From NCBI GenBank assembly GCA_965207885.1, contig OZ242311.1, forward strand, positions 2,144,001 through 2,208,000: a DNA stretch of 64,000 bases, in the 5' to 3' direction. Shown piece by piece: positions 1 to 64,000 of this stretch (position 1 is the first letter of the stretch; each line of letters starts with the position of its first letter). The position numbers were made by a program, and so were the translations under genes. The notes under the pieces are model-generated. The model had not been told where the DNA came from, made no database searches, and was given only the letters and a program-made list of their open reading frames with translations. The stretch comes from Candidatus Latescibacterota bacterium. Its GTDB lineage: Bacteria > Latescibacterota > UBA2968.

Positions 1-1
1 T

Positions 2-841
2 CATCCCGAGACCAATGGCATGATCGAATATTTTGTGCGTCCTATGGGCGGTACGCGCGCCGATTTTGGGCGTACTGAGATCGAGACATTTCGGCAACGA
101 CAATCCATGGACTTTCGCGCCAAACCCGCAGCTGTTGTCGATGACGCGCTCTCAGAGGGGTCGCTTGACTTGTTATCCGACTGTTTGCGTGCAGCAACCG
201 TCGCAGGTGGTTCCTTCAAATTTACGCTTACCAGCCCCTATATGCTTGCCCGCACCTTGCTTGATAACTACTACGGAGATTTTGAAGCCCTGCTCATGGG
301 GGTGGCCGATGTGTTGGCCGATCAGGTGCGCGGTCTGCCATGCGCCTGTGTACAGGTCGATGAAGCCAATATTCCGGGTAATCCCGAGGACGGGCCTATC
401 GCAGCGAAGGCGATTAATAGGGTGCTCGACGCGGTTGATCCCGATACTGAGAAAGCTGTTCACTTTTGTTTTGGAAATTACGGTGGGCAAACCATCCAGA
501 GTGGCACATGGCGCGCGCTTATTGATTTCCTCAACGATCTGCACACCGATCACCTCGTGCTCGAACTGGCCCATCGCCCGAATGATGATCTGGTTGCTCT
601 GAAAGAAATTGATCCGCGCATCAAACTGGGCATCGGCGTGGTTGACATCAAAATCAATCACGTTGAAACCGCCGAACAGATTGCCCGGCGCCTCGATCAC
701 GCCGAAAAAGAACTCGGCCCGGGACGCATCGCATTTATTCATCCTGATTGCGGGTTCTGGATGCTCAAACGCTCGGTGGCAGATCAGAAAATCGCAGCCC
801 TCGCGCAAGGCAGAGATCTTTATTTGGGAAGTGTGAAGTGA
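2..841 (+). CDS. Cobalamin-independent methionine synthase II family protein (5'-truncated by window edge)
   Basis: Frame open from window start. Motifs VQVDE, HFCFGN (HxC), LELA and HPDCG match the Zn-binding MetE C-terminal domain. Confidence 0.85.
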   Translation, partial: HPETNGMIEYFVRPMGGTRADFGRTEIETFRQRQSMDFRAKPAAVVDDALSEGSLDLLSDCLRAATVAGGSFKFTLTSPYMLARTLLDNYYGDFEALLMGVADVLADQVRGLPCACVQVDEANIPGNPEDGPIAAKAINRVLDAVDPDTEKAVHFCFGNYGGQTIQSGTWRALIDFLNDLHTDHLVLELAHRPNDDLVALKEIDPRIKLGIGVVDIKINHVETAEQIARRLDHAEKELGPGRIAFIHPDCGFWMLKRSVADQKIAALAQGRDLYLGSVK

Positions 842-878
842 GAAGATCGGTAGTAGTATTCCGTCCTATAATTTTACC

Positions 879-3800
879 ATGCGATATATTTATATATTTT
901 TTTTTAGTTTTCTGATCTCGGAAGCGGGTGTTTTCGCCCAGACACGCGGTGCGATTGTCACCATTGCCGGTGGTGGTCTGGAAGATGGCGATAATGTGCT
1001 GGCAACGGATGTTGTGCTCAACCGTCCGCTGGGAATTGCGCTCGATACACGGGGAAATCTCTATATTGCGGATACGGATAATCACCGCATTCGACGGGTG
1101 GATGCGATAACGGGTATCATCACTACGGTCGCGGGTACTGGGGAGCCGGGATTTTCGGGCGATGGCGGGCCAGCGACAATGGCATTGCTCAATACTCCCA
1201 ATGCCATTGCGGTCGATAGCGCGGGCAATATTTATATCAGTAGCGGTGGCGCGAGTGAAAGTGATGTTCACAATCGACGCATTCGGCGCATCGATGCTTT
1301 CGGTATCATCACTACGGTTGCGGGTACGGGCGAAGGTGGTTTCAATGATCAGGTGGTGCCCGCACTACAAGCCACGTTCCACGAAATTGTCGCACTGACG
1401 ATGTTGGGCGATGTGGCTCTTTTAATCTCCGATAGCCTCGATGAGAATGGACAGGGCAACAACCGCGTGCGGCAATTTAATCTGGCGAATAATACCGTAG
1501 GCACAATCGCAGGCAATGGTAGTGCCCAGGCGTCGAATATTCAGGATGGGAGATTGGCAACTCGAGCGGGTTTAACCCCTGGGCAATTGGCTGTGACAGG
1601 TCTGGGCGATCTTTTGATTGCCGATTTTAACAATGGACGCATTCGGCGCGTCAGCAGGGCCATACAAGACACAACCGTCGTTGCCGTGATCAATACCGTA
1701 GCCGGACGGGGAGCGACCCCTGCTGAAGAACTGTCAGAAGATCTCTACAAGGGCGATGGTGGGCCAGCGACAGGTGCTTTATTTTTTTCTCCTTCGGGCG
1801 TTGCTGTCGATGAAGCTGGCAATATCTATATCGGCGATACGGGCAATAATCGCATTCGCGTGGTTGAAACGGAAACGGGCAATGTATTGACTATCGCGGG
1901 AACGGGTGTTGCAGGCGAGGGGCCTGAAGGTACACTCGGTCTTCTGTCTGATCTCGGACAGCCCACACATTTGCTGATTGATGGCGATGGGGACCTCATC
2001 TTTATCGATTCTTTAAACAATCGCATCCGCAAACTGCGCGATCCTGGGTTCCGAATGCCTCTTTTCAACGCCATCTCCACGGATGTCATCTTTGGTAGAG
2101 TTAGCGTTGGCGATCCGGCGGTGCGCCATTTGCGCGTTGAAAATCGAGGCAATTTGCCCGTTCGTATTGAAACAGCTATTTCCGATAACCCCGGGTTTCG
2201 CGTTTTGTCGGAATTGCCCTTCGAAGTCGGCATCGCACAAATCGCTGAACTTGAGATTGTATTTGATCCTGTACAAACAGGCGTGGCAAGAGGTGTTATC
2301 ACTATTACCACCAATGACTCGCGCACACCTTCTGCCACGGTCAATGTGCAGGGATGGGGAGATGCCGCCAATATCGGACTTTTTCCATCCGATGTTTTAA
2401 TTTTTGATCGCACCTCTATTGGACAATCTCAAACCTTGTCGGTACGCATTTCCAACCTCGGTGCTGGCGTGCTGGTCGTTCCCAATGCTACTACGACCGA
2501 CTCGCAATTTGTTGTCGAACAAACCGATGTCCTCCGCATTGAGTCCGGACAAAGCCAGCGACTTCCCATTATTTTCCGCCCGCAGTCCGAAGATCTCCAA
2601 CAAGCCGTGTTGACCATTTTTAGCAATGCGCCAGGAACTCCTGCTGTTAGACTTCAATTACAGGGCATTGGGCAAAGTGCCCAGCCCGGCGGATTTGTCG
2701 ATGTGTCACCCAACATGGATTTGGGGGATACAGGTGCGGGATTTGGTGCGGCCTGGGCAGATTTTGACAACGATAATGATCCCGATTTCTATCTCGTACG
2801 CAGCAGAGAACCCAATCGCTTATATCGCAACGACGGTACGGGGTTCACAGATATCGCGCCAGCACTGGGTATTGGCGATTCCGGCGATGGTAGCGCGGGG
2901 ATATGGGGGGATGTGGATGGCGATGGGGATCTCGATCTTTATGTCACCAACTTTGGCGAATCCAATCGCTTATATCGCAATGACGGTGCGGGATTCACAG
3001 ATATTGCAACCATTTTTGGGGTTGACGACTCCGGGGATGGGTATGGCGCGGCCTGGGCAGATTATGACCGCGATGGGGATCTCGACCTCTATGTCGCTAA
3101 TTTTGGCGCGAACCGCTTTTACCAGAACGATGGCAATGGTTTTTCCGAGCGTGCCGATAGTCTGGGCATAGGCGATATAGAGAGTGGGATTCAACCTGCC
3201 TGGGGCGATTTCGACAATGATGGGGATCCCGATTTGTTTTTGGCGAATAGCGGGCCCAACCGCCTTTTTCGAAATGATGGCGAGCAATTCACATCCGTAG
3301 AAAATGTTTTTAGCCCGGTTGATACCGGGCCGAGTTTTGGCGCGACGTGGGGCGATTTCGACAACGATGGAGACCTCGATCTGTTTATCCCCTATTTTGG
3401 TGCGGATAATAGATTCTATATAAACGAAGACAATGGCGTGTTCAGAGATCGCGCGCCGGAAATGATGCTCGATCACGACGGACGAAGCAGAGGTGCGGTG
3501 TGGGGCGATTTTGACAATGATGGGGATCTCGATCTGTATGTGACCAATAGCGATCAGCCCAATTTGTACTACCAAAATGAGGATGGGCTTTTTGTAGAGA
3601 TGTCCGATTCTTTGGGCGTTGCTCTGAATGCCGATAGCCGCGGTGTTGCCCTTGCCGATTTCGACAACGATGGGAAACTCGATTTGTATGTCGCAGTGCA
3701 GGATGGTCCCGATGCTCTTTTTCGCAATCGCGAAGCTGATGGCAATTGGATCGCAATTCGGCTTCGCGGGACAGATAGCAGCACCGATGCGATTGGCACG

Positions 3801-5579
3801 CGCCTCAAAATTGAGTTCAAAGATGGGGATGGCAATAATCGCCAGGCCATTCGAGAAGTTACAGGAGGTGCTTCCTTTTTATCGCAGGATGCGCTCTTGC
3901 CCACATTTGGCGTGGGCAAAGCCGAAAAAATCGAAGTGCTCTCCCTGCGCTGGCCCAGTGGTATTGTGCAGCAATTTCGCAGTGATAGAGACAATTTATC
4001 GGTCAATCGCGTTATAGATATTACCGAACGACCGTCCTTGCCCCCTGCTCGCGTTCTTTTGTTTGCAGACGCGGCCAATTTGCTGGCCAATGGTATCTCC
4101 GAAATTGAACTCACCGCACAGATCGTCACGATAGACAACAGGCCTTTGCCCACCAGCGACCGGGCGGTTATATTTCGCATTGAGAGCGGTAGTGGTCTCA
4201 TTATTTCTTCTGGGAAGTCAGAAGCCGCAGGCGGAGATTCCGTCGCGGTGCGCGATGGCGTGGCGTATGCGCGTTTTCGAGCAGGGCAAGATCAGGGGCG
4301 CGTTGTCATCGTTGCAGAAAGTGCTGGCCTGGAATCCGGACGCGTTGAGATAGAACTCATCAAACCTTTCGCAGAGGATGCCCTGACTATGCGTACTATC
4401 GCCGGTTCGGGCGATGAGGGCGGTGGATTTGAAGGCGATGGCGGCGCAGCTATTGAGGCACTTCTTCAGCGACCACAAGGTGTATTGGTCGATCCGTCGG
4501 GCAATATTTATATTGCGGATACAGCAAATCACCGCATTCGCTCCGTGAGTGTGGAAACAGGTATTATCCAGACCATTGCAGGGACAGGAGTAGCGGAAGA
4601 TCTCGATGCGCCTCGAGGTATGGTTCTTCAAGGCGATTTGTTGATCAGCCAGATGGGCAATCACGTTGTGAGCACGGTGCAAGATGAGATATTGTTCGCC
4701 TTTGCCGGAATCGGCATCGGTCAGTTTGGAGGCGATGGGGGGCGTGCTTTGGACGCCAATTTAAGAAGTCCCGCAGGGCTTGCCATTGACTCGCGTGGGA
4801 ATGTCTATATCGCCGATACGGATAATCACCGCATTCGCAAAGTCGATGCCAATGGCATTATCACGACGGTTGTGGGTAGCGGCGACCCCGATCAGGGCGC
4901 ATTTTTTGGCGATGGCGGGGTGGGCACACAGGCGCGCCTAAATCGCCCCAGTGCGATTGCCATTGACTCGCGTGGGAATATCTATATCGCGGATACGGAT
5001 AATCACCGCATCCGCAAAGTCGATGCCCGCGGTGTTATTGCGACTATTGCGGGAATGGGACAGAACGGATTTGCAGGCGATGGCGGTGCGGGCACGCAGG
5101 CGCAACTCAATGCTCCGCAGGGGATTGCCGTTGATGAACGGGGATATCTTTTTATTGCCGATACGAATAATCACCGCATTCGCTTGCTCGATTTGGACAG
5201 CGGTCTGATCCAGACTGTCGCGGGTACGGAAGTGGGGCAACTCGATTTCGAAGAAGGTGGTGCCCTCGCCATAAGTCTCAATGCCCCGCAGGGTTTGGCT
5301 CTTAGTCCAACGGGCACCCTGTTAATTGCGGATACGGCAAATCACAGAATACGAGAACTGTCAGTTCTATTTGATTTGGCTTTTGCATTGCCTGCTGTTC
5401 CACAGGCAAAATCCTTCGATTTCAATGCCGATGGTCGGTTCGATTTCGATGATTTTCGTATCTTTGCCAGTGCTTTTGATTCTGGTGATACGCGCTTTGA
5501 CCTCAATGCCGATGGTCGGATTGGTTTCGGCGATTTTCTGCACTTTGCCAGGGTTTATGAAGTGAGAAGTGTAAAGTGA
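879..5579 (+). CDS. Large secreted repeat protein: NHL repeats, two Ig-like (choice-of-anchor D/ASH-type) domains, FG-GAP/VCBS repeats, ASPIC/UnbV, Ig-like domain, NHL repeats, C-terminal EF-hand/dockerin-like pair
   Basis: Signal peptide; repeated GNIYIADTxNHRIR (NHL); WGDFDNDGDLDLYV (FG-GAP); REVTGGASFLSQ..FGVG..RWPSG (UnbV); DFNADG..FxDF twice at the C-terminus. Confidence 0.88.
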   Translation: MRYIYIFFFSFLISEAGVFAQTRGAIVTIAGGGLEDGDNVLATDVVLNRPLGIALDTRGNLYIADTDNHRIRRVDAITGIITTVAGTGEPGFSGDGGPATMALLNTPNAIAVDSAGNIYISSGGASESDVHNRRIRRIDAFGIITTVAGTGEGGFNDQVVPALQATFHEIVALTMLGDVALLISDSLDENGQGNNRVRQFNLANNTVGTIAGNGSAQASNIQDGRLATRAGLTPGQLAVTGLGDLLIADFNNGRIRRVSRAIQDTTVVAVINTVAGRGATPAEELSEDLYKGDGGPATGALFFSPSGVAVDEAGNIYIGDTGNNRIRVVETETGNVLTIAGTGVAGEGPEGTLGLLSDLGQPTHLLIDGDGDLIFIDSLNNRIRKLRDPGFRMPLFNAISTDVIFGRVSVGDPAVRHLRVENRGNLPVRIETAISDNPGFRVLSELPFEVGIAQIAELEIVFDPVQTGVARGVITITTNDSRTPSATVNVQGWGDAANIGLFPSDVLIFDRTSIGQSQTLSVRISNLGAGVLVVPNATTTDSQFVVEQTDVLRIESGQSQRLPIIFRPQSEDLQQAVLTIFSNAPGTPAVRLQLQGIGQSAQPGGFVDVSPNMDLGDTGAGFGAAWADFDNDNDPDFYLVRSREPNRLYRNDGTGFTDIAPALGIGDSGDGSAGIWGDVDGDGDLDLYVTNFGESNRLYRNDGAGFTDIATIFGVDDSGDGYGAAWADYDRDGDLDLYVANFGANRFYQNDGNGFSERADSLGIGDIESGIQPAWGDFDNDGDPDLFLANSGPNRLFRNDGEQFTSVENVFSPVDTGPSFGATWGDFDNDGDLDLFIPYFGADNRFYINEDNGVFRDRAPEMMLDHDGRSRGAVWGDFDNDGDLDLYVTNSDQPNLYYQNEDGLFVEMSDSLGVALNADSRGVALADFDNDGKLDLYVAVQDGPDALFRNREADGNWIAIRLRGTDSSTDAIGTRLKIEFKDGDGNNRQAIREVTGGASFLSQDALLPTFGVGKAEKIEVLSLRWPSGIVQQFRSDRDNLSVNRVIDITERPSLPPARVLLFADAANLLANGISEIELTAQIVTIDNRPLPTSDRAVIFRIESGSGLIISSGKSEAAGGDSVAVRDGVAYARFRAGQDQGRVVIVAESAGLESGRVEIELIKPFAEDALTMRTIAGSGDEGGGFEGDGGAAIEALLQRPQGVLVDPSGNIYIADTANHRIRSVSVETGIIQTIAGTGVAEDLDAPRGMVLQGDLLISQMGNHVVSTVQDEILFAFAGIGIGQFGGDGGRALDANLRSPAGLAIDSRGNVYIADTDNHRIRKVDANGIITTVVGSGDPDQGAFFGDGGVGTQARLNRPSAIAIDSRGNIYIADTDNHRIRKVDARGVIATIAGMGQNGFAGDGGAGTQAQLNAPQGIAVDERGYLFIADTNNHRIRLLDLDSGLIQTVAGTEVGQLDFEEGGALAISLNAPQGLALSPTGTLLIADTANHRIRELSVLFDLAFALPAVPQAKSFDFNADGRFDFDDFRIFASAFDSGDTRFDLNADGRIGFGDFLHFARVYEVRSVK

Positions 5580-5585
5580 GATGCC

Positions 5586-6200
5586 ATGATCGCACTGCCA
5601 ACTCTTCAAAATATCAATCAGGCTGCCGATATTATTAAAAACGGCGGCCTGATTGCCTATCCGACCGAGACTGTGTATGGTCTGGGGGCAGATCCCTATA
5701 ATGCTGAGGCTATTCAGAAAATTTTCACTGCCAAAGGACGTGCGGAGGATAAGGGGATTATTCTCTTGATTCGCGGTGCAGATGATTTTTCAACGCTTGT
5801 CCGCACTGTATCTCCGACAGCTCAAATACTTATCGAGGCATTTTGGCCAGGACCGCTTACCCTTGTTTTTCGCGCCAATCGCAATCTTTCTCCCGCCTTG
5901 CTCGGCGGACGCGATACGGTGGCTCTCCGCCATTCGAGTTCGCCCATTGCCACCCAATTGCTCACTGCACTTGGTGGTCCCCTCACGAGTACGAGTGCCA
6001 ATCGTTCTACAGAGCCTCCGGCGCGTTCGGCTTATGAGGTGGAAAATGCGCTAGGCGAGCATCTGGATCTCATTCTCGACGGTGGGCCTTCCGGCAGTAC
6101 TCTCCCTTCCACGCTTGTCGATGTTTCCGCCGACCGCGCAATTCTCCTGCGCGAAGGTGCTATTCCTGCCCAAAAACTCAGGGCGCATATTCACCTCTAA
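5586..6200 (+). CDS. tsaC: L-threonylcarbamoyladenylate synthase (Sua5/YrdC)
   Basis: PTETVYGL, KGR, FWPGPLT, STSANRS, STLVD and LREGAI motifs. Confidence 0.93.
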   Translation: MIALPTLQNINQAADIIKNGGLIAYPTETVYGLGADPYNAEAIQKIFTAKGRAEDKGIILLIRGADDFSTLVRTVSPTAQILIEAFWPGPLTLVFRANRNLSPALLGGRDTVALRHSSSPIATQLLTALGGPLTSTSANRSTEPPARSAYEVENALGEHLDLILDGGPSGSTLPSTLVDVSADRAILLREGAIPAQKLRAHIHL

Positions 6201-6228
6201 GAAGCTGTTTTAAATTTAATGAAAGGGC

Positions 6229-6317
6229 GTCATGCTGAGCGGAGTGAAACGGAGCCGAAGCATCTGTTTCACCTGCGTCAGTAGTAGATTTTTCGACTCC
6301 GCTGCGCTAAAAATGAC
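6229..6317. repeat. REP-like imperfect palindromic element
   Basis: GTCATGCTGAGCGGAG..CGAAGCATCT is inverted against AGATTTTTCG..CTCCGCT..AAAATGAC; resembles the widespread GTCATxCTGAGC..AGAATGAC intergenic repeat class. Confidence 0.65.
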
Positions 6318-6519
6318 AGGCCCGTTATCTTGTGCAGATGTGTAACATCAGTGAAAAAAACGGAAACTGGGACAAATTTGCGGGGTTGACATCTTAAGAA
6401 CAAACTATACTTTTCTGAGGACTTACTATCAGCAGGGCTTGCTTCTTATATTAAGATGGGAATTGTGATTGGCAACTCTCTGATAGATCCCGCCGCGAAC
6501 AATAAAGGAGAATTCGCAG

Positions 6520-7992
6520 ATGAAAAAGATCCTATTATTCAACCTCATATTCTTACTGGTTCTATTTATACAGGACAGCCGCAGCGCAGGAACGCTGTCT
6601 GACGACGTGCTGAACCTGGAGGGTCATTATCGGACGTGGCATGTCCCCAATGGTGTAATCGCACGTCTGGGAAAAGGAACACTTGGGGGAATCGACAGGC
6701 CGATAGCATTCTCGCCAGATGGTCAATATCTCGCTGTGGCAAGTGACATCGGCATCTGGCTTTATGATGTGGCGACGTCTCGTGAGCGCGCGTTGATACC
6801 CACGACGAGTTCTATCAGATCGGTGTCATTTTCACCCGATGGGACGCTGTTGGCCTCCGGGTCATTTGATAACGCGGTGAAGCTATGGGATGTGAGCACG
6901 GGTCAGGAGAGAGCCACTTTCACAGGGCATACGGCTTGGGTCTTATCCGTGTCATTTTCACCTGATGGGACGCTGTTGGCATCAGGGTCATCGGATGACA
7001 CAGTGAAGCTATGGGATGTGAGCACGGGTCAGGAGAGAGCTACTCTCACAGGGCATACGAGTAGTGTCTTATCCGTGTCATTTTCACCTGATGGGACGCT
7101 GTTGGCATCAGGGTCAGGGGATGACACGGTAAGACTGTGGGATGTGAGCACGGATCAGGAGAGAGCTACTCTCACAGGGCATATGCATGCGGTCAATTCC
7201 GTGTCATTTTCACCTGATGGGACGCTGTTGGCCTCCTGGTCATCGGATGACACAGTGAAGCTATGGGATGTGAGCACGGGTCAGGAGAGAGCTACTCTCA
7301 CAGGGCATATGCGTGCGGTCTATTCCGTGTCATTTTCGCCCGATGGGACGGTGTTGGCATCAGGGTCAGATGATAACACAGTGAAGCTATGGGATGTGAG
7401 CACGGGTCAGATGAGAGCCACCCTCACAGGGCATATGCGTGCGGTCTATTCCGTGTCATTTTCGCCCGATGGGACGGTGTTGGCATCAGGATCATCGGAT
7501 GACACGGTGAAGCTGTGGGATGTGGGCACGGGTCAGGAGAGAGCCACCCTCAAAGGGCATACGGATCGGGTCAATTCCGTGTCATTTTCACCTGATGGGA
7601 TGCTATTGGCATCAGGGTCATGGTTAAGGGATGACACAGTGAAGCTATGGGATGTGAGCACGGGTCAGGAGAGAGCCACCCTTACAGGGTATACGAATGG
7701 CGTCAATTCCGTGTCATTTTCACCTGATGGGGCGCTATTGGCATCAGGGTCATGGGATGGCACGGTTCTGCTGTGGGATATGTCGCCGTATGGCACAGTT
7801 CAACCGCAAACTCCCAATCCCGACTTTGATAGCGATGGGACTGTTGGTTTTGGCGATTTTTTGCAGTTTGTAGCACTATTTGGATTAAGTCGTGGCGATG
7901 CGGGATATGATGCGCGGTACGATCTGGACGGAGATGGCACCATTGGATTTTCTGATTTTCTGATCTTTGCCAGTGCCTTTGGGGAAAACTAA
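6520..7992 (+). CDS. Secreted WD40 beta-propeller protein with C-terminal EF-hand/dockerin-like domain
   Basis: RBS AAGGAG; signal peptide; eight GH..V.SVSFSPDG..LASGS.D.TVKLWD repeats; tail DFDSDGTVGFGDFL..DLDGDGTIGFSDFL. Confidence 0.93.
   Translation: MKKILLFNLIFLLVLFIQDSRSAGTLSDDVLNLEGHYRTWHVPNGVIARLGKGTLGGIDRPIAFSPDGQYLAVASDIGIWLYDVATSRERALIPTTSSIRSVSFSPDGTLLASGSFDNAVKLWDVSTGQERATFTGHTAWVLSVSFSPDGTLLASGSSDDTVKLWDVSTGQERATLTGHTSSVLSVSFSPDGTLLASGSGDDTVRLWDVSTDQERATLTGHMHAVNSVSFSPDGTLLASWSSDDTVKLWDVSTGQERATLTGHMRAVYSVSFSPDGTVLASGSDDNTVKLWDVSTGQMRATLTGHMRAVYSVSFSPDGTVLASGSSDDTVKLWDVGTGQERATLKGHTDRVNSVSFSPDGMLLASGSWLRDDTVKLWDVSTGQERATLTGYTNGVNSVSFSPDGALLASGSWDGTVLLWDMSPYGTVQPQTPNPDFDSDGTVGFGDFLQFVALFGLSRGDAGYDARYDLDGDGTIGFSDFLIFASAFGEN
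6800..7782 (+). repeat. Intragenic tandem repeat, ~126-bp unit x8
   Basis: Near-identical DNA units gtgtcattttcacctgatgggacg..ctatgggatgtgagcacgggtcaggagagagc. Confidence 0.95.
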
Positions 7993-8035
7993 ATAATCAG
8001 GTAAAATGTGGAGATCACAAATTTGCTGAGATTTG

Positions 8036-8067
8036 AAAAGCCGATCTGTTTTCAGGTCGGCTTTTTT
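8036..8067. terminator. Bidirectional intrinsic terminator
   Basis: AAAAGCCGATCTG-tttt-CAGGTCGGCTTTTTT between convergent genes. Confidence 0.85.
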
Positions 8068-8098
8068 ATTTCAGAGTCTTTCTCAAGTTCTCTAAAAA

Positions 8099-9298
8099 TT
8101 AAAATGAGACATTGCTCATCACATACGCCCAGTGCATGTTCTCATTCAATCGGCCCAGCGCCTTGATGGCATCTCGCGCCAGGGCAATTGTATAACCGGT
8201 CATAAAGGTTACATTTTCGCTGTATTGATATGATAGTGTCAAATCGAGTTCATCTGCCAGATGCCCCGATTCCATATTGCCTTTTTGGGCGAGGAAGAAC
8301 ACATGTCCGTCCGCTGCCAAGCGCAACTGCTCTGCCTCATCCAGCGGTACGGATACTTTTATCGCAAAGTCCTGAAGGCCGAGATTTTGGGTGTGGACGG
8401 GAATATTGAGAAATAAATCGGCAAATCCGTAGTATTTGTGATTGGTTGCAAAGAGCGTATCAAATGATTTCCATTTGCTGTCTTTCTCATTGCCATCGCC
8501 AGATAAATAATCATACCACAGGGTCAGGCTACCTTTGCCCAGTGTTGTGCCCAGTCTGCCTCCAAACATAAACGCCGAGCCATTCGGCCCACGCCGTTCG
8601 CCTGTTTGGAAAGAGCCTTCGGCGCGGTAGGTCCAGTTTGCCTTTTCGCCGTAAATGCGCGCGCCGAGTGTCCATAGCCGCGTATTATCACTTCTGTTGA
8701 AGCCTTTGGGGGATACGTGATGGTAGATGCCGTAAAAATCCGCGGATGTGCTCGTTCTGGTTACAGTAGCATACACAGCAGCGAGATAGGCATTGCCGTT
8801 TATCTCTTTGGCTGTGGTATCGGATAGGCGAACGCCAACGCCTTGAACTGTGCCCCATTGGGGTCTGGCGGTTGCGATAATACCGTCGAAGGCACGCCCT
8901 TGTTGTGCCCATTCGACTGCGCCGATTATCCGCTGTCCGCCGAGTCCTATCGCCTGTCGTCCAATGCGGAGAGATAGGGCCGATCCGCCCATATCTTTGA
9001 TATCCATATACGCCTGGTGAAAGTCGAAATTGTCGGCATTATAATCGGTGAAGGTATTGCTTTCTTCGCCCCACAACCGCACATCCTGTAACTGGATAAA
9101 AACATTCACATCTTGATCTAAATTCGCTGTGATATTCAGTCGAGTACGCATAGATGTGAATACGTCGTGCCCATTGCCAACGGGATCTCGAAATTCCGTG
9201 CGAGGCCGAACTTGCCCTCCAAACTCGATATCTGTGGCTTCAATACCACTTGCTATAACGACAATTATCGCTATACCAACCAACCATCTCGATAGCAT
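8099..9298 (-). CDS. Alginate export (AlgE-like) family outer-membrane beta-barrel
   Basis: Signal peptide; GQVRPRTE, FIQLQD, LRIGRQ..G.QR.IG..W.Q.GRAFDG, YDYLSGD, THNHKYYG-like ATNHKYYGFAD; C-terminal Phe. Confidence 0.8.
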   Translation of the reverse strand: MLSRWLVGIAIIVVIASGIEATDIEFGGQVRPRTEFRDPVGNGHDVFTSMRTRLNITANLDQDVNVFIQLQDVRLWGEESNTFTDYNADNFDFHQAYMDIKDMGGSALSLRIGRQAIGLGGQRIIGAVEWAQQGRAFDGIIATARPQWGTVQGVGVRLSDTTAKEINGNAYLAAVYATVTRTSTSADFYGIYHHVSPKGFNRSDNTRLWTLGARIYGEKANWTYRAEGSFQTGERRGPNGSAFMFGGRLGTTLGKGSLTLWYDYLSGDGNEKDSKWKSFDTLFATNHKYYGFADLFLNIPVHTQNLGLQDFAIKVSVPLDEAEQLRLAADGHVFFLAQKGNMESGHLADELDLTLSYQYSENVTFMTGYTIALARDAIKALGRLNENMHWAYVMSNVSF

Positions 9299-9398
9299 AC
9301 CAGCCTCCTGGATACAAATTTTTCAAATAGAGGTCACGCCAAGTATAATATACTACAAAATTTTAGACAATATCAGCTATAAAAAAGCAATCCGCTTA

Positions 9399-11573
9399 TC
9401 ACAGCAAAGTTCCCTGAACAGGTTCTTCGACGAGTCCAGCTCGAATGCGCTGAGATAGGGTCGTGTGTCGCTCTGCAACCCGATTGTTGCGAACAGCCAT
9501 CCCCAGAGCCTGTTTTGTTCCTGCGAGTACGACCAGTTCTCGCGCCCGAGTAATGGCTGTGTACAACAAGTTGCGCTGTAACATCATATAGTGTTGCGTG
9601 GTCAAGGGCATTACCACGGCGCGAAATTCTGCACCCTGGCTCTTGTGTACACTCATGGCATAGGCCAGCACCAACTCGTCTAATTCCGAAAACTCGTATT
9701 CTAAGACGCGGTCCTGAAATCGCACGCGCAATATATCATCCTCTATTCCCTGGACGCGCCCAATATCACCGTTAAAAACATCGCGGTCGTAGTTATTTCG
9801 CACCTGCATCACTTTGTCGCCCACTCGAAAGCGGATACCGCCCCGCGTCATCTCCTGTCCTTTGGGATTTAACTCGTCTTGCAAGACCTGGTTGAGATTG
9901 TTCGCGCCGGTTTCCCCTCGATACATCGGCACGAGTACCTGGATATCTTCAATACTGTCCAAACGATATGTGCGCGGTAAGCGTGCAGCACACAATCCAC
10001 AAACCATCTCTACGACCTGGTCGGGTTCCGAGACTTCGAGAAAAAAGAAATCCGCATCGCGATCATTCTGTAAGTATGGCATTTCGCCGCGATTGATCGC
10101 GTGGGCATTGGTAATGATGCGGCTCGTTTGTGCCTGCCGAAAGATCTCGTTGAGTTCCACGACTTCGACAATGCCAGATGCAATGACATCCTTCAACACA
10201 TTTCCCGCGCCGACCGATGGCAACTGATCGACGTCGCCTACCAGGACTACCGAAGCGCTGATTGGAACAGCGCGCAATAGACTGTTCATCAGAACCGTAT
10301 CGACCATGGATATTTCATCGACAATCAGGGCTTCGATCTCCAGGGGGTTCTCAAAATTTTTCTCAAACGCCATTTCAGATGGGCTAAATTTTAGCAATCT
10401 GTGGATGGTTTTGGCCTCATGCCCGGTCGCCTCAGACATCCGCTTGGCCGCGCGTCCCGTTGGCGCTGCCAGTGCGATTTTTTTGTTTCGCGCCTCTAAA
10501 AGTGCGATGAGTCCCTTAATGGTCGTTGTTTTACCCGTTCCCGGCCCCCCCGTCAATACCAGCAAATTGTGCGATAATGCCTTTTCTAAGGCTAATTTTT
10601 GACGGGGCGCGAATGTGACCCCGTCGCGCTGTTCTATGGCTCTGATCTCCGCCGGGATATTGCCCAGTTCAATGCGTTGTACCTGGGATAATTGATAGCA
10701 CCGCGTTGCGGCGCCCTGTTCGGCATAGTACAAATGTGGCAAATACACCCGCTCATCATCTACCACAATTGATTCTTCGGAGAGCAATTGCGCTACGCAT
10801 GGTGGGATTGCATCAATAGGGACATCGAGTGCTTCGGCACACGATTCAATGAGCGCGTCCTCGGGCAAGAAAACATGGCCTTCTTTGTCTGCGGCTTCAT
10901 TGAGTACATGCAAAAGACCGGCCTGGATGCGCCGGTCTGAATGCGCGGGTATGCCCATTTTTTGCGCGATGCGGTCTGCCGTCAAAAAGCCAATGCCCCA
11001 AACATCTACCGATAGGCGATAGGGATTTTCCCGAATCAATTCAACGGCTTCATGCCCGTACCGTTTCCATATTTTTACGGCGTATCCCGTGCCCACTTCG
11101 TGCGATTGCAAGAATAGCATGACATTGTGAATTTCGCGCTGGTCTTCCCAGGCTTTGATAATCCACTTTGCGCGTTTGGCTCCCAATCCTTCGACTTCGA
11201 CCAGTCGTTTGGGATCTCTTTCGATGACATCGAGAGCTTCTTTTCCAAAGTGATCCACAATCCGCTTTGCCGTGACTGGCCCAATGCCTTTGATCAATCC
11301 CGAACCCAAATACCGCCGCATTCCCTCTACTGTAGATGGATGCACGGTCTGGTAGGATTCAATTTTGAATTGTGCCCCATATTGCTTATGGGTTGTCCAT
11401 TCGCCTTCCAAAACCACGGTCTCACCCGGGTTGATAGACAGCATTTCGCCCACAATGGTAGCCGGACGGTTGTTGTATGCGGCCAATCCCTCTACCTGCA
11501 AACGGGCAACCGTGTATCCATTCTCTTCGTTTTGAAATGTAATGCGATCCACAATTCCGCGAAGCTGAGCCAT
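9399..11573 (-). CDS. recD2: ATP-dependent RecD-like DNA helicase
   Basis: N-terminal RITFQNEENGYTV, HhH IKGIG, Walker A GGPGTGKT, APTGRAAKR, DEISM, YAMSVHKSQG. Start moved to ATG 11573. Confidence 0.93.
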   Translation of the reverse strand: MAQLRGIVDRITFQNEENGYTVARLQVEGLAAYNNRPATIVGEMLSINPGETVVLEGEWTTHKQYGAQFKIESYQTVHPSTVEGMRRYLGSGLIKGIGPVTAKRIVDHFGKEALDVIERDPKRLVEVEGLGAKRAKWIIKAWEDQREIHNVMLFLQSHEVGTGYAVKIWKRYGHEAVELIRENPYRLSVDVWGIGFLTADRIAQKMGIPAHSDRRIQAGLLHVLNEAADKEGHVFLPEDALIESCAEALDVPIDAIPPCVAQLLSEESIVVDDERVYLPHLYYAEQGAATRCYQLSQVQRIELGNIPAEIRAIEQRDGVTFAPRQKLALEKALSHNLLVLTGGPGTGKTTTIKGLIALLEARNKKIALAAPTGRAAKRMSEATGHEAKTIHRLLKFSPSEMAFEKNFENPLEIEALIVDEISMVDTVLMNSLLRAVPISASVVLVGDVDQLPSVGAGNVLKDVIASGIVEVVELNEIFRQAQTSRIITNAHAINRGEMPYLQNDRDADFFFLEVSEPDQVVEMVCGLCAARLPRTYRLDSIEDIQVLVPMYRGETGANNLNQVLQDELNPKGQEMTRGGIRFRVGDKVMQVRNNYDRDVFNGDIGRVQGIEDDILRVRFQDRVLEYEFSELDELVLAYAMSVHKSQGAEFRAVVMPLTTQHYMMLQRNLLYTAITRARELVVLAGTKQALGMAVRNNRVAERHTTLSQRIRAGLVEEPVQGTLL

Positions 11574-11700
11574 ATAAAACCTCGGCGAACATGTTCTCCC
11601 ATCACACAATCGGAGTGGTAGAGGAATTATACGACACTTGCCGCGGTTTTACAAGTTGCTCTCGATATGGCGTTTACTCTCACCATTTTTGCTGGGTCAT

Positions 11701-14169
11701 TTACTCATCTCTCAAAGTATCCACGGGATTAGATACAGCAACTCGTATGGCTTGATAACTCACAGTGCATAAAGCAATCATCAGCATAAGAACGCCACTC
11801 AATAAAAAAACACCTATTCCAAAATCAATCCGATAAGCAAAATTCTCAAGCCAGCGTTGTGCGGCATAATAAGCGACAGGCCAGACAATCAGATTGGCGA
11901 TGAGGATCAGTTTTACAAAATCCTTTGAAAGCAACAGAACAATATTCAATACTGTTGCGCCCAAAACTTTCCGAATACCGATCTCTTTGGTGCGCTGTTC
12001 AGCAGTATAAGCAGATAGGGCGAACAAACCGAGGCAAGCAATAAAAATGGCCAGGATAGTAAAAGCATGAAGTACCTGTCCAAGACGCACTTCCTTTTGA
12101 TACATCGTATTCAGTTGGTCGTCCATGAACCAGAACGTGAAAGGTCGGTTGGGGACAAAACGCTGCCAGGTCTTATCCAGGAATTCAATCGTTTCTAAAA
12201 TATTTTTGGACTGAATTTTGAGTGCGAGATAAGAATAAAAACCCGTTCGCATATAAATGCCCATAGGACCGATTTTTTCTCGCAAGGATTGATGATGATA
12301 ATTTTTAATTACCCCAATTACACGCCCTTTGCGAGGCAAAAACACGACTTCTATTTGTTTGCCAAGCGATTTCTTCCAGCCCAAATATTTCACTGCTGAC
12401 TCGTTGAGAAGAATTGCTTCGGTAAAATCGCTGCTCATTTCCGTAGAGAAGTTACGACCAGAAAGAAGTTCGATTTCAAATGTGTCGAGATAATCCTCAT
12501 CGGCCTGCTGAAACGCCATGTGAATTTCCCGATCTTGAATGCCTTCTGCACGAATCAAACGCAGACGGTTGGTGCCCATACCAAAAGGAAAATTATAAGC
12601 GGTCGCCTTGAACACGTTGGGGTGTTCCAAAAAGGCTTGTTTGACCACGTTGTAACGCGAAGCCAAACGCTCATTGGGGTCTGTCCTGGCCCCCCGATGC
12701 GTAATGAAGATGGGCAAAACCACAATGTGTTCTTTGTTGAATCCCAGCTTTTTTGTTTTTATATACACGAGCTGACGCGATACCATTATTGTGGCAACAA
12801 TCAGCAAAATGGAAATCGCAAACTGGACAACAACGAGGCTCTTACGCAATGATGTTTCTCGACCTCTCATCTTTCCGGTGCCTTTGAGCACCTCAATAGG
12901 ATGAAATTTCGACAGAAACAGTGCGGGATAACTTCCCGACAAAAGACCGACAAACAGGGTGACCGCTATTAGCCCCAATAAGAGCGTCCAATCGTTGAGG
13001 ATATTCAGATTCAGGTCGCGATTTAGAAAGGTGTTGAGAAAAGGAAGAGCGGCTTTGCCTATCATAACGGCCAGAGGCAGGGCAAAAAACGCGATGAGAA
13101 TAGATTCGTTCAGAAATTGCTGGATCAACTGCTGCCTATGTGCGCCCACAACCTTTCGCATGCCGACTTCCCGAGCGCGATTCGTTGAACGGGCTGTGGA
13201 AAGGCTCATGAAGTTGATGCACGCAATCGCCAACACGGCAACTCCCGCACAGGCAAACATGTAAACCTGTCGAATATCTCCCTGTACGCCAGGGCCCCGT
13301 TTGACAATCGCTTGTCGAATATTCTCTTCTGTTTCAATAGCATAATCGACATTTGAATAAAGATGTACACGATTCAGGGATTGCAAGTGATAGGTTGTGG
13401 TCGCGCGAACTTGAGGACCTATGTAGCGGTTGATCAAATCGGGCAGTTTGCGTTCCAAGTCGGCAGATTTTGCGTTTGGATGCAACAAGATATATGTGAC
13501 AAACATACGGTTTTGCACATCTTCCCATCTTGTCCATTTGTCTTGAATATAGGAGTCGCCAACAGTTGAATGTAGAAAGTCGATTTGCAAACTCGTATTG
13601 GTAGACAAATCGCGCAAGACGCCCGTCACTTTGAATTCGCCATGCCAGAACCGCCCATCAACCGTGAGAATTTTACCCATGGGGTTTTCATCGCCGAAAT
13701 ATTTTCGAGCCATCTTCTCAGTCAAAACAATGGTATATGGCTCTTGAAGCGCGGTTTGCGGTTTGCCCTTTAGAAAGGGAATTTGAAAAATGTCAAAGAA
13801 AGACGCATCAACCAGATCGAACTTCTGCTGGAAAAATTTATCTTTGTATCTCAACATAATCTCGTGACGCCCCATGCGCGTCGCTTGCTGAACTTCTGGA
13901 AAATCGCGCATCAGCGCATCGGCCAGCGCGCCGGAGGTATTTGCCTCGTAGTGTGCCTGGTCTGCACCGGTTGAACGCGTTTCCCGAATAACCCGATAAA
14001 TGCGATCCGAATTTGGATAAAAGCGATCGTAACTCAATTCGTGCTGGACAAAACACAGCATCAGAATAAAACTGGCCATGCCAATCGCCAATCCAGAGAC
14101 GTTCATAAGCGTATAAATTTTGTACTTGAACAGATGTCGAATGGTGACGATTATATAATTTTTTAACAT
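11701..14169 (-). CDS. MacB/FtsX-like ABC transporter permease (orphan, duplicated domains)
   Basis: MLKNY..GLAIG..ELSYD, IACINF..LSTAR..REVG.RKV.GA, RTKEIGIRKVLGA, NPV..LR.E. Start at ATG 14169. Confidence 0.92.
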   Translation of the reverse strand: MLKNYIIVTIRHLFKYKIYTLMNVSGLAIGMASFILMLCFVQHELSYDRFYPNSDRIYRVIRETRSTGADQAHYEANTSGALADALMRDFPEVQQATRMGRHEIMLRYKDKFFQQKFDLVDASFFDIFQIPFLKGKPQTALQEPYTIVLTEKMARKYFGDENPMGKILTVDGRFWHGEFKVTGVLRDLSTNTSLQIDFLHSTVGDSYIQDKWTRWEDVQNRMFVTYILLHPNAKSADLERKLPDLINRYIGPQVRATTTYHLQSLNRVHLYSNVDYAIETEENIRQAIVKRGPGVQGDIRQVYMFACAGVAVLAIACINFMSLSTARSTNRAREVGMRKVVGAHRQQLIQQFLNESILIAFFALPLAVMIGKAALPFLNTFLNRDLNLNILNDWTLLLGLIAVTLFVGLLSGSYPALFLSKFHPIEVLKGTGKMRGRETSLRKSLVVVQFAISILLIVATIMVSRQLVYIKTKKLGFNKEHIVVLPIFITHRGARTDPNERLASRYNVVKQAFLEHPNVFKATAYNFPFGMGTNRLRLIRAEGIQDREIHMAFQQADEDYLDTFEIELLSGRNFSTEMSSDFTEAILLNESAVKYLGWKKSLGKQIEVVFLPRKGRVIGVIKNYHHQSLREKIGPMGIYMRTGFYSYLALKIQSKNILETIEFLDKTWQRFVPNRPFTFWFMDDQLNTMYQKEVRLGQVLHAFTILAIFIACLGLFALSAYTAEQRTKEIGIRKVLGATVLNIVLLLSKDFVKLILIANLIVWPVAYYAAQRWLENFAYRIDFGIGVFLLSGVLMLMIALCTVSYQAIRVAVSNPVDTLRDE

Positions 14170-14174
14170 AGGTT

Positions 14175-14735
14175 TTATCTTTTTCGCGCAAAAATCCGCA
14201 ACCCCTGTGGCAATCCATCCAGCATATTCTCGCGCCAATTTTCGGGATGCGCGGCTGGTTTTTCGAAAAACTCGACGAGATCAAAACCCGTCTCAATCAA
14301 CGCCGTCACAAAATCGCTTACGGTCCAGTGGAAATTGAATTGCGTCGGTTTACCCTTGCGTTCTTCAAGCGAAACATCCGAAACCAAAGCATACCCCTTA
14401 CCTGTCTCAGGATTGTATAAATACTCTTTCGGTGTATGATCGAAATAATGATATTCCATGCGAATTTTATCTTCTGCGTCTTTCTCATCGTGAAAGTATT
14501 CACAATGATGCAGCACCTGCCGAGCCGCATAATTATCCCCACTGCCCAATACGCAGACCCGCTTACCACGCAAATTTCCAATATGCTTTCTCAATAAATA
14601 TTTCTGTCTATCCTCAAAACCAAAAAGTGAATCTTCAGCGCACGTCCGCCACCTTGCTGCAACATCTCGCCGCGCTTTCCATCGCGATGCTGTCACTTGC
14701 CACTTTTGCCTGTTTTTTTCATGCATCGGGTTCAT
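14175..14735 (-). pseudogene. Class I SAM-dependent methyltransferase with apparent in-frame internal deletion
   Basis: Motif I GKRVCVLGSGD is followed almost directly by C-terminal-type sequence (FHWTVSDFVTALIETGF..EFFE); the central strands appear absent. Confidence 0.6.
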
Positions 14736-14912
14736 CGTGCTGTCTCCCGTCGCGACCTATGTCGCTTTTAAGCGTTTGCACATTTAAATTATTTTATCGA
14801 TGTAAAACCAATTTTTGGCCTCCAAAACGCGCATAGCGATACCCTTTTCTTTATACAGGCCTTAAATTCGTGGAACACACAAACTATAAAATCCGTATAT
14901 TATCTCACAGCC

Positions 14913-15745
14913 CGTAAGACCCACTCGCAGAGAGCTTTAGCGTTGGGAAGCAGACGCGAGTTAGCGAGCGTTGTTTTGCAAGGGCTTCCGAATCCCTGCT
15001 TTCGCAGGGACATGCTTATGGTGCGGTGCTTCCGTGTAAAATCATCACGGAACATGCTTGGCATGGTGGCACATTGCTCAAGGCAATGTGGGCGGTGGAG
15101 CGGTGTACAAGTGCGCCAGCACTTCATCAACTAAAATCATTCGTTCACAGACCACATAAAACTTGCATAAGTTACTGTTTTTGTGTATATTTATGCTATG
15201 GAATACTTAACATACAAATACAAAATGTATAGTCTCTGTGATCGCAATATGTATATCCATAGGGATATAGATTCTTTTGCTGAGGTGTATAATCATTTCA
15301 TTGCTTTGCACAAGCGATACTATCGGCGTTTTGGCAAATATCCGAATAAGTTCACAATGATTAACCATTTGGCAAAGCTGAAAAGAACAACACGCTTTGC
15401 ACATTGGCGTTTGTTGCCGTCACAGGCATTGCAAAATGTGGTTGAGCGCATAGACTTTGGCTATCAGAAATTCTTTGCCAGAGATAATAAGCGTCCGCCC
15501 ACATTCAGGTCTCGCTTTCGGTATCAGTCCTATACGCTGAAGCAAGCAGGATACAAATTCCTTGAGCGTAACAAGGTGCGTATTGGCAAGCGTATATTCA
15601 GATACCATAAGAGCAGAAAGTTCGATGTAGAGCGTATCAAGACGGTCACAATCAAACGTGACCGCGTAGGCGATTTGTGGCTATGTGTTGTTGCAAAGGC
15701 TGAGGGTTTTAGAATCCCAATGCTTTAGATTTGGGAGTACGTCAA
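14913..15745 (+). mobile_element. IS200/IS605-family (tnpB-only, IS1341-like) element with internal deletion
   Basis: Left-end motif AAGACCCA..GCTTTAG..TGGGA (14915-14948) and right-end motif AGAATCCCA..GCTTTAG..TGGGAGTACGTCAA (15711-15745) enclose a truncated tnpB. No tnpA seen. Confidence 0.75.
15198..15728 (+). pseudogene. tnpB: TnpB N-terminal half; RuvC and Zn finger deleted
   Basis: TYKYKMY..VYN..SQALQNVVERID..YQKFF..P.F..YQSYTLKQAGYK..IKTVTIKRD..GD.W.CVV, then jumps to the terminal RIPML*. Confidence 0.85.
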
Positions 15746-15837
15746 TGAAACACAACATTTAACGGCTACGTCACAACGGAAAAGAGGTTGGCCCAAAAGC
15801 TATTGACACACCGCATGTACCTGTCGGTGTGATCTGG

Positions 15838-15885
15838 GGTCCTCGCGCCGTCCCGCCAAGAACTCGCGCGAGGGCCTTTCTTTTT
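15838..15885 (+). terminator. Intrinsic terminator-like hairpin
   Basis: 11-bp stem GGTCCTCGCGC/GCGCGAGGGCC followed by TTTCTTTTT. Confidence 0.6.
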
Positions 15886-15940
15886 GGTACACGACATGGT
15901 TGCCTTCGGGCCAACCATGTCACAAATTGAAATTTTCCCG

Positions 15941-16008
15941 AAAAACAAAAAGCACCTACCCGTCCCTTCACCAAATCGCCAACTTTGACGCAAGGAACAA
16001 GCAGGTGC
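15941..16008 (-). terminator. Long G.U-rich hairpin plus U-tract (terminator or sRNA 3' end)
   Basis: Minus-strand GCACCTGCTTGTTCCTT pairs fully with AAGGGACGGGTAGGTGC (4 G.U pairs) and is followed by TTTTTGTTTTT. Confidence 0.65.
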
Positions 16009-16162
16009 CTCGTGGACTGGTATGGCAACGCTGCTGAAACGCTGGGCGTTTCGAAAATATTGTTTTTTTTACAGGCCAGTCGGCAAAAAATATAGCCAAT
16101 CTTATATTTGGGGTCAAGGGAGAAAATGGATTGGGGCTCATAGATATGATTGAGGATAAAAA

Positions 16163-16783
16163 ATGAAGCGGTTTCTCATCGTTGTTTTACTCGGATTGAT
16201 ATGGACAGCTCATGCTGAAGAGGATCGCAAGACGGTTTTGTTTTTGGGAGATAGCCTGACTGCGGGTTATGGTCTGGATAAAACGCAGGCTTTTCCCGCG
16301 CTGATTCAGGCAAAGATCGATTCGCTCGGGTGGGCGTTTGATGTGATCAATGGCGGACTGAGTGGCGAAACATCGGCGGGAGGGTTGCGGCGGGTCAACT
16401 GGTTGTTGCGGCGAAAAATCGATGTGCTGGTGCTGGCATTGGGGGGCAACGATGGCTTGCGGGGGATTCCCACGACTGAAATGCAGCAAAATTTACAGGG
16501 GATTATAGATCGCGCAAAAGAGAAGTATCCAGATATTCAGATCATACTTATGGGTATTGAAGCACCGCCAAATTTGGGAGATATATATACGACGGCTTTC
16601 CGTGCGGTGTTCCCTGCTCTATCTGAAAAGAATCGCGTGCTTTTGATACCCTTTTTATTGGAAGGTGTTGGCGGGATTCCAGAGCTGAATCTGCCAGACC
16701 GCATTCATCCCAATGCTGCGGGACATCGGATTATCGCGGAAACCGTGTGGCGCATGCTTAAACCGGTTCTGGAAAAGAAGTGA
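16163..16783 (+). CDS. tesA: Arylesterase / acyl-CoA thioesterase I (SGNH hydrolase)
   Basis: GDSLTAGYG, SGETSAGG, LGGNDGLRG, DRIHPN; signal peptide. Confidence 0.9.
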   Translation: MKRFLIVVLLGLIWTAHAEEDRKTVLFLGDSLTAGYGLDKTQAFPALIQAKIDSLGWAFDVINGGLSGETSAGGLRRVNWLLRRKIDVLVLALGGNDGLRGIPTTEMQQNLQGIIDRAKEKYPDIQIILMGIEAPPNLGDIYTTAFRAVFPALSEKNRVLLIPFLLEGVGGIPELNLPDRIHPNAAGHRIIAETVWRMLKPVLEKK

Positions 16784-16788
16784 GAAAA

Positions 16789-19350
16789 TCACACTTCGCT
16801 TCGCAAAATTTCGAGTGGAGGGCGGTCGGCGATGCCGCGGCTGTTGAGCATGCCGACAAGGATGGTGAGCGCGGTGACGAGGATAAAGACACTGGCAATG
16901 GCCGCAGTGGGCAGGGCAAAGTGGATGTCAAAAATAAAGATGGTGACAGCCCAGGCACCGCCAATAGAGAGTATGAGTCCAGTCAGGGTAGCGAGTGCAC
17001 CCAGGAAAGTGTATTCCAGCAAGAGTATGCGGCGAATCTGTTTTTGAGATGCCCCCAAAGTACGCAGCAAAACGGCTTCACGAATGCGTTGATAGCGGCT
17101 GGTGGTGACTGCGGCAGTTAGCACAATGAGTCCGGTAATCACACTAAAGAGTGCCATGAAGCGCACGACAAAGGCGATTTGTGAGAGTACATCGTCAACG
17201 GTTTTGAGAATAAGGCCGAGGTCAACAGCCGATACATTGGGGTATTGTTGAACCAGTGTGCGTTGCAGTATAGCTGATTGTTCGGTTGTGTTGATGCGCG
17301 TGGTCAAGACGTGAAACTGAGGAGCGGTTTCGAGCACGCCCTTGGGAAAGACGATAAAAAAGTTCGGCTGAATGCGCTGCCAGTCAACCACTCGCAGGCT
17401 TTGTACTGTGGTTTGAACGGACACGCCCTGGATGTCGAAGGTCAGGGTATCGCCGAGCGAGACGCGAAGCGAGCGGGCAATGTCGCGCTCAAATGAAACG
17501 GGGATGGGTTCTTCTGTCCATGTTGCATTGATCCAGGTGCCGCCTACGAGGCGTTCTGAATCGAAGAGGTGATTTCGATAGGTCGAGCGGTATTCGCGTT
17601 GAATTGCCCAGCGCCGCACATCGTGTATTCTGCCGTAGGAACGCGCATCTTGACCTTTGATGCTCTTCAGGCGCATGGTGACGATGGGGGCACGGTGGAT
17701 GATGGGTAGATTTTGTTTGCGAAGCAACGCGCTTACACCTTCAATCTGATCAGTTTGCACATCGACGAGAACAAAATTGGGACGGTTGTCGCTCCCTGCG
17801 ATGGCAATTTGAGCGAGCAGGGCATGTTGCACAATATAGAGCGTGGTGATGAGAAAGGTGCCCAGGCCCAGTGCGAGCATGAGAATTACGGTCTGATTGT
17901 GTGGGCGATAGAGATTGGCCAGGCCCTGTCGCCATACGTATTGCCAGGTTGTGGGAAAGAAGCGGCGAACGGTTTTGATAATGAGCCACGATGCCCCTAT
18001 GAGCAGTCCAAAGGCAATGCCAAACCCGATGGCAATGCCAATTCCCATGAGGATACTGCTGGTTTGCAAAATGCCTAATCCCGCGACTATGAGACAGATC
18101 CCGCCGATGGTCATTAATTGCAGAGGGTCTATTTGAGATCGTGCGTTTTCAAAAGATGCCCGCAAGGTGTGCAGGGGCGATGTTCGACGTATCGGCAACA
18201 GGGGGAGCAGGGCGAAGAGCAGCGACAGACTCAGGCCAATGCCGGTGCCCTGAATGACCGCCCAATAGGAAAATTGAATATCGAGTTCAATGGGCAGGAT
18301 TTGTGCGAGAACACCGGGCAGGAGATACTGAATGCCCACACCGAGGAGAGAACCGCACCCCGTGCCAATAAGACCCAGCGCGATGGCCTGGATGGCGTAA
18401 ATGCAGAGGATCTGATTCGATTGCGCGCCCATGCAGCGCAGGATGGCGACGGTTGTTATTTTTTGGCGTGTATAAACGTGAATGGCACTGGCAACGCCGA
18501 TACATCCGAGCAAGAGGGCGGCAAAGGCGACAAGACTGAGGAAAATATAGAGATTATCCAATATGCGATTGAGGCGTCTTTGACGGCTGGCAACGGTTTC
18601 GGTCCGCAAATTTTGATCCCCGCGATAGGGGCGAAGTTCGCGCTGGATGGATCCGATTCTCGTGCTGCTATCAAACTTAAAATAAGCCACATAAGACGCC
18701 AGGCTGCCAAATTTGATGAGGCCCGTTTTATCGAGATGCGATAAGGGGATGTACACACGAGGTGCCACTGTGGCAAAGGCCATGGCCTCGCCCGATATTT
18801 TTGTGATGCGTCCGCCTATGACAAAGGTGTGGTTGCCAATTCGCACGGAATCGCCGACCTGAACGCCAAATTGGACGAGCAAGCCATCGTCGAGGAGCGC
18901 GTGATGGGTATGCTGAAAGGTCTTCGACGCTTGTAGTGGATTGGTTTCAAATGTGCCGTAATAGGGAAAGTCGCCTTGTAGCGCGCGCACCTGTACCAGG
19001 CGGGTTCCGCCGTTTTTGGGAAAGAAGACCATTGAGGCAAAGCGCACTTCTCGGGATTGTTCCCCACCCCATGAGTTGAATAGGGAGTCAACCGCAGGCG
19101 CAAAAGCGCGCTGGCTGCTGACGCGTAAATCAGCACCTAAAAGTGTGCGCGCTTCATTTTCGACAACGCGTTGCAGGTTATCGCCGAGCGCGCGCACAGC
19201 TACGAGCCCACCCACGCCGAGCAATATGCAGGATATAAAGAGCAGTAATCGGCGGCGATACGTGCGGCTATCGCGCCAGGCCATGCGCCAGGTCCAGGCG
19301 TTGAATAGTGGGCTGGAGGTCTGATTTTTAATGCTGGTGATTCGATCCAT
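16789..19350 (-). CDS. YbbP-like ABC permease
   Basis: AWRDSR, LLGADL, FPYYG, PNFVLVDVQ, REYRSTY, W..IQPNFF; adjacent to tesA and a YbbA-like ATPase. Confidence 0.88.
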   Translation of the reverse strand: MDRITSIKNQTSSPLFNAWTWRMAWRDSRTYRRRLLLFISCILLGVGGLVAVRALGDNLQRVVENEARTLLGADLRVSSQRAFAPAVDSLFNSWGGEQSREVRFASMVFFPKNGGTRLVQVRALQGDFPYYGTFETNPLQASKTFQHTHHALLDDGLLVQFGVQVGDSVRIGNHTFVIGGRITKISGEAMAFATVAPRVYIPLSHLDKTGLIKFGSLASYVAYFKFDSSTRIGSIQRELRPYRGDQNLRTETVASRQRRLNRILDNLYIFLSLVAFAALLLGCIGVASAIHVYTRQKITTVAILRCMGAQSNQILCIYAIQAIALGLIGTGCGSLLGVGIQYLLPGVLAQILPIELDIQFSYWAVIQGTGIGLSLSLLFALLPLLPIRRTSPLHTLRASFENARSQIDPLQLMTIGGICLIVAGLGILQTSSILMGIGIAIGFGIAFGLLIGASWLIIKTVRRFFPTTWQYVWRQGLANLYRPHNQTVILMLALGLGTFLITTLYIVQHALLAQIAIAGSDNRPNFVLVDVQTDQIEGVSALLRKQNLPIIHRAPIVTMRLKSIKGQDARSYGRIHDVRRWAIQREYRSTYRNHLFDSERLVGGTWINATWTEEPIPVSFERDIARSLRVSLGDTLTFDIQGVSVQTTVQSLRVVDWQRIQPNFFIVFPKGVLETAPQFHVLTTRINTTEQSAILQRTLVQQYPNVSAVDLGLILKTVDDVLSQIAFVVRFMALFSVITGLIVLTAAVTTSRYQRIREAVLLRTLGASQKQIRRILLLEYTFLGALATLTGLILSIGGAWAVTIFIFDIHFALPTAAIASVFILVTALTILVGMLNSRGIADRPPLEILRSEV

Positions 19351-19467
19351 GATAGAAATTAAAAATTAAAAATTAAGGCGTGGTGTACAACTGGTCCAGT
19401 CCAGACCTGTTCACGGTGATAGGGGTGTAGCACCCGTCTTTGGGTGGTTGGGCGGGGCCTTCACACT

Positions 19468-20154
19468 TCACACTTCATCCTTCACGACGGTGCCACCTTG
19501 CAGGCGGATGATGCGCTGTGTGCGTGCGGCGAGGTCGTGATCGTGCGTGACGAGGATGAGGGTTGTGCCCGCTTCTCGGTTGAGGTCAAAGAGCAGATTG
19601 GCGATGGTATGACTGCTGTCGGCGTCGAGGTTGCCCGTAGGCTCGTCGGCAAATAAGATGTGCGGTTGGTTGATAAAGGCGCGTGCAATGCCCACGCGCT
19701 GTTGTTCACCACCTGAAAGCTGGGCGGGATAATGCGTCAAGCGGTCGCCCAATCCCACGCGGTCGAGCAATTCTCTCGCTTCGCCGAACACACCGTTTTT
19801 ACCGCGTAGCTCGAGAGGAATCGCAACATTTTCAATGGCGGTGAGGGTGGGGATGAGTTGAAAGCTCTGAAAGACAAAGCCCACATATTCATTTCGCACG
19901 GCTGCGCGTTGATCTTCGTCGAGGCTGTCGAGGGCCATGTTGTGAAGGGTGACTGTGCCCGATGATGGACGATCAAGTCCAGCACACAGACCAAGTAGCG
20001 TGGTTTTTCCACTGCCCGAAGGCCCTACTATCGCACAGGTTTGGCCTTTGGGAATGGTGAACGTGACGTTGTCCAAAACGGTGAGTGGATGTCCCCCGCT
20101 CGTGTAGGTGCGGGTGAGATTTTGAACTGCGAGTGCTGCGTTTGGATGGCTCAA
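19468..20154 (-). CDS. YbbA/LolD-like ABC ATP-binding protein
   Basis: [26 protein letters not shown]. Confidence 0.92.
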
Positions 20155-20253
20155 CTGATTACCCCTTGCGTCTCTGGTTGTAATTCTTACCTTTGTGAGA
20201 CCTCAAAACATAACATAGAGTTCCATTATGTGCAAAAAATGAGTGGAGGAGAC

Positions 20254-21438
20254 ATGCAAGCTGAGATTGTGATGATTGGAACGGAGTTGTTGTTGGGTGA
20301 AATTGTAGATACCAATGCCACGATGTTTGCCAAAGCACTGCGCGATATTGGAATGGATTTGTTGTATAAAACGACTGTGGGGGATAATGAAGATCGGATT
20401 GCCGGCGTTTTGAATATTGCGCTGGATCGGTCAGATGTGATTCTGACATCAGGGGGTATTGGTCCTACGGTGGATGATATGACGCGGAAATGTGTGGCGC
20501 GTGCAACGGGACGCAAGCTTGTTTACAGCAAGGTACTGGAAAATCAGATTGCATCGCGGTTTCGCAATTTTGGTCGTGAGATGGCAGATAATAACAAAAG
20601 ACAGGCGTATATTCCCGAAGGCGCAATGCCCCTGGAAAATCCCAGGGGCACGGCGCCTTGTTTTTTGAGTGAAGATGCCCAGGGGCGCGGCTGTGTGATT
20701 TCGCTTCCGGGTGTGCCGAGAGAATTGGATTATATGTTGCACAAGGTCGTGATTCCAATTTTGATTGACCGCATGGGCGGGAGCAAAATTACAAAGGTAC
20801 GTGTGTTGCGAACTTGTGCGGTGGGTGAGAGCAATATTGATCGCACAATTGGGGATCTGATGACCGAGAGCAATCCAACGGTGGGATTGGCGGCGCATGC
20901 TGGGCAGACTGATGTGCGCGTGGCAGCGAAAGCGGATACAGAGGAAGATGCCGATGCGTTGATTGCGCCGATGGAAGCGGAACTCAGGAAGCGGTTGGGG
21001 GTTGCGATTTACGGTACGGGGAAAGAGACAGTGGCCGAGGTTGTGGGCGATTTGTTGCGGGAAAAAGGGTTGAAGATTGGGGTGGTGGATACGCTGACAG
21101 ATGGCCAGGTCGTGCGGGAGTTCGAAGAGAATGGCGCAGGTGATGTGGTGGCCGCGCAAAGAGATGCTAATATGGATGGACAGGATGACCCTCGCGCTTT
21201 GACCGAAGCGATGGCTCAGGAGGTTACGCCCGAGGATGGTGTGGGGCTGGCGATAGTTGGTCCTTATGAAGGCGGTGCGACGTTTATGGCTGTCTATGGA
21301 TCTGATCCACAAGCGCGAACGTGTATTGCAAGTCGCCGCTTTCAGGATTCGGATCATATCCGCCGATGGTTGGTGATTCAGGGTTTGGATCTGGTGCGCC
21401 GGGCGGTGTTGGGCAAGTTGGCTTCGCCAGCAGATTAA
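20254..21438 (+). CDS. cinA: CinA-family protein (MocF domain plus degenerate C-terminal domain)
   Basis: RBS GGAGG; GTELLLGEIVDTN, VGDN, SGGIGPTVDD.T, LPGVPRE. Confidence 0.85.
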   Translation: MQAEIVMIGTELLLGEIVDTNATMFAKALRDIGMDLLYKTTVGDNEDRIAGVLNIALDRSDVILTSGGIGPTVDDMTRKCVARATGRKLVYSKVLENQIASRFRNFGREMADNNKRQAYIPEGAMPLENPRGTAPCFLSEDAQGRGCVISLPGVPRELDYMLHKVVIPILIDRMGGSKITKVRVLRTCAVGESNIDRTIGDLMTESNPTVGLAAHAGQTDVRVAAKADTEEDADALIAPMEAELRKRLGVAIYGTGKETVAEVVGDLLREKGLKIGVVDTLTDGQVVREFEENGAGDVVAAQRDANMDGQDDPRALTEAMAQEVTPEDGVGLAIVGPYEGGATFMAVYGSDPQARTCIASRRFQDSDHIRRWLVIQGLDLVRRAVLGKLASPAD

Positions 21439-21466
21439 AGGAAATAGAATAAATAGGAGGAACGCA

Positions 21467-22510
21467 GTGCCGGATAACGAGTCTTTGTCTTATTCTAAGA
21501 GTGGCGTCAATATTGATGAAACTGATGCTGTTAAAAGAGATATGGCTTCAGATATCGGGCGTGGCGATTCGAGAGTGCTCAATAAATTGGGGGCTTTTGG
21601 TAGTCTGGTTGATGGCCGTTTTGAGGGATATGATCACCCCATTCTCGTGCTGAAAACCGAGGAGCCTGGTTCAAAGCAAAAGTTGGCGTTTGAACACGGA
21701 AGTGTCACGTCTATTGCTTATGATCTGGTCAATCATTTGATCAACGATATTATTGTTATGGGTGCCGATCCTTTTTATGTGCAAGATTGTATTGTCTGCG
21801 GCAAACTCGATCCCCCCGTTGTCAAAGCTCTCGTTGGTGGGATTGCCGATGCTTGTGAGGCACAGGGATGTGCATTGACAGGTGGAGAAACATCTGTTCA
21901 ACCAGGGGTTGTCGAAGATGGGGTGTATATTTTAAGTGCTTCGGCTATTGGAGTTGTCGATAGGGACAGTATTATTGATGGCGCTGCGATTGAGGAGGGA
22001 GACGCGGTTCTCGCGCTTGCATCCAATGGACTGCATACCAATGGCTATACGCTTGTCAGAGCATTGTTAAAGAATAAGCCAGAGTTGAAAGATCGAGATA
22101 TTCAGGGGGTGTCCTTTCTCGATATGATTTTGCGCCCACATCAGTGTTATTATCAACCTCTGAGGGGTTTGTTTAAGGACGAGGAGTTGAAGGGAATGGC
22201 ACATATTACCGGTGGCGGTATTCAGGATAATTTATCCCGCATTCTTCCCGAGACCTGTCAGGCTGTGATCGATCTTTCGTTACTCCAAGTGCTCCCCATT
22301 TTCAAAACGATTCGCGCGGAGGGTTTGGTTCCAGAAGACGATATGGTGAGGACTTTTAATATGGGTGTGGGGATGACGCTTGTCTGTGCCCAGAATTCTG
22401 TAGGGAGGATTAAGGCTCATCTACAAAGCGCGGGATGCCATGCGTATCCAATCGGGCGTATTGTCAAAGGCGAGAAAGGCGTTGTATTCACGGGAAAAGT
22501 TCGATGGTGA
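21467..22510 (+). CDS. purM: Phosphoribosylformylglycinamidine cyclo-ligase
   Basis: Y..SGVNI, ND....GA.P, GGET, SNGLHTNGY, AHITGGG, RTFNMGVG; GTG start after AGGAGG. Confidence 0.92.
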   Translation: MPDNESLSYSKSGVNIDETDAVKRDMASDIGRGDSRVLNKLGAFGSLVDGRFEGYDHPILVLKTEEPGSKQKLAFEHGSVTSIAYDLVNHLINDIIVMGADPFYVQDCIVCGKLDPPVVKALVGGIADACEAQGCALTGGETSVQPGVVEDGVYILSASAIGVVDRDSIIDGAAIEEGDAVLALASNGLHTNGYTLVRALLKNKPELKDRDIQGVSFLDMILRPHQCYYQPLRGLFKDEELKGMAHITGGGIQDNLSRILPETCQAVIDLSLLQVLPIFKTIRAEGLVPEDDMVRTFNMGVGMTLVCAQNSVGRIKAHLQSAGCHAYPIGRIVKGEKGVVFTGKVRW

Positions 22511-22584
22511 AAGGATGAGATATGAGATCTAAAACTTTAGAACGAGCGGTTCCCTTTGCGTGGGATAATTGAGAAAGGACATAC

Positions 22585-23439
22585 ATGGACACACCATATC
22601 GCACCATTGATGTGAAGCCCCTATCTGGGGCACTCGGTGCTGAAATTGAAGGCGTTGACATTGCGTCGAGTCTCGACGATGAACAATTCGCTGAAATTCA
22701 TCGGGCCTTTGCGGATTACAGTGTGATTCTCTTTCGCAATCAGTCCCTCACGCAGGAACAACACATCGCATTTGCTCGACGCTGGGGGAATATCAATGTC
22801 AACCGGTTTTTTACGGGCGTAGCGGAAAATCCCATCATCGCCGAAGTGCGAAAAGAACCCGATCAGGAAACCAATATTGGGCGCAACTGGCACACCGATC
22901 ATTCTTACGATACCATTCCCGCACTCGGCTCGATTCTCTACGCACGCGAGGTTCCCGAGTTTGGTGGTGATACGATGTTTGCCAGTATGTACAGGGCTTA
23001 CGAAACTCTCTCGCCGGGGTTGCGGAAAACGCTCGAAAACTTAAATGCTCTGCACTCCAGCCGACATGTTTTTGGCGTAATGAACGGCAGAAGTCCCGAT
23101 CAAAGCGGTCGCATTGGCAATCCCGAACTCGCCACGCAGGATGCTGTTCATCCCCTGATCATAAGGCATCCCATTACAGGTCGCAAAGCTCTTTACGTAA
23201 ATCCCGTGTTCACGGTTCAAATTGAGGGATGGAAAAAAGAAGAATCCCAACCTCTGCTTCAGTATTTGTACCGGCACGCTTCTCAACCGGATTTTACATG
23301 CCGCATTCGCTGGGAAAGAGATACTCTCGCTATCTGGGACAACCGCGCGACATGGCATTGCGCTCTCAATGATTACCAGGGACAGCGACGCCTCATGCAC
23401 CGCATCACGATTGAAGGTGTGCCGTTAAACCAGGAGTAG
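22585..23439 (+). CDS. TauD/TfdA Fe(II)/2-oxoglutarate dioxygenase
   Basis: LGAEI.GVD, WHTD, GGDT.FA, HP.TGRK.LYVN, WDNR.T.H.A, R.MHR. Confidence 0.92.
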   Translation: MDTPYRTIDVKPLSGALGAEIEGVDIASSLDDEQFAEIHRAFADYSVILFRNQSLTQEQHIAFARRWGNINVNRFFTGVAENPIIAEVRKEPDQETNIGRNWHTDHSYDTIPALGSILYAREVPEFGGDTMFASMYRAYETLSPGLRKTLENLNALHSSRHVFGVMNGRSPDQSGRIGNPELATQDAVHPLIIRHPITGRKALYVNPVFTVQIEGWKKEESQPLLQYLYRHASQPDFTCRIRWERDTLAIWDNRATWHCALNDYQGQRRLMHRITIEGVPLNQE

Positions 23440-23506
23440 ATCATGCAAACGCACCCACCGCGAGTTTGCGCCGCGAGTGATGGAATATGGAATAGGGAGT
23501 AAAACA

Positions 23507-23836
23507 ATGAACAATGAACAATCGCTTTTGCCACCGAAAATTTCATTTTTTGAAAAACGATTGACAATAATTCTCGCTCGAGATGATGCGATGGTATGCG
23601 CTTTCTGCCCTGAATTGGATTTGGTGACTGAAATGGCAACGCCTGATGAAGCGCTGGAAGATATGCTGGAATCCATGCAGGACTATGCTGAGGAATATTT
23701 AGAGGACTTAGAAATTTATCAAAACAGTCCCAATCGCGCCCACCATTTGCCTTATATCCAGGCGATTGCTGCGTGTAAAGATGTCTGGGATATTCGCATG
23801 CTAATTGAAATTCACCATGGCCGTGTACAGGTTTGA
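23507..23836 (+). CDS. HicB-like antitoxin, copy 1
   Basis: Acidic 109 aa; A.CPELDLVT...T.DEALED..E..DY motif; overlaps the downstream toxin. Confidence 0.7.
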   Translation: MNNEQSLLPPKISFFEKRLTIILARDDAMVCAFCPELDLVTEMATPDEALEDMLESMQDYAEEYLEDLEIYQNSPNRAHHLPYIQAIAACKDVWDIRMLIEIHHGRVQV

Positions 23837-24041
23837 TCAGTTTCGCAAAGTGTTGCGTGTTTTGGGATTCGCAAAAATTCGATCTCGAAAACACGAGACT
23901 TGGCGCAAAATACTCGTAAATGGAACGATTTTGCGCGTTCGCATTAGCCATAAGCATGGGCGCGATATCCCCCGGTGGCTATTTTATGAAATGCTGCGGC
24001 AGGCGGGAATTAATGAAAAGAAATTTCGAGAATTGATGTAG
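23817..24041 (+). CDS. HicA-like toxin, copy 1
   Basis: Basic 74 aa; LGF..R..KH.......H..RDIP....MLRQAGI pattern. Confidence 0.75.
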   Translation: MAVYRFDQFRKVLRVLGFAKIRSRKHETWRKILVNGTILRVRISHKHGRDIPRWLFYEMLRQAGINEKKFRELM

Positions 24042-24084
24042 ATAGCTCCTCTTAAAACAATCCAAGCCCGAGAGAAAATCCGTC

Positions 24085-25335
24085 ATGAAAATCGCAAACG
24101 CAACCCGTCGTAGCCTCAATATTCCCTTTTACTGCAAACGGGTCGAACGCGCCATGCACCGCGCGCAGACTCACGACGAACGGGTCTATCTCTACCGCAT
24201 TGAAACCGATGAGGGTATCGTGGGCTATGGAGATAGCCTGTCTGTTAGCGATGTGCATACACTGATCGGCCAGAATCCCTTCCAGATCATGCACAACGAC
24301 GCCATCGGCTTTGGTCCACAGCTCGCTGTGCTGGACGCTGTTGGAAAGGCCGCTGATGTGCCTGTCCATGCCCTGCTCGGCACCAAATTGCGCGACCGAT
24401 GCCCCATCTCCTGGTGGGACATTGACATGTCACCTGCCGACTGGGTCGCGGAGGCCAGAGAATCTCTCAAACGCGGGTACACTTCTTTCAAAATGAAAGC
24501 CCGCCCCTGGCGAGACATCCTCTATCAGGTCGAAGCCGTGGGCAAAGTCGTACCCGCAGATTACAAATTCGACATAGATTTCAACGGTTTTCTGCTCAAT
24601 CAGGCAAAAGCGGAGATTATCCTCCAGCAGCTCGACAATCACCCCAATGTCGGCATCTACGAAAGTCCCTTCTACCTTTATGGCGATCTCATCGGCGCGA
24701 GAATTCTTCGCGAACGCGTATGCAAACCCGTCGTCGAACACTTCCGGGAAGAATATTTGCACGCCCACGCCTGCGATGGCTTTGTTATTGGCGGCGGTGT
24801 CACAGAAGTCCGCCGGCAGGCTGCGCTCGCCGCTGCTTTCAACAAACCCTTCTGGTTACAAATGGTCGGCACTGGAATTACCACTGCCTTCGCCGTACAC
24901 CTCGGCTCTGTCCTCTCCCACGCCCAGTTGCCCTATATTACCTGTCACGAACTCTGGAAACACGATTTGCTTAAAAAACGCCTCGACGTGATCGATGGCC
25001 ACATCCGGGTCTCCGATGCCCCTGGCCTGGGCATTGAAGTCGATGAAAAAGCTGTCGAAAAATACGTGGTCGATCCCGATACACCCACACCTAAAAGGCT
25101 CTACCGAGGTAAAAAACGCATCCTGCGCATCTCGTGGCCCGGTGCGGCCAAACAGAAACGCATCTGGGAATTTACCGATGAACCCATCTACCAGAAGACC
25201 TTCTACGCAGGTAGCATCCCCGGATTTGAACGCGGTGTTACCCTGGAAGTTATCGACGACGACGATAGCGCGACTTTTAAAAAGGCCCATGCCACGTTGG
25301 CAAAACGCGAGGCAGCTATACCCGCCCTGAGGTGA
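24085..25335 (+). CDS. Mandelate racemase/muconate-lactonizing (enolase superfamily) enzyme
   Basis: IETDEGIVGYG, DAVGK...PVH.LLG, KMK, DFN, PGLGIEVDE. Confidence 0.85.
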   Translation: MKIANATRRSLNIPFYCKRVERAMHRAQTHDERVYLYRIETDEGIVGYGDSLSVSDVHTLIGQNPFQIMHNDAIGFGPQLAVLDAVGKAADVPVHALLGTKLRDRCPISWWDIDMSPADWVAEARESLKRGYTSFKMKARPWRDILYQVEAVGKVVPADYKFDIDFNGFLLNQAKAEIILQQLDNHPNVGIYESPFYLYGDLIGARILRERVCKPVVEHFREEYLHAHACDGFVIGGGVTEVRRQAALAAAFNKPFWLQMVGTGITTAFAVHLGSVLSHAQLPYITCHELWKHDLLKKRLDVIDGHIRVSDAPGLGIEVDEKAVEKYVVDPDTPTPKRLYRGKKRILRISWPGAAKQKRIWEFTDEPIYQKTFYAGSIPGFERGVTLEVIDDDDSATFKKAHATLAKREAAIPALR

Positions 25336-25358
25336 ATGACAGTTAGGAGAACCCATCG

Positions 25359-26279
25359 ATGGCATCCGTAACCTTTAAAGGCGTCTTTCCCATCCTCGTC
25401 ACCCCATTCGATGATCAGGGCAACCTTGATCTGGAATCCTTTGATCGAACGGTACGCTTTATGGCCGACATCGGTGTAAACGGCGTTACCATCATTGGTG
25501 TACTCGGTGAATCCAACCGAATGCTGGATGCCGAACGGGAACAACTTATTAAAACCGCTGTGGGTGCTGCAGGCGGGCGCATCCCCATTATCGTGGGCAC
25601 GAGCTACAGCGGCACACGGGCGACCCTTGAACTCAGCCGGATGGCCGAATCTCTCGGCGCCGCCGGTGTGATGGTTACCCCTTCGTGCGAATCCGTGCCC
25701 AACGAAGACCGCATCTTCGAATTTTTCCAGCAGGTGGCCGAAGGTATCTCCATTCCCATCGTCGTACAGGACCACCCGGCCTCTACCCAAGTCCACATGT
25801 CCGTTCCCCTCATTCTGCGCCTCGTCCGCGAAATTTCGCTCGTCGCCTGTATCAAAGAAGAGGCAGTGCCCACTCCGCCCAGGATTACTGCCCTCTTGGA
25901 TGGCATTGGAGACCGTGCGGTCACCATCCTCACTGGCCTCGGCGCTCTCTACGGTGCCTTTGATCTGACTCGCGGGGCACACGGTTTTATGACTGGCTTT
26001 GCCTTTCCCGAAGTTCTGCTCGCCCTGGTTCGAAGTGCTGAAAATAGAGACTTTGATACCGTACACGACATCTATCACCGATACCTGCCGCTCATTGTGT
26101 ACGAACAGCAGCCGGGAGTGGCCATCCGCAAAGAGATTTTCCGCCTGCGCGGCCTTATCGCCAGCAGCTACGTGCGCCATCCCGGCGCAAATATCGACCC
26201 CACCACTGCCGACCACTTGAAATCACTCTTGCGCAAAATGCTACCCGGCGCAGATATTACGAGACCTATCGAGGTGTGA
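25359..26279 (+). CDS. DHDPS/DapA-family aldolase or dehydratase
   Basis: GVFP.LVTPF, GVLGE, GRIPIIVG, IKEE Schiff-base Lys. Confidence 0.88.
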   Translation: MASVTFKGVFPILVTPFDDQGNLDLESFDRTVRFMADIGVNGVTIIGVLGESNRMLDAEREQLIKTAVGAAGGRIPIIVGTSYSGTRATLELSRMAESLGAAGVMVTPSCESVPNEDRIFEFFQQVAEGISIPIVVQDHPASTQVHMSVPLILRLVREISLVACIKEEAVPTPPRITALLDGIGDRAVTILTGLGALYGAFDLTRGAHGFMTGFAFPEVLLALVRSAENRDFDTVHDIYHRYLPLIVYEQQPGVAIRKEIFRLRGLIASSYVRHPGANIDPTTADHLKSLLRKMLPGADITRPIEV

Positions 26280-26314
26280 ACGGCAGGATTTAGGCTTTAG
26301 AAGAGGATTTGATC

Positions 26315-27529
26315 ATGAAAATCATCGACATCGACATCATCCCCATCTACCCCAAAATCGCCGACCGGAATGCCGATCAGAAAGCCCGGTTTTTCAATAT
26401 AAACCATCGTACCATTTTTAAAATTACGACTGACAATGGTATTGTCGGCTATGGCGATGCACGCTGCGAGGCCCCTTCTAAATCCACTGTGAAACACCTG
26501 ATCGACCGCGATCCTTTTGACTTTATCAACGCCGATCTCAACAGCGGCCTGATGGGCGCACTCTACGATGCCATGGGCAAATACCTTGAAATTCCCGCGT
26601 ACAAACTCATGGGTCAGAAGATACGCGACCGCGTACCCGTAGCTGCCTGGACCCGCCCGGCCTCCCCGGAAGACCTGGCCAAAGAGGTTCAGCGAGCCGT
26701 AGAAGAAGGGTATATGATCTTTAAAATCCACACTTGCGCCTATTACGACGTGTACGAACAAACCAGAGCTGTTGAGGAGGTTGCTCCGCCCGGTTTCAAG
26801 ATGCATTACGACTTCAATCACAATCGGCCACTTGCCGCTGTCCTGCGCATTTTGCAGGAGTTGGAGAAGTCCCCCGTCGTAGGTATGATCGAAGATCCCC
26901 TGGTCTTATCCGATGTCGAAGGCTGGCGCCTTCTGAGAGAGAAAACCAGTTTGCCACTGCTCATGCATGTCCCCCAACTCGGCGGAGGCCAGGAGATTAT
27001 TCGCGGTTGCGCCGATGCCTACATGATCGGCGAAGGCGGCATTGGCTCTACCCTCGTGCGTGGATTTGCTACTGCCCTGGCCAATGTCTCCTCTGTCATC
27101 CAGCTCACAGGCGGTACCCTCACCAAAGCCATGGCTCTGCATATGGGCGCCTTGATTCCCAACGTGGCTCATTCTACCAACCTGGACGACCAGTACGGTG
27201 AAGACGTTGTCAAACAGCGCATCGAAGTCGCAGGCGGTTCCTCTCCGGTACCCAAAGGCGCTGGCCTCGGCGTAGAAGTCGATGAAGACGCGCTGGCCAG
27301 ATGCGCTGCCAACAAACCTACTCTTATTCCCCCCACTATTGGCATCTTGCATCTACCCGATGGCCACAAGCTCTATACCAGAGGATTCCCAAACGTTGCC
27401 CGCCTCACTGGTTTCCCCGAAGGCAACATCCGGGGCATTCGCCTGGATGTCTGGGAAGACGACGGTTCCGACAAGTTCAAACAAACTCTGCAACACATCG
27501 ATCAGCAGGGTCCGTTTATGGAAAAATAG
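26315..27529 (+). CDS. Enolase superfamily enzyme (second)
   Basis: TTDNGIVGYG, DAMGK...PAYKLMG, KIH, DFN, EDP, GLGVEVDE. Confidence 0.85.
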   Translation: MKIIDIDIIPIYPKIADRNADQKARFFNINHRTIFKITTDNGIVGYGDARCEAPSKSTVKHLIDRDPFDFINADLNSGLMGALYDAMGKYLEIPAYKLMGQKIRDRVPVAAWTRPASPEDLAKEVQRAVEEGYMIFKIHTCAYYDVYEQTRAVEEVAPPGFKMHYDFNHNRPLAAVLRILQELEKSPVVGMIEDPLVLSDVEGWRLLREKTSLPLLMHVPQLGGGQEIIRGCADAYMIGEGGIGSTLVRGFATALANVSSVIQLTGGTLTKAMALHMGALIPNVAHSTNLDDQYGEDVVKQRIEVAGGSSPVPKGAGLGVEVDEDALARCAANKPTLIPPTIGILHLPDGHKLYTRGFPNVARLTGFPEGNIRGIRLDVWEDDGSDKFKQTLQHIDQQGPFMEK

Positions 27530-27543
27530 TAGGTCTCTTTATT

Positions 27544-28302
27544 ATGCACACCAGCACCCTCTTAATCTCTCAGGATTTTGAATACTGGCAATCTGGCGAA
27601 AACGGCCTCACTTGCGTCGATTTTGAGACTTTCTGTCCGGACTACCACGAATTGGACCGCACGGGTGTCATCTCTCCCCATCTCGAAGATGGCATACTAC
27701 ACGTCGGGTATGCACTTCTGGCACTGACCACCGCCTTTTACGATATCTGGCGCGCACGCACGGATGATTTTTTTATTTATCCCCAGCACTTTGCCCTTCT
27801 GGACATCACCCGAGAAGGCGTCAACACGGGATGCGGGCGCCTGCCACTTGAAAAAAATACGCTGGGCGGTCCTTGGGGCAATTTAGACGTCTGGCCCGAC
27901 TCAAAATGGATTCCTGCCCACGGCAGCGTTTCCGGCATGCTCAAGAAAGCGTTTGACCTTCAGATCAACCGCCTGTTCTGGCCCGAAGCCTTCCGCCCAA
28001 ATCGCGAAGAAAAATCTCTACCTGCTTATGCGGTCAAAATGCTCCGTACTCACCTGAAAGCTGTCTATTATTACAACACCTCCGAACCCAATATCGAAAT
28101 CCATACCGCTCAAAACGTGCAAGATCTCCTTCAGACGAGCCTCAATAGACTGTCCGGCATAGATGGCCTATCAATTCCACATTTTCTTCGGCGACAGGTT
28201 CTCGAAAACCCACAGACCGATCATCGTTATGTCGAACAGTATCGCAAAGTAGATCCGGATCATTTTCTCAACGACATGGCAGATTGCTTTGAAAATGCCT
28301 GA
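27544..28302 (+). CDS. Hypothetical protein
   Basis: 252-aa ORF in operon position with gene-like codon usage; no motif recognised. Confidence 0.7.
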   Translation: MHTSTLLISQDFEYWQSGENGLTCVDFETFCPDYHELDRTGVISPHLEDGILHVGYALLALTTAFYDIWRARTDDFFIYPQHFALLDITREGVNTGCGRLPLEKNTLGGPWGNLDVWPDSKWIPAHGSVSGMLKKAFDLQINRLFWPEAFRPNREEKSLPAYAVKMLRTHLKAVYYYNTSEPNIEIHTAQNVQDLLQTSLNRLSGIDGLSIPHFLRRQVLENPQTDHRYVEQYRKVDPDHFLNDMADCFENA

Positions 28303-28338
28303 TTGAGCCTCTCATAATTTTCTCTTGCGGGGAATCCT

Positions 28339-29700
28339 TTGGCCAACGGTCAACTCTTACACCTGCTAACCGCCCGCGCCGAGTCTAAAAATCCCCTTCG
28401 CGTGGGTCTCATCGGCGCTGGAAAATTCGGCACCATGTTTCTGGCCCAGGCCCGTCGCGTTTCGGGTCTGCACGTCCTGGGTGTGGCCGATCTATCCCTA
28501 CACCGGGCGCGCGAAGCTCTCACGCGTGCTGAGTGGCCGCCCGAACAATTTGCCGCACCCCACTTCGATCACGCTCTCAAAACCGGTGCTACCTATCTCA
28601 CCGATGACGGCGATGCCCTCATCCGGGCGGACGGTCTGGATGTTCTGGTCGAAGCCACTGGCAATCCTCTCGCAGGCATCCACCACGCCCTTCAAGCCAT
28701 CGAACACGGGCGCCACCTGGTCATGGTCAATGTCGAAGCAGACGTCCTGGTCGGTCCCATCCTGGCTCAACGTGCAGCATCCGCCGGCCTCGTGTACACC
28801 CTCGCCTATGGCGATCAACCGGCTCTGATCTGTGAACTGGTTGAATGGGCACAGACCAATGGCTTCGACATTGTCTGCGCTGGCAAGGGCACCAAATACC
28901 GGCCCGCGTACCACGCATCCACTCCTGATACTGTCTGGGAGCACTACGGTTTCGATGCTGAAACCGCTGCAAAAGGCGGTCTGAATCCCCGTATGTTCAA
29001 CTCCTTTTTGGACGGTACAAAATCCGCCATTGAAATGGCCGCTGTCTCAAATGCCACTGGTCTGAATCCCCAGCCCGAAGGCCTGAAATTCCCGCCCTGC
29101 GGTATCGACCAGCTGTCCAATATTTGCCGGCCTCATAGCGATGGAGGACAGCTTTCTCACAAGGGAACCGTCGAAGTCGTCTCCAGCCTGCAACCAGATG
29201 GAACCCCTGTAGATCGGGATCTGCGCTGGGGAGTTTACGTTACCATTGAAGCCCCCGGCGACTACATCCGCCGCTGCTTCTCCGAATACGGCCTTCCCAC
29301 TGATTCCACTGGACATTACACGGCCATCTATCGTCCCTACCATCTGGTTGGCATGGAACTCACCACCAGCGTCTTGCGCGCTGGCTTGCGCGGCGAAGCC
29401 AGCGGCGTGCCCGTTGTTTTTAATGCAGACGTTGTCGCCACTGCAAAACGCGACCTTTCCGAAGGAGAAATCCTGGACGGTGAAGGCGGCTACCGGGTGT
29501 ACGGCAAACTCATGCCGGCTGATCAGGCTCGTACATCCAACACCTTGCCCATCGGCCTGGCTCACGATCTCAAGCTGAAACACAAAATCGCCGCGGGGCA
29601 ACCCATACACCAATCCGATGTCGAATTTGACGAAAACAACGCCATTCTCTGCCTCCGCCGGGAAATGGTACAACGCTTTGCAGAATCCCTGCGCCGTTAA
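28339..29700 (+). CDS. NAD(P)-dependent oxidoreductase (homoserine dehydrogenase-like) with C-terminal SAF domain
   Basis: GLIGAGKFG, EATG, NVEAD..VGP, GDQP, DGTKSAIEM, AKRDL..GE.LDGEGGY. Confidence 0.88.
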   Translation: MANGQLLHLLTARAESKNPLRVGLIGAGKFGTMFLAQARRVSGLHVLGVADLSLHRAREALTRAEWPPEQFAAPHFDHALKTGATYLTDDGDALIRADGLDVLVEATGNPLAGIHHALQAIEHGRHLVMVNVEADVLVGPILAQRAASAGLVYTLAYGDQPALICELVEWAQTNGFDIVCAGKGTKYRPAYHASTPDTVWEHYGFDAETAAKGGLNPRMFNSFLDGTKSAIEMAAVSNATGLNPQPEGLKFPPCGIDQLSNICRPHSDGGQLSHKGTVEVVSSLQPDGTPVDRDLRWGVYVTIEAPGDYIRRCFSEYGLPTDSTGHYTAIYRPYHLVGMELTTSVLRAGLRGEASGVPVVFNADVVATAKRDLSEGEILDGEGGYRVYGKLMPADQARTSNTLPIGLAHDLKLKHKIAAGQPIHQSDVEFDENNAILCLRREMVQRFAESLRR

Positions 29701-29728
29701 ATTAAAAATTAGGAAAGGGAGCAAAACA

Positions 29729-30058
29729 ATGAACAATGAACGATCGCTTTTGCCACCAAAAATTTCATTTTTTGAAAAACGATTGACAATAATTCTTGCT
29801 CGAGATGACGCGATGGTATGCGCTTTCTGTCCCGAATTGGATTTGGTGACTGAAATGGCAACACCTGATGAAGCTCTGGAAGATATGCTGGAAGCCATGC
29901 AGGATTATGCTGAGGAATATTTGGAGGACTTAGAAATTTATGAAAACAGTCCTAATCGCGCCCATCATTTGCCTTATATCCAGGCGATTGCATCATGTAA
30001 CGATGCGTGGGATATTCGCATGCTAATTGAAATTCAACATGGCCGTGTACAGGTTTGA
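29729..30058 (+). CDS. HicB-like antitoxin, copy 2
   Basis: Seven aa differences from copy 1. Confidence 0.7.
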   Translation: MNNERSLLPPKISFFEKRLTIILARDDAMVCAFCPELDLVTEMATPDEALEDMLEAMQDYAEEYLEDLEIYENSPNRAHHLPYIQAIASCNDAWDIRMLIEIQHGRVQV

Positions 30059-30263
30059 CCAATTTCGCAAAGTGTTGCGCGTTTTGGGATTCGCAAAAAT
30101 TCGATCTCGGAAACACGAGACTTGGCGCAAAGTGCTCGTAAACGGAACGATCTTGCGCGTCCGCATTAGCCACAAACATGGACGAGATATTCCGCGGTGG
30201 CTATTTTATGAAATGCTGCGGCAGGCGGGAATTAATGAAAAGAAATTTCGAGAATTGATGTAG
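30039..30263 (+). CDS. HicA-like toxin, copy 2
   Basis: One aa difference (I/V) from copy 1. Confidence 0.75.
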   Translation: MAVYRFDQFRKVLRVLGFAKIRSRKHETWRKVLVNGTILRVRISHKHGRDIPRWLFYEMLRQAGINEKKFRELM

Positions 30264-30298
30264 AATGGCTCCTCTTAAACAATCCAAGCCCCAGAGAA

Positions 30299-30513
30299 CT
30301 GCACCACTATCTATAAACTGACGCTTCCATTTGGACAGACTCACCGGATGCACATCGTAAACACGAGCGATTTCTGCATCCTCTTTGTCCGAAGTCAGTG
30401 CTTCTAACACGACCTATAATTTGAGTTCAGCGAAATAGGATTTCTTGGTTTTCTTCGACATGGTATTTCCTCCTGTTAGGTGAGAAAATACCACGCTGAT
30501 ACCTAATGTCACA
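30299..30513 (-). mobile_element. IS3-family remnant: left end plus disrupted OrfA HTH
   Basis: Begins TGTGAC; RBS AGGAGG; ATG 30461 reads MSKKTKKSYFAELKL*VVLEAL..AEIARVYDVHP..LSKWKRQF (HTH_Tnp_1-like) with a premature TAG, then truncates. Confidence 0.75.
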
Positions 30514-30517
30514 GCCT

Positions 30518-30907
30518 TTATACCGGTTCAACATTGGGCTCTTCAAAATTTTGTCTCCTAAGCTCCGTATAACTAACAGGTTTTTGGATAGCCTCAGCGC
30601 ACTCTTTAGCTTCTTTACGAGAAGTAAATTTCTTAACTAAATAATTATGAATATGAAAAGGAGAAAATCTTAACCGACGATCAACTTCTACTTCTACTTC
30701 TACTATATGATCTTCTGGTGGATCTTTAAATCCATATATTGTAATTTTACATTTGTCGGCTAAAGCATCCCTATTAGGCCAATCATCGTCTATCGGTAAG
30801 GGATGAGAAAGCGCACAGTAACGAAGTCTCCGAACTTGTGCCTTTTTCTGATCAAATGTAAATCTACGTCTATTCCTACGAGAATAAGAACTTCTTCTTC
30901 TAGCCAT
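30518..30907 (-). CDS. Hypothetical AT-rich protein with Arg-rich N-terminus
   Basis: 129 aa; G-rich RBS upstream of ATG 30907; visibly lower GC than flanks. Confidence 0.6.
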   Translation of the reverse strand: MARRRSSYSRRNRRRFTFDQKKAQVRRLRYCALSHPLPIDDDWPNRDALADKCKITIYGFKDPPEDHIVEVEVEVDRRLRFSPFHIHNYLVKKFTSRKEAKECAEAIQKPVSYTELRRQNFEEPNVEPV

Positions 30908-31034
30908 GAGAGAACCCCCCTTTTCAAATCTTATGTCGTCAATCAATCTGCACATTTTCACGGTTGAATTTGCTGTCTCCCATTTACATTGGAGCCTCTA
31001 ATATTTCAACTAAAATCAGCACAATACCCTCGTT

Positions 31035-31305
31035 CGGAATAGAGGGTGAAGTTTTGCGAGGATGGCGTCGAGTTCGCGGTGGTCGGTCGTCTTCATCCAT
31101 TTTTGTGCTGCCAGGCGCGTGCATGCCGCTTGTTTTGAAGATGCCTCGGCGAATGAGTACTTCTTTAACCAGGCGGAGACCGAGGATCTGGATCAGGTTG
31201 GTGAGTGGAAGAAGTTGATCGAAAAGGTCGCGTGCTTTGTCTTCATCACCTGCTTGAAAGGCATTCCAGATATCGACGTGAATATCGACAACCGGAGCGC
31301 CGGGC
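31035..31305 (-). pseudogene. Duplicated 3' fragment of the DHDPS-family gene at 33776-34675
   Basis: Aligns to 33792-34058 with about 21 substitutions and a 4-nt insertion. Confidence 0.93.
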
Positions 31306-31344
31306 GGTGGGGGCAAGTTGGCTTCGCCAGCAGACTAAATGAAA
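31297..31344 (+). repeat. Copy of the cinA 3' end
   Basis: GCGCCGGGCGGTG-GGGCAAGTTGGCTTCGCCAGCAGA.TAAA.GAAA matches 21396-21444. Confidence 0.9.
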
Positions 31345-32225
31345 GAACCTCGTTTAAGAGCTGCCTGTGGGTCATACCACACAGCATTCACAAAATTCTG
31401 TATTTCTTGCACGAATTTCCAAACTGTTTCGGCGTCTATCGGGAATTGTTCATGTTGGTGTTTTACTTCGTCATAATTTCCTCTTTTCCCATACGGAAGT
31501 CTCTTTGTTTTTCGCAGCAAAAAAACGTTATCAATCTCGGTCAGTCTGCAATCTTCAGGCTCCATATCTAAATATTCCACCAAAGCGTAATATTTCGCAA
31601 TAGGACACCCTTGTTTCAATCGGGCGGCTGTACCTGCACACTCTTGAAACATGGTTTTATCATAATTCACTTTGATCTCGGCCGAAAGCACAGCCAGATA
31701 AAAGCTACCAGAAGTCGTGCGTTCTGACTCAAAACCTGTACTTGGCGAAAATCTATAATGAATCGTTTTGCCAAACGCGAAGTCTTGATCTTTATGCTTT
31801 ATAACCACTTGGGGCTTTCCCTCCAAATCATTTACATTTGGAGGAGCAAAAGATAAAGACATAAATGCTGTATGCGGCCCAACTTCCAAGTCATACACAG
31901 GCAATCCGTGTAGGATCGAAGGATCTATGACATGGATGAAAAATTCTTCCAGTACTGAATTGTCGAGTTTTAATTGTCCTTTTTGTCTTTTTATAAATTC
32001 AGACCCGTGCTTGGCAACCAATTCTACTTCAAGATAATTTTTGTATTCGTTTAAAAGGCCAACCATTTCCTCAATTTTCTGTTTACCGTTCGAATTTAGG
32101 GCTCTCATACTTGAAATCCAATACTCGTAGGCACTATAAGCTTCTTCCAGTATTGATTTATCATCAATACATTTTGGATTTCTCAATGCCGCCAACAATT
32201 TTTCTCTATGGGGTGTTTTTGCCAT
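31335..32225 (-). CDS. Type II restriction endonuclease, Bpu10I/BbvCI/Bsu36I-like family
   Basis: RQKGQLKLDNS.LEEF, DQDF, AEIK..YDKTMFQE...TA..LK...P.AKY...EYLDM; overlaps the MTase. Confidence 0.8.
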   Translation of the reverse strand: MAKTPHREKLLAALRNPKCIDDKSILEEAYSAYEYWISSMRALNSNGKQKIEEMVGLLNEYKNYLEVELVAKHGSEFIKRQKGQLKLDNSVLEEFFIHVIDPSILHGLPVYDLEVGPHTAFMSLSFAPPNVNDLEGKPQVVIKHKDQDFAFGKTIHYRFSPSTGFESERTTSGSFYLAVLSAEIKVNYDKTMFQECAGTAARLKQGCPIAKYYALVEYLDMEPEDCRLTEIDNVFLLRKTKRLPYGKRGNYDEVKHQHEQFPIDAETVWKFVQEIQNFVNAVWYDPQAALKRGSFI

Positions 32226-33435
32226 TCTGAAACACTTCCTGTAAAAAAAATAAGGGAGATGGATGAACACTGTAAATGTCAGAAAGGACATCTTGAATTT
32301 CGGGTTTTATACCGTCTTCAGCCTGTGAAATAGACGCTTTCAGGTGCTTGCGTGCTATCTTTCGCGCTTCAATTTCCTCAGGTGGGCTTTGATCCTTTTT
32401 TGCTACAATAATGTCCTCTTTAATTTTAGCACCAAATCTGTTGATGAAATGTCTTTCGTAAGTCGCAATATCACAGAAGCCACCGGCTTTCAACAAGAGG
32501 TCCTTTATGATTAAACCGTTGTAGAATGGCACACGCCGTACGCGGGATTCGCGTCCCACGACTAATACGATTATTCCATTTCTTTCTAATGTGTGCCAAA
32601 AATTATGAAGACTTCGATTCATCTCCAGGCAATATTGTACGACAGTTCTAAACCGGTTGCTTCGATTCTTCCTGTTGGAACCAATTTCACTGTGTGCAAC
32701 TTTTAGGAGATTCCAACCGAGAATTTCCATTACAGCCCTGTGATTCTGGTGATAGTTAAATACGTTGATATAAGGCGGGCTGGTTAAAATCAAATTGGCT
32801 TTGGTTGGAGAATTTTCGGATAAGCATCTTGCATCTCCTAAAAATGCCCGTATCGGTGCATCTGTAAATGGCAGGCTCAGTGTCGCCTGCTTAATAGAGT
32901 TAAAAGACGACACGATGGCCGAATTTAAGTCTTTGTGTTTTCTATTTTCAGCAGAAAAAATGACGTTTAAGGCAATCACCATTTCATCCTTATCTGAGAT
33001 CGAAGCGAGCAACTCTTTTGAAAAGTCAATTAAATTCTCGTAGCGGCTTCTGTATTCACGACAATTTTTGAAAAGTGGCAGCCCTCCAAAATTGTGAAGC
33101 AGATCGTGAATTTTCTCCTGTAAATCACTGACGATCACTTCGCGGTCTTTCATACATTTATTTGACAGAGAGAAAAACTTTGACATCGCATAAGCCGCTG
33201 GATTGATTTCATAGCCATACCCACTCAGGCCCTTGCATGCACAGGCCTGAAGCACCGTTCCACTGCCCGAAAATGGATCAATGACAGTGAATCCCTTTCC
33301 TGAGAATCTATCTATAATATAATCAACGAATTGAGGCGTAAATTGTCCGCGCCAGGCAAATAAATTCGTCCGTTGTTTTTCTTTTACATTCAGTTTATCT
33401 TGTTCTAAGATAATTTTGCTTTTTGTACTATTCAT
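32206..33435 (-). CDS. Amino-DNA methyltransferase (probably m4C)
   Basis: Motif I DPFSGSGT precedes motif IV TSPPY; WRGQF N-terminal motif; low GC. Confidence 0.88.
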   Translation of the reverse strand: MNSTKSKIILEQDKLNVKEKQRTNLFAWRGQFTPQFVDYIIDRFSGKGFTVIDPFSGSGTVLQACACKGLSGYGYEINPAAYAMSKFFSLSNKCMKDREVIVSDLQEKIHDLLHNFGGLPLFKNCREYRSRYENLIDFSKELLASISDKDEMVIALNVIFSAENRKHKDLNSAIVSSFNSIKQATLSLPFTDAPIRAFLGDARCLSENSPTKANLILTSPPYINVFNYHQNHRAVMEILGWNLLKVAHSEIGSNRKNRSNRFRTVVQYCLEMNRSLHNFWHTLERNGIIVLVVGRESRVRRVPFYNGLIIKDLLLKAGGFCDIATYERHFINRFGAKIKEDIIVAKKDQSPPEEIEARKIARKHLKASISQAEDGIKPEIQDVLSDIYSVHPSPLFFLQEVFQNGKNTP

Positions 33436-33519
33436 CTTCTTCTCCTATGCTTTGCGTCGTATGTGGAAATCACCAATAAATATAGTATCCATTTGTTTAC
33501 TGATCAAGGGAGAATTTAT

Positions 33520-33705
33520 TCCTATTTTAAGGCGGCACGCAATACGTTTAACAAAGCCCGACGTGTGAATTTGCGCTTGACCGAATACGATTTTGAACAG
33601 GCACATGTCAGGGCACTTGAAGAAGGTCTGCCCTACCAGACCCTGCTATCGAGCATTATTCATAAATACTTAACGGGAAGATTGGTAGAGCGAACTGATA
33701 GATGA
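33520..33705 (+). pseudogene. 5'-truncated CopG/BrnA-like (RHH) antitoxin remnant
   Basis: K.RRVNLRL...D...A.EEGLPYQTLLSSIIHKY..G.L.E; no credible start and no partner toxin. Confidence 0.65.
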
Positions 33706-33736
33706 TCAATGGCGTTTTAATACCGCTTCTCAGGCG

Positions 33737-33771
33737 AATCCCCCGATAGTTCAAAGCTATCGGGGATTTTT
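33737..33771. terminator. Intrinsic terminator between convergent genes
   Basis: CCCCGATAGT-tcaaa-GCTATCGGGG-ATTTTT. Confidence 0.8.
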
Positions 33772-33775
33772 CTAT

Positions 33776-34675
33776 CTACAACGCATCTGTGCGGAATAGA
33801 GGGCGAAGTTTTGTGAGGATGGCGTCGAGTTCGCGGTGGTCATCTTCATCCATTTTTGTGCTGCCGGGCGCACGCATGCCGCTCGTTTTGAAGATGCCCC
33901 GGCGAATGAGTACTTCTTTGACCAGGCGGAGACCGAGGATTTGGATCAGGTTGGTGAGTGGAAGGAGTTGATCGAAGAGATCGCGTGCCCTGTCTTCGTC
34001 GCCTGATTGAAAGGCATCCCAGATATCAACGTGAATATCGACAACCGGGGCGCCGGGCATAAAGCCACTGGCGCCTCGTCGCATTTCTGAGATCATCCAG
34101 CGGCACCATGCCCCGCCAAAAACGCCCTGACAGTGATCACCTGCTTCGGCGACAATGGCACTGATGTGATGTGCGCTGGGATTGGCTTCTTCTTTGACGT
34201 AGATGAGATGCTCGACTTCGGTGAGCAGGCGAACGAGTGCGGGAGGTTGCAGGCCAGTACCTGCGTTCTGGATGAAAATGGGCAATTGTCCCGCGTTGGA
34301 AATGGCCTCGAAGTAGCGGAGATTTTCGTCGGGTCCTCCGCTGCCCATATAGGGTGGCATGGCGATGACAGCGTCGGCTCCTGCACGCCCGGCGTGGGCG
34401 GCGTGTTCGGTGGCTGTGGAGATATTGGTGCCGGCCACACCGGTGATGACGGGGATGCGTTTGTCGGTTTTTTTGACGACGATTTCGACCAGGGTTTGCC
34501 GCTCTCGATCGGAGAGATATTGAAATTCACCTCCGAGCACGGGAAAGACCATGCCACCTGCACCGGCGGCGATGCAGAAGTCGATTTGCCGTTCAAGGCT
34601 TTCGATGTCGAAGTCGCCGGATTCGGCAACGGGTGTTTGTAATACGGGCAAGATACCGCGGATGGGATCGCTCAC
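33776..34675 (-). CDS. DHDPS/DapA-family protein
   Basis: GILPVLQTP, PVLGGE, AMPPY, YVKEE. Confidence 0.88.
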   Translation of the reverse strand: MSDPIRGILPVLQTPVAESGDFDIESLERQIDFCIAAGAGGMVFPVLGGEFQYLSDRERQTLVEIVVKKTDKRIPVITGVAGTNISTATEHAAHAGRAGADAVIAMPPYMGSGGPDENLRYFEAISNAGQLPIFIQNAGTGLQPPALVRLLTEVEHLIYVKEEANPSAHHISAIVAEAGDHCQGVFGGAWCRWMISEMRRGASGFMPGAPVVDIHVDIWDAFQSGDEDRARDLFDQLLPLTNLIQILGLRLVKEVLIRRGIFKTSGMRAPGSTKMDEDDHRELDAILTKLRPLFRTDAL

Positions 34676-34705
34676 GGAGGTCTCCTGTGTTAGAATTGCT
34701 GGCTG

Positions 34706-37375
34706 CTAATAATCGTACGATAGTGAAATATTCCAGCGGCGCAATAGGCCGAGGAATACGCGGGCACTTGCTGCGTCGTGATTATTGCCGTCGTCTGCAT
34801 CGGATATATAGCGTTCGTCGAGCAAATTGAAGACGTGTAATTGCAGTTTCACTTTGCCATTGCCAAATGTATTGCCGGGCAAGGTGTAGCCCGCATGCAG
34901 GTTTATCAGGTTGTAATTCGGGAGTTGCCAGGACTGTTTTCGGTCGCTGGCATCTGTTCGGTTGGCGGGGTCAAATTTGGCATAGTGATCCATAAATCGC
35001 CGCAGATTCAGCGAGGCGTAGAGGCCGCGTGTGGGAAATATTGTGCCGCTCAGTGCAAGGGTTTTTTGCGCCGAGTCGCCCACTTTTAGTCCTTTGGCAT
35101 AGACTTGAAAGTTGCCGATGGCCGATGGGTCTTCTTCAGGGGAAAATGTGACATTGGCATCGTTGAGCCATTCCCAATTGCCCAGCGATAACATGCCGCG
35201 CACTTCCAGCATGGAATGGGGACGCGCTTTCAGGTCGAACTCTATACCCGTATGCCGCGCGTCAATGCCGTTTAGCAAAAACCGGAAGCGCTGGTCGAGT
35301 TTTTCGCTGTAAATGCTCTTGGGCCACGAACGGTCTATCCATCTGGTGTAATAGAAATTTGTGTTTGCTGTCACTACGCCGCGTTTGAAATACCCGGTGC
35401 CCAACTCAAAGGAGGCGACTTTTTCATTGAAGGTGGGGTCGTAAAGGCTGTTGTCGTAGTGATAAACGGAGTCGAATTTGGGGGCTGTTGAAAGCCAGCC
35501 GATGTTGGCATACATATTGACTACGGGGGTTGCATTGTAGTTGCCGCCCACTTTTACGGTGTAGCCTTTGAAGTTTTCCCAGTCTGTCTGGTCCCAGTCG
35601 CCGTTGACCTTTGCGCGGAAATAGTCAATGCGTTTATAACCTGTTATGGACGCAGATGTGCTCAAAAATGCCGTAAAGTCGTTGAACCGACCTTCGAGTT
35701 GTGCAAAACCACCCCCCCAGCGCGTGAGACCATCGTTGTGGTAGGAGACTTTGTCGCCGAGTCGCTTGACGGAGGTCGTGGCATTGTTATCCCAGGGGAA
35801 GACGTAATAATCGGCACCGAGCAGATTGCGTACTTCGCGCCAGTGCTGCCCTCTGTAATAGCGCAAATCTATACCAAAAGCCAGCGTATAAATATCGCTC
35901 AAACGGTGTTCAGCTGTGCCCAAATATCCATACCAGAAGTGCTGGTTGACCGAGTTTCGGATGACGGTTCTCGCCGCAATTTCATTGGCACCTACTTCGC
36001 CTGCACCTACCAGGTCGAGATGGGCTTCCGATGCTGTTTGGGTGTTCAATTCATCGGCAACGCGTTGCCAGTTGATGCTGCCGTCGGATAGCGAGCGCGG
36101 GTTGGTGCCCAAACGCCCTGTGCCGCCGCCTTTGCCGCGCGAAAAATAAAATACGTTGGACAGGATGAACTGCTCGTTGGGTGTCCAGTACCAGTTCAAA
36201 TTGATCTGGGGTTTGTGGTAAAAATTCTCGCGTTCCATGATGATTTCGCTATCGCGCGCATCGTGTACCTGGCCGTTGTAGTACTCCTGATAGGATGAGA
36301 ATGGCGAGCGTCCCCAGTTGGGGTTGTAGTCGATGCCGTAGTTTCTCGCATCCGAAACATCAATGCCCAGAGATCGGGCGTAATCGGCATCAAAGGTTGC
36401 GATGGATTGCTTGTAGAGGCGGTGTCCGTGGCGTTGTGGCGCGCCTACGACAAACAGGTCAATTTTGTGTGTCTCAGACGCGAAAAAGCTCAGTGCGCCA
36501 AAATAGGACCACGCCGATGTCCAGGCCTGATCGGGCAGGCCATCGCCGATTTTGCGCGTGAGGCCCAGGGTGAAAGCGGTTTTGCCGTTCATCAAACCCG
36601 ATGAAAAATTGACTGTGGTTTTGTAAAAGGCGTTGTTTCCCGCTTCCTGTTTGATTTTGAACCCGCGCTGTTGGCGGGCGATGTCGGTGACAATGTTCAT
36701 GGTGCCGCCCACTGAGGCTATTGCCAAATTTGAGGCGCCCAATCCGCGCTGTACCTGGATTGACGATGTGACATCGCTCAGGCCATCCCAGTTGGACCAA
36801 TAGACCCAGCCGTTTTCCATATCGTTGACTGGCACGCCATTGATCATGACGGCGACGTTGCGCTGGTCGAATCCCCTCACATTGATGCGAGAATCGCCAG
36901 GGCCTCCACCTTGCTCGGTTGCATAAACGCCCGGCGTATCATTCAAAATCATCGGGAGATCGCGCGAGCCGAGTTTGCGCTCCATATCGGCTTTTGGAAC
37001 GTCTGAGAAGGCAACGGGTGTTTCGCGCAATTTGGCGCGGTCGGCAACGACGGTGACTTCTTTGCCTCGAAATGCTTCGGGCATGAGTTCTATAAATAAC
37101 TCGGCAGCATCCGCTTTTACAACGATGGCGTTGCGATATTCTTTGTATCCTACAAAACTTATGACGAGTGTATAGTTGCCTTCGCCGATTCGGGTAATCT
37201 CAAATTGTCCATCGAGATCGGTAGCAGTTCCTCGCCCAGCACCTTCTAAATACACGTTTGCGCCCGGCAGGGCTTCACCGGTTTCGGCATCGCGCACTTT
37301 GCCTTTTAATTCGGCGGCAGACAGGATTGAGAGGGATAAAAAGAATAGAGCAAGAAACATAATCAGTTGCTTCAT
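34706..37375 (-). CDS. TonB-dependent receptor with N-terminal carboxypeptidase-regulatory-like domain
   Basis: Signal peptide; GKVRD.ETGEALPGANV; plug TPGVY..GDSRINVRGF..INGVP.ND; terminal NLLD..Y and SLSYDY. Start ATG 37375 with RBS GAGGAG. Confidence 0.92.
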   Translation of the reverse strand: MKQLIMFLALFFLSLSILSAAELKGKVRDAETGEALPGANVYLEGAGRGTATDLDGQFEITRIGEGNYTLVISFVGYKEYRNAIVVKADAAELFIELMPEAFRGKEVTVVADRAKLRETPVAFSDVPKADMERKLGSRDLPMILNDTPGVYATEQGGGPGDSRINVRGFDQRNVAVMINGVPVNDMENGWVYWSNWDGLSDVTSSIQVQRGLGASNLAIASVGGTMNIVTDIARQQRGFKIKQEAGNNAFYKTTVNFSSGLMNGKTAFTLGLTRKIGDGLPDQAWTSAWSYFGALSFFASETHKIDLFVVGAPQRHGHRLYKQSIATFDADYARSLGIDVSDARNYGIDYNPNWGRSPFSSYQEYYNGQVHDARDSEIIMERENFYHKPQINLNWYWTPNEQFILSNVFYFSRGKGGGTGRLGTNPRSLSDGSINWQRVADELNTQTASEAHLDLVGAGEVGANEIAARTVIRNSVNQHFWYGYLGTAEHRLSDIYTLAFGIDLRYYRGQHWREVRNLLGADYYVFPWDNNATTSVKRLGDKVSYHNDGLTRWGGGFAQLEGRFNDFTAFLSTSASITGYKRIDYFRAKVNGDWDQTDWENFKGYTVKVGGNYNATPVVNMYANIGWLSTAPKFDSVYHYDNSLYDPTFNEKVASFELGTGYFKRGVVTANTNFYYTRWIDRSWPKSIYSEKLDQRFRFLLNGIDARHTGIEFDLKARPHSMLEVRGMLSLGNWEWLNDANVTFSPEEDPSAIGNFQVYAKGLKVGDSAQKTLALSGTIFPTRGLYASLNLRRFMDHYAKFDPANRTDASDRKQSWQLPNYNLINLHAGYTLPGNTFGNGKVKLQLHVFNLLDERYISDADDGNNHDAASARVFLGLLRRWNISLSYDY

Positions 37376-37513
37376 ATTGTATCTCCTCAGTAAAAAATGG
37401 GTCAACATACGCTATGCGTGGCGTATTGGACGATGTTATTACGATAAATCTAAATATATACAATGTTCGGTTGACAACAAGTGTGATCGGGTAAAACAAC
37501 TCTGCAATGAGAT

Positions 37514-37540
37514 ACGGCCTGCATTGGCAATGCAGGCCGT
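37514..37540. terminator. Perfect inverted repeat (terminator-like)
   Basis: ACGGCCTGCATTG-g-CAATGCAGGCCGT just past the creatininase-family stop. Confidence 0.65.
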
Positions 37541-37546
37541 TTTATT

Positions 37547-38446
37547 TTACCATTCGCGGTCTGGTACTTTCCAGTTGGCGTACCAGACAGAGTCTTCCGG
37601 GAGCGTGGCGTCGTCCGACCACGCTGTTTGCATCGTGCGGAAGTTGGGGAGTTCAGGGCGGATAACGGTTTCCCAGATGTGTTCGACCTGGTCGAAGGTG
37701 CGAAGTTTTTGTATGGGTTTTTCCGATTCATACGCGGCGAGTAATTCTCTAACTTTGTTGCCGAGCCACTCGATTTCGTCATTGACCATGCGCTCGCCAA
37801 TTTGGCGATTGGATTCGCGGACATTTTGGCCCATGGCAAAGTGTGGACCGGGTTCACTTTTGGGCGGCAAACGCGAGATATCGACACAGTCGGGTTCCAT
37901 GGCCCAAAGAAGCGAGGTTTCGACTTTTCCCGCGTGGTCGCCACCGCTGTTGTTGTCATTGTCAAAGCCGGGTTGGTTGGCTTCAAAGTCGGGTAGGCTA
38001 TACAGGCGCGTGCCCACATGGGGCTGGATGAGTTCACACAGGGTTTTCAGGTCTTGCCAGTTGGGGCCGTAGTGCCCAGTGAGGAAGATGGCCGCTTGAA
38101 AGCCGAGGGTGTCGGCCTGGCGGATGTGATAGCAGATGTTTTTGAAGTGTTGCCAGGGCGGCATACAGGTTAGCCAGGATCGATCGGATTTGCCAACCGA
38201 GCGTTCTGACCAGAGGGCATAGCCTCCAATTTCGTGGATATGCCAGTAGTCGGGCGGGGCGACAATGCCGCCGTGTTTGTGCGCGGTGCGAACGGCAATG
38301 CCGTGGGCTTTGAGAGCGTCGAGTCCCACAGCATTTTGTGGGCCGTGTGGTTCGCACAGGCCATAGGAAAAATAGACGACTGGACAGGCTTTGAATGCGG
38401 CTTCGAGTTCATCGGGGAACATGCGCTCCCAGCGTACGTCTCTCAC
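37547..38446 (-). CDS. Creatininase / creatinine amidohydrolase family protein
   Basis: G.CEPHG....G.D, TGHYG.N, DHAG..ETS. Confidence 0.85.
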   Translation of the reverse strand: MRDVRWERMFPDELEAAFKACPVVYFSYGLCEPHGPQNAVGLDALKAHGIAVRTAHKHGGIVAPPDYWHIHEIGGYALWSERSVGKSDRSWLTCMPPWQHFKNICYHIRQADTLGFQAAIFLTGHYGPNWQDLKTLCELIQPHVGTRLYSLPDFEANQPGFDNDNNSGGDHAGKVETSLLWAMEPDCVDISRLPPKSEPGPHFAMGQNVRESNRQIGERMVNDEIEWLGNKVRELLAAYESEKPIQKLRTFDQVEHIWETVIRPELPNFRTMQTAWSDDATLPEDSVWYANWKVPDREW

Positions 38447-38480
38447 GGCGGAGTACTCCTTTTGAAAAATTGGAATGAAG

Positions 38481-40844
38481 CTATGATTCCAAATCGTGGT
38501 GCAGTTTTAGTTTGGTGATAAATTCTGGTGTGAGTGTGGTTCCCGAGTTTTTGAGATGGTCTATGACATCATTCCCAAGTGCTGTATTGAGATGGTAGTG
38601 TTGTACAGATTCGTTGATTTTGATGAAGCCCAGGCGGTCTATCAGGTCCGGGTTCATTGTGCCGTTGACGATGGGCGCGTGAAGGGTGCAGTTGGTGAAG
38701 CGCGTGCCCAGTGTGCTTTGTAAAATGTAAAATTGCTCTGGTACTTTTTTGACGTCGGGCTGGAGATGGCACTCGGTAAATACGAGTTCGCCCCGTAAAT
38801 TGGGTGCGGTTATGGTGTTCAGGCTGCACCGTTCAAAAGTCGCACTGGCAATGCAGTTGCCCAGGTACGCACTGATATTTTCACAGTCGGTAAATCGCAT
38901 TTTGGGATAGAGGGCGAGTGCATCGGCATAGTCGGTCGCTGATTCTCCACCGATCAGGATATGTACCTGTTCGTCATCGTCGGCAATTTCCTGAGTGAAT
39001 TTTTCGAGTTGTATATTGTCGCAGATGAGGGTGCTGTTGGCGTGGAGTTGCGTGCCATCGTAGCCGCCATTGCGGCGCAGGTCGTAGTAGTGTGGATTGG
39101 GTATGCGGATGAGGCGAACGCCTTGCTTTCTACCTTCGATGGTGATGTTGCGAAATTCAATGCGATGGGGAAAGAAGAGGCGGGCATTGTTTTTGGTTTT
39201 GGAAAAGGGGACAGTGTCCATTAGCCAGCACGGTGCAGTTGATGCAGGTGCAGCACTGTAATCGATGAGCAGGTCTTCGATTGTGACCGTGCGTGCAAAT
39301 CCTATGGGATACTGGTAGTCGAAATCGGCCGGACGACAGGATAGGACAGAAACGCGGCCATTGCTACTGGGTATTAACCGACAGCCGCGGATGCGTATGT
39401 GCCCGTCCCATTTGGCCCCATAGTCGCGTCGGAAATTGACAAATTGGTTGCCGTGGCGCGTGGTGTTTTCGATTACCAATTCACCGCCACCTGTAAGGGC
39501 GATGCCTTTGAAGCCAATGGTGCAGTTGCTAATGTAGAGGTTCCAGCAGTGGAAATGCACGTCGATGCGGTTGAGGCGGCAGTTTTCAACGCGGAAGTTT
39601 TTGTTGAGGTTGGTGCCAAAAACACCCCAGGCTACCCAGCCGCCTTCTGCTGTGATGTTGCGAAAGGTGCAATTGAGCATCCGCGCACCGCCAATACCAT
39701 AGGTGCCCGCGCCGAGCACTCTGTCTTTTTCTTCGCGATTTTTCTCCCAGGGCATTGCGCGGATATTTTCCAGTGTGACATCGTAAACACCGCTGAATAC
39801 GTAAAAGCCGCGACGGGGGTGCATGGATATATCGCGTTTCCCCTTTTCCAGGCCCATCCATTGTTCGCGAATGATGGTGCGGCTGCGCCTGATGGAGATA
39901 CCGTGATGGTGATATCTCCAGGAACTACCGCTTCCACTGTCGCCAGAAAAGTAAAATCCTCCGCCTTCGACGATGAGGTAATTGTCGTTGCAGGGTATGG
40001 CGGTGATGTCAGTGAAGTTTTTGAATTCCCAGGCTATATCGCCAATGATGCGGCCCTCTTCTTCAACATAGAATAGTTCTTCGCGCCCCCATCCCGCCTT
40101 TGAATAATTGCCTGCCCGAATGCCAATGCGGTCATCGTCATCTTCAGCGATGATAAGATGTCCCGCATATTGCGCCAGTTCGGGAATGAGTTGTACGCCG
40201 GGTTTTAGCTTTTCCAATAAAGCGGCTTTGATGGTTTTGTCTCGCATGAGTTTTTTTGACGGGTGATCGTTGAGAATTTCAAAGCGCGGCTCCCTTCGGC
40301 TGTTGTACTGTTCATTGATGTGAAAAATTGTTTGACCCCAGGAGACGTTGGTTTTGATGGGTATGTCATTGGTTTGCAAGATCCAATATTCGCCGCTTAA
40401 ATTCACAATTGGGACTTTGTGTGCGTTGGCGTATTTATGCGCCAGGGTTATTCGTACGCCATCGTCGTTTTTACCGTCGCCAATCGCGCCAAACATTTTG
40501 TAGTTCACTGCTTCGTTTTCGTGTAAGGTAGCGACGAATCCATTGTCCAATGCGATGATGTCGGCATCATTTGGCTGGATATTTGCATCTGTTTTTTCGA
40601 TGTGGTACAGGGCTGCGCCTCCGTCGCCGGGAGTGTAAAAACCCACAGTTTCTACCCAGTCGCCTTCGCGGGTTTCGGACGAGGATTTCATAGCTTGAAC
40701 GGTGGCGTAGCGCGTTATGGTTGCACTGTTAGTTGTGTTCACGTCGGTCTCCTGAGACAATGCGCGCTGTGTGAGGGCAATACCACTGATGCCAATGCCA
40801 GCGAGTGCTTTGCGTCTGGATAATTTATGTGGTTGTTTGGACAT
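38481..40844 (-). CDS. Tat-exported protein, probable right-handed beta-helix (pectate-lyase/tailspike-like)
   Basis: SRRKAL twin-arginine signal; GFYTPGDGGAALY; NYKMFGAIGDGKNDD; repeated IENC/FRNI-type turns. Confidence 0.6.
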   Translation of the reverse strand: MSKQPHKLSRRKALAGIGISGIALTQRALSQETDVNTTNSATITRYATVQAMKSSSETREGDWVETVGFYTPGDGGAALYHIEKTDANIQPNDADIIALDNGFVATLHENEAVNYKMFGAIGDGKNDDGVRITLAHKYANAHKVPIVNLSGEYWILQTNDIPIKTNVSWGQTIFHINEQYNSRREPRFEILNDHPSKKLMRDKTIKAALLEKLKPGVQLIPELAQYAGHLIIAEDDDDRIGIRAGNYSKAGWGREELFYVEEEGRIIGDIAWEFKNFTDITAIPCNDNYLIVEGGGFYFSGDSGSGSSWRYHHHGISIRRSRTIIREQWMGLEKGKRDISMHPRRGFYVFSGVYDVTLENIRAMPWEKNREEKDRVLGAGTYGIGGARMLNCTFRNITAEGGWVAWGVFGTNLNKNFRVENCRLNRIDVHFHCWNLYISNCTIGFKGIALTGGGELVIENTTRHGNQFVNFRRDYGAKWDGHIRIRGCRLIPSSNGRVSVLSCRPADFDYQYPIGFARTVTIEDLLIDYSAAPASTAPCWLMDTVPFSKTKNNARLFFPHRIEFRNITIEGRKQGVRLIRIPNPHYYDLRRNGGYDGTQLHANSTLICDNIQLEKFTQEIADDDEQVHILIGGESATDYADALALYPKMRFTDCENISAYLGNCIASATFERCSLNTITAPNLRGELVFTECHLQPDVKKVPEQFYILQSTLGTRFTNCTLHAPIVNGTMNPDLIDRLGFIKINESVQHYHLNTALGNDVIDHLKNSGTTLTPEFITKLKLHHDLES

Positions 40845-40867
40845 GGCTTTTTTTGAATGTCAAATTT

Positions 40868-41914
40868 TTACTGTACTTTTCCGCGTCCGGCAACTTCCCA
40901 TATATGTTCTACATTGCCATTTCGCACGGCATAGACTTTATCGTGTAGATTGGTGGTCATACCCTGATGCAGGGGAATGACAGAGAGGCGGTCGCCTACG
41001 GTGAAGGTGTGGTTGCATTCTGAGATATCGACGTGACCGTGTTCGACAGACATGCCGTAGATTTTGGCATTGGGGTGTTCAACGATGTGTCCATAAGGGG
41101 TGGGGGCATAACTGGTGAATGTTTTTTGCCCGCCATCGATGATGACGCGGTCGGGTGTAGGTGTGCTGACGATGGTGACTATCATGCGCTCGGCACAGGT
41201 GATGGGGTTGGGCGGGTTGTTTTCGCGGTTGATGCGGCGGAGACCTTCAAAGACGTAGGATCCAATGCGGGTTTCAGTGCAGCCAATGGCTTTGGAGACT
41301 TCGGCAGAGCCCGTGCCTCCTCCGCTGATGGTGTTGACCGCGATGCCCGCGCTTTGAAGCAGGTCGCGCGTTTGGTCAATGAAGGCTTTGGCGCGTTCGT
41401 GACTGGGATAGGTCATGATGCCCTGGAACTGAAGGCCGGGCATGTTTGTAACTTTTTGCGCGAGTTCAAGCGCGGCTTTGGGCGATTGTACACCGCAGCG
41501 ATTGCCACCGGTGTCGCATTCGATTAGGATGTTGATGGTAACATCGTTTTTTGTTGCACCATCGGATAGACCGCGCGCGGTGATTTCCGAATCGACGGCG
41601 ACGGTCATGGTGGCGCGTTTGCACAGTTCGGCGAGGCGTTTGACTTTGATGGGGCCGACGATATTATAGGGGATGAGGATGTTGGGAATGCCCGCTTTGA
41701 CCATGGCTTCGGCCTCGCCCACTTTTTGACAGACAATGCCAATGGCTCCCGCAGCGAGTTGCATTCTGGCGATTTCGGGGATTTTGTGCGTTTTGGTGTG
41801 TACGCGCAGGGGAATGTCGAATTTGTCGCATGCCTCTTGGGTTTCCCAAATATTTTTTTCGAGGATATCGAGGTCGATGGTGAGCGCGGGTGTGTCGAGG
41901 TCGTGTATGGTCAT
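40868..41914 (-). CDS. D-threonine aldolase / D-serine dehydratase-like PLP enzyme (alanine racemase fold)
   Basis: LDTPAL.ID, LRVHTKTHK, KVGEAE, RCGV, SGGGT, DGG.K, SVEHG. Confidence 0.88.
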   Translation of the reverse strand: MTIHDLDTPALTIDLDILEKNIWETQEACDKFDIPLRVHTKTHKIPEIARMQLAAGAIGIVCQKVGEAEAMVKAGIPNILIPYNIVGPIKVKRLAELCKRATMTVAVDSEITARGLSDGATKNDVTINILIECDTGGNRCGVQSPKAALELAQKVTNMPGLQFQGIMTYPSHERAKAFIDQTRDLLQSAGIAVNTISGGGTGSAEVSKAIGCTETRIGSYVFEGLRRINRENNPPNPITCAERMIVTIVSTPTPDRVIIDGGQKTFTSYAPTPYGHIVEHPNAKIYGMSVEHGHVDISECNHTFTVGDRLSVIPLHQGMTTNLHDKVYAVRNGNVEHIWEVAGRGKVQ

Positions 41915-42128
41915 GGCAATATCTGTTATTAAAAGGTGGAGATGGTGCTGTGCAGGAATAGGTAATGTACGTTGGTAGGGGGAGGGCGTCAAGCGGTTGT
42001 AAATAGGTTAATCTCATCGATAGGAAAGACGGTCTGCATTGACAATGTGCAGGTTGTTTTGTTATTTGAGAGGCGAAGGCTGGGGAGGGTAGGCTGACCG
42101 CTGATAGCTATTTAACTGAGGAGGCAAA

Positions 42129-43208
42129 ATGGCAGATAAATTGAAGGTGGGTATTGTCGGGGTGGGAGGTATTGCGAGGACGCATATTCCGGGGTGGCAG
42201 GCTTCAGAACACGCCGAATTGGTGGCTGGAAGCGATATTAGCGAAGATGTATTGAATACGTGGGGCGAGCAATACGGGGTGAAAAAGCTGTATGTGAATC
42301 CTGAAGATTTATTTGCAGATCCAGAGATCGATATTGTAGATGTTTGTACACCAAATAATTATCACGCGCCTTTATCCATCGGTGCGCTGGATGCGGGCAA
42401 ACACGTGATTTGTGAAAAACCACTGGCACCAAGTCCCCAGTTGGTGAAAGATATGATTGCAGCGCGAGACCGGTCGGGTAAGTTGTTGATGTGCGCGCAA
42501 TCGTCGCGGTTTGCAGGCGCGTCTTTGGCGATGAAGAAAGAATTGGATACGGGGGTTTTGGGAAATGTGTATCACGCGCGATGCTGGATGTTGCGGCGGT
42601 CAGGGGTGCCCGCGCGACCGGGTTTTATTATGAAAAAGCACAGCGGTGGCGGGCCGTGTATCGATATTGGTGTTCACGTTTTGGATTTGACTTTGTGGTT
42701 GATGGGCAATCCCAATCCCGTAGCTGTAACAGGTGTGGCAAAGGCGGAATTGGCACATCAGGAAGGCGCGTTCAGTACGATGGGGCGCAGCGGTGGTGCG
42801 ATTCCCGAAGAATTTGATGTGGAGGATTTTGCAGCGGCTTTTGTGCGGTTTGAAAATGGGGCTTCGCTTATTCTGGAGACGAGCTGGATGTTGCATCAAG
42901 GTCCCCCGTCAGAACGGCAGATATGGCTTTACGGCACGAAGGGTGGGGCGCATTTGCCGAGTTGTGAGATTTATTATTCGGATTCCGGGACGCAGCAACA
43001 TCACAAATACGCATTGCAAGATACGGGCGATATCGCCAAAGCACACGCGCTGGAATGCATGACGTTTGCCAGGGCGATTGCAGAGGGCAATCCATCGCCA
43101 GTACCGGCTGAGCAGTCGCTGCAGGTGATGGCAATTTTGGATGGGATTTATCGCAGTGAGGAGGAAGGGCGTGAAGTGGATATAGCGCGAGATGCAACCG
43201 TTGATTAA
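42129..43208 (+). CDS. Gfo/Idh/MocA family oxidoreductase
   Basis: GIVGVGGIA, CTPN..H, GKHVICEKP, GGG..DIGVH. Confidence 0.92.
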   Translation: MADKLKVGIVGVGGIARTHIPGWQASEHAELVAGSDISEDVLNTWGEQYGVKKLYVNPEDLFADPEIDIVDVCTPNNYHAPLSIGALDAGKHVICEKPLAPSPQLVKDMIAARDRSGKLLMCAQSSRFAGASLAMKKELDTGVLGNVYHARCWMLRRSGVPARPGFIMKKHSGGGPCIDIGVHVLDLTLWLMGNPNPVAVTGVAKAELAHQEGAFSTMGRSGGAIPEEFDVEDFAAAFVRFENGASLILETSWMLHQGPPSERQIWLYGTKGGAHLPSCEIYYSDSGTQQHHKYALQDTGDIAKAHALECMTFARAIAEGNPSPVPAEQSLQVMAILDGIYRSEEEGREVDIARDATVD

Positions 43209-44524
43209 AAAACTTTGTCGTCTTTGTTTTTCTTTTCGAGGGTATTGTCCCATCGGCGTTCGGGAGATTGAGGCGCGCGATCGATGAGTTTGTTGGGTCT
43301 GCCCATCTGTTTGATCAGATCAAAAGCATCATAGAGTTCGCCTACAGCGGTCATTGCTCGGTAGTGCAGCGTGTCGCCCGAGATAGTAATGACCTGATAA
43401 AGCTGTGTGTTTTCCCCACCGCGCGTCATCCAGCGATCTTTTCTGAGTTTGAGTTGTTTGGGACCGCTCACCGATACGACATAAACTGTACCTTTGGTTG
43501 TGTCGCGCACGGTTACGCCGTTGCCGATGTTGTGTCCCCTGGCATACGTGTGATTGTGACCTTGAAGCACCATATCGACAGCGTATTTGTCAAAGATGGG
43601 TTTCCACGCTTCGCGCTGGTCTTTATTGGCGAGACCTCCAGATGCCGCATAGACCGGATGATGGAATGTGACAAAGGTCCATTTATTGGGGTTGTTTTTG
43701 AGCACTTGTTCCAACCAGGGAGCCTGTTCTTTGTGGCGTTCATTGGAATTGAGCGAGATGATGCGTGCGCCCTGATAGTCCGTGTAATAGGTGGTTTCCG
43801 CAAAGCCTTCGGGACCATTTTCGGGCAGGGTGAATTGCGGACGCCATAGAACAGATAGGCGACGTTTGCTCACATCTTGATAGTTAGAGTATTCGTTATT
43901 TCCCGGCGTAGGAATGCTGGGGATTTTTGCATGGATCCAGTTACCAGATTCAAACCATTCATGCCAGTCGCTATCTTTGTTGGGATAATCGACGAGGTCG
44001 CCTGCGTGGATGATAAAGTCGGCGTGGGGCGCGTCGAGGACAGCGGTTCGGATGGCACGTGCCCACAGAGCGAGCAGGTTGTTTTGTGCATCGCCAAGGT
44101 AGATGAAGGTGAATTCATCCGGTTCGGCAGAGGCCGTGCGAAATTGATACCAGGAACTCCAGATTTTATCGCTGCCCACGCGATAGGCATAGAGGGTGTT
44201 GGGTTTGAGACCCTTGAATGTGACCGAATGGAAATGGGCGGCAAGTCTATTGCGTTTCCACTTTTCTGTGCGCGCTGTCTCGTTTCTGGCCCATGTAGTA
44301 AAATTGGCCGAGGCATTGGCTTCTGCGATTTGTCCTTCTGCCTGTGAGATGCTCGTGTCGGTGCGCCAGGTGACGGATGCTGTGGTGGTGGGATCTCCCG
44401 ACCAGGTGAGTACTATGCGGTCGGGGATTTTCTTAGGCGCGCGATCTACGGCAGCACGGTGATATTCGTTTGCATAAGCAGGGATTGTGAACTGGAGCAG
44501 CAAGGTGAGACAGATTAGACGCAT
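43205..44524 (-). CDS. Purple acid phosphatase-like metallophosphoesterase with FN3 domain (variant paralog)
   Basis: GDAQ, AGDLV, GNNE (non-canonical), HHP, GHNH. Confidence 0.88.
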   Translation of the reverse strand: MRLICLTLLLQFTIPAYANEYHRAAVDRAPKKIPDRIVLTWSGDPTTTASVTWRTDTSISQAEGQIAEANASANFTTWARNETARTEKWKRNRLAAHFHSVTFKGLKPNTLYAYRVGSDKIWSSWYQFRTASAEPDEFTFIYLGDAQNNLLALWARAIRTAVLDAPHADFIIHAGDLVDYPNKDSDWHEWFESGNWIHAKIPSIPTPGNNEYSNYQDVSKRRLSVLWRPQFTLPENGPEGFAETTYYTDYQGARIISLNSNERHKEQAPWLEQVLKNNPNKWTFVTFHHPVYAASGGLANKDQREAWKPIFDKYAVDMVLQGHNHTYARGHNIGNGVTVRDTTKGTVYVVSVSGPKQLKLRKDRWMTRGGENTQLYQVITISGDTLHYRAMTAVGELYDAFDLIKQMGRPNKLIDRAPQSPERRWDNTLEKKNKDDKVF

Positions 44525-44552
44525 AGGGTTCTCTAAGTGATTTAAAATACCA

Positions 44553-45866
44553 CTAATAAACTTTGTCGTCTTTGTCTTTCTTTTCAAGGGTATTTTCCCA
44601 ACGGCGTTCGGGAGATTGAGGCGCGCGATCGATGAGTTTGTTGGGTTTGCCCATCTGTTTGACCAGATCAAAAGCGTCGTAGAGTTCACCCACTGCGGTC
44701 ATTGCGCGGTAGCTCAGGGTGTCACCCGAGACAGTGATGACCTGGTAAAGCTGTGTGTTTTCCGCACCGCGCGTCATCCAGCGGTCTTTTCTGAGTTTGT
44801 ATTGTTTGGGTCCGCTGACCGATACGACGTACACAGTGCCTTTTGTTGAGTCGCGCACGGTTGCGCCGCTGCCGATGTTATTTCCTCTGGCATACGAGTG
44901 GTCGTGACCCTGGAGCACCATATCGACGGCGTATTTGTCAAAGATGGGTTTCCACGCTTCGCGCAGGTCTTTATTGTCGCGACCTTCAGACGCCGAATAG
45001 ACGGGATGATGGAATGTGACAAAGGTCCATTTATTCGGGTTATCTTTGAGTACTTGTTCCAACCAGGATGCCTGTTCTTCACGACCTTCATTGGAATTGA
45101 GGGAGATGATGCGCGCACCCTGATAGTCTGTGTAATAGGTCGTTTCCGTAAAGCCCTCTGGCCCATTTTCTGGCAGGGTGAAATGCGGACGCCATAGAAC
45201 AGATAGATGGCGTTTGTCTCCATTTTTATAGTATTCGTGATTCCCCGGCGTAGAAATGCTGGGGATTTTTGCATGGATCCAGTCGCCAGATTCAAACCAT
45301 TCCTCCCATTCGCTGTCCCTGTTGGCGCGATTGACGAGGTCGCCTGCGTGGAGAATAAAATCTGCATGGGGCGCGTCGAGTACGGCGGTCCGGATGGTGC
45401 GCGCCCACAGAGCGAGCAGGTTGTTTTGTGCATCGCCAAAATAGATGAAGGTGAATTCATCAGGTTCGGCTGAGGCCGTGCGAAATTGATACCAGGAGCT
45501 CCAAATATCGCCACTGCCCACGCGATAGGCATAGAGGGTATTGGGTTTGAGACCCTTGAATGTGACCGAATGGAAATGTGCAGTATTTCCATTGTGTTCC
45601 CATTTTTCAGTGCGCGCGTTTTTGCTCCAGGACCATGTGGTAAAATTGGCCGAGGCATTGGCTTTTGCGATCTGGCCTTCGGCTTGTGTGATGCTCGTGT
45701 CGGTGCGCCATGTGACCGATGCTGTGGTGGTGGGGTCTTCCGACCAGTTGAGTACTATGCGGTCGGGAATTTGCGAGGGAAGAGAATCTACGGCAGCACG
45801 GTAATGCTCGTTCGCATAAGCCGGGGCTGTGAATAGGAACAGAAGGATGAGGCAAATCGGGCGCAT
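44553..45866 (-). CDS. Purple acid phosphatase-like metallophosphoesterase with FN3 domain
   Basis: GDAQ, AGDLV, GNHE, HHP, GHDH; signal peptide. Confidence 0.9.
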   Translation of the reverse strand: MRPICLILLFLFTAPAYANEHYRAAVDSLPSQIPDRIVLNWSEDPTTTASVTWRTDTSITQAEGQIAKANASANFTTWSWSKNARTEKWEHNGNTAHFHSVTFKGLKPNTLYAYRVGSGDIWSSWYQFRTASAEPDEFTFIYFGDAQNNLLALWARTIRTAVLDAPHADFILHAGDLVNRANRDSEWEEWFESGDWIHAKIPSISTPGNHEYYKNGDKRHLSVLWRPHFTLPENGPEGFTETTYYTDYQGARIISLNSNEGREEQASWLEQVLKDNPNKWTFVTFHHPVYSASEGRDNKDLREAWKPIFDKYAVDMVLQGHDHSYARGNNIGSGATVRDSTKGTVYVVSVSGPKQYKLRKDRWMTRGAENTQLYQVITVSGDTLSYRAMTAVGELYDAFDLVKQMGKPNKLIDRAPQSPERRWENTLEKKDKDDKVY

Positions 45867-45957
45867 GGTGGTCTCCTGGTGAGGATGTGGGATTGACGTT
45901 TCTCTTACAAAGATATACAATGCGTTCCAAATTAAAAAGGCGAAACGCAACTTTTAT

Positions 45958-46707
45958 TCAATCAATTTCAAGAGAGATTTCGTTGTTGAGTTGTTCGCGT
46001 TCAGAGCGAGAATCGGTTGTGGCATAGTGGAGGATGAGCGCTTTACGCCATGTGTTTGTGTGATTTGTTTCGCTGTGGTGCAGGGTGCAGCCGTGGTGAA
46101 ATATGACAGATCCTGCTGGCACGGGACAGGCGACGGATTCGGGAAGGTCGATATTTTTTGTATCGGGTATGTGATGCACGGGGCGGTCCGGGTCATGGGT
46201 GATGTCAAAGATGCCGTGTCTGTGTGAACTGGGCACATAACGCATACAGCCATTGGTATCTGTGGCCTCGTCTAAGGCGATCCAGGCGGTGATGAGACCG
46301 TTGATGGGTTGTACGCGAAAATAGCTCTGGTCCTGATGCGCTGGTTTGGCCTGGCCACCCGGTGGTTTGAGCAGCATCTGATCGCGAAAAACGCGAATGC
46401 GCGGTCCGATTAAGCCGCGCACGAGTGCGAGTAATTTGGAGTGTCTGGCGATAGGACGATAGGCGGGGTCAAAGCGCACGACAAATGCGAGAACGCGCAC
46501 ACTGTGATTTTGCGCTTCTGGATTTGATTTGTCTGTTATGGTATTGCCTTCAAGGCCAATTGAGATGCCTTCGGGTGCTCGATCCGGGTTGGCTACAATC
46601 TCGTCGGTGCGATGAATAACGTCGGCGAGTTCTTCTTTTTGAAAGAGGTTTTTTACGACGAGATAGCCGTGGGTGTCGTAAAATATTTTCATACTGGGTT
46701 CAAACAC
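45958..46707 (-). CDS. Phytanoyl-CoA dioxygenase (PhyH) family protein
   Basis: KPP, HQD, WIALD.A...NGC...P.SH, H...LH.S..N...R; GTG start after AAGGAG. Confidence 0.9.
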   Translation of the reverse strand: MFEPSMKIFYDTHGYLVVKNLFQKEELADVIHRTDEIVANPDRAPEGISIGLEGNTITDKSNPEAQNHSVRVLAFVVRFDPAYRPIARHSKLLALVRGLIGPRIRVFRDQMLLKPPGGQAKPAHQDQSYFRVQPINGLITAWIALDEATDTNGCMRYVPSSHRHGIFDITHDPDRPVHHIPDTKNIDLPESVACPVPAGSVIFHHGCTLHHSETNHTNTWRKALILHYATTDSRSEREQLNNEISLEID

Positions 46708-46791
46708 GGTGTTCTCCTTTGACGCGAAAAATACAGGTTTAAACACAGGATGTCAAGCGTGTGAATTGATGGCAGACTATCACCTCTGCTA

Positions 46792-49197
46792 TTACTCATA
46801 CCGCAAGGCTTCCACTGGATTTGCCCGCGCAGCTTTGATGGCTTGATAGCTGACGGTCAGAAGTGCGATGAACAGGGCGATGAGGCCGCTCAGGATAAAT
46901 GTGCCGATGCTTAGATTGATGCGGTAAGCGAAGCTCTGTAGCCACTGGTTCATCGCGTAGTATGCAATTGGCCAGGCTATGAGATTGGCGATGAGGACGA
47001 GTTTGAGAAAGTCTTTGGAGAGTAAGCATACAATGCCTGAGACAGAGGCTCCGAGGATTTTGCGAATGCCGATTTCCTTAGTGCGTTGTTGAGTGGTAAA
47101 CGCAGCCAGACCAAAGAGGCCGAGGCAGGCGATGAGGATGGCGAGGCCAGAAAAGATTTGGAAGACGTGAGACATTTGTTGCTCCCGGTTGTAGAGCCTG
47201 GCGTAATCCTGGTCTAAAAATGTGTAGCTAAACGGCTGGTTTGGGGCGAGTTTTTTCCAGGTTTCTTCAACCGCAGAAATAGCTTCTGCGACATTGCCGG
47301 GATGGAGACGAATGGCAAGGTACATTGGCATTCGGCGCAGGTAGGGCAATACGAGCGGTTTGATTTCCTGTTTGAGCGAGCCGATGTGGAAATCCGATAC
47401 CACACCGATGATTGTTCCTTCGAATTTGCCGAAGTTGTTTGTTTTGAGTTTTTTCCCGAGTGCGGTTTGCCACCCCAGTGCTTTGACGGCGGATTGATTG
47501 ACGAGAAATGCAGAGACATCTGTTGCATGTTCTGCGGGGGAAAAGTTTCGGCCTTCTACAATTTCTATATTCAGTGCCTTGACGTATTTTTCATCTACCA
47601 ATGTGTATGTGAGAGATGTTTCTTCGTAATTTGCCGGTTGTTCGGGCATGAAGCGCACGGAATCAAAAGCTCGTCCTGGTACGCCCGTATTGAATGAGGC
47701 GGTAGCGACCTGTGGCAGTGTTTCAAATTGGTTTCTGAATGTCATGACGAATGTCATGGCTTGTCTGGGAGAGGTCAGATTACGCGGTATGGGTATCCCC
47801 TGGAGAACAAGGACGTGTTCTTTGTCGAATCCGAGGTGTTTATTTTGCGCGAAATGAAGCTGGTTGCGAACGACGAGGGTGCCGACCAATAGACTGATGG
47901 AAATGCAAAACTGTGCGATGACCAGCCCATTGCGAAGATAGGCTTTGCCCGATGGTATATATCCTCTGAGTGCCGTAACAGGCCAAAATGAGGAGAGGTA
48001 AAGTGCCGGATACATGCCGGCTGAGAAGCCGACTGCGATGATGAGGGCAAATAATCCAATGAGCACAGGGGGCGCGATCAGGCTGCCCATTGTGAGGTGT
48101 TTGTTGGCAAGACCGTTGAGGAGTGGTAGTCCCAGCTCGCACAATCCAATTGCCAGAATACTTGAGAAGGCGACGCAGATGGTGGATTCGGAGAAGAATT
48201 GGCGAATGAGTTGCGAGCGGTGGGAGCCGAGGACTTTTCGAACGCCGACTTCGCGGGCGCGGGTTGATGAACGCGCTGTGGAGAGGTTGATGAAGTTAAT
48301 GCAGGCGAGTAGCAGGACAAAAATTGCGATTAGTGAAAAGATATAGACATACATGATGTTGCTATTTGCTGTGATTTCATATCTGAGGTTCGAATATAGA
48401 TGGATGTCTGTGAGGGGTTGAATAAGGTAATTGGTGTAGTCGCCTGGCTGAGAAGATCTTTCGCTCAAGATGTGTTCGCGAACATAAGTGGTAAATTTGG
48501 TTTGCAATTCAGAGGCAGATGCCCCGGTTTTTAACATGAGGTACGTATAAACAGTGGCCGATCCCCAGTCCGATTTTCTGCGCTCGATAATGGGGAGGGT
48601 TTTGAGGGGTGCGAGAAAATCGAAGTGAAAGTGGGACTGGGGTGGGAATGCTTTGACCACGCCCGTGACTTGATGCGATTTGCCATCGTTGAGTTCAAGG
48701 GTTTGCCCCATTGGGTCGCGATTGGGAAAGTAACGCTGCGCGCTTTGTTCTGTGAGGATGACGGCGTTGGGTGCGTTGAGTGCTGTTGCGGGATCTCCCG
48801 CGATGAAGGGAACGGTAAAGACATCGAAAAAGCTGCTTTCTGCGTAGTAGAAATTTTTCTCGGTGACATAATTCGATTCTCGGCGGATGGTTTGGCTTCC
48901 GCGTCTTAATCGCGTACTGTGGATGACCTCTGGAAATTGTTCTTTCAGCGTTTCAGATATGGGTACCGATACAACGGGAATGGTCCATTCGTTGTTGCCG
49001 TATCGGGCGTTCCACAAAACGCGATGGATTTGATCGGCATTTTTGTGAAATCTATCGTAGCTCAGTTCGTCCTGTACAAATAGCATGATCAACATGCAGC
49101 ACGCAATACCCACGGCGAGTCCAGAGATGTTGACAAAAGAATAGACTTTGTGACGCAAGAGCGTGCGGATGGCGACGGTGATGTGATTTTTGAACAT
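46792..49197 (-). CDS. MacB/FtsX-like ABC transporter permease (orphan)
   Basis: Same motif set as 11701-14169; start ATG 49197. Confidence 0.92.
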   Translation of the reverse strand: MFKNHITVAIRTLLRHKVYSFVNISGLAVGIACCMLIMLFVQDELSYDRFHKNADQIHRVLWNARYGNNEWTIPVVSVPISETLKEQFPEVIHSTRLRRGSQTIRRESNYVTEKNFYYAESSFFDVFTVPFIAGDPATALNAPNAVILTEQSAQRYFPNRDPMGQTLELNDGKSHQVTGVVKAFPPQSHFHFDFLAPLKTLPIIERRKSDWGSATVYTYLMLKTGASASELQTKFTTYVREHILSERSSQPGDYTNYLIQPLTDIHLYSNLRYEITANSNIMYVYIFSLIAIFVLLLACINFINLSTARSSTRAREVGVRKVLGSHRSQLIRQFFSESTICVAFSSILAIGLCELGLPLLNGLANKHLTMGSLIAPPVLIGLFALIIAVGFSAGMYPALYLSSFWPVTALRGYIPSGKAYLRNGLVIAQFCISISLLVGTLVVRNQLHFAQNKHLGFDKEHVLVLQGIPIPRNLTSPRQAMTFVMTFRNQFETLPQVATASFNTGVPGRAFDSVRFMPEQPANYEETSLTYTLVDEKYVKALNIEIVEGRNFSPAEHATDVSAFLVNQSAVKALGWQTALGKKLKTNNFGKFEGTIIGVVSDFHIGSLKQEIKPLVLPYLRRMPMYLAIRLHPGNVAEAISAVEETWKKLAPNQPFSYTFLDQDYARLYNREQQMSHVFQIFSGLAILIACLGLFGLAAFTTQQRTKEIGIRKILGASVSGIVCLLSKDFLKLVLIANLIAWPIAYYAMNQWLQSFAYRINLSIGTFILSGLIALFIALLTVSYQAIKAARANPVEALRYE

Positions 49198-49250
49198 GGC
49201 TCCCCCTGTAAAAAAATAAGATAGGCTATCAAGTGTTATTTTTTGATTAA

Positions 49251-49266
49251 AGCAATAACCGTGCCA
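49251..49266 (-). promoter_or_regulatory. Sigma54 (-24/-12) promoter
   Basis: TGGCACG-GTTA-TTGCT matches TGGCACG-N4-TTGCW exactly, 54 nt upstream of the permease ATG. Confidence 0.85.
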
Positions 49267-49331
49267 AAAATTCTTTATGTATATTTTCCAATAGGTTAAG
49301 TAAAAATGGGAAATTGGCATCCCCACATAAG

Positions 49332-49369
49332 TGTCCGATAATGATACAGTGGTGTCCGTTTTCGGACAC
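49332..49369. promoter_or_regulatory. Tandem palindromes, candidate enhancer-binding-protein sites
   Basis: TGTCCGATAATGATACA and GTGTCCG-tttt-CGGACAC, 65-105 nt upstream of the sigma54 element. Confidence 0.65.
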
Positions 49370-49494
49370 TTGGTACATAAATAATCTATGCCTTGAAACT
49401 GAACTATTTAGGAGGATAGCTCCAAATTAGTTCAACTATTTTGTAGCAAGTTCCAAAATGGTACACTTTTTTCGGCGTTTAAGAATCGATTTGT

Positions 49495-50856
49495 CTAACT
49501 GTCAGATCTGTGGCGGTGGCGCAGGCTACCCAGTTGAAACCGGCGGGGATCGCCGAGGCGTTTGTCCAGAGCCTCGGGTGTCCAGTTGGTGTGGGTGAGT
49601 GCCCAGTCGATTTCGCTGGCGAGCGGGCTGTCGAAGATGCCGGGGTCGTCTGCGCCGATGACGAGGTTGACGTTTGATTCGAGGAATGTGTGGATGGGGT
49701 GATGAGCGGGATCGGGCACGCCGCCTATGCGGAGATTGGAGGTGGGGCATGTTTCGATGACTGTGCCGAGTTTTGTGAGGTGGTTGAGAACAAATTGCTG
49801 GCGGTTGCGGATTTCTTCGAGGCGTTGGGGATTATAGGGGCGCTCGACTATTTCTTCGGGTGTTCGATTTTTCAGGGTTTGTCGTTCGGTTTGGAGTGCG
49901 CTGGCGTTCACTTCGATATCGAAGGCCGAAAGTTCAGAGGCGCGCGTGAGATCGTAGGCGATCTGGTCGAGGCGTTCGCTGACCCGTTCTTTTGTGTGGG
50001 CATCGGGGCGGCGCGCAATCGCGACTGCCGGGTCGAGGCCGAGCGCCGTGGCATGGCCCAATCGCCTGGCGCCCATTTCGGCGGCTTCGTGACACCAGCG
50101 TATCGCGCTTTCGAGGGATTTGTCGAAATAGCTTTCGCCCACGTGATAGGTGATTTCGAGGGCGCGTTCGGGGCGTTGCTGGTTGTCTATGTGTACATGT
50201 TGGAAGAGTGCGCGGTTGTCTTTGGGAGGGTAGCCTTCTTCGATATCGGCAAAGTCAATGCCGACGATGGTGGGTGTGAGTTCGGGGTTTTCATCTATGA
50301 GTTCTTGTACCCATTCGTAGTCTTGTTGCGCGGTCTGGCGGCGCAGGGTGACGATGTAGCGCGCGGTTGTGTTGTTTTGCGATGCGTTTGAGAGAATTTG
50401 GGCGTTTGTGCGGTGAAAGTCGATGAATCCCTCTCGCGTTTCCCCACCGCCGCTGCAACGGTATTCGATAAAGGTGATACCTTCTTTGCGATGCCGGTCA
50501 TGTGCTTTGAAAAACGCCTTGATCAGGAGTTCCTGTCTTTCGGGTGGATGCCTCAAAAGGCTGCTGATGAGGTTGAATTTGGCTTTAAACCGGCCAAAGT
50601 CGCCCCCATCTTTTTCGGTGTAGATGTAGTGTTCTTTAAATTTGGCAAGTCCCACGGTTGGATTGGAGATGGCATCGCGATAGAGTGCGATGGGATCCGG
50701 GCGAATGCCATAAGCTTCTTCGTAGGCGTCGGTAAAGAGCGTCCAGTCAATGTCTTCGTAAAGGTCTTTGCCGAGTTCTATGAGGTCTTCGGCGGTCAAG
50801 CATCCGCCGGGGTGGACGTGGAGTTCGCAAGTTTTGGCTAAGTGGAGTGGGGACAT
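49495..50856 (-). CDS. Adenosine/AMP deaminase family metallohydrolase
   Basis: ELHVH..G, HVGE, RLGH, ETCPTSN, GADDP. Confidence 0.85.
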   Translation of the reverse strand: MSPLHLAKTCELHVHPGGCLTAEDLIELGKDLYEDIDWTLFTDAYEEAYGIRPDPIALYRDAISNPTVGLAKFKEHYIYTEKDGGDFGRFKAKFNLISSLLRHPPERQELLIKAFFKAHDRHRKEGITFIEYRCSGGGETREGFIDFHRTNAQILSNASQNNTTARYIVTLRRQTAQQDYEWVQELIDENPELTPTIVGIDFADIEEGYPPKDNRALFQHVHIDNQQRPERALEITYHVGESYFDKSLESAIRWCHEAAEMGARRLGHATALGLDPAVAIARRPDAHTKERVSERLDQIAYDLTRASELSAFDIEVNASALQTERQTLKNRTPEEIVERPYNPQRLEEIRNRQQFVLNHLTKLGTVIETCPTSNLRIGGVPDPAHHPIHTFLESNVNLVIGADDPGIFDSPLASEIDWALTHTNWTPEALDKRLGDPRRFQLGSLRHRHRSDS

Positions 50857-51043
50857 GTATTATTCCTTTGGGTTCGCGCGTTTTGAGCCTGTTGCGTCTA
50901 AAAAAGTTAAGAGAATTTATAGAGTGAGACAAGCCCCTATTTGCAAAATAAAAAATGTCTCAAATTAGGCAATTCACCGCTTGACGCGGCTTATTATTTA
51001 TGATATTTTATGAAGTGAAATAATCGCGCAAATGGAGGCTTAC

Positions 51044-51274
51044 ATGACCGCACAGTTGTTGATTTTTATCGCTGCAATGATTTATCTGTGTTGGGTATCC
51101 GTTCGGTATTGGAAACGTCGCAATCGCAAAGATGGTCCGTTTATTGAAGTGGTTGAAGATAAGCCCGTGAGTAAGCCGTATAGGCAGAGACGTGTGCAAA
51201 AGAAAAAAGAATCCGATGCCGACCGCGAGTGGCGCAAGCGCGTGCAGGACGAAATTGAAGATATGACAAAATAA
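51044..51274 (+). CDS. Small single-pass membrane protein, unknown function
   Basis: RBS GGAGG; hydrophobic N-terminus then basic tail; own terminator. Confidence 0.7.
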   Translation: MTAQLLIFIAAMIYLCWVSVRYWKRRNRKDGPFIEVVEDKPVSKPYRQRRVQKKKESDADREWRKRVQDEIEDMTK

Positions 51275-51334
51275 AGTCGAGGGTCGAAAGCCATTTGTTC
51301 ACGACAAGCGCGGTCTCTTGACGCACTACAAGAA

Positions 51335-51365
51335 AAAACCCCCATCCAATTAAGATGGGGGTTTT
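51335..51365. terminator. Intrinsic terminator
   Basis: AAAACCCCCATC-caattaa-GATGGGGGTTTT. Confidence 0.85.
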
Positions 51366-51440
51366 ATTATGCTTGCACTTGAGCGATTTGCGTGCTACGT
51401 TACTCGTGAGCGAGCAAACCTTTGAATTGGGATATTGGAT

Positions 51441-52568
51441 ATGCGCGAATATTTAATTATTGATGGACATCTCGATATGGCGTTTAATGCACTGTTTTAT
51501 CGCCGGGATCTCACGCAGTCTGTATATGTGTTGCGCGAGCGCGAAGACAGTATGGTGGGGGGATTGTCAAACCATCCAGATTCGCTGGAGAAACGCCTGG
51601 GGCCACAGCCCAAACGGTTTACGCCAACTGTTTGTTTGCCCGAGATGCGAAAAGGGCGCGTGGGGATTATGCTTTCGACCATTATGTGTCGCGTGCAAAA
51701 TCCACAGGATAATACGCACAATGCGGTGCGCACACAGGATGTGGCTTATGCGAGAGGCCAATCTCATCTGGCGTATTATCGGGCGCTGGAACGGTGTGGC
51801 GAAATTCGGTTTATCAAGTCTGTTGCAGATCTCAATGCCTGTGTTTCTGACTGGGAGAACCCATCGGATGATACGCCCGTGGGGCTTATTTTGTCGATGG
51901 AAAGTGCCGATCCGATTCTGGGGCCCGATCAGGTGGGCGAATGGTATGAAGCGGGACTGCGCTCGGTGTCTTTGACTCATTTTGGCGCCAATACGTATGG
52001 GCATGGCACGGGTACGGTGGGTGGGCTATATCCACCGGCTTACGCGCTGATGGATGCGCTGGCTGAGACCGATATTGCGCTGGATTTGACGCATGCGGCA
52101 GACCTGACCTTCTGGCATATTCTCGATTATTGGAAGGGGCCAGTGCATGCCAGCCATTGCAATTGTCGCGCTTTGGTGCCGGGGCAGCGGCATTTGTCGG
52201 ACGATATGATCCGTGCGATTACGGACCGGGGCGGCGTAATCGGGATGGTTTTTGCCGAGCAGATGTTGTCTCCGGCATGGAATTGGGACGATCAGAGTAC
52301 GCATTATACCACGGCAACCCGACCAATGAAGGCAGTACTCGAACACATCGATCACATCTGCGAACTGACAGGTAGCACAGATCACGTGGCTTATGGCACA
52401 GATCTGGACGGTGGATTTGGTCTGGAGCTTTCGCCCACAGATTATCATACGATTGACGATTTGCAGCGGTTTCTAAATCTGATGCGCGATCACGGCTATG
52501 GAGAAGACGACGTGAAGGGGTTTGCGCATGGGAATTTGGTTCAATTTTTTAATACAGCCTGGGGATGA
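51441..52568 (+). CDS. Membrane dipeptidase (peptidase M19) family
   Basis: DGHLD, MESAD, DLTH, ASH.N.R, GTDLDGG. Confidence 0.88.
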   Translation: MREYLIIDGHLDMAFNALFYRRDLTQSVYVLREREDSMVGGLSNHPDSLEKRLGPQPKRFTPTVCLPEMRKGRVGIMLSTIMCRVQNPQDNTHNAVRTQDVAYARGQSHLAYYRALERCGEIRFIKSVADLNACVSDWENPSDDTPVGLILSMESADPILGPDQVGEWYEAGLRSVSLTHFGANTYGHGTGTVGGLYPPAYALMDALAETDIALDLTHAADLTFWHILDYWKGPVHASHCNCRALVPGQRHLSDDMIRAITDRGGVIGMVFAEQMLSPAWNWDDQSTHYTTATRPMKAVLEHIDHICELTGSTDHVAYGTDLDGGFGLELSPTDYHTIDDLQRFLNLMRDHGYGEDDVKGFAHGNLVQFFNTAWG

Positions 52569-52569
52569 C

Positions 52570-53655
52570 ATGTCCGATCATACTTACTTTATTGTCGATA
52601 GCCACTTAGATCTTGCCTTTTGCGCCATTCAGGTCAATCGCGATCTCACGCAACCCGCGGCAACTGTGCGGGTACACGATTCGGAACTGACTACGCGCAG
52701 TTTTGGGTCGTGTACAACCACGTTTCCCGAGTTGCACAAGGGGCGTGTGGGGATTGTGTTTGGCACAGTGATGTCGCGTATTGATACCAATGATCGCTGG
52801 ACGCGCACGGGGATGTGGGATCAGACGCAGTGTTACGGTGTCGGGAGGGGGCATTACGCCTTTTATAAGGCAATGGAGCGACGGGGGATTATCCGACAGA
52901 TTCACACAGTTGAGGATCTGGACGCGTGCGTTGCGGCGTGGGCGCAGCCTTCGGCAGATACTCCTATCGGGTTGGTGCTGGCGATGGAAAGTGCCGATCC
53001 GATTCTGGATCCCGACCAGGTGTCCGAATGGCGCGATCTGGGCTTGAAAATGGTGAGTATTTCGCATTATGGCGTGAGTTCTTATTGCCACGGAACGGGG
53101 ACGGAAGGGGGATTGCTGGATCGGGGCAGGCCATTGCTGGACGCGCTCAAAGCCGCGGGGATTATTGTGGATTTGACACATACGACTGATCAGGCTTTCT
53201 GGGAAATTCTCGATTATTACGATGGGCCGGTGGCTGCAAGCCATCACAATTGTCGGGCATTGACGCCAGGGCAGAGGCAGTTGACAGATGATATGATCCG
53301 CGCGATTGTTGAACGCGGTGGGGTTATTGGCGCGGCTTTTGATGCGTGGATGCTCGATCCAGAGTGGAAGCGGGGCGTGCCGTGTTATGAGCAGACCACA
53401 AAGGCGACGCTTGATACAATAGTTGATCACATCGATCATGTGTGTCAGCTTGCTGGCAATGCGAATCATTCGGGTATTGGGACGGATCTGGATGGGGGGT
53501 ATGGCCAGGAACAGTCGCCGCGAGATTTAAATACAATTGCCGATTTGCAGAATCTGGTGCCCATTTTTGAACGGCGCGGATATTCAGAAGAGGATATTCA
53601 AAAGGTGTTGTCGGGAAATTGGGTGCGGTTGTTGAAGTCGGTGTGGGAAAGGTGA
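52570..53655 (+). CDS. Membrane dipeptidase (peptidase M19) family, tandem paralog
   Basis: DSHLD, MESAD, DLTH, ASHHN.R, GTDLDGG. Confidence 0.88.
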   Translation: MSDHTYFIVDSHLDLAFCAIQVNRDLTQPAATVRVHDSELTTRSFGSCTTTFPELHKGRVGIVFGTVMSRIDTNDRWTRTGMWDQTQCYGVGRGHYAFYKAMERRGIIRQIHTVEDLDACVAAWAQPSADTPIGLVLAMESADPILDPDQVSEWRDLGLKMVSISHYGVSSYCHGTGTEGGLLDRGRPLLDALKAAGIIVDLTHTTDQAFWEILDYYDGPVAASHHNCRALTPGQRQLTDDMIRAIVERGGVIGAAFDAWMLDPEWKRGVPCYEQTTKATLDTIVDHIDHVCQLAGNANHSGIGTDLDGGYGQEQSPRDLNTIADLQNLVPIFERRGYSEEDIQKVLSGNWVRLLKSVWER

Positions 53656-53667
53656 GAGGATACAAAT

Positions 53668-55125
53668 ATGTCAGAGCGACCAAATTTGCTGTTGATTACA
53701 ACAGATCAACAGCGTGGAGATTGCCTCGGGTGCGATGGGCATCCGGCACTGGAGACGCCGTATCTCGATGAATTGGCCGAGCGGGGGGCGCATTTCCCCC
53801 ACGCATATACATCGGTGCCGTCGTGTACGCCTGCACGCGCGGGGATTATCACGGGAATGGATCAATGGAATCACGGGCGGTTGACAATGACGGGAAGCCA
53901 TCCGCTGGAATATCCGGCGACATTGCCGGGGGAACTCGCAGCGGTGGGATATCACACGCAGGCTGTGGGTAAGATGCATCATGCCCCGCAGCGCAGGTTG
54001 TATGGCTTTCATCACATGGTGCTGGATGAAAGTGGACGGCGGGCGGGAAATTTCATCAGCGATTATCATCTGTTTTTTGATCAGCACAAGGAAGGTGCTT
54101 ACGGGTATCGGGATCACAGTATCGATTGGAATTCATGGATGGCGCGTCCCAGCCATTTGCCCGAGCATTTGCATCCGACGCACTGGACAGCGAGTGAGGG
54201 AATTAAATTTTTGCAGCAACGCGATCCGACCAAACCGTTTTTTATGTGGCTTTCATTTGCGCGTCCTCATTCGCCTTATGATGCGCCCCAGGCGTATTGG
54301 GATATGTATATCGACAATGACAATATCCCCAAAGCCGCTGTGGGAGACTGGGCTGCAGAGTTCGACAAAAAAATCGCAGATGTCAATGCACCGCGTTCGC
54401 ACCGTTCCGATGCGGAAACGCACAGGGGGCGGGCGGGATATTACGGCAATATCACGTTTATCGATCACCAGATTGGGCGCGTGCTATACGAGTTGCGCCA
54501 TCGGGACCCACAAGCATACAGTAATACCCTGATTATTTTTACATCTGATCACGGCGATATGATGGGCGACCACCACCACTGGCGGAAGACGTATGCATAC
54601 GAAGGGTCTGCGCGCATTCCATTTATTGTGAAGTATCCCGATACATGGCGGGATGTGGAGCGAGGGATGAAGTACGATCATCCGGTGGAGTTGCGCGATG
54701 TGATGCCCACATTGCTCGATGCTGCCGAGGTCGATATACCGGCGTCTGTAGATGGACGGTCTCTTCTGGATATTGCGCGGGGGGATGATGAAGGATGGCG
54801 TGCGTTTGTGCAGGGCGAGCATACGACGTGTTATACGAGAGAACACGGCATGCAATATGTGACCGATGGGCACGAGAAGTATATCTGGTTTCATCACACG
54901 GGAGAAGAGCAGTTTTTTAATCTGGATGACGATCCATTGGAATGCTGCGAGTTGTCCAAAGACCCGGCGTATGAAACGCGCATTGCGATGTGGCGCAGAC
55001 GATTGGCAGAGGTGAATGAAAATCGGGGCGATCCGAGGGGGCAAAATGGAGAACTCGTGCCGCAGCCCGATGGCGCGCTGAGCCTGTCGCCAAATTATCA
55101 GAAATGGAAAGAAGCCGCACAATAA
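53668..55125 (+). CDS. Arylsulfatase/choline-sulfatase-like S1 sulfatase
   Basis: TDQQR, CTPAR, GKMH, PHSPY, SDHG. Confidence 0.92.
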   Translation: MSERPNLLLITTDQQRGDCLGCDGHPALETPYLDELAERGAHFPHAYTSVPSCTPARAGIITGMDQWNHGRLTMTGSHPLEYPATLPGELAAVGYHTQAVGKMHHAPQRRLYGFHHMVLDESGRRAGNFISDYHLFFDQHKEGAYGYRDHSIDWNSWMARPSHLPEHLHPTHWTASEGIKFLQQRDPTKPFFMWLSFARPHSPYDAPQAYWDMYIDNDNIPKAAVGDWAAEFDKKIADVNAPRSHRSDAETHRGRAGYYGNITFIDHQIGRVLYELRHRDPQAYSNTLIIFTSDHGDMMGDHHHWRKTYAYEGSARIPFIVKYPDTWRDVERGMKYDHPVELRDVMPTLLDAAEVDIPASVDGRSLLDIARGDDEGWRAFVQGEHTTCYTREHGMQYVTDGHEKYIWFHHTGEEQFFNLDDDPLECCELSKDPAYETRIAMWRRRLAEVNENRGDPRGQNGELVPQPDGALSLSPNYQKWKEAAQ

Positions 55126-55139
55126 AATGCGAGGATGCT

Positions 55140-55619
55140 ATGGCCCAAAAATACTGGCTTGTAAAGTGTGAGTACGATGTGTGCTCTTTTGAAGAATTGA
55201 GCAATCGGCCCAGTGGGATTGGGTACTGGCGAGGGGTGCGCAATTATCAGGCGCGCAATTTTATCCGCGACGAAATGCAAAAAGGCGATCAGGCACTTTT
55301 CTATCAGTCGAATTGTAAAAATCCCGGTGTTGCCGGTATTGCGAATATTGTGCGTGCGGGATATCCCGATCCATCGCAATTCGATGCCCGTCATCAGTAC
55401 TACGACGAGAAGGCCTTGAAAGAAGATCCGCGCTGGTTTTCTTTTGATGTGCAATGGTCAAAAGCATTTGAGCCGTATATTAGCCTACAAGACCTCAAGA
55501 ACAATCCTCTGCTCAAAGATATGAAGGTGGTTCAGCGCGGACAGCGGTTGTCAATTCTGCCGGTCACAAAGGAGGAGTTTGAGATTGTGTGCGAGATGGG
55601 GGGGCATCTGGCGAGATGA
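55140..55619 (+). CDS. EVE domain protein
   Basis: YWLVK.E, W.GVRNYQARNF, GD...FY.SNC, RLSI.PV. Confidence 0.92.
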   Translation: MAQKYWLVKCEYDVCSFEELSNRPSGIGYWRGVRNYQARNFIRDEMQKGDQALFYQSNCKNPGVAGIANIVRAGYPDPSQFDARHQYYDEKALKEDPRWFSFDVQWSKAFEPYISLQDLKNNPLLKDMKVVQRGQRLSILPVTKEEFEIVCEMGGHLAR

Positions 55620-55682
55620 GAAGGCCAAAGTATAGAAAATGAAATTCTTCAAAGACAGTTCGTTGCAGAGAAAAGGTACATA

Positions 55683-56276
55683 ATGCCGCGTAAAAACAGG
55701 GTTCTCAGCATTGGTGATATTGCCCCCTTATTTACCCTCCCTTCGCATCAACGACAAGACGTATCGCTCGTATCGTATCGAGGTAAAGAACATGTCATTC
55801 TGACGTTTTTTCGGGGAACCTGGTGAAAAAGAAGCCGTCGTCAGTTGGCGATAGTGCAAGAACATATAGATGTTTATACCGAACGCAATGCGACATCTAT
55901 CGCTATCGCAGCAGGACAGCAACTCTGTGAACTGCGCGAATACGCCGAATGGAGTGGTATCACCTATCCGCTTCTGGCGGACGAAGATCGAAGTGCCATC
56001 AAAAGTTATGGGGTCTATCACTGGTACGGCCTGGCGTTTGCTCACAATCTCATTTACAACATTTTGCGTCCAGCGGGATTTTTTATCGACAAACTCGGCT
56101 ATTCGTTATATAACTGGCTCGGTCTGCCAGATCACAGCCTCGTTCACAGTATTGCCCGTCCAGCGACGTTTATCATCGATAAACTCGGCATTATTAGATA
56201 TATGTATATTGGTTCAAATCAGTTTGATTTAGCCGAACAGGAAGAAATTCTCGAGCACTTGAAATTGCTACCATAA
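55683..56276 (+). CDS. Peroxiredoxin-like (AhpC/TSA, thioredoxin fold) protein with in-frame TGA, putative selenoprotein
   Basis: ATG 55683 reads L.IGD.AP.FTLP..VSL..YRG..VIL.FFRGTW-TGA(55824)-KRSRRQL and is in frame with the ORF-track fragment YPLLAD..YGV..RPATFIIDK.G.IRY. Confidence 0.82.
55837..55852 (+). promoter_or_regulatory. Candidate bacterial SECIS hairpin
   Basis: GTCGTC-AGTT-GGCGAT; 6-bp stem beginning at the 11th nt after the TGA, with G at loop position 2. Confidence 0.6.
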
Positions 56277-56400
56277 TTTAAATGAAAAAATAAATAAGAC
56301 TTGACAAAAAATTGGTGATGTTCAAATATTTTTATTGTAAAACCTAAACAGATGTTCCGCTGCCTGACCTCGATAATTTGGGTTAAAATGAGGTGATAGA

Positions 56401-57576
56401 GTGCAGATACCTTCTTCATATCAACCCGGGTATGAAAAAGCACTTCTGACCGATCCCGATCTCGCTAAAACGTACATTCAACACACGCTCATTGGCGATT
56501 CCGATGCCGATGCCCTGATCAATGGATTAGCCGGTATTGACGAGAAGCAACAGAGCGAATTTATCAGGGCTGGAATGGATCTGGATGAGGAAAAACTGCG
56601 TGATGCGCCTCAAGCATTACGGGCGTTTTTTGAGAAGGTCGGGACGCCGCCCGCGTGGTTTGATCCCGAGTCAGTATATCCCGGATGCCGTGGCTTCCAA
56701 GCCTATTCAGATCTGTTTCTTACCTCGTTTGTCGTGGATATTATTGTACAGGGTTTCACTACACTGATCAGCCAATCGTTTTTCACCACAGGAAGGCTGA
56801 CCGATCAGGGGGTGCGGCGGCTAAAGCAAAATATACTTCACCTCCTGGAAATTATGTTGCCGGGTGGCCTGGAGCGATATGGCGAGGGCTGGAAACTGTC
56901 TGTCCGTCTGCGGCTGGTGCATGCACAGGTCAGGCGGCATCTTCTCGCTTCTGAGGTGTGGGACCATGAAGCCCACGGCATGCCGATCAGTGCTGCCCAC
57001 ATCGCGCTCGCGTCCTGTAATTTCTCCGGGATGCTGTTGCGGTCAGCCACGCGAATTGGCGCACGTCTAAACGATGAAGAACGCGACAGTTTTATGCAGA
57101 TATGGCGCTATACCGCTCATCTGATGGGTGTGCCCGAGGCACTCTTGTTCAGCAATGAGACCGAAGCCTGTGAAACATACCGCGTGGGTTATATCTGCGA
57201 GCCGTTCCCCGGTCTGGAAGCTATTGCTATGGCAAACTCGGTGATTGCCTCGGCTCCTTACGTGATCGGTATTAAAGACGAGAAAGAGCGAGATAATCTA
57301 TCTGGTTTTGGGTACCGCCTTTCCCGAGCGTTGATTGGAGACGAACTCGCCGATCAACTCATGTTCCCCAAAAGTCGGACATCTGGGCCCGGGACACTGG
57401 TATATTTGCGGCTGAGGCGCAGAATTCAGGATATCCTCGATGTCCTGCTATGGTGGAGACCGGGTCATCGTACCCAAAGCTTCATGGCCTTGCTCGACGT
57501 ATCTACGCTCGGAGAACATAAAAACAGTTACCGATTACCCGACAAGCTACACGCAGACGAGGCGAAGCCGTGGTGA
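56401..57576 (+). CDS. Oxygenase MpaB / DUF2236 (Lcp-like) family protein
   Basis: GD..AD, P.WFD, RRL, G..SVR.RLVHAQVR, W....G.PIS, WRY...LMGVP. Confidence 0.82.
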   Translation: MQIPSSYQPGYEKALLTDPDLAKTYIQHTLIGDSDADALINGLAGIDEKQQSEFIRAGMDLDEEKLRDAPQALRAFFEKVGTPPAWFDPESVYPGCRGFQAYSDLFLTSFVVDIIVQGFTTLISQSFFTTGRLTDQGVRRLKQNILHLLEIMLPGGLERYGEGWKLSVRLRLVHAQVRRHLLASEVWDHEAHGMPISAAHIALASCNFSGMLLRSATRIGARLNDEERDSFMQIWRYTAHLMGVPEALLFSNETEACETYRVGYICEPFPGLEAIAMANSVIASAPYVIGIKDEKERDNLSGFGYRLSRALIGDELADQLMFPKSRTSGPGTLVYLRLRRRIQDILDVLLWWRPGHRTQSFMALLDVSTLGEHKNSYRLPDKLHADEAKPW

Positions 57577-57655
57577 GGTATGACGGTCTTTATCCACCAA
57601 TATATAAATGAGGAAATCATTCGCTTGGTGAACTCGTCGCCGCACTTAATCCGAA

Positions 57656-59959
57656 ATGGTCGAAGGAGTGTTTCTTTTGCGATTAGAACGCTACACCGCT
57701 GTCATTTTGCGCTATCGATGGTTGGTCGTTGCGCTCGCAACGCTGGTCATGCTGGCATTGACGGCAGGTGTTCGCTTCATTACTGTCACGAACGATTACC
57801 GCATTCTGTTTGGTGAAGACAATCCGCAACTCCTCGCTTTCGACGCTCTGGAGAACACGTATTCGGCCTCCAATACGGCACTGATTGCCATTGCGCCCCG
57901 AGATGGCTCGGTGTTCACCCGCGAGGCGCTTGGCGCGGTTGAAGAATTGACCGAAGCCGCGTGGCGTGCGCCTTATTCCAGTCGCGTCAATTCCCTTACC
58001 AATTATACCCATAGCGAAGCACTCGATGACGATTTGGTGGTCGCTCCGCTCGTTGACGATGCATCTTCTCTGAGCGATGCCGATGTGGTACGTATCGAGA
58101 AGATCGCGTTGGACGCAATCGAAATTGCCGGGCGTCTGGTGTCTCATGATAGGCGTACGGCCGGGGTGGCTATTAATTTTATCCTGCCCGAAAATCACGA
58201 TCAGGCAGTAATCGAAATTACCGATTATCTCAATTCGGTCCTGAGTCAAGCCCGCACGAGCCATCCGAATATCGATTATTACATGACCGGCGATGTCGTC
58301 ATGCATCAGACTTTTGCCGATGTAACGAAGAGCGACATGGAGACTCTGACACCTATTGTATTTCTCATCATTGTAGGTGCCACAATTATTCTCTTGCGTT
58401 CGATTCTCTGCACTTTGGCCATTGTCGCCGTGATCGTGTTTGTCATCAATACGACTATGGGATTCGCCGGCTGGAATGGCGTGGTGTTCAGCCCCACCAA
58501 TGCCGGCGTGCCGATTATTGTCATGGTGATCGCCATCGCGGATTCGATCCATGTTGTCACGAGTGTTTTATTGGGTATGAGGCGCGGCCTGGACAGAAAT
58601 GCGGCGATTGTCGAATCGATCCGCATCAATGCCTATCCGATATTTATTACCTCGGTCACGACGGCGATTGGATTCCTCAGCCTGAATGCCTCAGATTCAC
58701 CGCCTTTTCACATTTTGGGCAATTACGTGGCATTTGGCGTCTTGTGCGCGCTTGTGTACACTATGACGCTATTGCCGGCATTGCTTTCGATTCTGCCATT
58801 GCGCGCGTCTCTTGTGCAATCTCAGAGGACGGCCTTTTTCGACCGCTTTGCTGACTTTGTCATCGCTCGGCGCAATTTTTTGCTCTGGTTCGTCACTGCG
58901 GTTGTCGTCGTTTTGATACTCGGTGTCTCCCGCATTGAGTTGAGCGATAATATGGCGCAGTATTTTGATGATCGCTACGAGTTCCGGCGCGATACGGATT
59001 ATATTATTGATAATCTGACTGGTCTGGATAAGCTGGAATATTCGCTGAGTGCAGGGCGCGAAGGTGGTATTACTGATCCGGAGTATCTGCGCCAGGTCGA
59101 TGCTTTTGCCGAGTGGTACCGGGCGCAACCCGAAGTGACCCATGTCCAGGCATTTTCGGATATTATGAAACGTCTCAATAAAAATATGCACGGCGACGAT
59201 CCAGCTTTTTATCGCTTGCCCAAAGACCCGGACCTCGCGGCGCAGTACCTGTTGCTCTACGAGTTTTCGCTTCCGTTCGGTAGCGATCTCAACGACCGCA
59301 TAGATGTCGCCAAATCCGCTACGCGTCTGAGTGTCGTGACCAGGAATGCGTGGTCTCGAGATTTGCGTGAACTCGATAAGCGTGCGCAGGTGTGGCTCCA
59401 GGCCAATGCACCCGCTTTTGCACACGAAGCATCGGGTCTGAGCATTGTTTTTGCCCACCTTTCCCTGCGAAATATCAATAGTATGTTGCGCGGTACGATC
59501 ACTGCGATGGCACTCATTTCATTCATCCTGATCTGGATTTTCAAAAGTGTTCGGGTGGGTCTCCTCAGCTTGTTGCCCAATTTTATCCCCGCGATTATGA
59601 GTTTTGGCCTGTGGGGCTATCTCGTCGGCCATGTGGGGATTGCCTCTTCGGTGGTGATCGCCGTTGTTTTTGGAATTGTTGTGGATGATACGATTCATTT
59701 TCTGAGCAAATATCTGAAGGCCCGGCGCGATGGCCTTCCCGCACCCGAAGCTGTGCGCTATACCTTTAACACGGTGGGCCATGCATTATGGACGACGACC
59801 GCAGTGTTGTCAGTGGGCTTTCTGGTGTTCGCCACATCGGGATTTGAGGTGAGTTGGGCACTCGGTCTTTTGGTCACGGTTACGATTGTCTTTGCGCTTG
59901 TTGCCGACTTTCTACTTTTGCCAACTCTGCTGATTGCTATTGACCGGAGAAATTCATGA
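57656..59959 (+). CDS. MMPL / RND-superfamily transporter
   Basis: Two membrane blocks with IAIADSIH and GIVVDDTIH; TS.TTAIGF. Exact start uncertain. Confidence 0.9.
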   Translation: MVEGVFLLRLERYTAVILRYRWLVVALATLVMLALTAGVRFITVTNDYRILFGEDNPQLLAFDALENTYSASNTALIAIAPRDGSVFTREALGAVEELTEAAWRAPYSSRVNSLTNYTHSEALDDDLVVAPLVDDASSLSDADVVRIEKIALDAIEIAGRLVSHDRRTAGVAINFILPENHDQAVIEITDYLNSVLSQARTSHPNIDYYMTGDVVMHQTFADVTKSDMETLTPIVFLIIVGATIILLRSILCTLAIVAVIVFVINTTMGFAGWNGVVFSPTNAGVPIIVMVIAIADSIHVVTSVLLGMRRGLDRNAAIVESIRINAYPIFITSVTTAIGFLSLNASDSPPFHILGNYVAFGVLCALVYTMTLLPALLSILPLRASLVQSQRTAFFDRFADFVIARRNFLLWFVTAVVVVLILGVSRIELSDNMAQYFDDRYEFRRDTDYIIDNLTGLDKLEYSLSAGREGGITDPEYLRQVDAFAEWYRAQPEVTHVQAFSDIMKRLNKNMHGDDPAFYRLPKDPDLAAQYLLLYEFSLPFGSDLNDRIDVAKSATRLSVVTRNAWSRDLRELDKRAQVWLQANAPAFAHEASGLSIVFAHLSLRNINSMLRGTITAMALISFILIWIFKSVRVGLLSLLPNFIPAIMSFGLWGYLVGHVGIASSVVIAVVFGIVVDDTIHFLSKYLKARRDGLPAPEAVRYTFNTVGHALWTTTAVLSVGFLVFATSGFEVSWALGLLVTVTIVFALVADFLLLPTLLIAIDRRNS

Positions 59960-60765
59960 TACCAATACGACCAATACACCTATTTTTCGCGCTTTGTCCA
60001 ATTCTTTTGATTTATCTCGGTGTGCCAATACCCGCTCGTTCCGAAAGTGCAGAGGAAACCGGGTTGAAAATCGCTCAAGATTCCCAGGATCGCGAGAAGG
60101 GTTTTGGTAATTTTACGGCTCAGCAAACCATGGTGTTGCGCAACAAACACGGGCAAGAGAGCCGGCGCCAACTCCGGGTAAAGGTTCTCGAAGTCTCCGA
60201 AGATGGCGACAAAAGTCTGTTTGTGTTCGATGAACCGCGCGATGTCAAGGGAACGGCGTTGCTTATTCACGCTCATCGGGAAAGCGCGGACGACCAATGG
60301 CTTTATTTGCCCGCTCTGAAACGCGTCAAACGCATTAGTTCGTCCAACCAGTCCGGCTCTTTTATGGGGAGTGAATTTGCTTATGAGGACCTGACCCCTC
60401 AGGCTGTGGAGAAATTTACCTATCGTTACCTGCGCGACGAGGCATATGGCGATTTGACATGCACGGTTACAGAACGCTTTCCCGTGGATAAGAAATCGGG
60501 CTACAGCCGGCAGGTGGTCTGGCGCGATAAGGATGAGTTGCGCGTCTGGAAAGTAGAGTATTACGACCGCAAGGATGCCCATCTGAAGACACTCACTCTG
60601 GGGAATTATGCGCAGTATCTGGAGCGTTATTGGCGTGCTGGTGAGATGACGATGGTCAATCATTTAACCGGGAAAAGTACCGTTCTGACCTGGACGGATT
60701 TTGAGTTTCAGGCTGATCTCAACGATCGCGATTTCACACAAACTGGGCTGAAACGGGTGCGTTGA
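59956..60765 (+). CDS. Outer-membrane lipoprotein-sorting (LolA-like) periplasmic protein
   Basis: F..P.DVKGTA.L, DDQWLYLPALKRVKRI, SFMGSEF.YED; ATGA overlap with the MMPL gene. Confidence 0.88.
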   Translation: MIPIRPIHLFFALCPILLIYLGVPIPARSESAEETGLKIAQDSQDREKGFGNFTAQQTMVLRNKHGQESRRQLRVKVLEVSEDGDKSLFVFDEPRDVKGTALLIHAHRESADDQWLYLPALKRVKRISSSNQSGSFMGSEFAYEDLTPQAVEKFTYRYLRDEAYGDLTCTVTERFPVDKKSGYSRQVVWRDKDELRVWKVEYYDRKDAHLKTLTLGNYAQYLERYWRAGEMTMVNHLTGKSTVLTWTDFEFQADLNDRDFTQTGLKRVR

Positions 60766-62033
60766 TGTTACGTCGTACCGCTCTTCATATTTTACCTTTC
60801 GGCGCTGTCTGGATTTTGGTTCTGGTCTTTGCTGTTGGCGCACATGCCGAAATTGGGATTGACCGCGATTTTTCCGGGCGCGTGAATGTCGAAAGCCGAT
60901 GGTTTCCCCGGGCCGGTGCTTTTTCCGGTCAGGGGGCACAGGCCATCGGTTTTGTTGTAGTACCCAACCTCTATCTCGCAGACGCTGAGGGTAGGAGTTT
61001 CACGCTATCGCCATTTTTTCGCTATGACAACGCGGATCCACGCCGCACCCATGCCGATCTGCGAGAAGCCTATTTTCTGGTATTCGGCGAGATCGGCGAT
61101 GGCGAATGGGAGTTGCGCGTGGGTATTGATCAGGTCTTCTGGGGCGTTACGGAATCGCAACATCTGGTCGATGTTGTCAATCAGATCGATCTGGTGGAAC
61201 ATCCAAATGGAGAGGCTAAGCTGGGGCAGCCGATGGTCAATATTACCTGGTCCAGCGATTGGGGAGTAGTGGAATTTTTTGTTTTGCCGTATCACAGGGT
61301 GCGCACGTTTCCGGGCGAATCCGGCCGCCTGCGCCTTCCGCTCGTGGTGGAAGATGAACGCGTCGAGTATGAGAGCGAGGGGGAGGAGTGGCATCTGGAT
61401 TTTGCCGCGCGGTACAGTCAGAGTTTTGGCACTTTCGATGTTGGCCTGAGTGTGTTCAACGGCACCAGCCGGGAGCCTTTTTTGATGCCGGGCGTGAGTA
61501 GTAATGGAGCACCGGTATTGGTACAGCACTACGATCAGATTCGTCAGTTTGGACTGGATGCGCAACTCACTGTCGGATCCTGGTTGTTTAAGTTCGAGGC
61601 TATTCAGCGCGCGGGTGCTCGAAATTTGCTGGGTATGGAAGAGGATTATGTGGCTTCCGTTTTTGGGGGAGAATACACGTTTTATTCCGTATTTGGTTCG
61701 GCCTTTGATGTCAGTTTGCTCGGCGAATGGAATTACGATGGGCGGGGGCGTAATGCGACTCCGAGTCGCTCGCCCAATACGCTCGAAAACGACTTCTTTT
61801 TTGCTACGCGCCTTGCATTCAACGATGTTCAGAGTACTGAAATTGTCGCGAGTTTTTTGGGGGATGCGGGTCGTTCTACACGCGCACTATCTGTCGAATT
61901 GGACCGGCGCATCTCTGATCAGTTGTCTCTGAATATAGAGGCGATTCATCTTCTCTCTATTGACAAAGCAGATATCCACTACGATACGCGCCGCGATAGT
62001 TTTATTGATGTGAGTCTGATGTACAATTTTTAG
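60765..62033 (+). CDS. Outer-membrane beta-barrel protein
   Basis: Signal peptide; DLREAY, G..QVFWGV.E...LVD..NQ.D; C-terminal YNF; TGATG coupling. Confidence 0.75.
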   Translation: MLRRTALHILPFGAVWILVLVFAVGAHAEIGIDRDFSGRVNVESRWFPRAGAFSGQGAQAIGFVVVPNLYLADAEGRSFTLSPFFRYDNADPRRTHADLREAYFLVFGEIGDGEWELRVGIDQVFWGVTESQHLVDVVNQIDLVEHPNGEAKLGQPMVNITWSSDWGVVEFFVLPYHRVRTFPGESGRLRLPLVVEDERVEYESEGEEWHLDFAARYSQSFGTFDVGLSVFNGTSREPFLMPGVSSNGAPVLVQHYDQIRQFGLDAQLTVGSWLFKFEAIQRAGARNLLGMEEDYVASVFGGEYTFYSVFGSAFDVSLLGEWNYDGRGRNATPSRSPNTLENDFFFATRLAFNDVQSTEIVASFLGDAGRSTRALSVELDRRISDQLSLNIEAIHLLSIDKADIHYDTRRDSFIDVSLMYNF

Positions 62034-62056
62034 TTGCTGCACAATCTCTAATTAAA

Positions 62057-62095
62057 AAACAACCCCCGCCCGGAATGACCTGGCGGGGGTTGTTT
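62057..62095. terminator. Bidirectional intrinsic terminator
   Basis: AAACAACCCCCGCC..GGCGGGGGTTGTTT. Confidence 0.85.
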
Positions 62096-62113
62096 GGTTG
62101 TATGAAGAAGCGA

Positions 62114-63433
62114 TTACATTACGCCAGGTTCCATACCCGGTTCGCCCGCGTGGTATGACGCCAGGCACCAGGGGTCTCGGGTTTCTTTGCGGAAGGTGCG
62201 AATTTTTTGTCGCATGACTTCGGCGATGTCCTGAACTGCGGGATCGTCGATGATGTTGGTGGATTCCATGGGGTCGTTTTCAATGTCGAAGAGGGCTTCG
62301 GCATCCTGGTGTAGAAATTTTTCCGTGCGGCGTTTGCCCATTTCCAGATTTTCTCTGCGAATGGCCTGCCAGGTTGGTGATGCCCACAGGTCACTGGGCA
62401 AAGGGGTGGTGATTTCGGGATAGAGATTGCGCACGTATTTGTATTTGCGTCCGCGCAGAACGCGGTAGGGATAGTAGTTGGTGACTTCGTGGAAGGTGTG
62501 GGAAAAGAAGGTTTCGTCAAATCCCTCGGGATGTGTTTCGTCGAGGATGGGGACGAGGGATTTTTCGGGCAAACCTTCAGGGGGTTCAACGCCGCACCAT
62601 TCATAGACGGTCGGGGCGATGTTGTTCCAGTTGACGAGGGCGTCGCTGACAACGGCTTCGGCATCTGGACGCGCAATGATGAGCGGGCAGTGATGGCCCG
62701 TGTCAAAAGAAGAGGCTTTGCCGCCGGGAAAGGGCATGCCGTGGTCGCTCATGACAATGATCATGGTGTCATCGGCTCGGCCAGCGTCCTGGAGTGCCTG
62801 CACGGCCATGCCAATGCCGGCGTCGAGGCGAGAGACGGATTGGTAGTATTCGGCAAATTCCCGTCGGACATCTGGATGATCGGGCAGAAAATCGGGGACG
62901 ATGACTTCTTCGGATGAATACATGACTTCGGGGACGCCGGGATAGGTTTGTTTGTTGCCAAAGTCCCGATGGGGGTCGGAATAACCGACGTGCAGATAGA
63001 ATGGCTGATCGCTATCAATGGTTTCAAAGAATTTTGCGATGTTGTCTGCAATACCGCGCACATTGCGCCCTCCGCCAGCTTCGTAGTTCCAGGGATAGAC
63101 AGATTCGGGTTGTACATGGAGTTTGCCGACAACGCCGGTTGTGAATCCGGCGGATTGCAGTGTTTTGGGAATTGACGGCATGTTGAGTTGCGTGTGGAAG
63201 TTGTGGATGCTGTGCGAGTGGCCGTATTGTCCGTGTGTGTGGCTGTAGTGCCCAGTGAGCAGGTTGGCGCGGCTGGCCGCGCACGATGGGGTGGTGCAAA
63301 AGGCGTGCTTAAATAAGGTGCCTCGCGCGGCAAGTGCATCTACGCTGGGCATTTTGATGACGTCATTGCCATAACATCCGGCAATGGGGCTCCAATCGTC
63401 GGCAATGAGTAAGAGGACGTTGCGGTAGGACAT
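62114..63433 (-). CDS. S1 sulfatase (N-sulfoglucosamine sulfohydrolase-like)
   Basis: IADD, CAASR, GK.HV, DPHR, SDHGMPFP..K, HTFHEV..YYP.R. Confidence 0.9.
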   Translation of the reverse strand: MSYRNVLLLIADDWSPIAGCYGNDVIKMPSVDALAARGTLFKHAFCTTPSCAASRANLLTGHYSHTHGQYGHSHSIHNFHTQLNMPSIPKTLQSAGFTTGVVGKLHVQPESVYPWNYEAGGGRNVRGIADNIAKFFETIDSDQPFYLHVGYSDPHRDFGNKQTYPGVPEVMYSSEEVIVPDFLPDHPDVRREFAEYYQSVSRLDAGIGMAVQALQDAGRADDTMIIVMSDHGMPFPGGKASSFDTGHHCPLIIARPDAEAVVSDALVNWNNIAPTVYEWCGVEPPEGLPEKSLVPILDETHPEGFDETFFSHTFHEVTNYYPYRVLRGRKYKYVRNLYPEITTPLPSDLWASPTWQAIRRENLEMGKRRTEKFLHQDAEALFDIENDPMESTNIIDDPAVQDIAEVMRQKIRTFRKETRDPWCLASYHAGEPGMEPGVM

Positions 63434-63509
63434 AATATCTCCTTGTTGTGATTGCACCCTTTGGGCGCTTCAATGCGGGTGGTTATGTGGTTTTCCATTC
63501 GGTTTAATA

Positions 63510-63998
63510 TCATACTTTGTCTAACCAGATCGGGCTGGTCCACGCCCGGTGGCCATCGTGCTGGTAGATGCGAAGGTAGCAGTAGTGAACACCTGAGGGT
63601 GAAAAGGTGAGATGGACGGTATCTCCCAGGATAATGTGCTGTTTTTTGGGTGTAAAGGTTTGGGATATGTCCCCGTTGACCATCAATTCGATGCGGTCTA
63701 TGTCTGCTGTGCCCAGAACTTCAGCGGTAAATTCGTAGCGATGTGCCCTGACAGTGCTGCCCATGGGATGGGAATTGATCTGAAAATCGATATAGATCCG
63801 GGCGCCAGTGGTGGCGTAGCACCGGCGCTTTGAGAATGCATCGAAGATGGTGGGGCGGTCAAGCCGTTCCGCCCACAGGCCGGTAAGTCCCGCGGGTTTG
63901 CCAGGTCCCGGTTCCGGATAAGGGTTTGCCGGACGGGAGTCGTGGGTGTCGCTGCCGCTGACAATACCGAGTTTGAGACCCTGAAACTGGATGGCCCG
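63510..63998 (-). CDS. DUF3604/PHP-like metallohydrolase, C-terminal part (runs off the window)
   Basis: Open frame from the edge: LGIVSGSDTH..GLTGLWA..L.R..IFDA...RRCYATTG.RI..YLR..Q.DG..AWTSPIW. Confidence 0.8.
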   Translation of the reverse strand, partial: RAIQFQGLKLGIVSGSDTHDSRPANPYPEPGPGKPAGLTGLWAERLDRPTIFDAFSKRRCYATTGARIYIDFQINSHPMGSTVRAHRYEFTAEVLGTADIDRIELMVNGDISQTFTPKKQHIILGDTVHLTFSPSGVHYCYLRIYQHDGHRAWTSPIWLDKV

Positions 63999-64000
63999 GT

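Follow-up and report, generated by a model that had tools for sequence, protein, structure and literature searches.

The question raised by this locus is whether a TGA lying within a peroxiredoxin-like reading frame of a Candidatus Latescibacterota genome is an ordinary stop, a defect, or a codon for selenocysteine (Sec). The window analyzed here is a stretch of 64,000 nucleotides from that genome, and a sequence-only reading of it had proposed that a selenoprotein is hidden behind the TGA. The evidence set out below makes it very probable that window:55683-56276(+) is a genuine selenoprotein gene, encoding a small peroxiredoxin-like redox enzyme. Re-translation with TGA read as Sec (U) bore out the proposed frame, which starts with the ATG at 55683, passes through a single in-frame TGA at 55824, and closes with the TAA at 56274–56276 after 197 amino acids (aa) (Table 1). 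In this translation, the N-terminus of the protein is MPRKNRVLSIGD, followed by ...ILTFFRGTW-U-KRSRRQLAIV.... As proposed, the W-U-K-R-S motif of the window gene lacks the second motif Cys and the usual Pro; the loss of Pro is limited to a sub-clade of Latescibacterota, and U-P-N-S is kept in Poribacteria.

Table 1. Features of the putative selenoprotein gene, in window coordinates.
Feature	Position	Strand	Description
Full putative selenoprotein CDS, 197 codons	55683..56276	+	Translation with TGA=U; AhpC/TSA (peroxiredoxin-like) thioredoxin fold
In-frame TGA, predicted selenocysteine codon 48	55824..55826	+	First position of the family CxxC motif
Ser51 codon AGC	55833..55835	+	Site of the second Cys in the CxxC motif; paired with Cys45 in the AhpE alignment
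SECIS-like hairpin	55834..55855	+	6-bp stem 55837-55842/55847-55852, loop AGUU, two pairs below a 1-nt bulge
In-frame 90-nt tandem duplication	56042..56189	+	Copies 56042-56099 and 56132-56189, 74% identical; repeat search

At this locus, the list of open reading frames (ORFs) for the window indeed gives 55845-56276 alone (143 aa, TTG start). Splitting of the gene by annotation pipelines had also been predicted, and the public protein sets searched hold post-TGA fragments of 139–143 aa, named ‘redoxin domain-containing protein’, ‘peroxiredoxin’, or ‘hypothetical protein’. A word-indexed protein search recovered 209 relatives at E ≤ 1e-10, the top ones being 139–143 aa long with a query coverage of 71–73%. 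Three full-length public entries (P0044, P0045, and P0047), which originate from short ENA contigs (794–1449 bases), show W at the TGA position and are most simply explained as code-4 gene calls. None of the entries of this clade in the public protein sets searched carries a selenoprotein name. Apart from the three entries with W, the clade is represented in these sets by post-TGA fragments, a systematic annotation error that is corrected here. A promoter and terminator scan found nothing exceeding shuffled expectation.

The read-through protein scores above the gathering cut-off of Pfam AhpC-TSA (PF00578), in agreement with the AhpC/TSA N-terminus claimed from the sequence (82.4 bits vs. a cut-off of 26, 3.3e-23), and the match covers residues 10–174, spanning the TGA. 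Redoxin is a further Pfam match of the read-through protein, and the Poribacteria form reaches 94.6 bits against AhpC-TSA. In a search with a profile of the orthologues, the best solved relative was AhpE of M. tuberculosis, a 1-Cys peroxiredoxin (1.2e-17). AhpE again came first in the Foldseek search against PDB (E 8.3e-15 for 4x1u_A), with a TM on target of 0.86–0.91 among the AhpE chains listed, followed by archaeal Bcp/PrxQ and ResA. The AlphaFold2 model used here was built from a 91-sequence alignment (pLDDT 84.3, pTM 0.80) and has low confidence at residues 118–153; it replaced an earlier model from 15 close orthologues, which was unusable (pLDDT 37). Residue 48 immediately precedes helix 49–60 in this model.

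Canonical peroxiredoxins carry the motif PxxxTxxC, in which the peroxidatic Cys (or Sec, TxxU) comes last, plus a conserved Arg. In the profile alignment to AhpE, the window protein has Arg44 in place of the Pro, Sec48 in place of the Thr, and Ser51 in place of the Cys, and Arg116 of AhpE is aligned with Pro160. With the positions of the catalytic triad not kept in this alignment, the window protein falls outside the canonical peroxiredoxins, and peroxidase activity is therefore not assured. Models of more narrowly defined families were not reached, with 18 bits against a cut-off of 270 for the PrxU equivalog and 36.9 bits against 120 for the SelL-related NF040769. No model of NCBIfam release 20.0 reaches its cut-off, the best being a ResA subfamily (54.2 bits vs. 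170), and a dedicated model for the clade is absent from that release.

The simplest objection to a selenoprotein is that the locus is a pseudogene, i.e., a CxxC peroxiredoxin-like gene with a nonsense mutation, or that the TGA is a miscalled base or an assembly error. In the public sets searched, gene calling breaks off at the TGA, and the motif Pro and second Cys have been lost in the window genome as well, both of which fit a decayed gene. However, a TGA private to this assembly, the outcome that would speak for such a defect, was not what the relatives showed. In 40 related genomes searched, 21/21 full-length matches outside the own genome carry the in-frame TGA; they share 66–98% identity, come from 19 genomes in two families of one order, and include one with a second in-frame TGA. 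A codon alignment of 20 loci, including the own one, has TGA at the same codon in 20/20, within the context TFFRGTW-TGA-[KR]-R-[ST]-RRQL, and contains no other stop or frameshift. A scan of a species-genome collection confirmed 137 relatives; among the best 80 of them, labeled as Latescibacterota, some Gemmatimonadota, Poribacteria, and two ‘uncultured bacterium’, the TGA is present at 79 loci and replaced by TGT (Cys) in one Poribacteria genome, L069, the genome sets of the three comparisons overlapping. The identities of these 80 loci (54–95%) exclude their being copies of one contaminating sequence. The TGT of L069 and the TGA forms make up a natural Sec/Cys pair. The motifs at the best 80 of 137 are U-PNS at 53 loci, including the Latescibacterota locus L100, U-RRS at 20, U-KRS at four, and U-RRT, U-RNS, and C-PNS at one locus each.

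Selection on the gene points in the same direction. For seven pairs analyzed by the Nei-Gojobori method, dN/dS is 0.09–0.24 in codons 1–47 and 0.13–0.34 in codons 49–197, with a near-saturated dS of 0.7–1.8; purifying selection thus acts both upstream and downstream of the TGA, which argues against a pseudogene. An assembly error is contradicted by independent metagenome contigs from two other studies with the same base: DNA contig X5 spans 55725–55991 with 0 differences, and DNA contig X9 spans 55500–56152 with no difference at 55824–55826. A decayed gene or a wrong base at this position can thus be given a practically negligible probability. RNA-library contigs (X15, X16) touch short parts of the stretch, none spanning the TGA of the window gene. 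The deep ones (depth 57–64) represent the Poribacteria orthologue, with a loose end running through its own TGA, and those of low depth (3.9–5.8) cover 56031–56303 and come from a close relative. One RNA-library contig of X15 (depth 5.8) joins 55672 to 56031, skipping 358 nt with five other letters between, and this junction may stem from a chimeric assembly or from a related strain in which part of the gene is deleted.

Variation in copy number and in TGA content was also seen within one genome. The Latescibacterota genome G025 has three copies of the gene (C3:27771-28346, C4:882383-882958, and C3:20298-20879), in one of which a second in-frame TGA shortens the reading to 113 aa. This copy could be a decaying one or a two-Sec form.

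Reading the TGA as Sec calls for the decoding machinery, and the components that the sequence-only reading had named for a check (selA, selB, selC, and selD) are all represented in the own genome, a single contig of 6.23 Mb. SelA was found with 492 bits, a SelB wing-3 domain with 78 bits in a 647-aa frame adjoining selA, and selD with 369 bits, the last carrying one in-frame TGA itself (C1:5699275-5700198(-)). A tRNA-SeC with the anticodon tca lies beside selD. SelA is present in 40/41 genomes of the relatives set, and the one negative genome (91% complete, 430 contigs) is also without a full-length copy of the gene. It is likewise present in 5/5 further genomes that carry the gene, the Cys-form genome among them.

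Other in-frame TGA codons were noticed in the own genome. A canonical peroxiredoxin-like W-U-P-H-C protein is encoded at C1:3533193-3533516(-), and a second AhpC/TSA-like protein, with the TGA after ...ASTGG, at C1:1178078-1178428(-). Many further peroxiredoxin-like matches with one TGA occur across the relatives. The order to which the window organism belongs looks rich in selenoproteins.

A TGA read as Trp or Gly (codes 4 or 25), or passed by near-cognate read-through, would also keep the frame open, and the W shown by P0044, P0045, and P0047 at this position is in line with such a reading. Against it, TGA terminates 16/41 of the window ORFs of at least 250 aa, among them the EVE-domain gene that directly precedes the locus. 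TGA serves in the window as a normal stop codon, and the code is therefore the standard one. Moreover, the tRNA-SeC is the sole tRNA with a tca anticodon among those reported by Aragorn after filtering, and the column has Cys in 52/52 CxxC relatives and in the natural TGT variant, as is classical for Sec/Cys pairs. Insertion of an amino acid other than Sec is accordingly regarded as very improbable.

The hairpin claimed at 55837–55852 is present, reading GUCGUC-AGUU-GGCGAU, beginning 10 nt past the UGA and having G as its second loop base; it is extended by the pairs 55834/55855 and 55835/55854 (−6.9 kcal/mol). In the bSECIS model, a stem-loop lies shortly 3′ of the UGA and has a G early in its apical loop. 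Taken alone, the hairpin is not above chance. The z-score of the 68-nt fold is −0.86, a hairpin of the loose form follows 76 of the 2154 UGA triplets in the window (3.5%), and an Rfam scan of 55650–56000 at E ≤ 10 gave no match. It is lifted above chance because the TGA and the core bases are kept in 20/20 aligned orthologues. In a sliding analysis of the 20 orthologues, synonymous diversity is 0.0 at codons 52–56 (CGT CGT CAG TTG GCG), the minimum of the gene, and RNAalifold folds the same sequences into the 6-bp stem with the AGUU loop and two more pairs. Within the hairpin of these orthologues, each change affects one side of a pair and preserves pairing (G-C/G-U, U-A/U-G), and none is compensatory.

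A wider test of the pairing used 79 loci with 77 distinct sequences, in which 93.2% of cells pair, compared with 91.2% in shuffles (0/500 shuffles as high). Pair 21:34 is C-G in 32 of the 77 sequences, U-A in 21, U-G in 19, and unpaired in five, and it changes on both sides between clades. Of the 77 sequences, 22 lack pair 22:33 and 12 lack pair 24:31, the mismatches often being in Poribacteria, and 81% of cells still pair when the partner is slid by −3. Because of these Poribacteria mismatches and of the pairing retained on sliding, the support from covariation is modest, and the SECIS reading is backed more by the frozen synonymous sites than by covariation. The hairpin is consistent with a putative bacterial SECIS. 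Both selD and the W-U-P-H-C paralogue have hairpins with G-rich loops at similar distances past their TGA.

The conserved bases after the TGA have another possible use, namely re-initiation, in which case the locus would yield two products, a peptide of 47 aa terminated by the TGA and a protein of 143 aa starting from the TTG at 55845. The TTG at codon 55 is invariant, it is the start that gene callers pick, and an AGGAG-like run follows the TGA in some Latescibacterota copies. That run, however, is missing in the Poribacteria copies, and Leu is also the commonest residue at this position in the CxxC relatives (33/52), which need no restart. The split would fall at the sole invariant catalytic column and leave a thioredoxin fold without its redox residue, whereas the natural TGT variant has a continuous frame and the whole Sec machinery is present. 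Two separate products are thus improbable, and decoding of the UGA as Sec remains the preferred reading.

The replacement of active-site residues was traced among the relatives. An exhaustive profile search returned 447 representatives at E ≤ 1e-10, and those closest at full length carry FFRGTW-C-[PQ]-x-C-R-[RK]-Q, with an ordinary CxxC motif. Alignment of the homologues, which the sequence-only reading had recommended, placed Cys in the TGA column in 52/52 CxxC relatives of a 91-row alignment, where R44 and the Sec/Cys column are the sole invariant columns. At column 51, the 39 Sec-clade rows have Ser (38) or Thr (one), and 51/52 relatives have Cys; no other conserved Cys was found in the Sec clade in this alignment. 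This pattern indicates that, in the Sec clade, the first Cys has been replaced by Sec and the second by Ser or Thr (UxxS).

In a quick IQ-TREE phylogeny with SH-aLRT supports, the 39 rows of the Sec clade are monophyletic (support 100) and sit on a long stem inside the CxxC relatives. The duplication-bearing Latescibacterota form a monophyletic clade (99), placed unresolved among Poribacteria sequences, the monophyly of Poribacteria having a support of 9. L100, which represents a second Latescibacterota form (U-PNS, without the duplication), is sister to the remaining Sec clade. L069, with the Cys form, groups within the Sec forms as sister to one of them (SH-aLRT 98) and thus represents a recent Sec-to-Cys change. 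The distribution of the clade over two phyla with a common habitat label hints at transfer. In the representative search, a protein of 1430 aa (P0121) has five AhpC-TSA repeats, two of which have W-C-P-F-S and W-C-Q-F-S, showing that relatives of the monothiol Cys type (CxxS) also occur elsewhere.

The tandem duplication gives rise to HNLIYNILRPAGFFIDKLG and HSLVHSIARPATFIIDKLG, two copies of a ...RPA-F-IDKLG strand motif. Of these, the second corresponds to the canonical strand; it aligns with the AhpE strand and is modeled as a strand at high confidence. The first copy lies within a clade-specific insertion of low confidence (model residues 118–153) and has drifted to ...RPATSIFGNPG... in one sub-branch. 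Residues ~112–154 are without a counterpart in AhpE in the profile alignment, and the duplication is absent from the Poribacteria forms (161–174 aa) and from L100. A second trough in synonymous diversity (0.01–0.06) was observed in the first repeat copy, at codons 134–141 (56082–56105). It is probably an artefact because the residues there are common to close relatives only.

No gene neighbor common to both phyla was found. The M19 dipeptidase, sulfatase, and EVE neighbors in the window recur in only four near-identical loci, and MpaB-like and MMPL genes recur loosely, in eight loci each. In the window, an MpaB/Lcp-like oxygenase-domain gene and an MMPL transporter gene occupy 56401–59959, near the selenoprotein gene, and genes of both kinds lie near the gene, on either side, in the Latescibacterota loci L032, L035-L037, L041, L054, and L100. 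In Poribacteria (L058:1829-6480, L056-L110), the orthologue stands between a HemN-like radical-SAM gene and ribD, riboflavin synthase, and ribB, all on the same strand, with a gap of 12 nt from the orthologue to ribD in L058. A ribD-like neighbor is present in 51 loci, all from Poribacteria, and the arrangement was not seen in Latescibacterota. Four Poribacteria loci showed neither an FMN riboswitch nor any other family at the Rfam gathering score.

The gene very probably encodes a cytoplasmic thioredoxin-fold protein of ~22 kDa in the AhpC/TSA superfamily, in which UGA-48 would be decoded as Sec by the SelA/SelB/SelD/tRNA-Sec of the genome, aided by the hairpin that follows 10 nt later. Sec48 would then cap the first active-site helix at its N-terminus and be the nucleophilic first position of the ancestral CxxC. 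By single-selenol chemistry, it may attack a peroxide or a disulfide-type oxidant, and the selenenic acid or mixed selenenyl-sulfide so formed would be resolved by an external thiol, either a low-molecular-weight one or a thioredoxin/glutaredoxin-type protein. With one selenol, a hydroxyl at +3, and no conserved resolving Cys, turnover would need such a thiol. In glutathione peroxidases, Sec caps the N-terminus of the first helix of a thioredoxin fold, and in these enzymes (UxxT), as in 1-Cys peroxiredoxins such as AhpE, the oxidised residue is resolved by an external thiol. By analogy, the window protein most likely acts as an oxidoreductase or peroxidase with a thioredoxin fold and one selenol, an external thiol serving to recycle it; the actual insertion of Sec, the substrate, and the reductant are what we infer here.

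A more far-reaching reading combines several of these features and, taken as a whole, is rather doubtful. It holds that the protein is a selenoperoxidase that arose on a peroxiredoxin scaffold independently of glutathione peroxidase and passed between unrelated sponge symbionts. The roles of the peroxiredoxin dyad may have been swapped (T-x-x-C to U-x-x-S), with catalysis moved to the thioredoxin-type N-cap. The 30-aa tandem duplication of Latescibacterota may serve as a new lid or interface beside the active site, and the basic K/R-R replacing P-N may retune substrate choice to anionic oxidants.

With this gene, Latescibacterota and Poribacteria, two candidate phyla that have received little study and are mostly associated with sponges, gain a conserved selenoprotein; title-level searches found no literature on selenoproteins of Poribacteria, Latescibacterota, or sponge symbionts. 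The CxxC relatives, the UxxS clade, and the one CxxS revertant provide a natural series for assessing the value of Sec without a resolving Cys. Among known selenoproteins, the peroxiredoxin-like thiol:disulfide oxidoreductases (UxxC/UxxU, PF00578) share with the window protein the fold, the FxRGxW-U context, and Sec in first position. The W-U-P-H-C paralogue of the own genome, which continues as W-U-P-H-C-RRQL, is of this type and is ~35% identical to the window protein. The UxxC/UxxU selenoproteins, however, keep the second, resolving Cys, whereas 39/39 members of the window clade have Ser or Thr.

M. tuberculosis AhpE (1-Cys; PDB 1xvw, 4x1u) is the best match in both sequence and fold and likewise has a single redox residue; AhpE requires an external reductant. 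Unlike in AhpE, the catalytic residue of the window protein is predicted to be shifted, with Sec48 aligned with Thr42 and Ser51 with the peroxidatic Cys45, and the window protein has an insertion of 38 aa. With glutathione peroxidase (PF00255), for which the motif UxxT is given in a review (PMC13188914), the window protein shares a hydroxyl residue at +3 and a motif without a resolving Cys. In sequence, however, the GSHPx family is not matched, and the resemblance is one of mechanism only.

A UxxS peroxiredoxin-like predicted selenoprotein of the AhpC/TSA superfamily is tabulated with cd02970 in one review (PMC13188914) and with PF13911 in another (PMC9312934), and both credit Zhang & Gladyshev 2007 (PMC1976440); section 12 of that paper and passages of its section 11 do not describe the UxxS family. 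As in the tabulated family, the window protein belongs to the AhpC/TSA superfamily, has one Sec in a UxxS motif, and is a computational prediction only. Unlike the family listed with PF13911, it has no PF13911 match at E ≤ 0.01, and its relatives score 16.7–23.8 bits against a cut-off of 27. Among the public fragments of the clade are some with a precomputed PF13911 label, which places the clade at the fringe of that family. The example accessions in the reviews are not among the members listed for ten NCBI-sourced clusters of the clade. The Latescibacterota form further differs from the tabulated UxxS family in lacking the Pro and in having the 30-aa tandem duplication. A selenoprotein of this kind is already catalogued; what is added here is the clade, the organisms that host it, the K/R-R variant, and the duplication.
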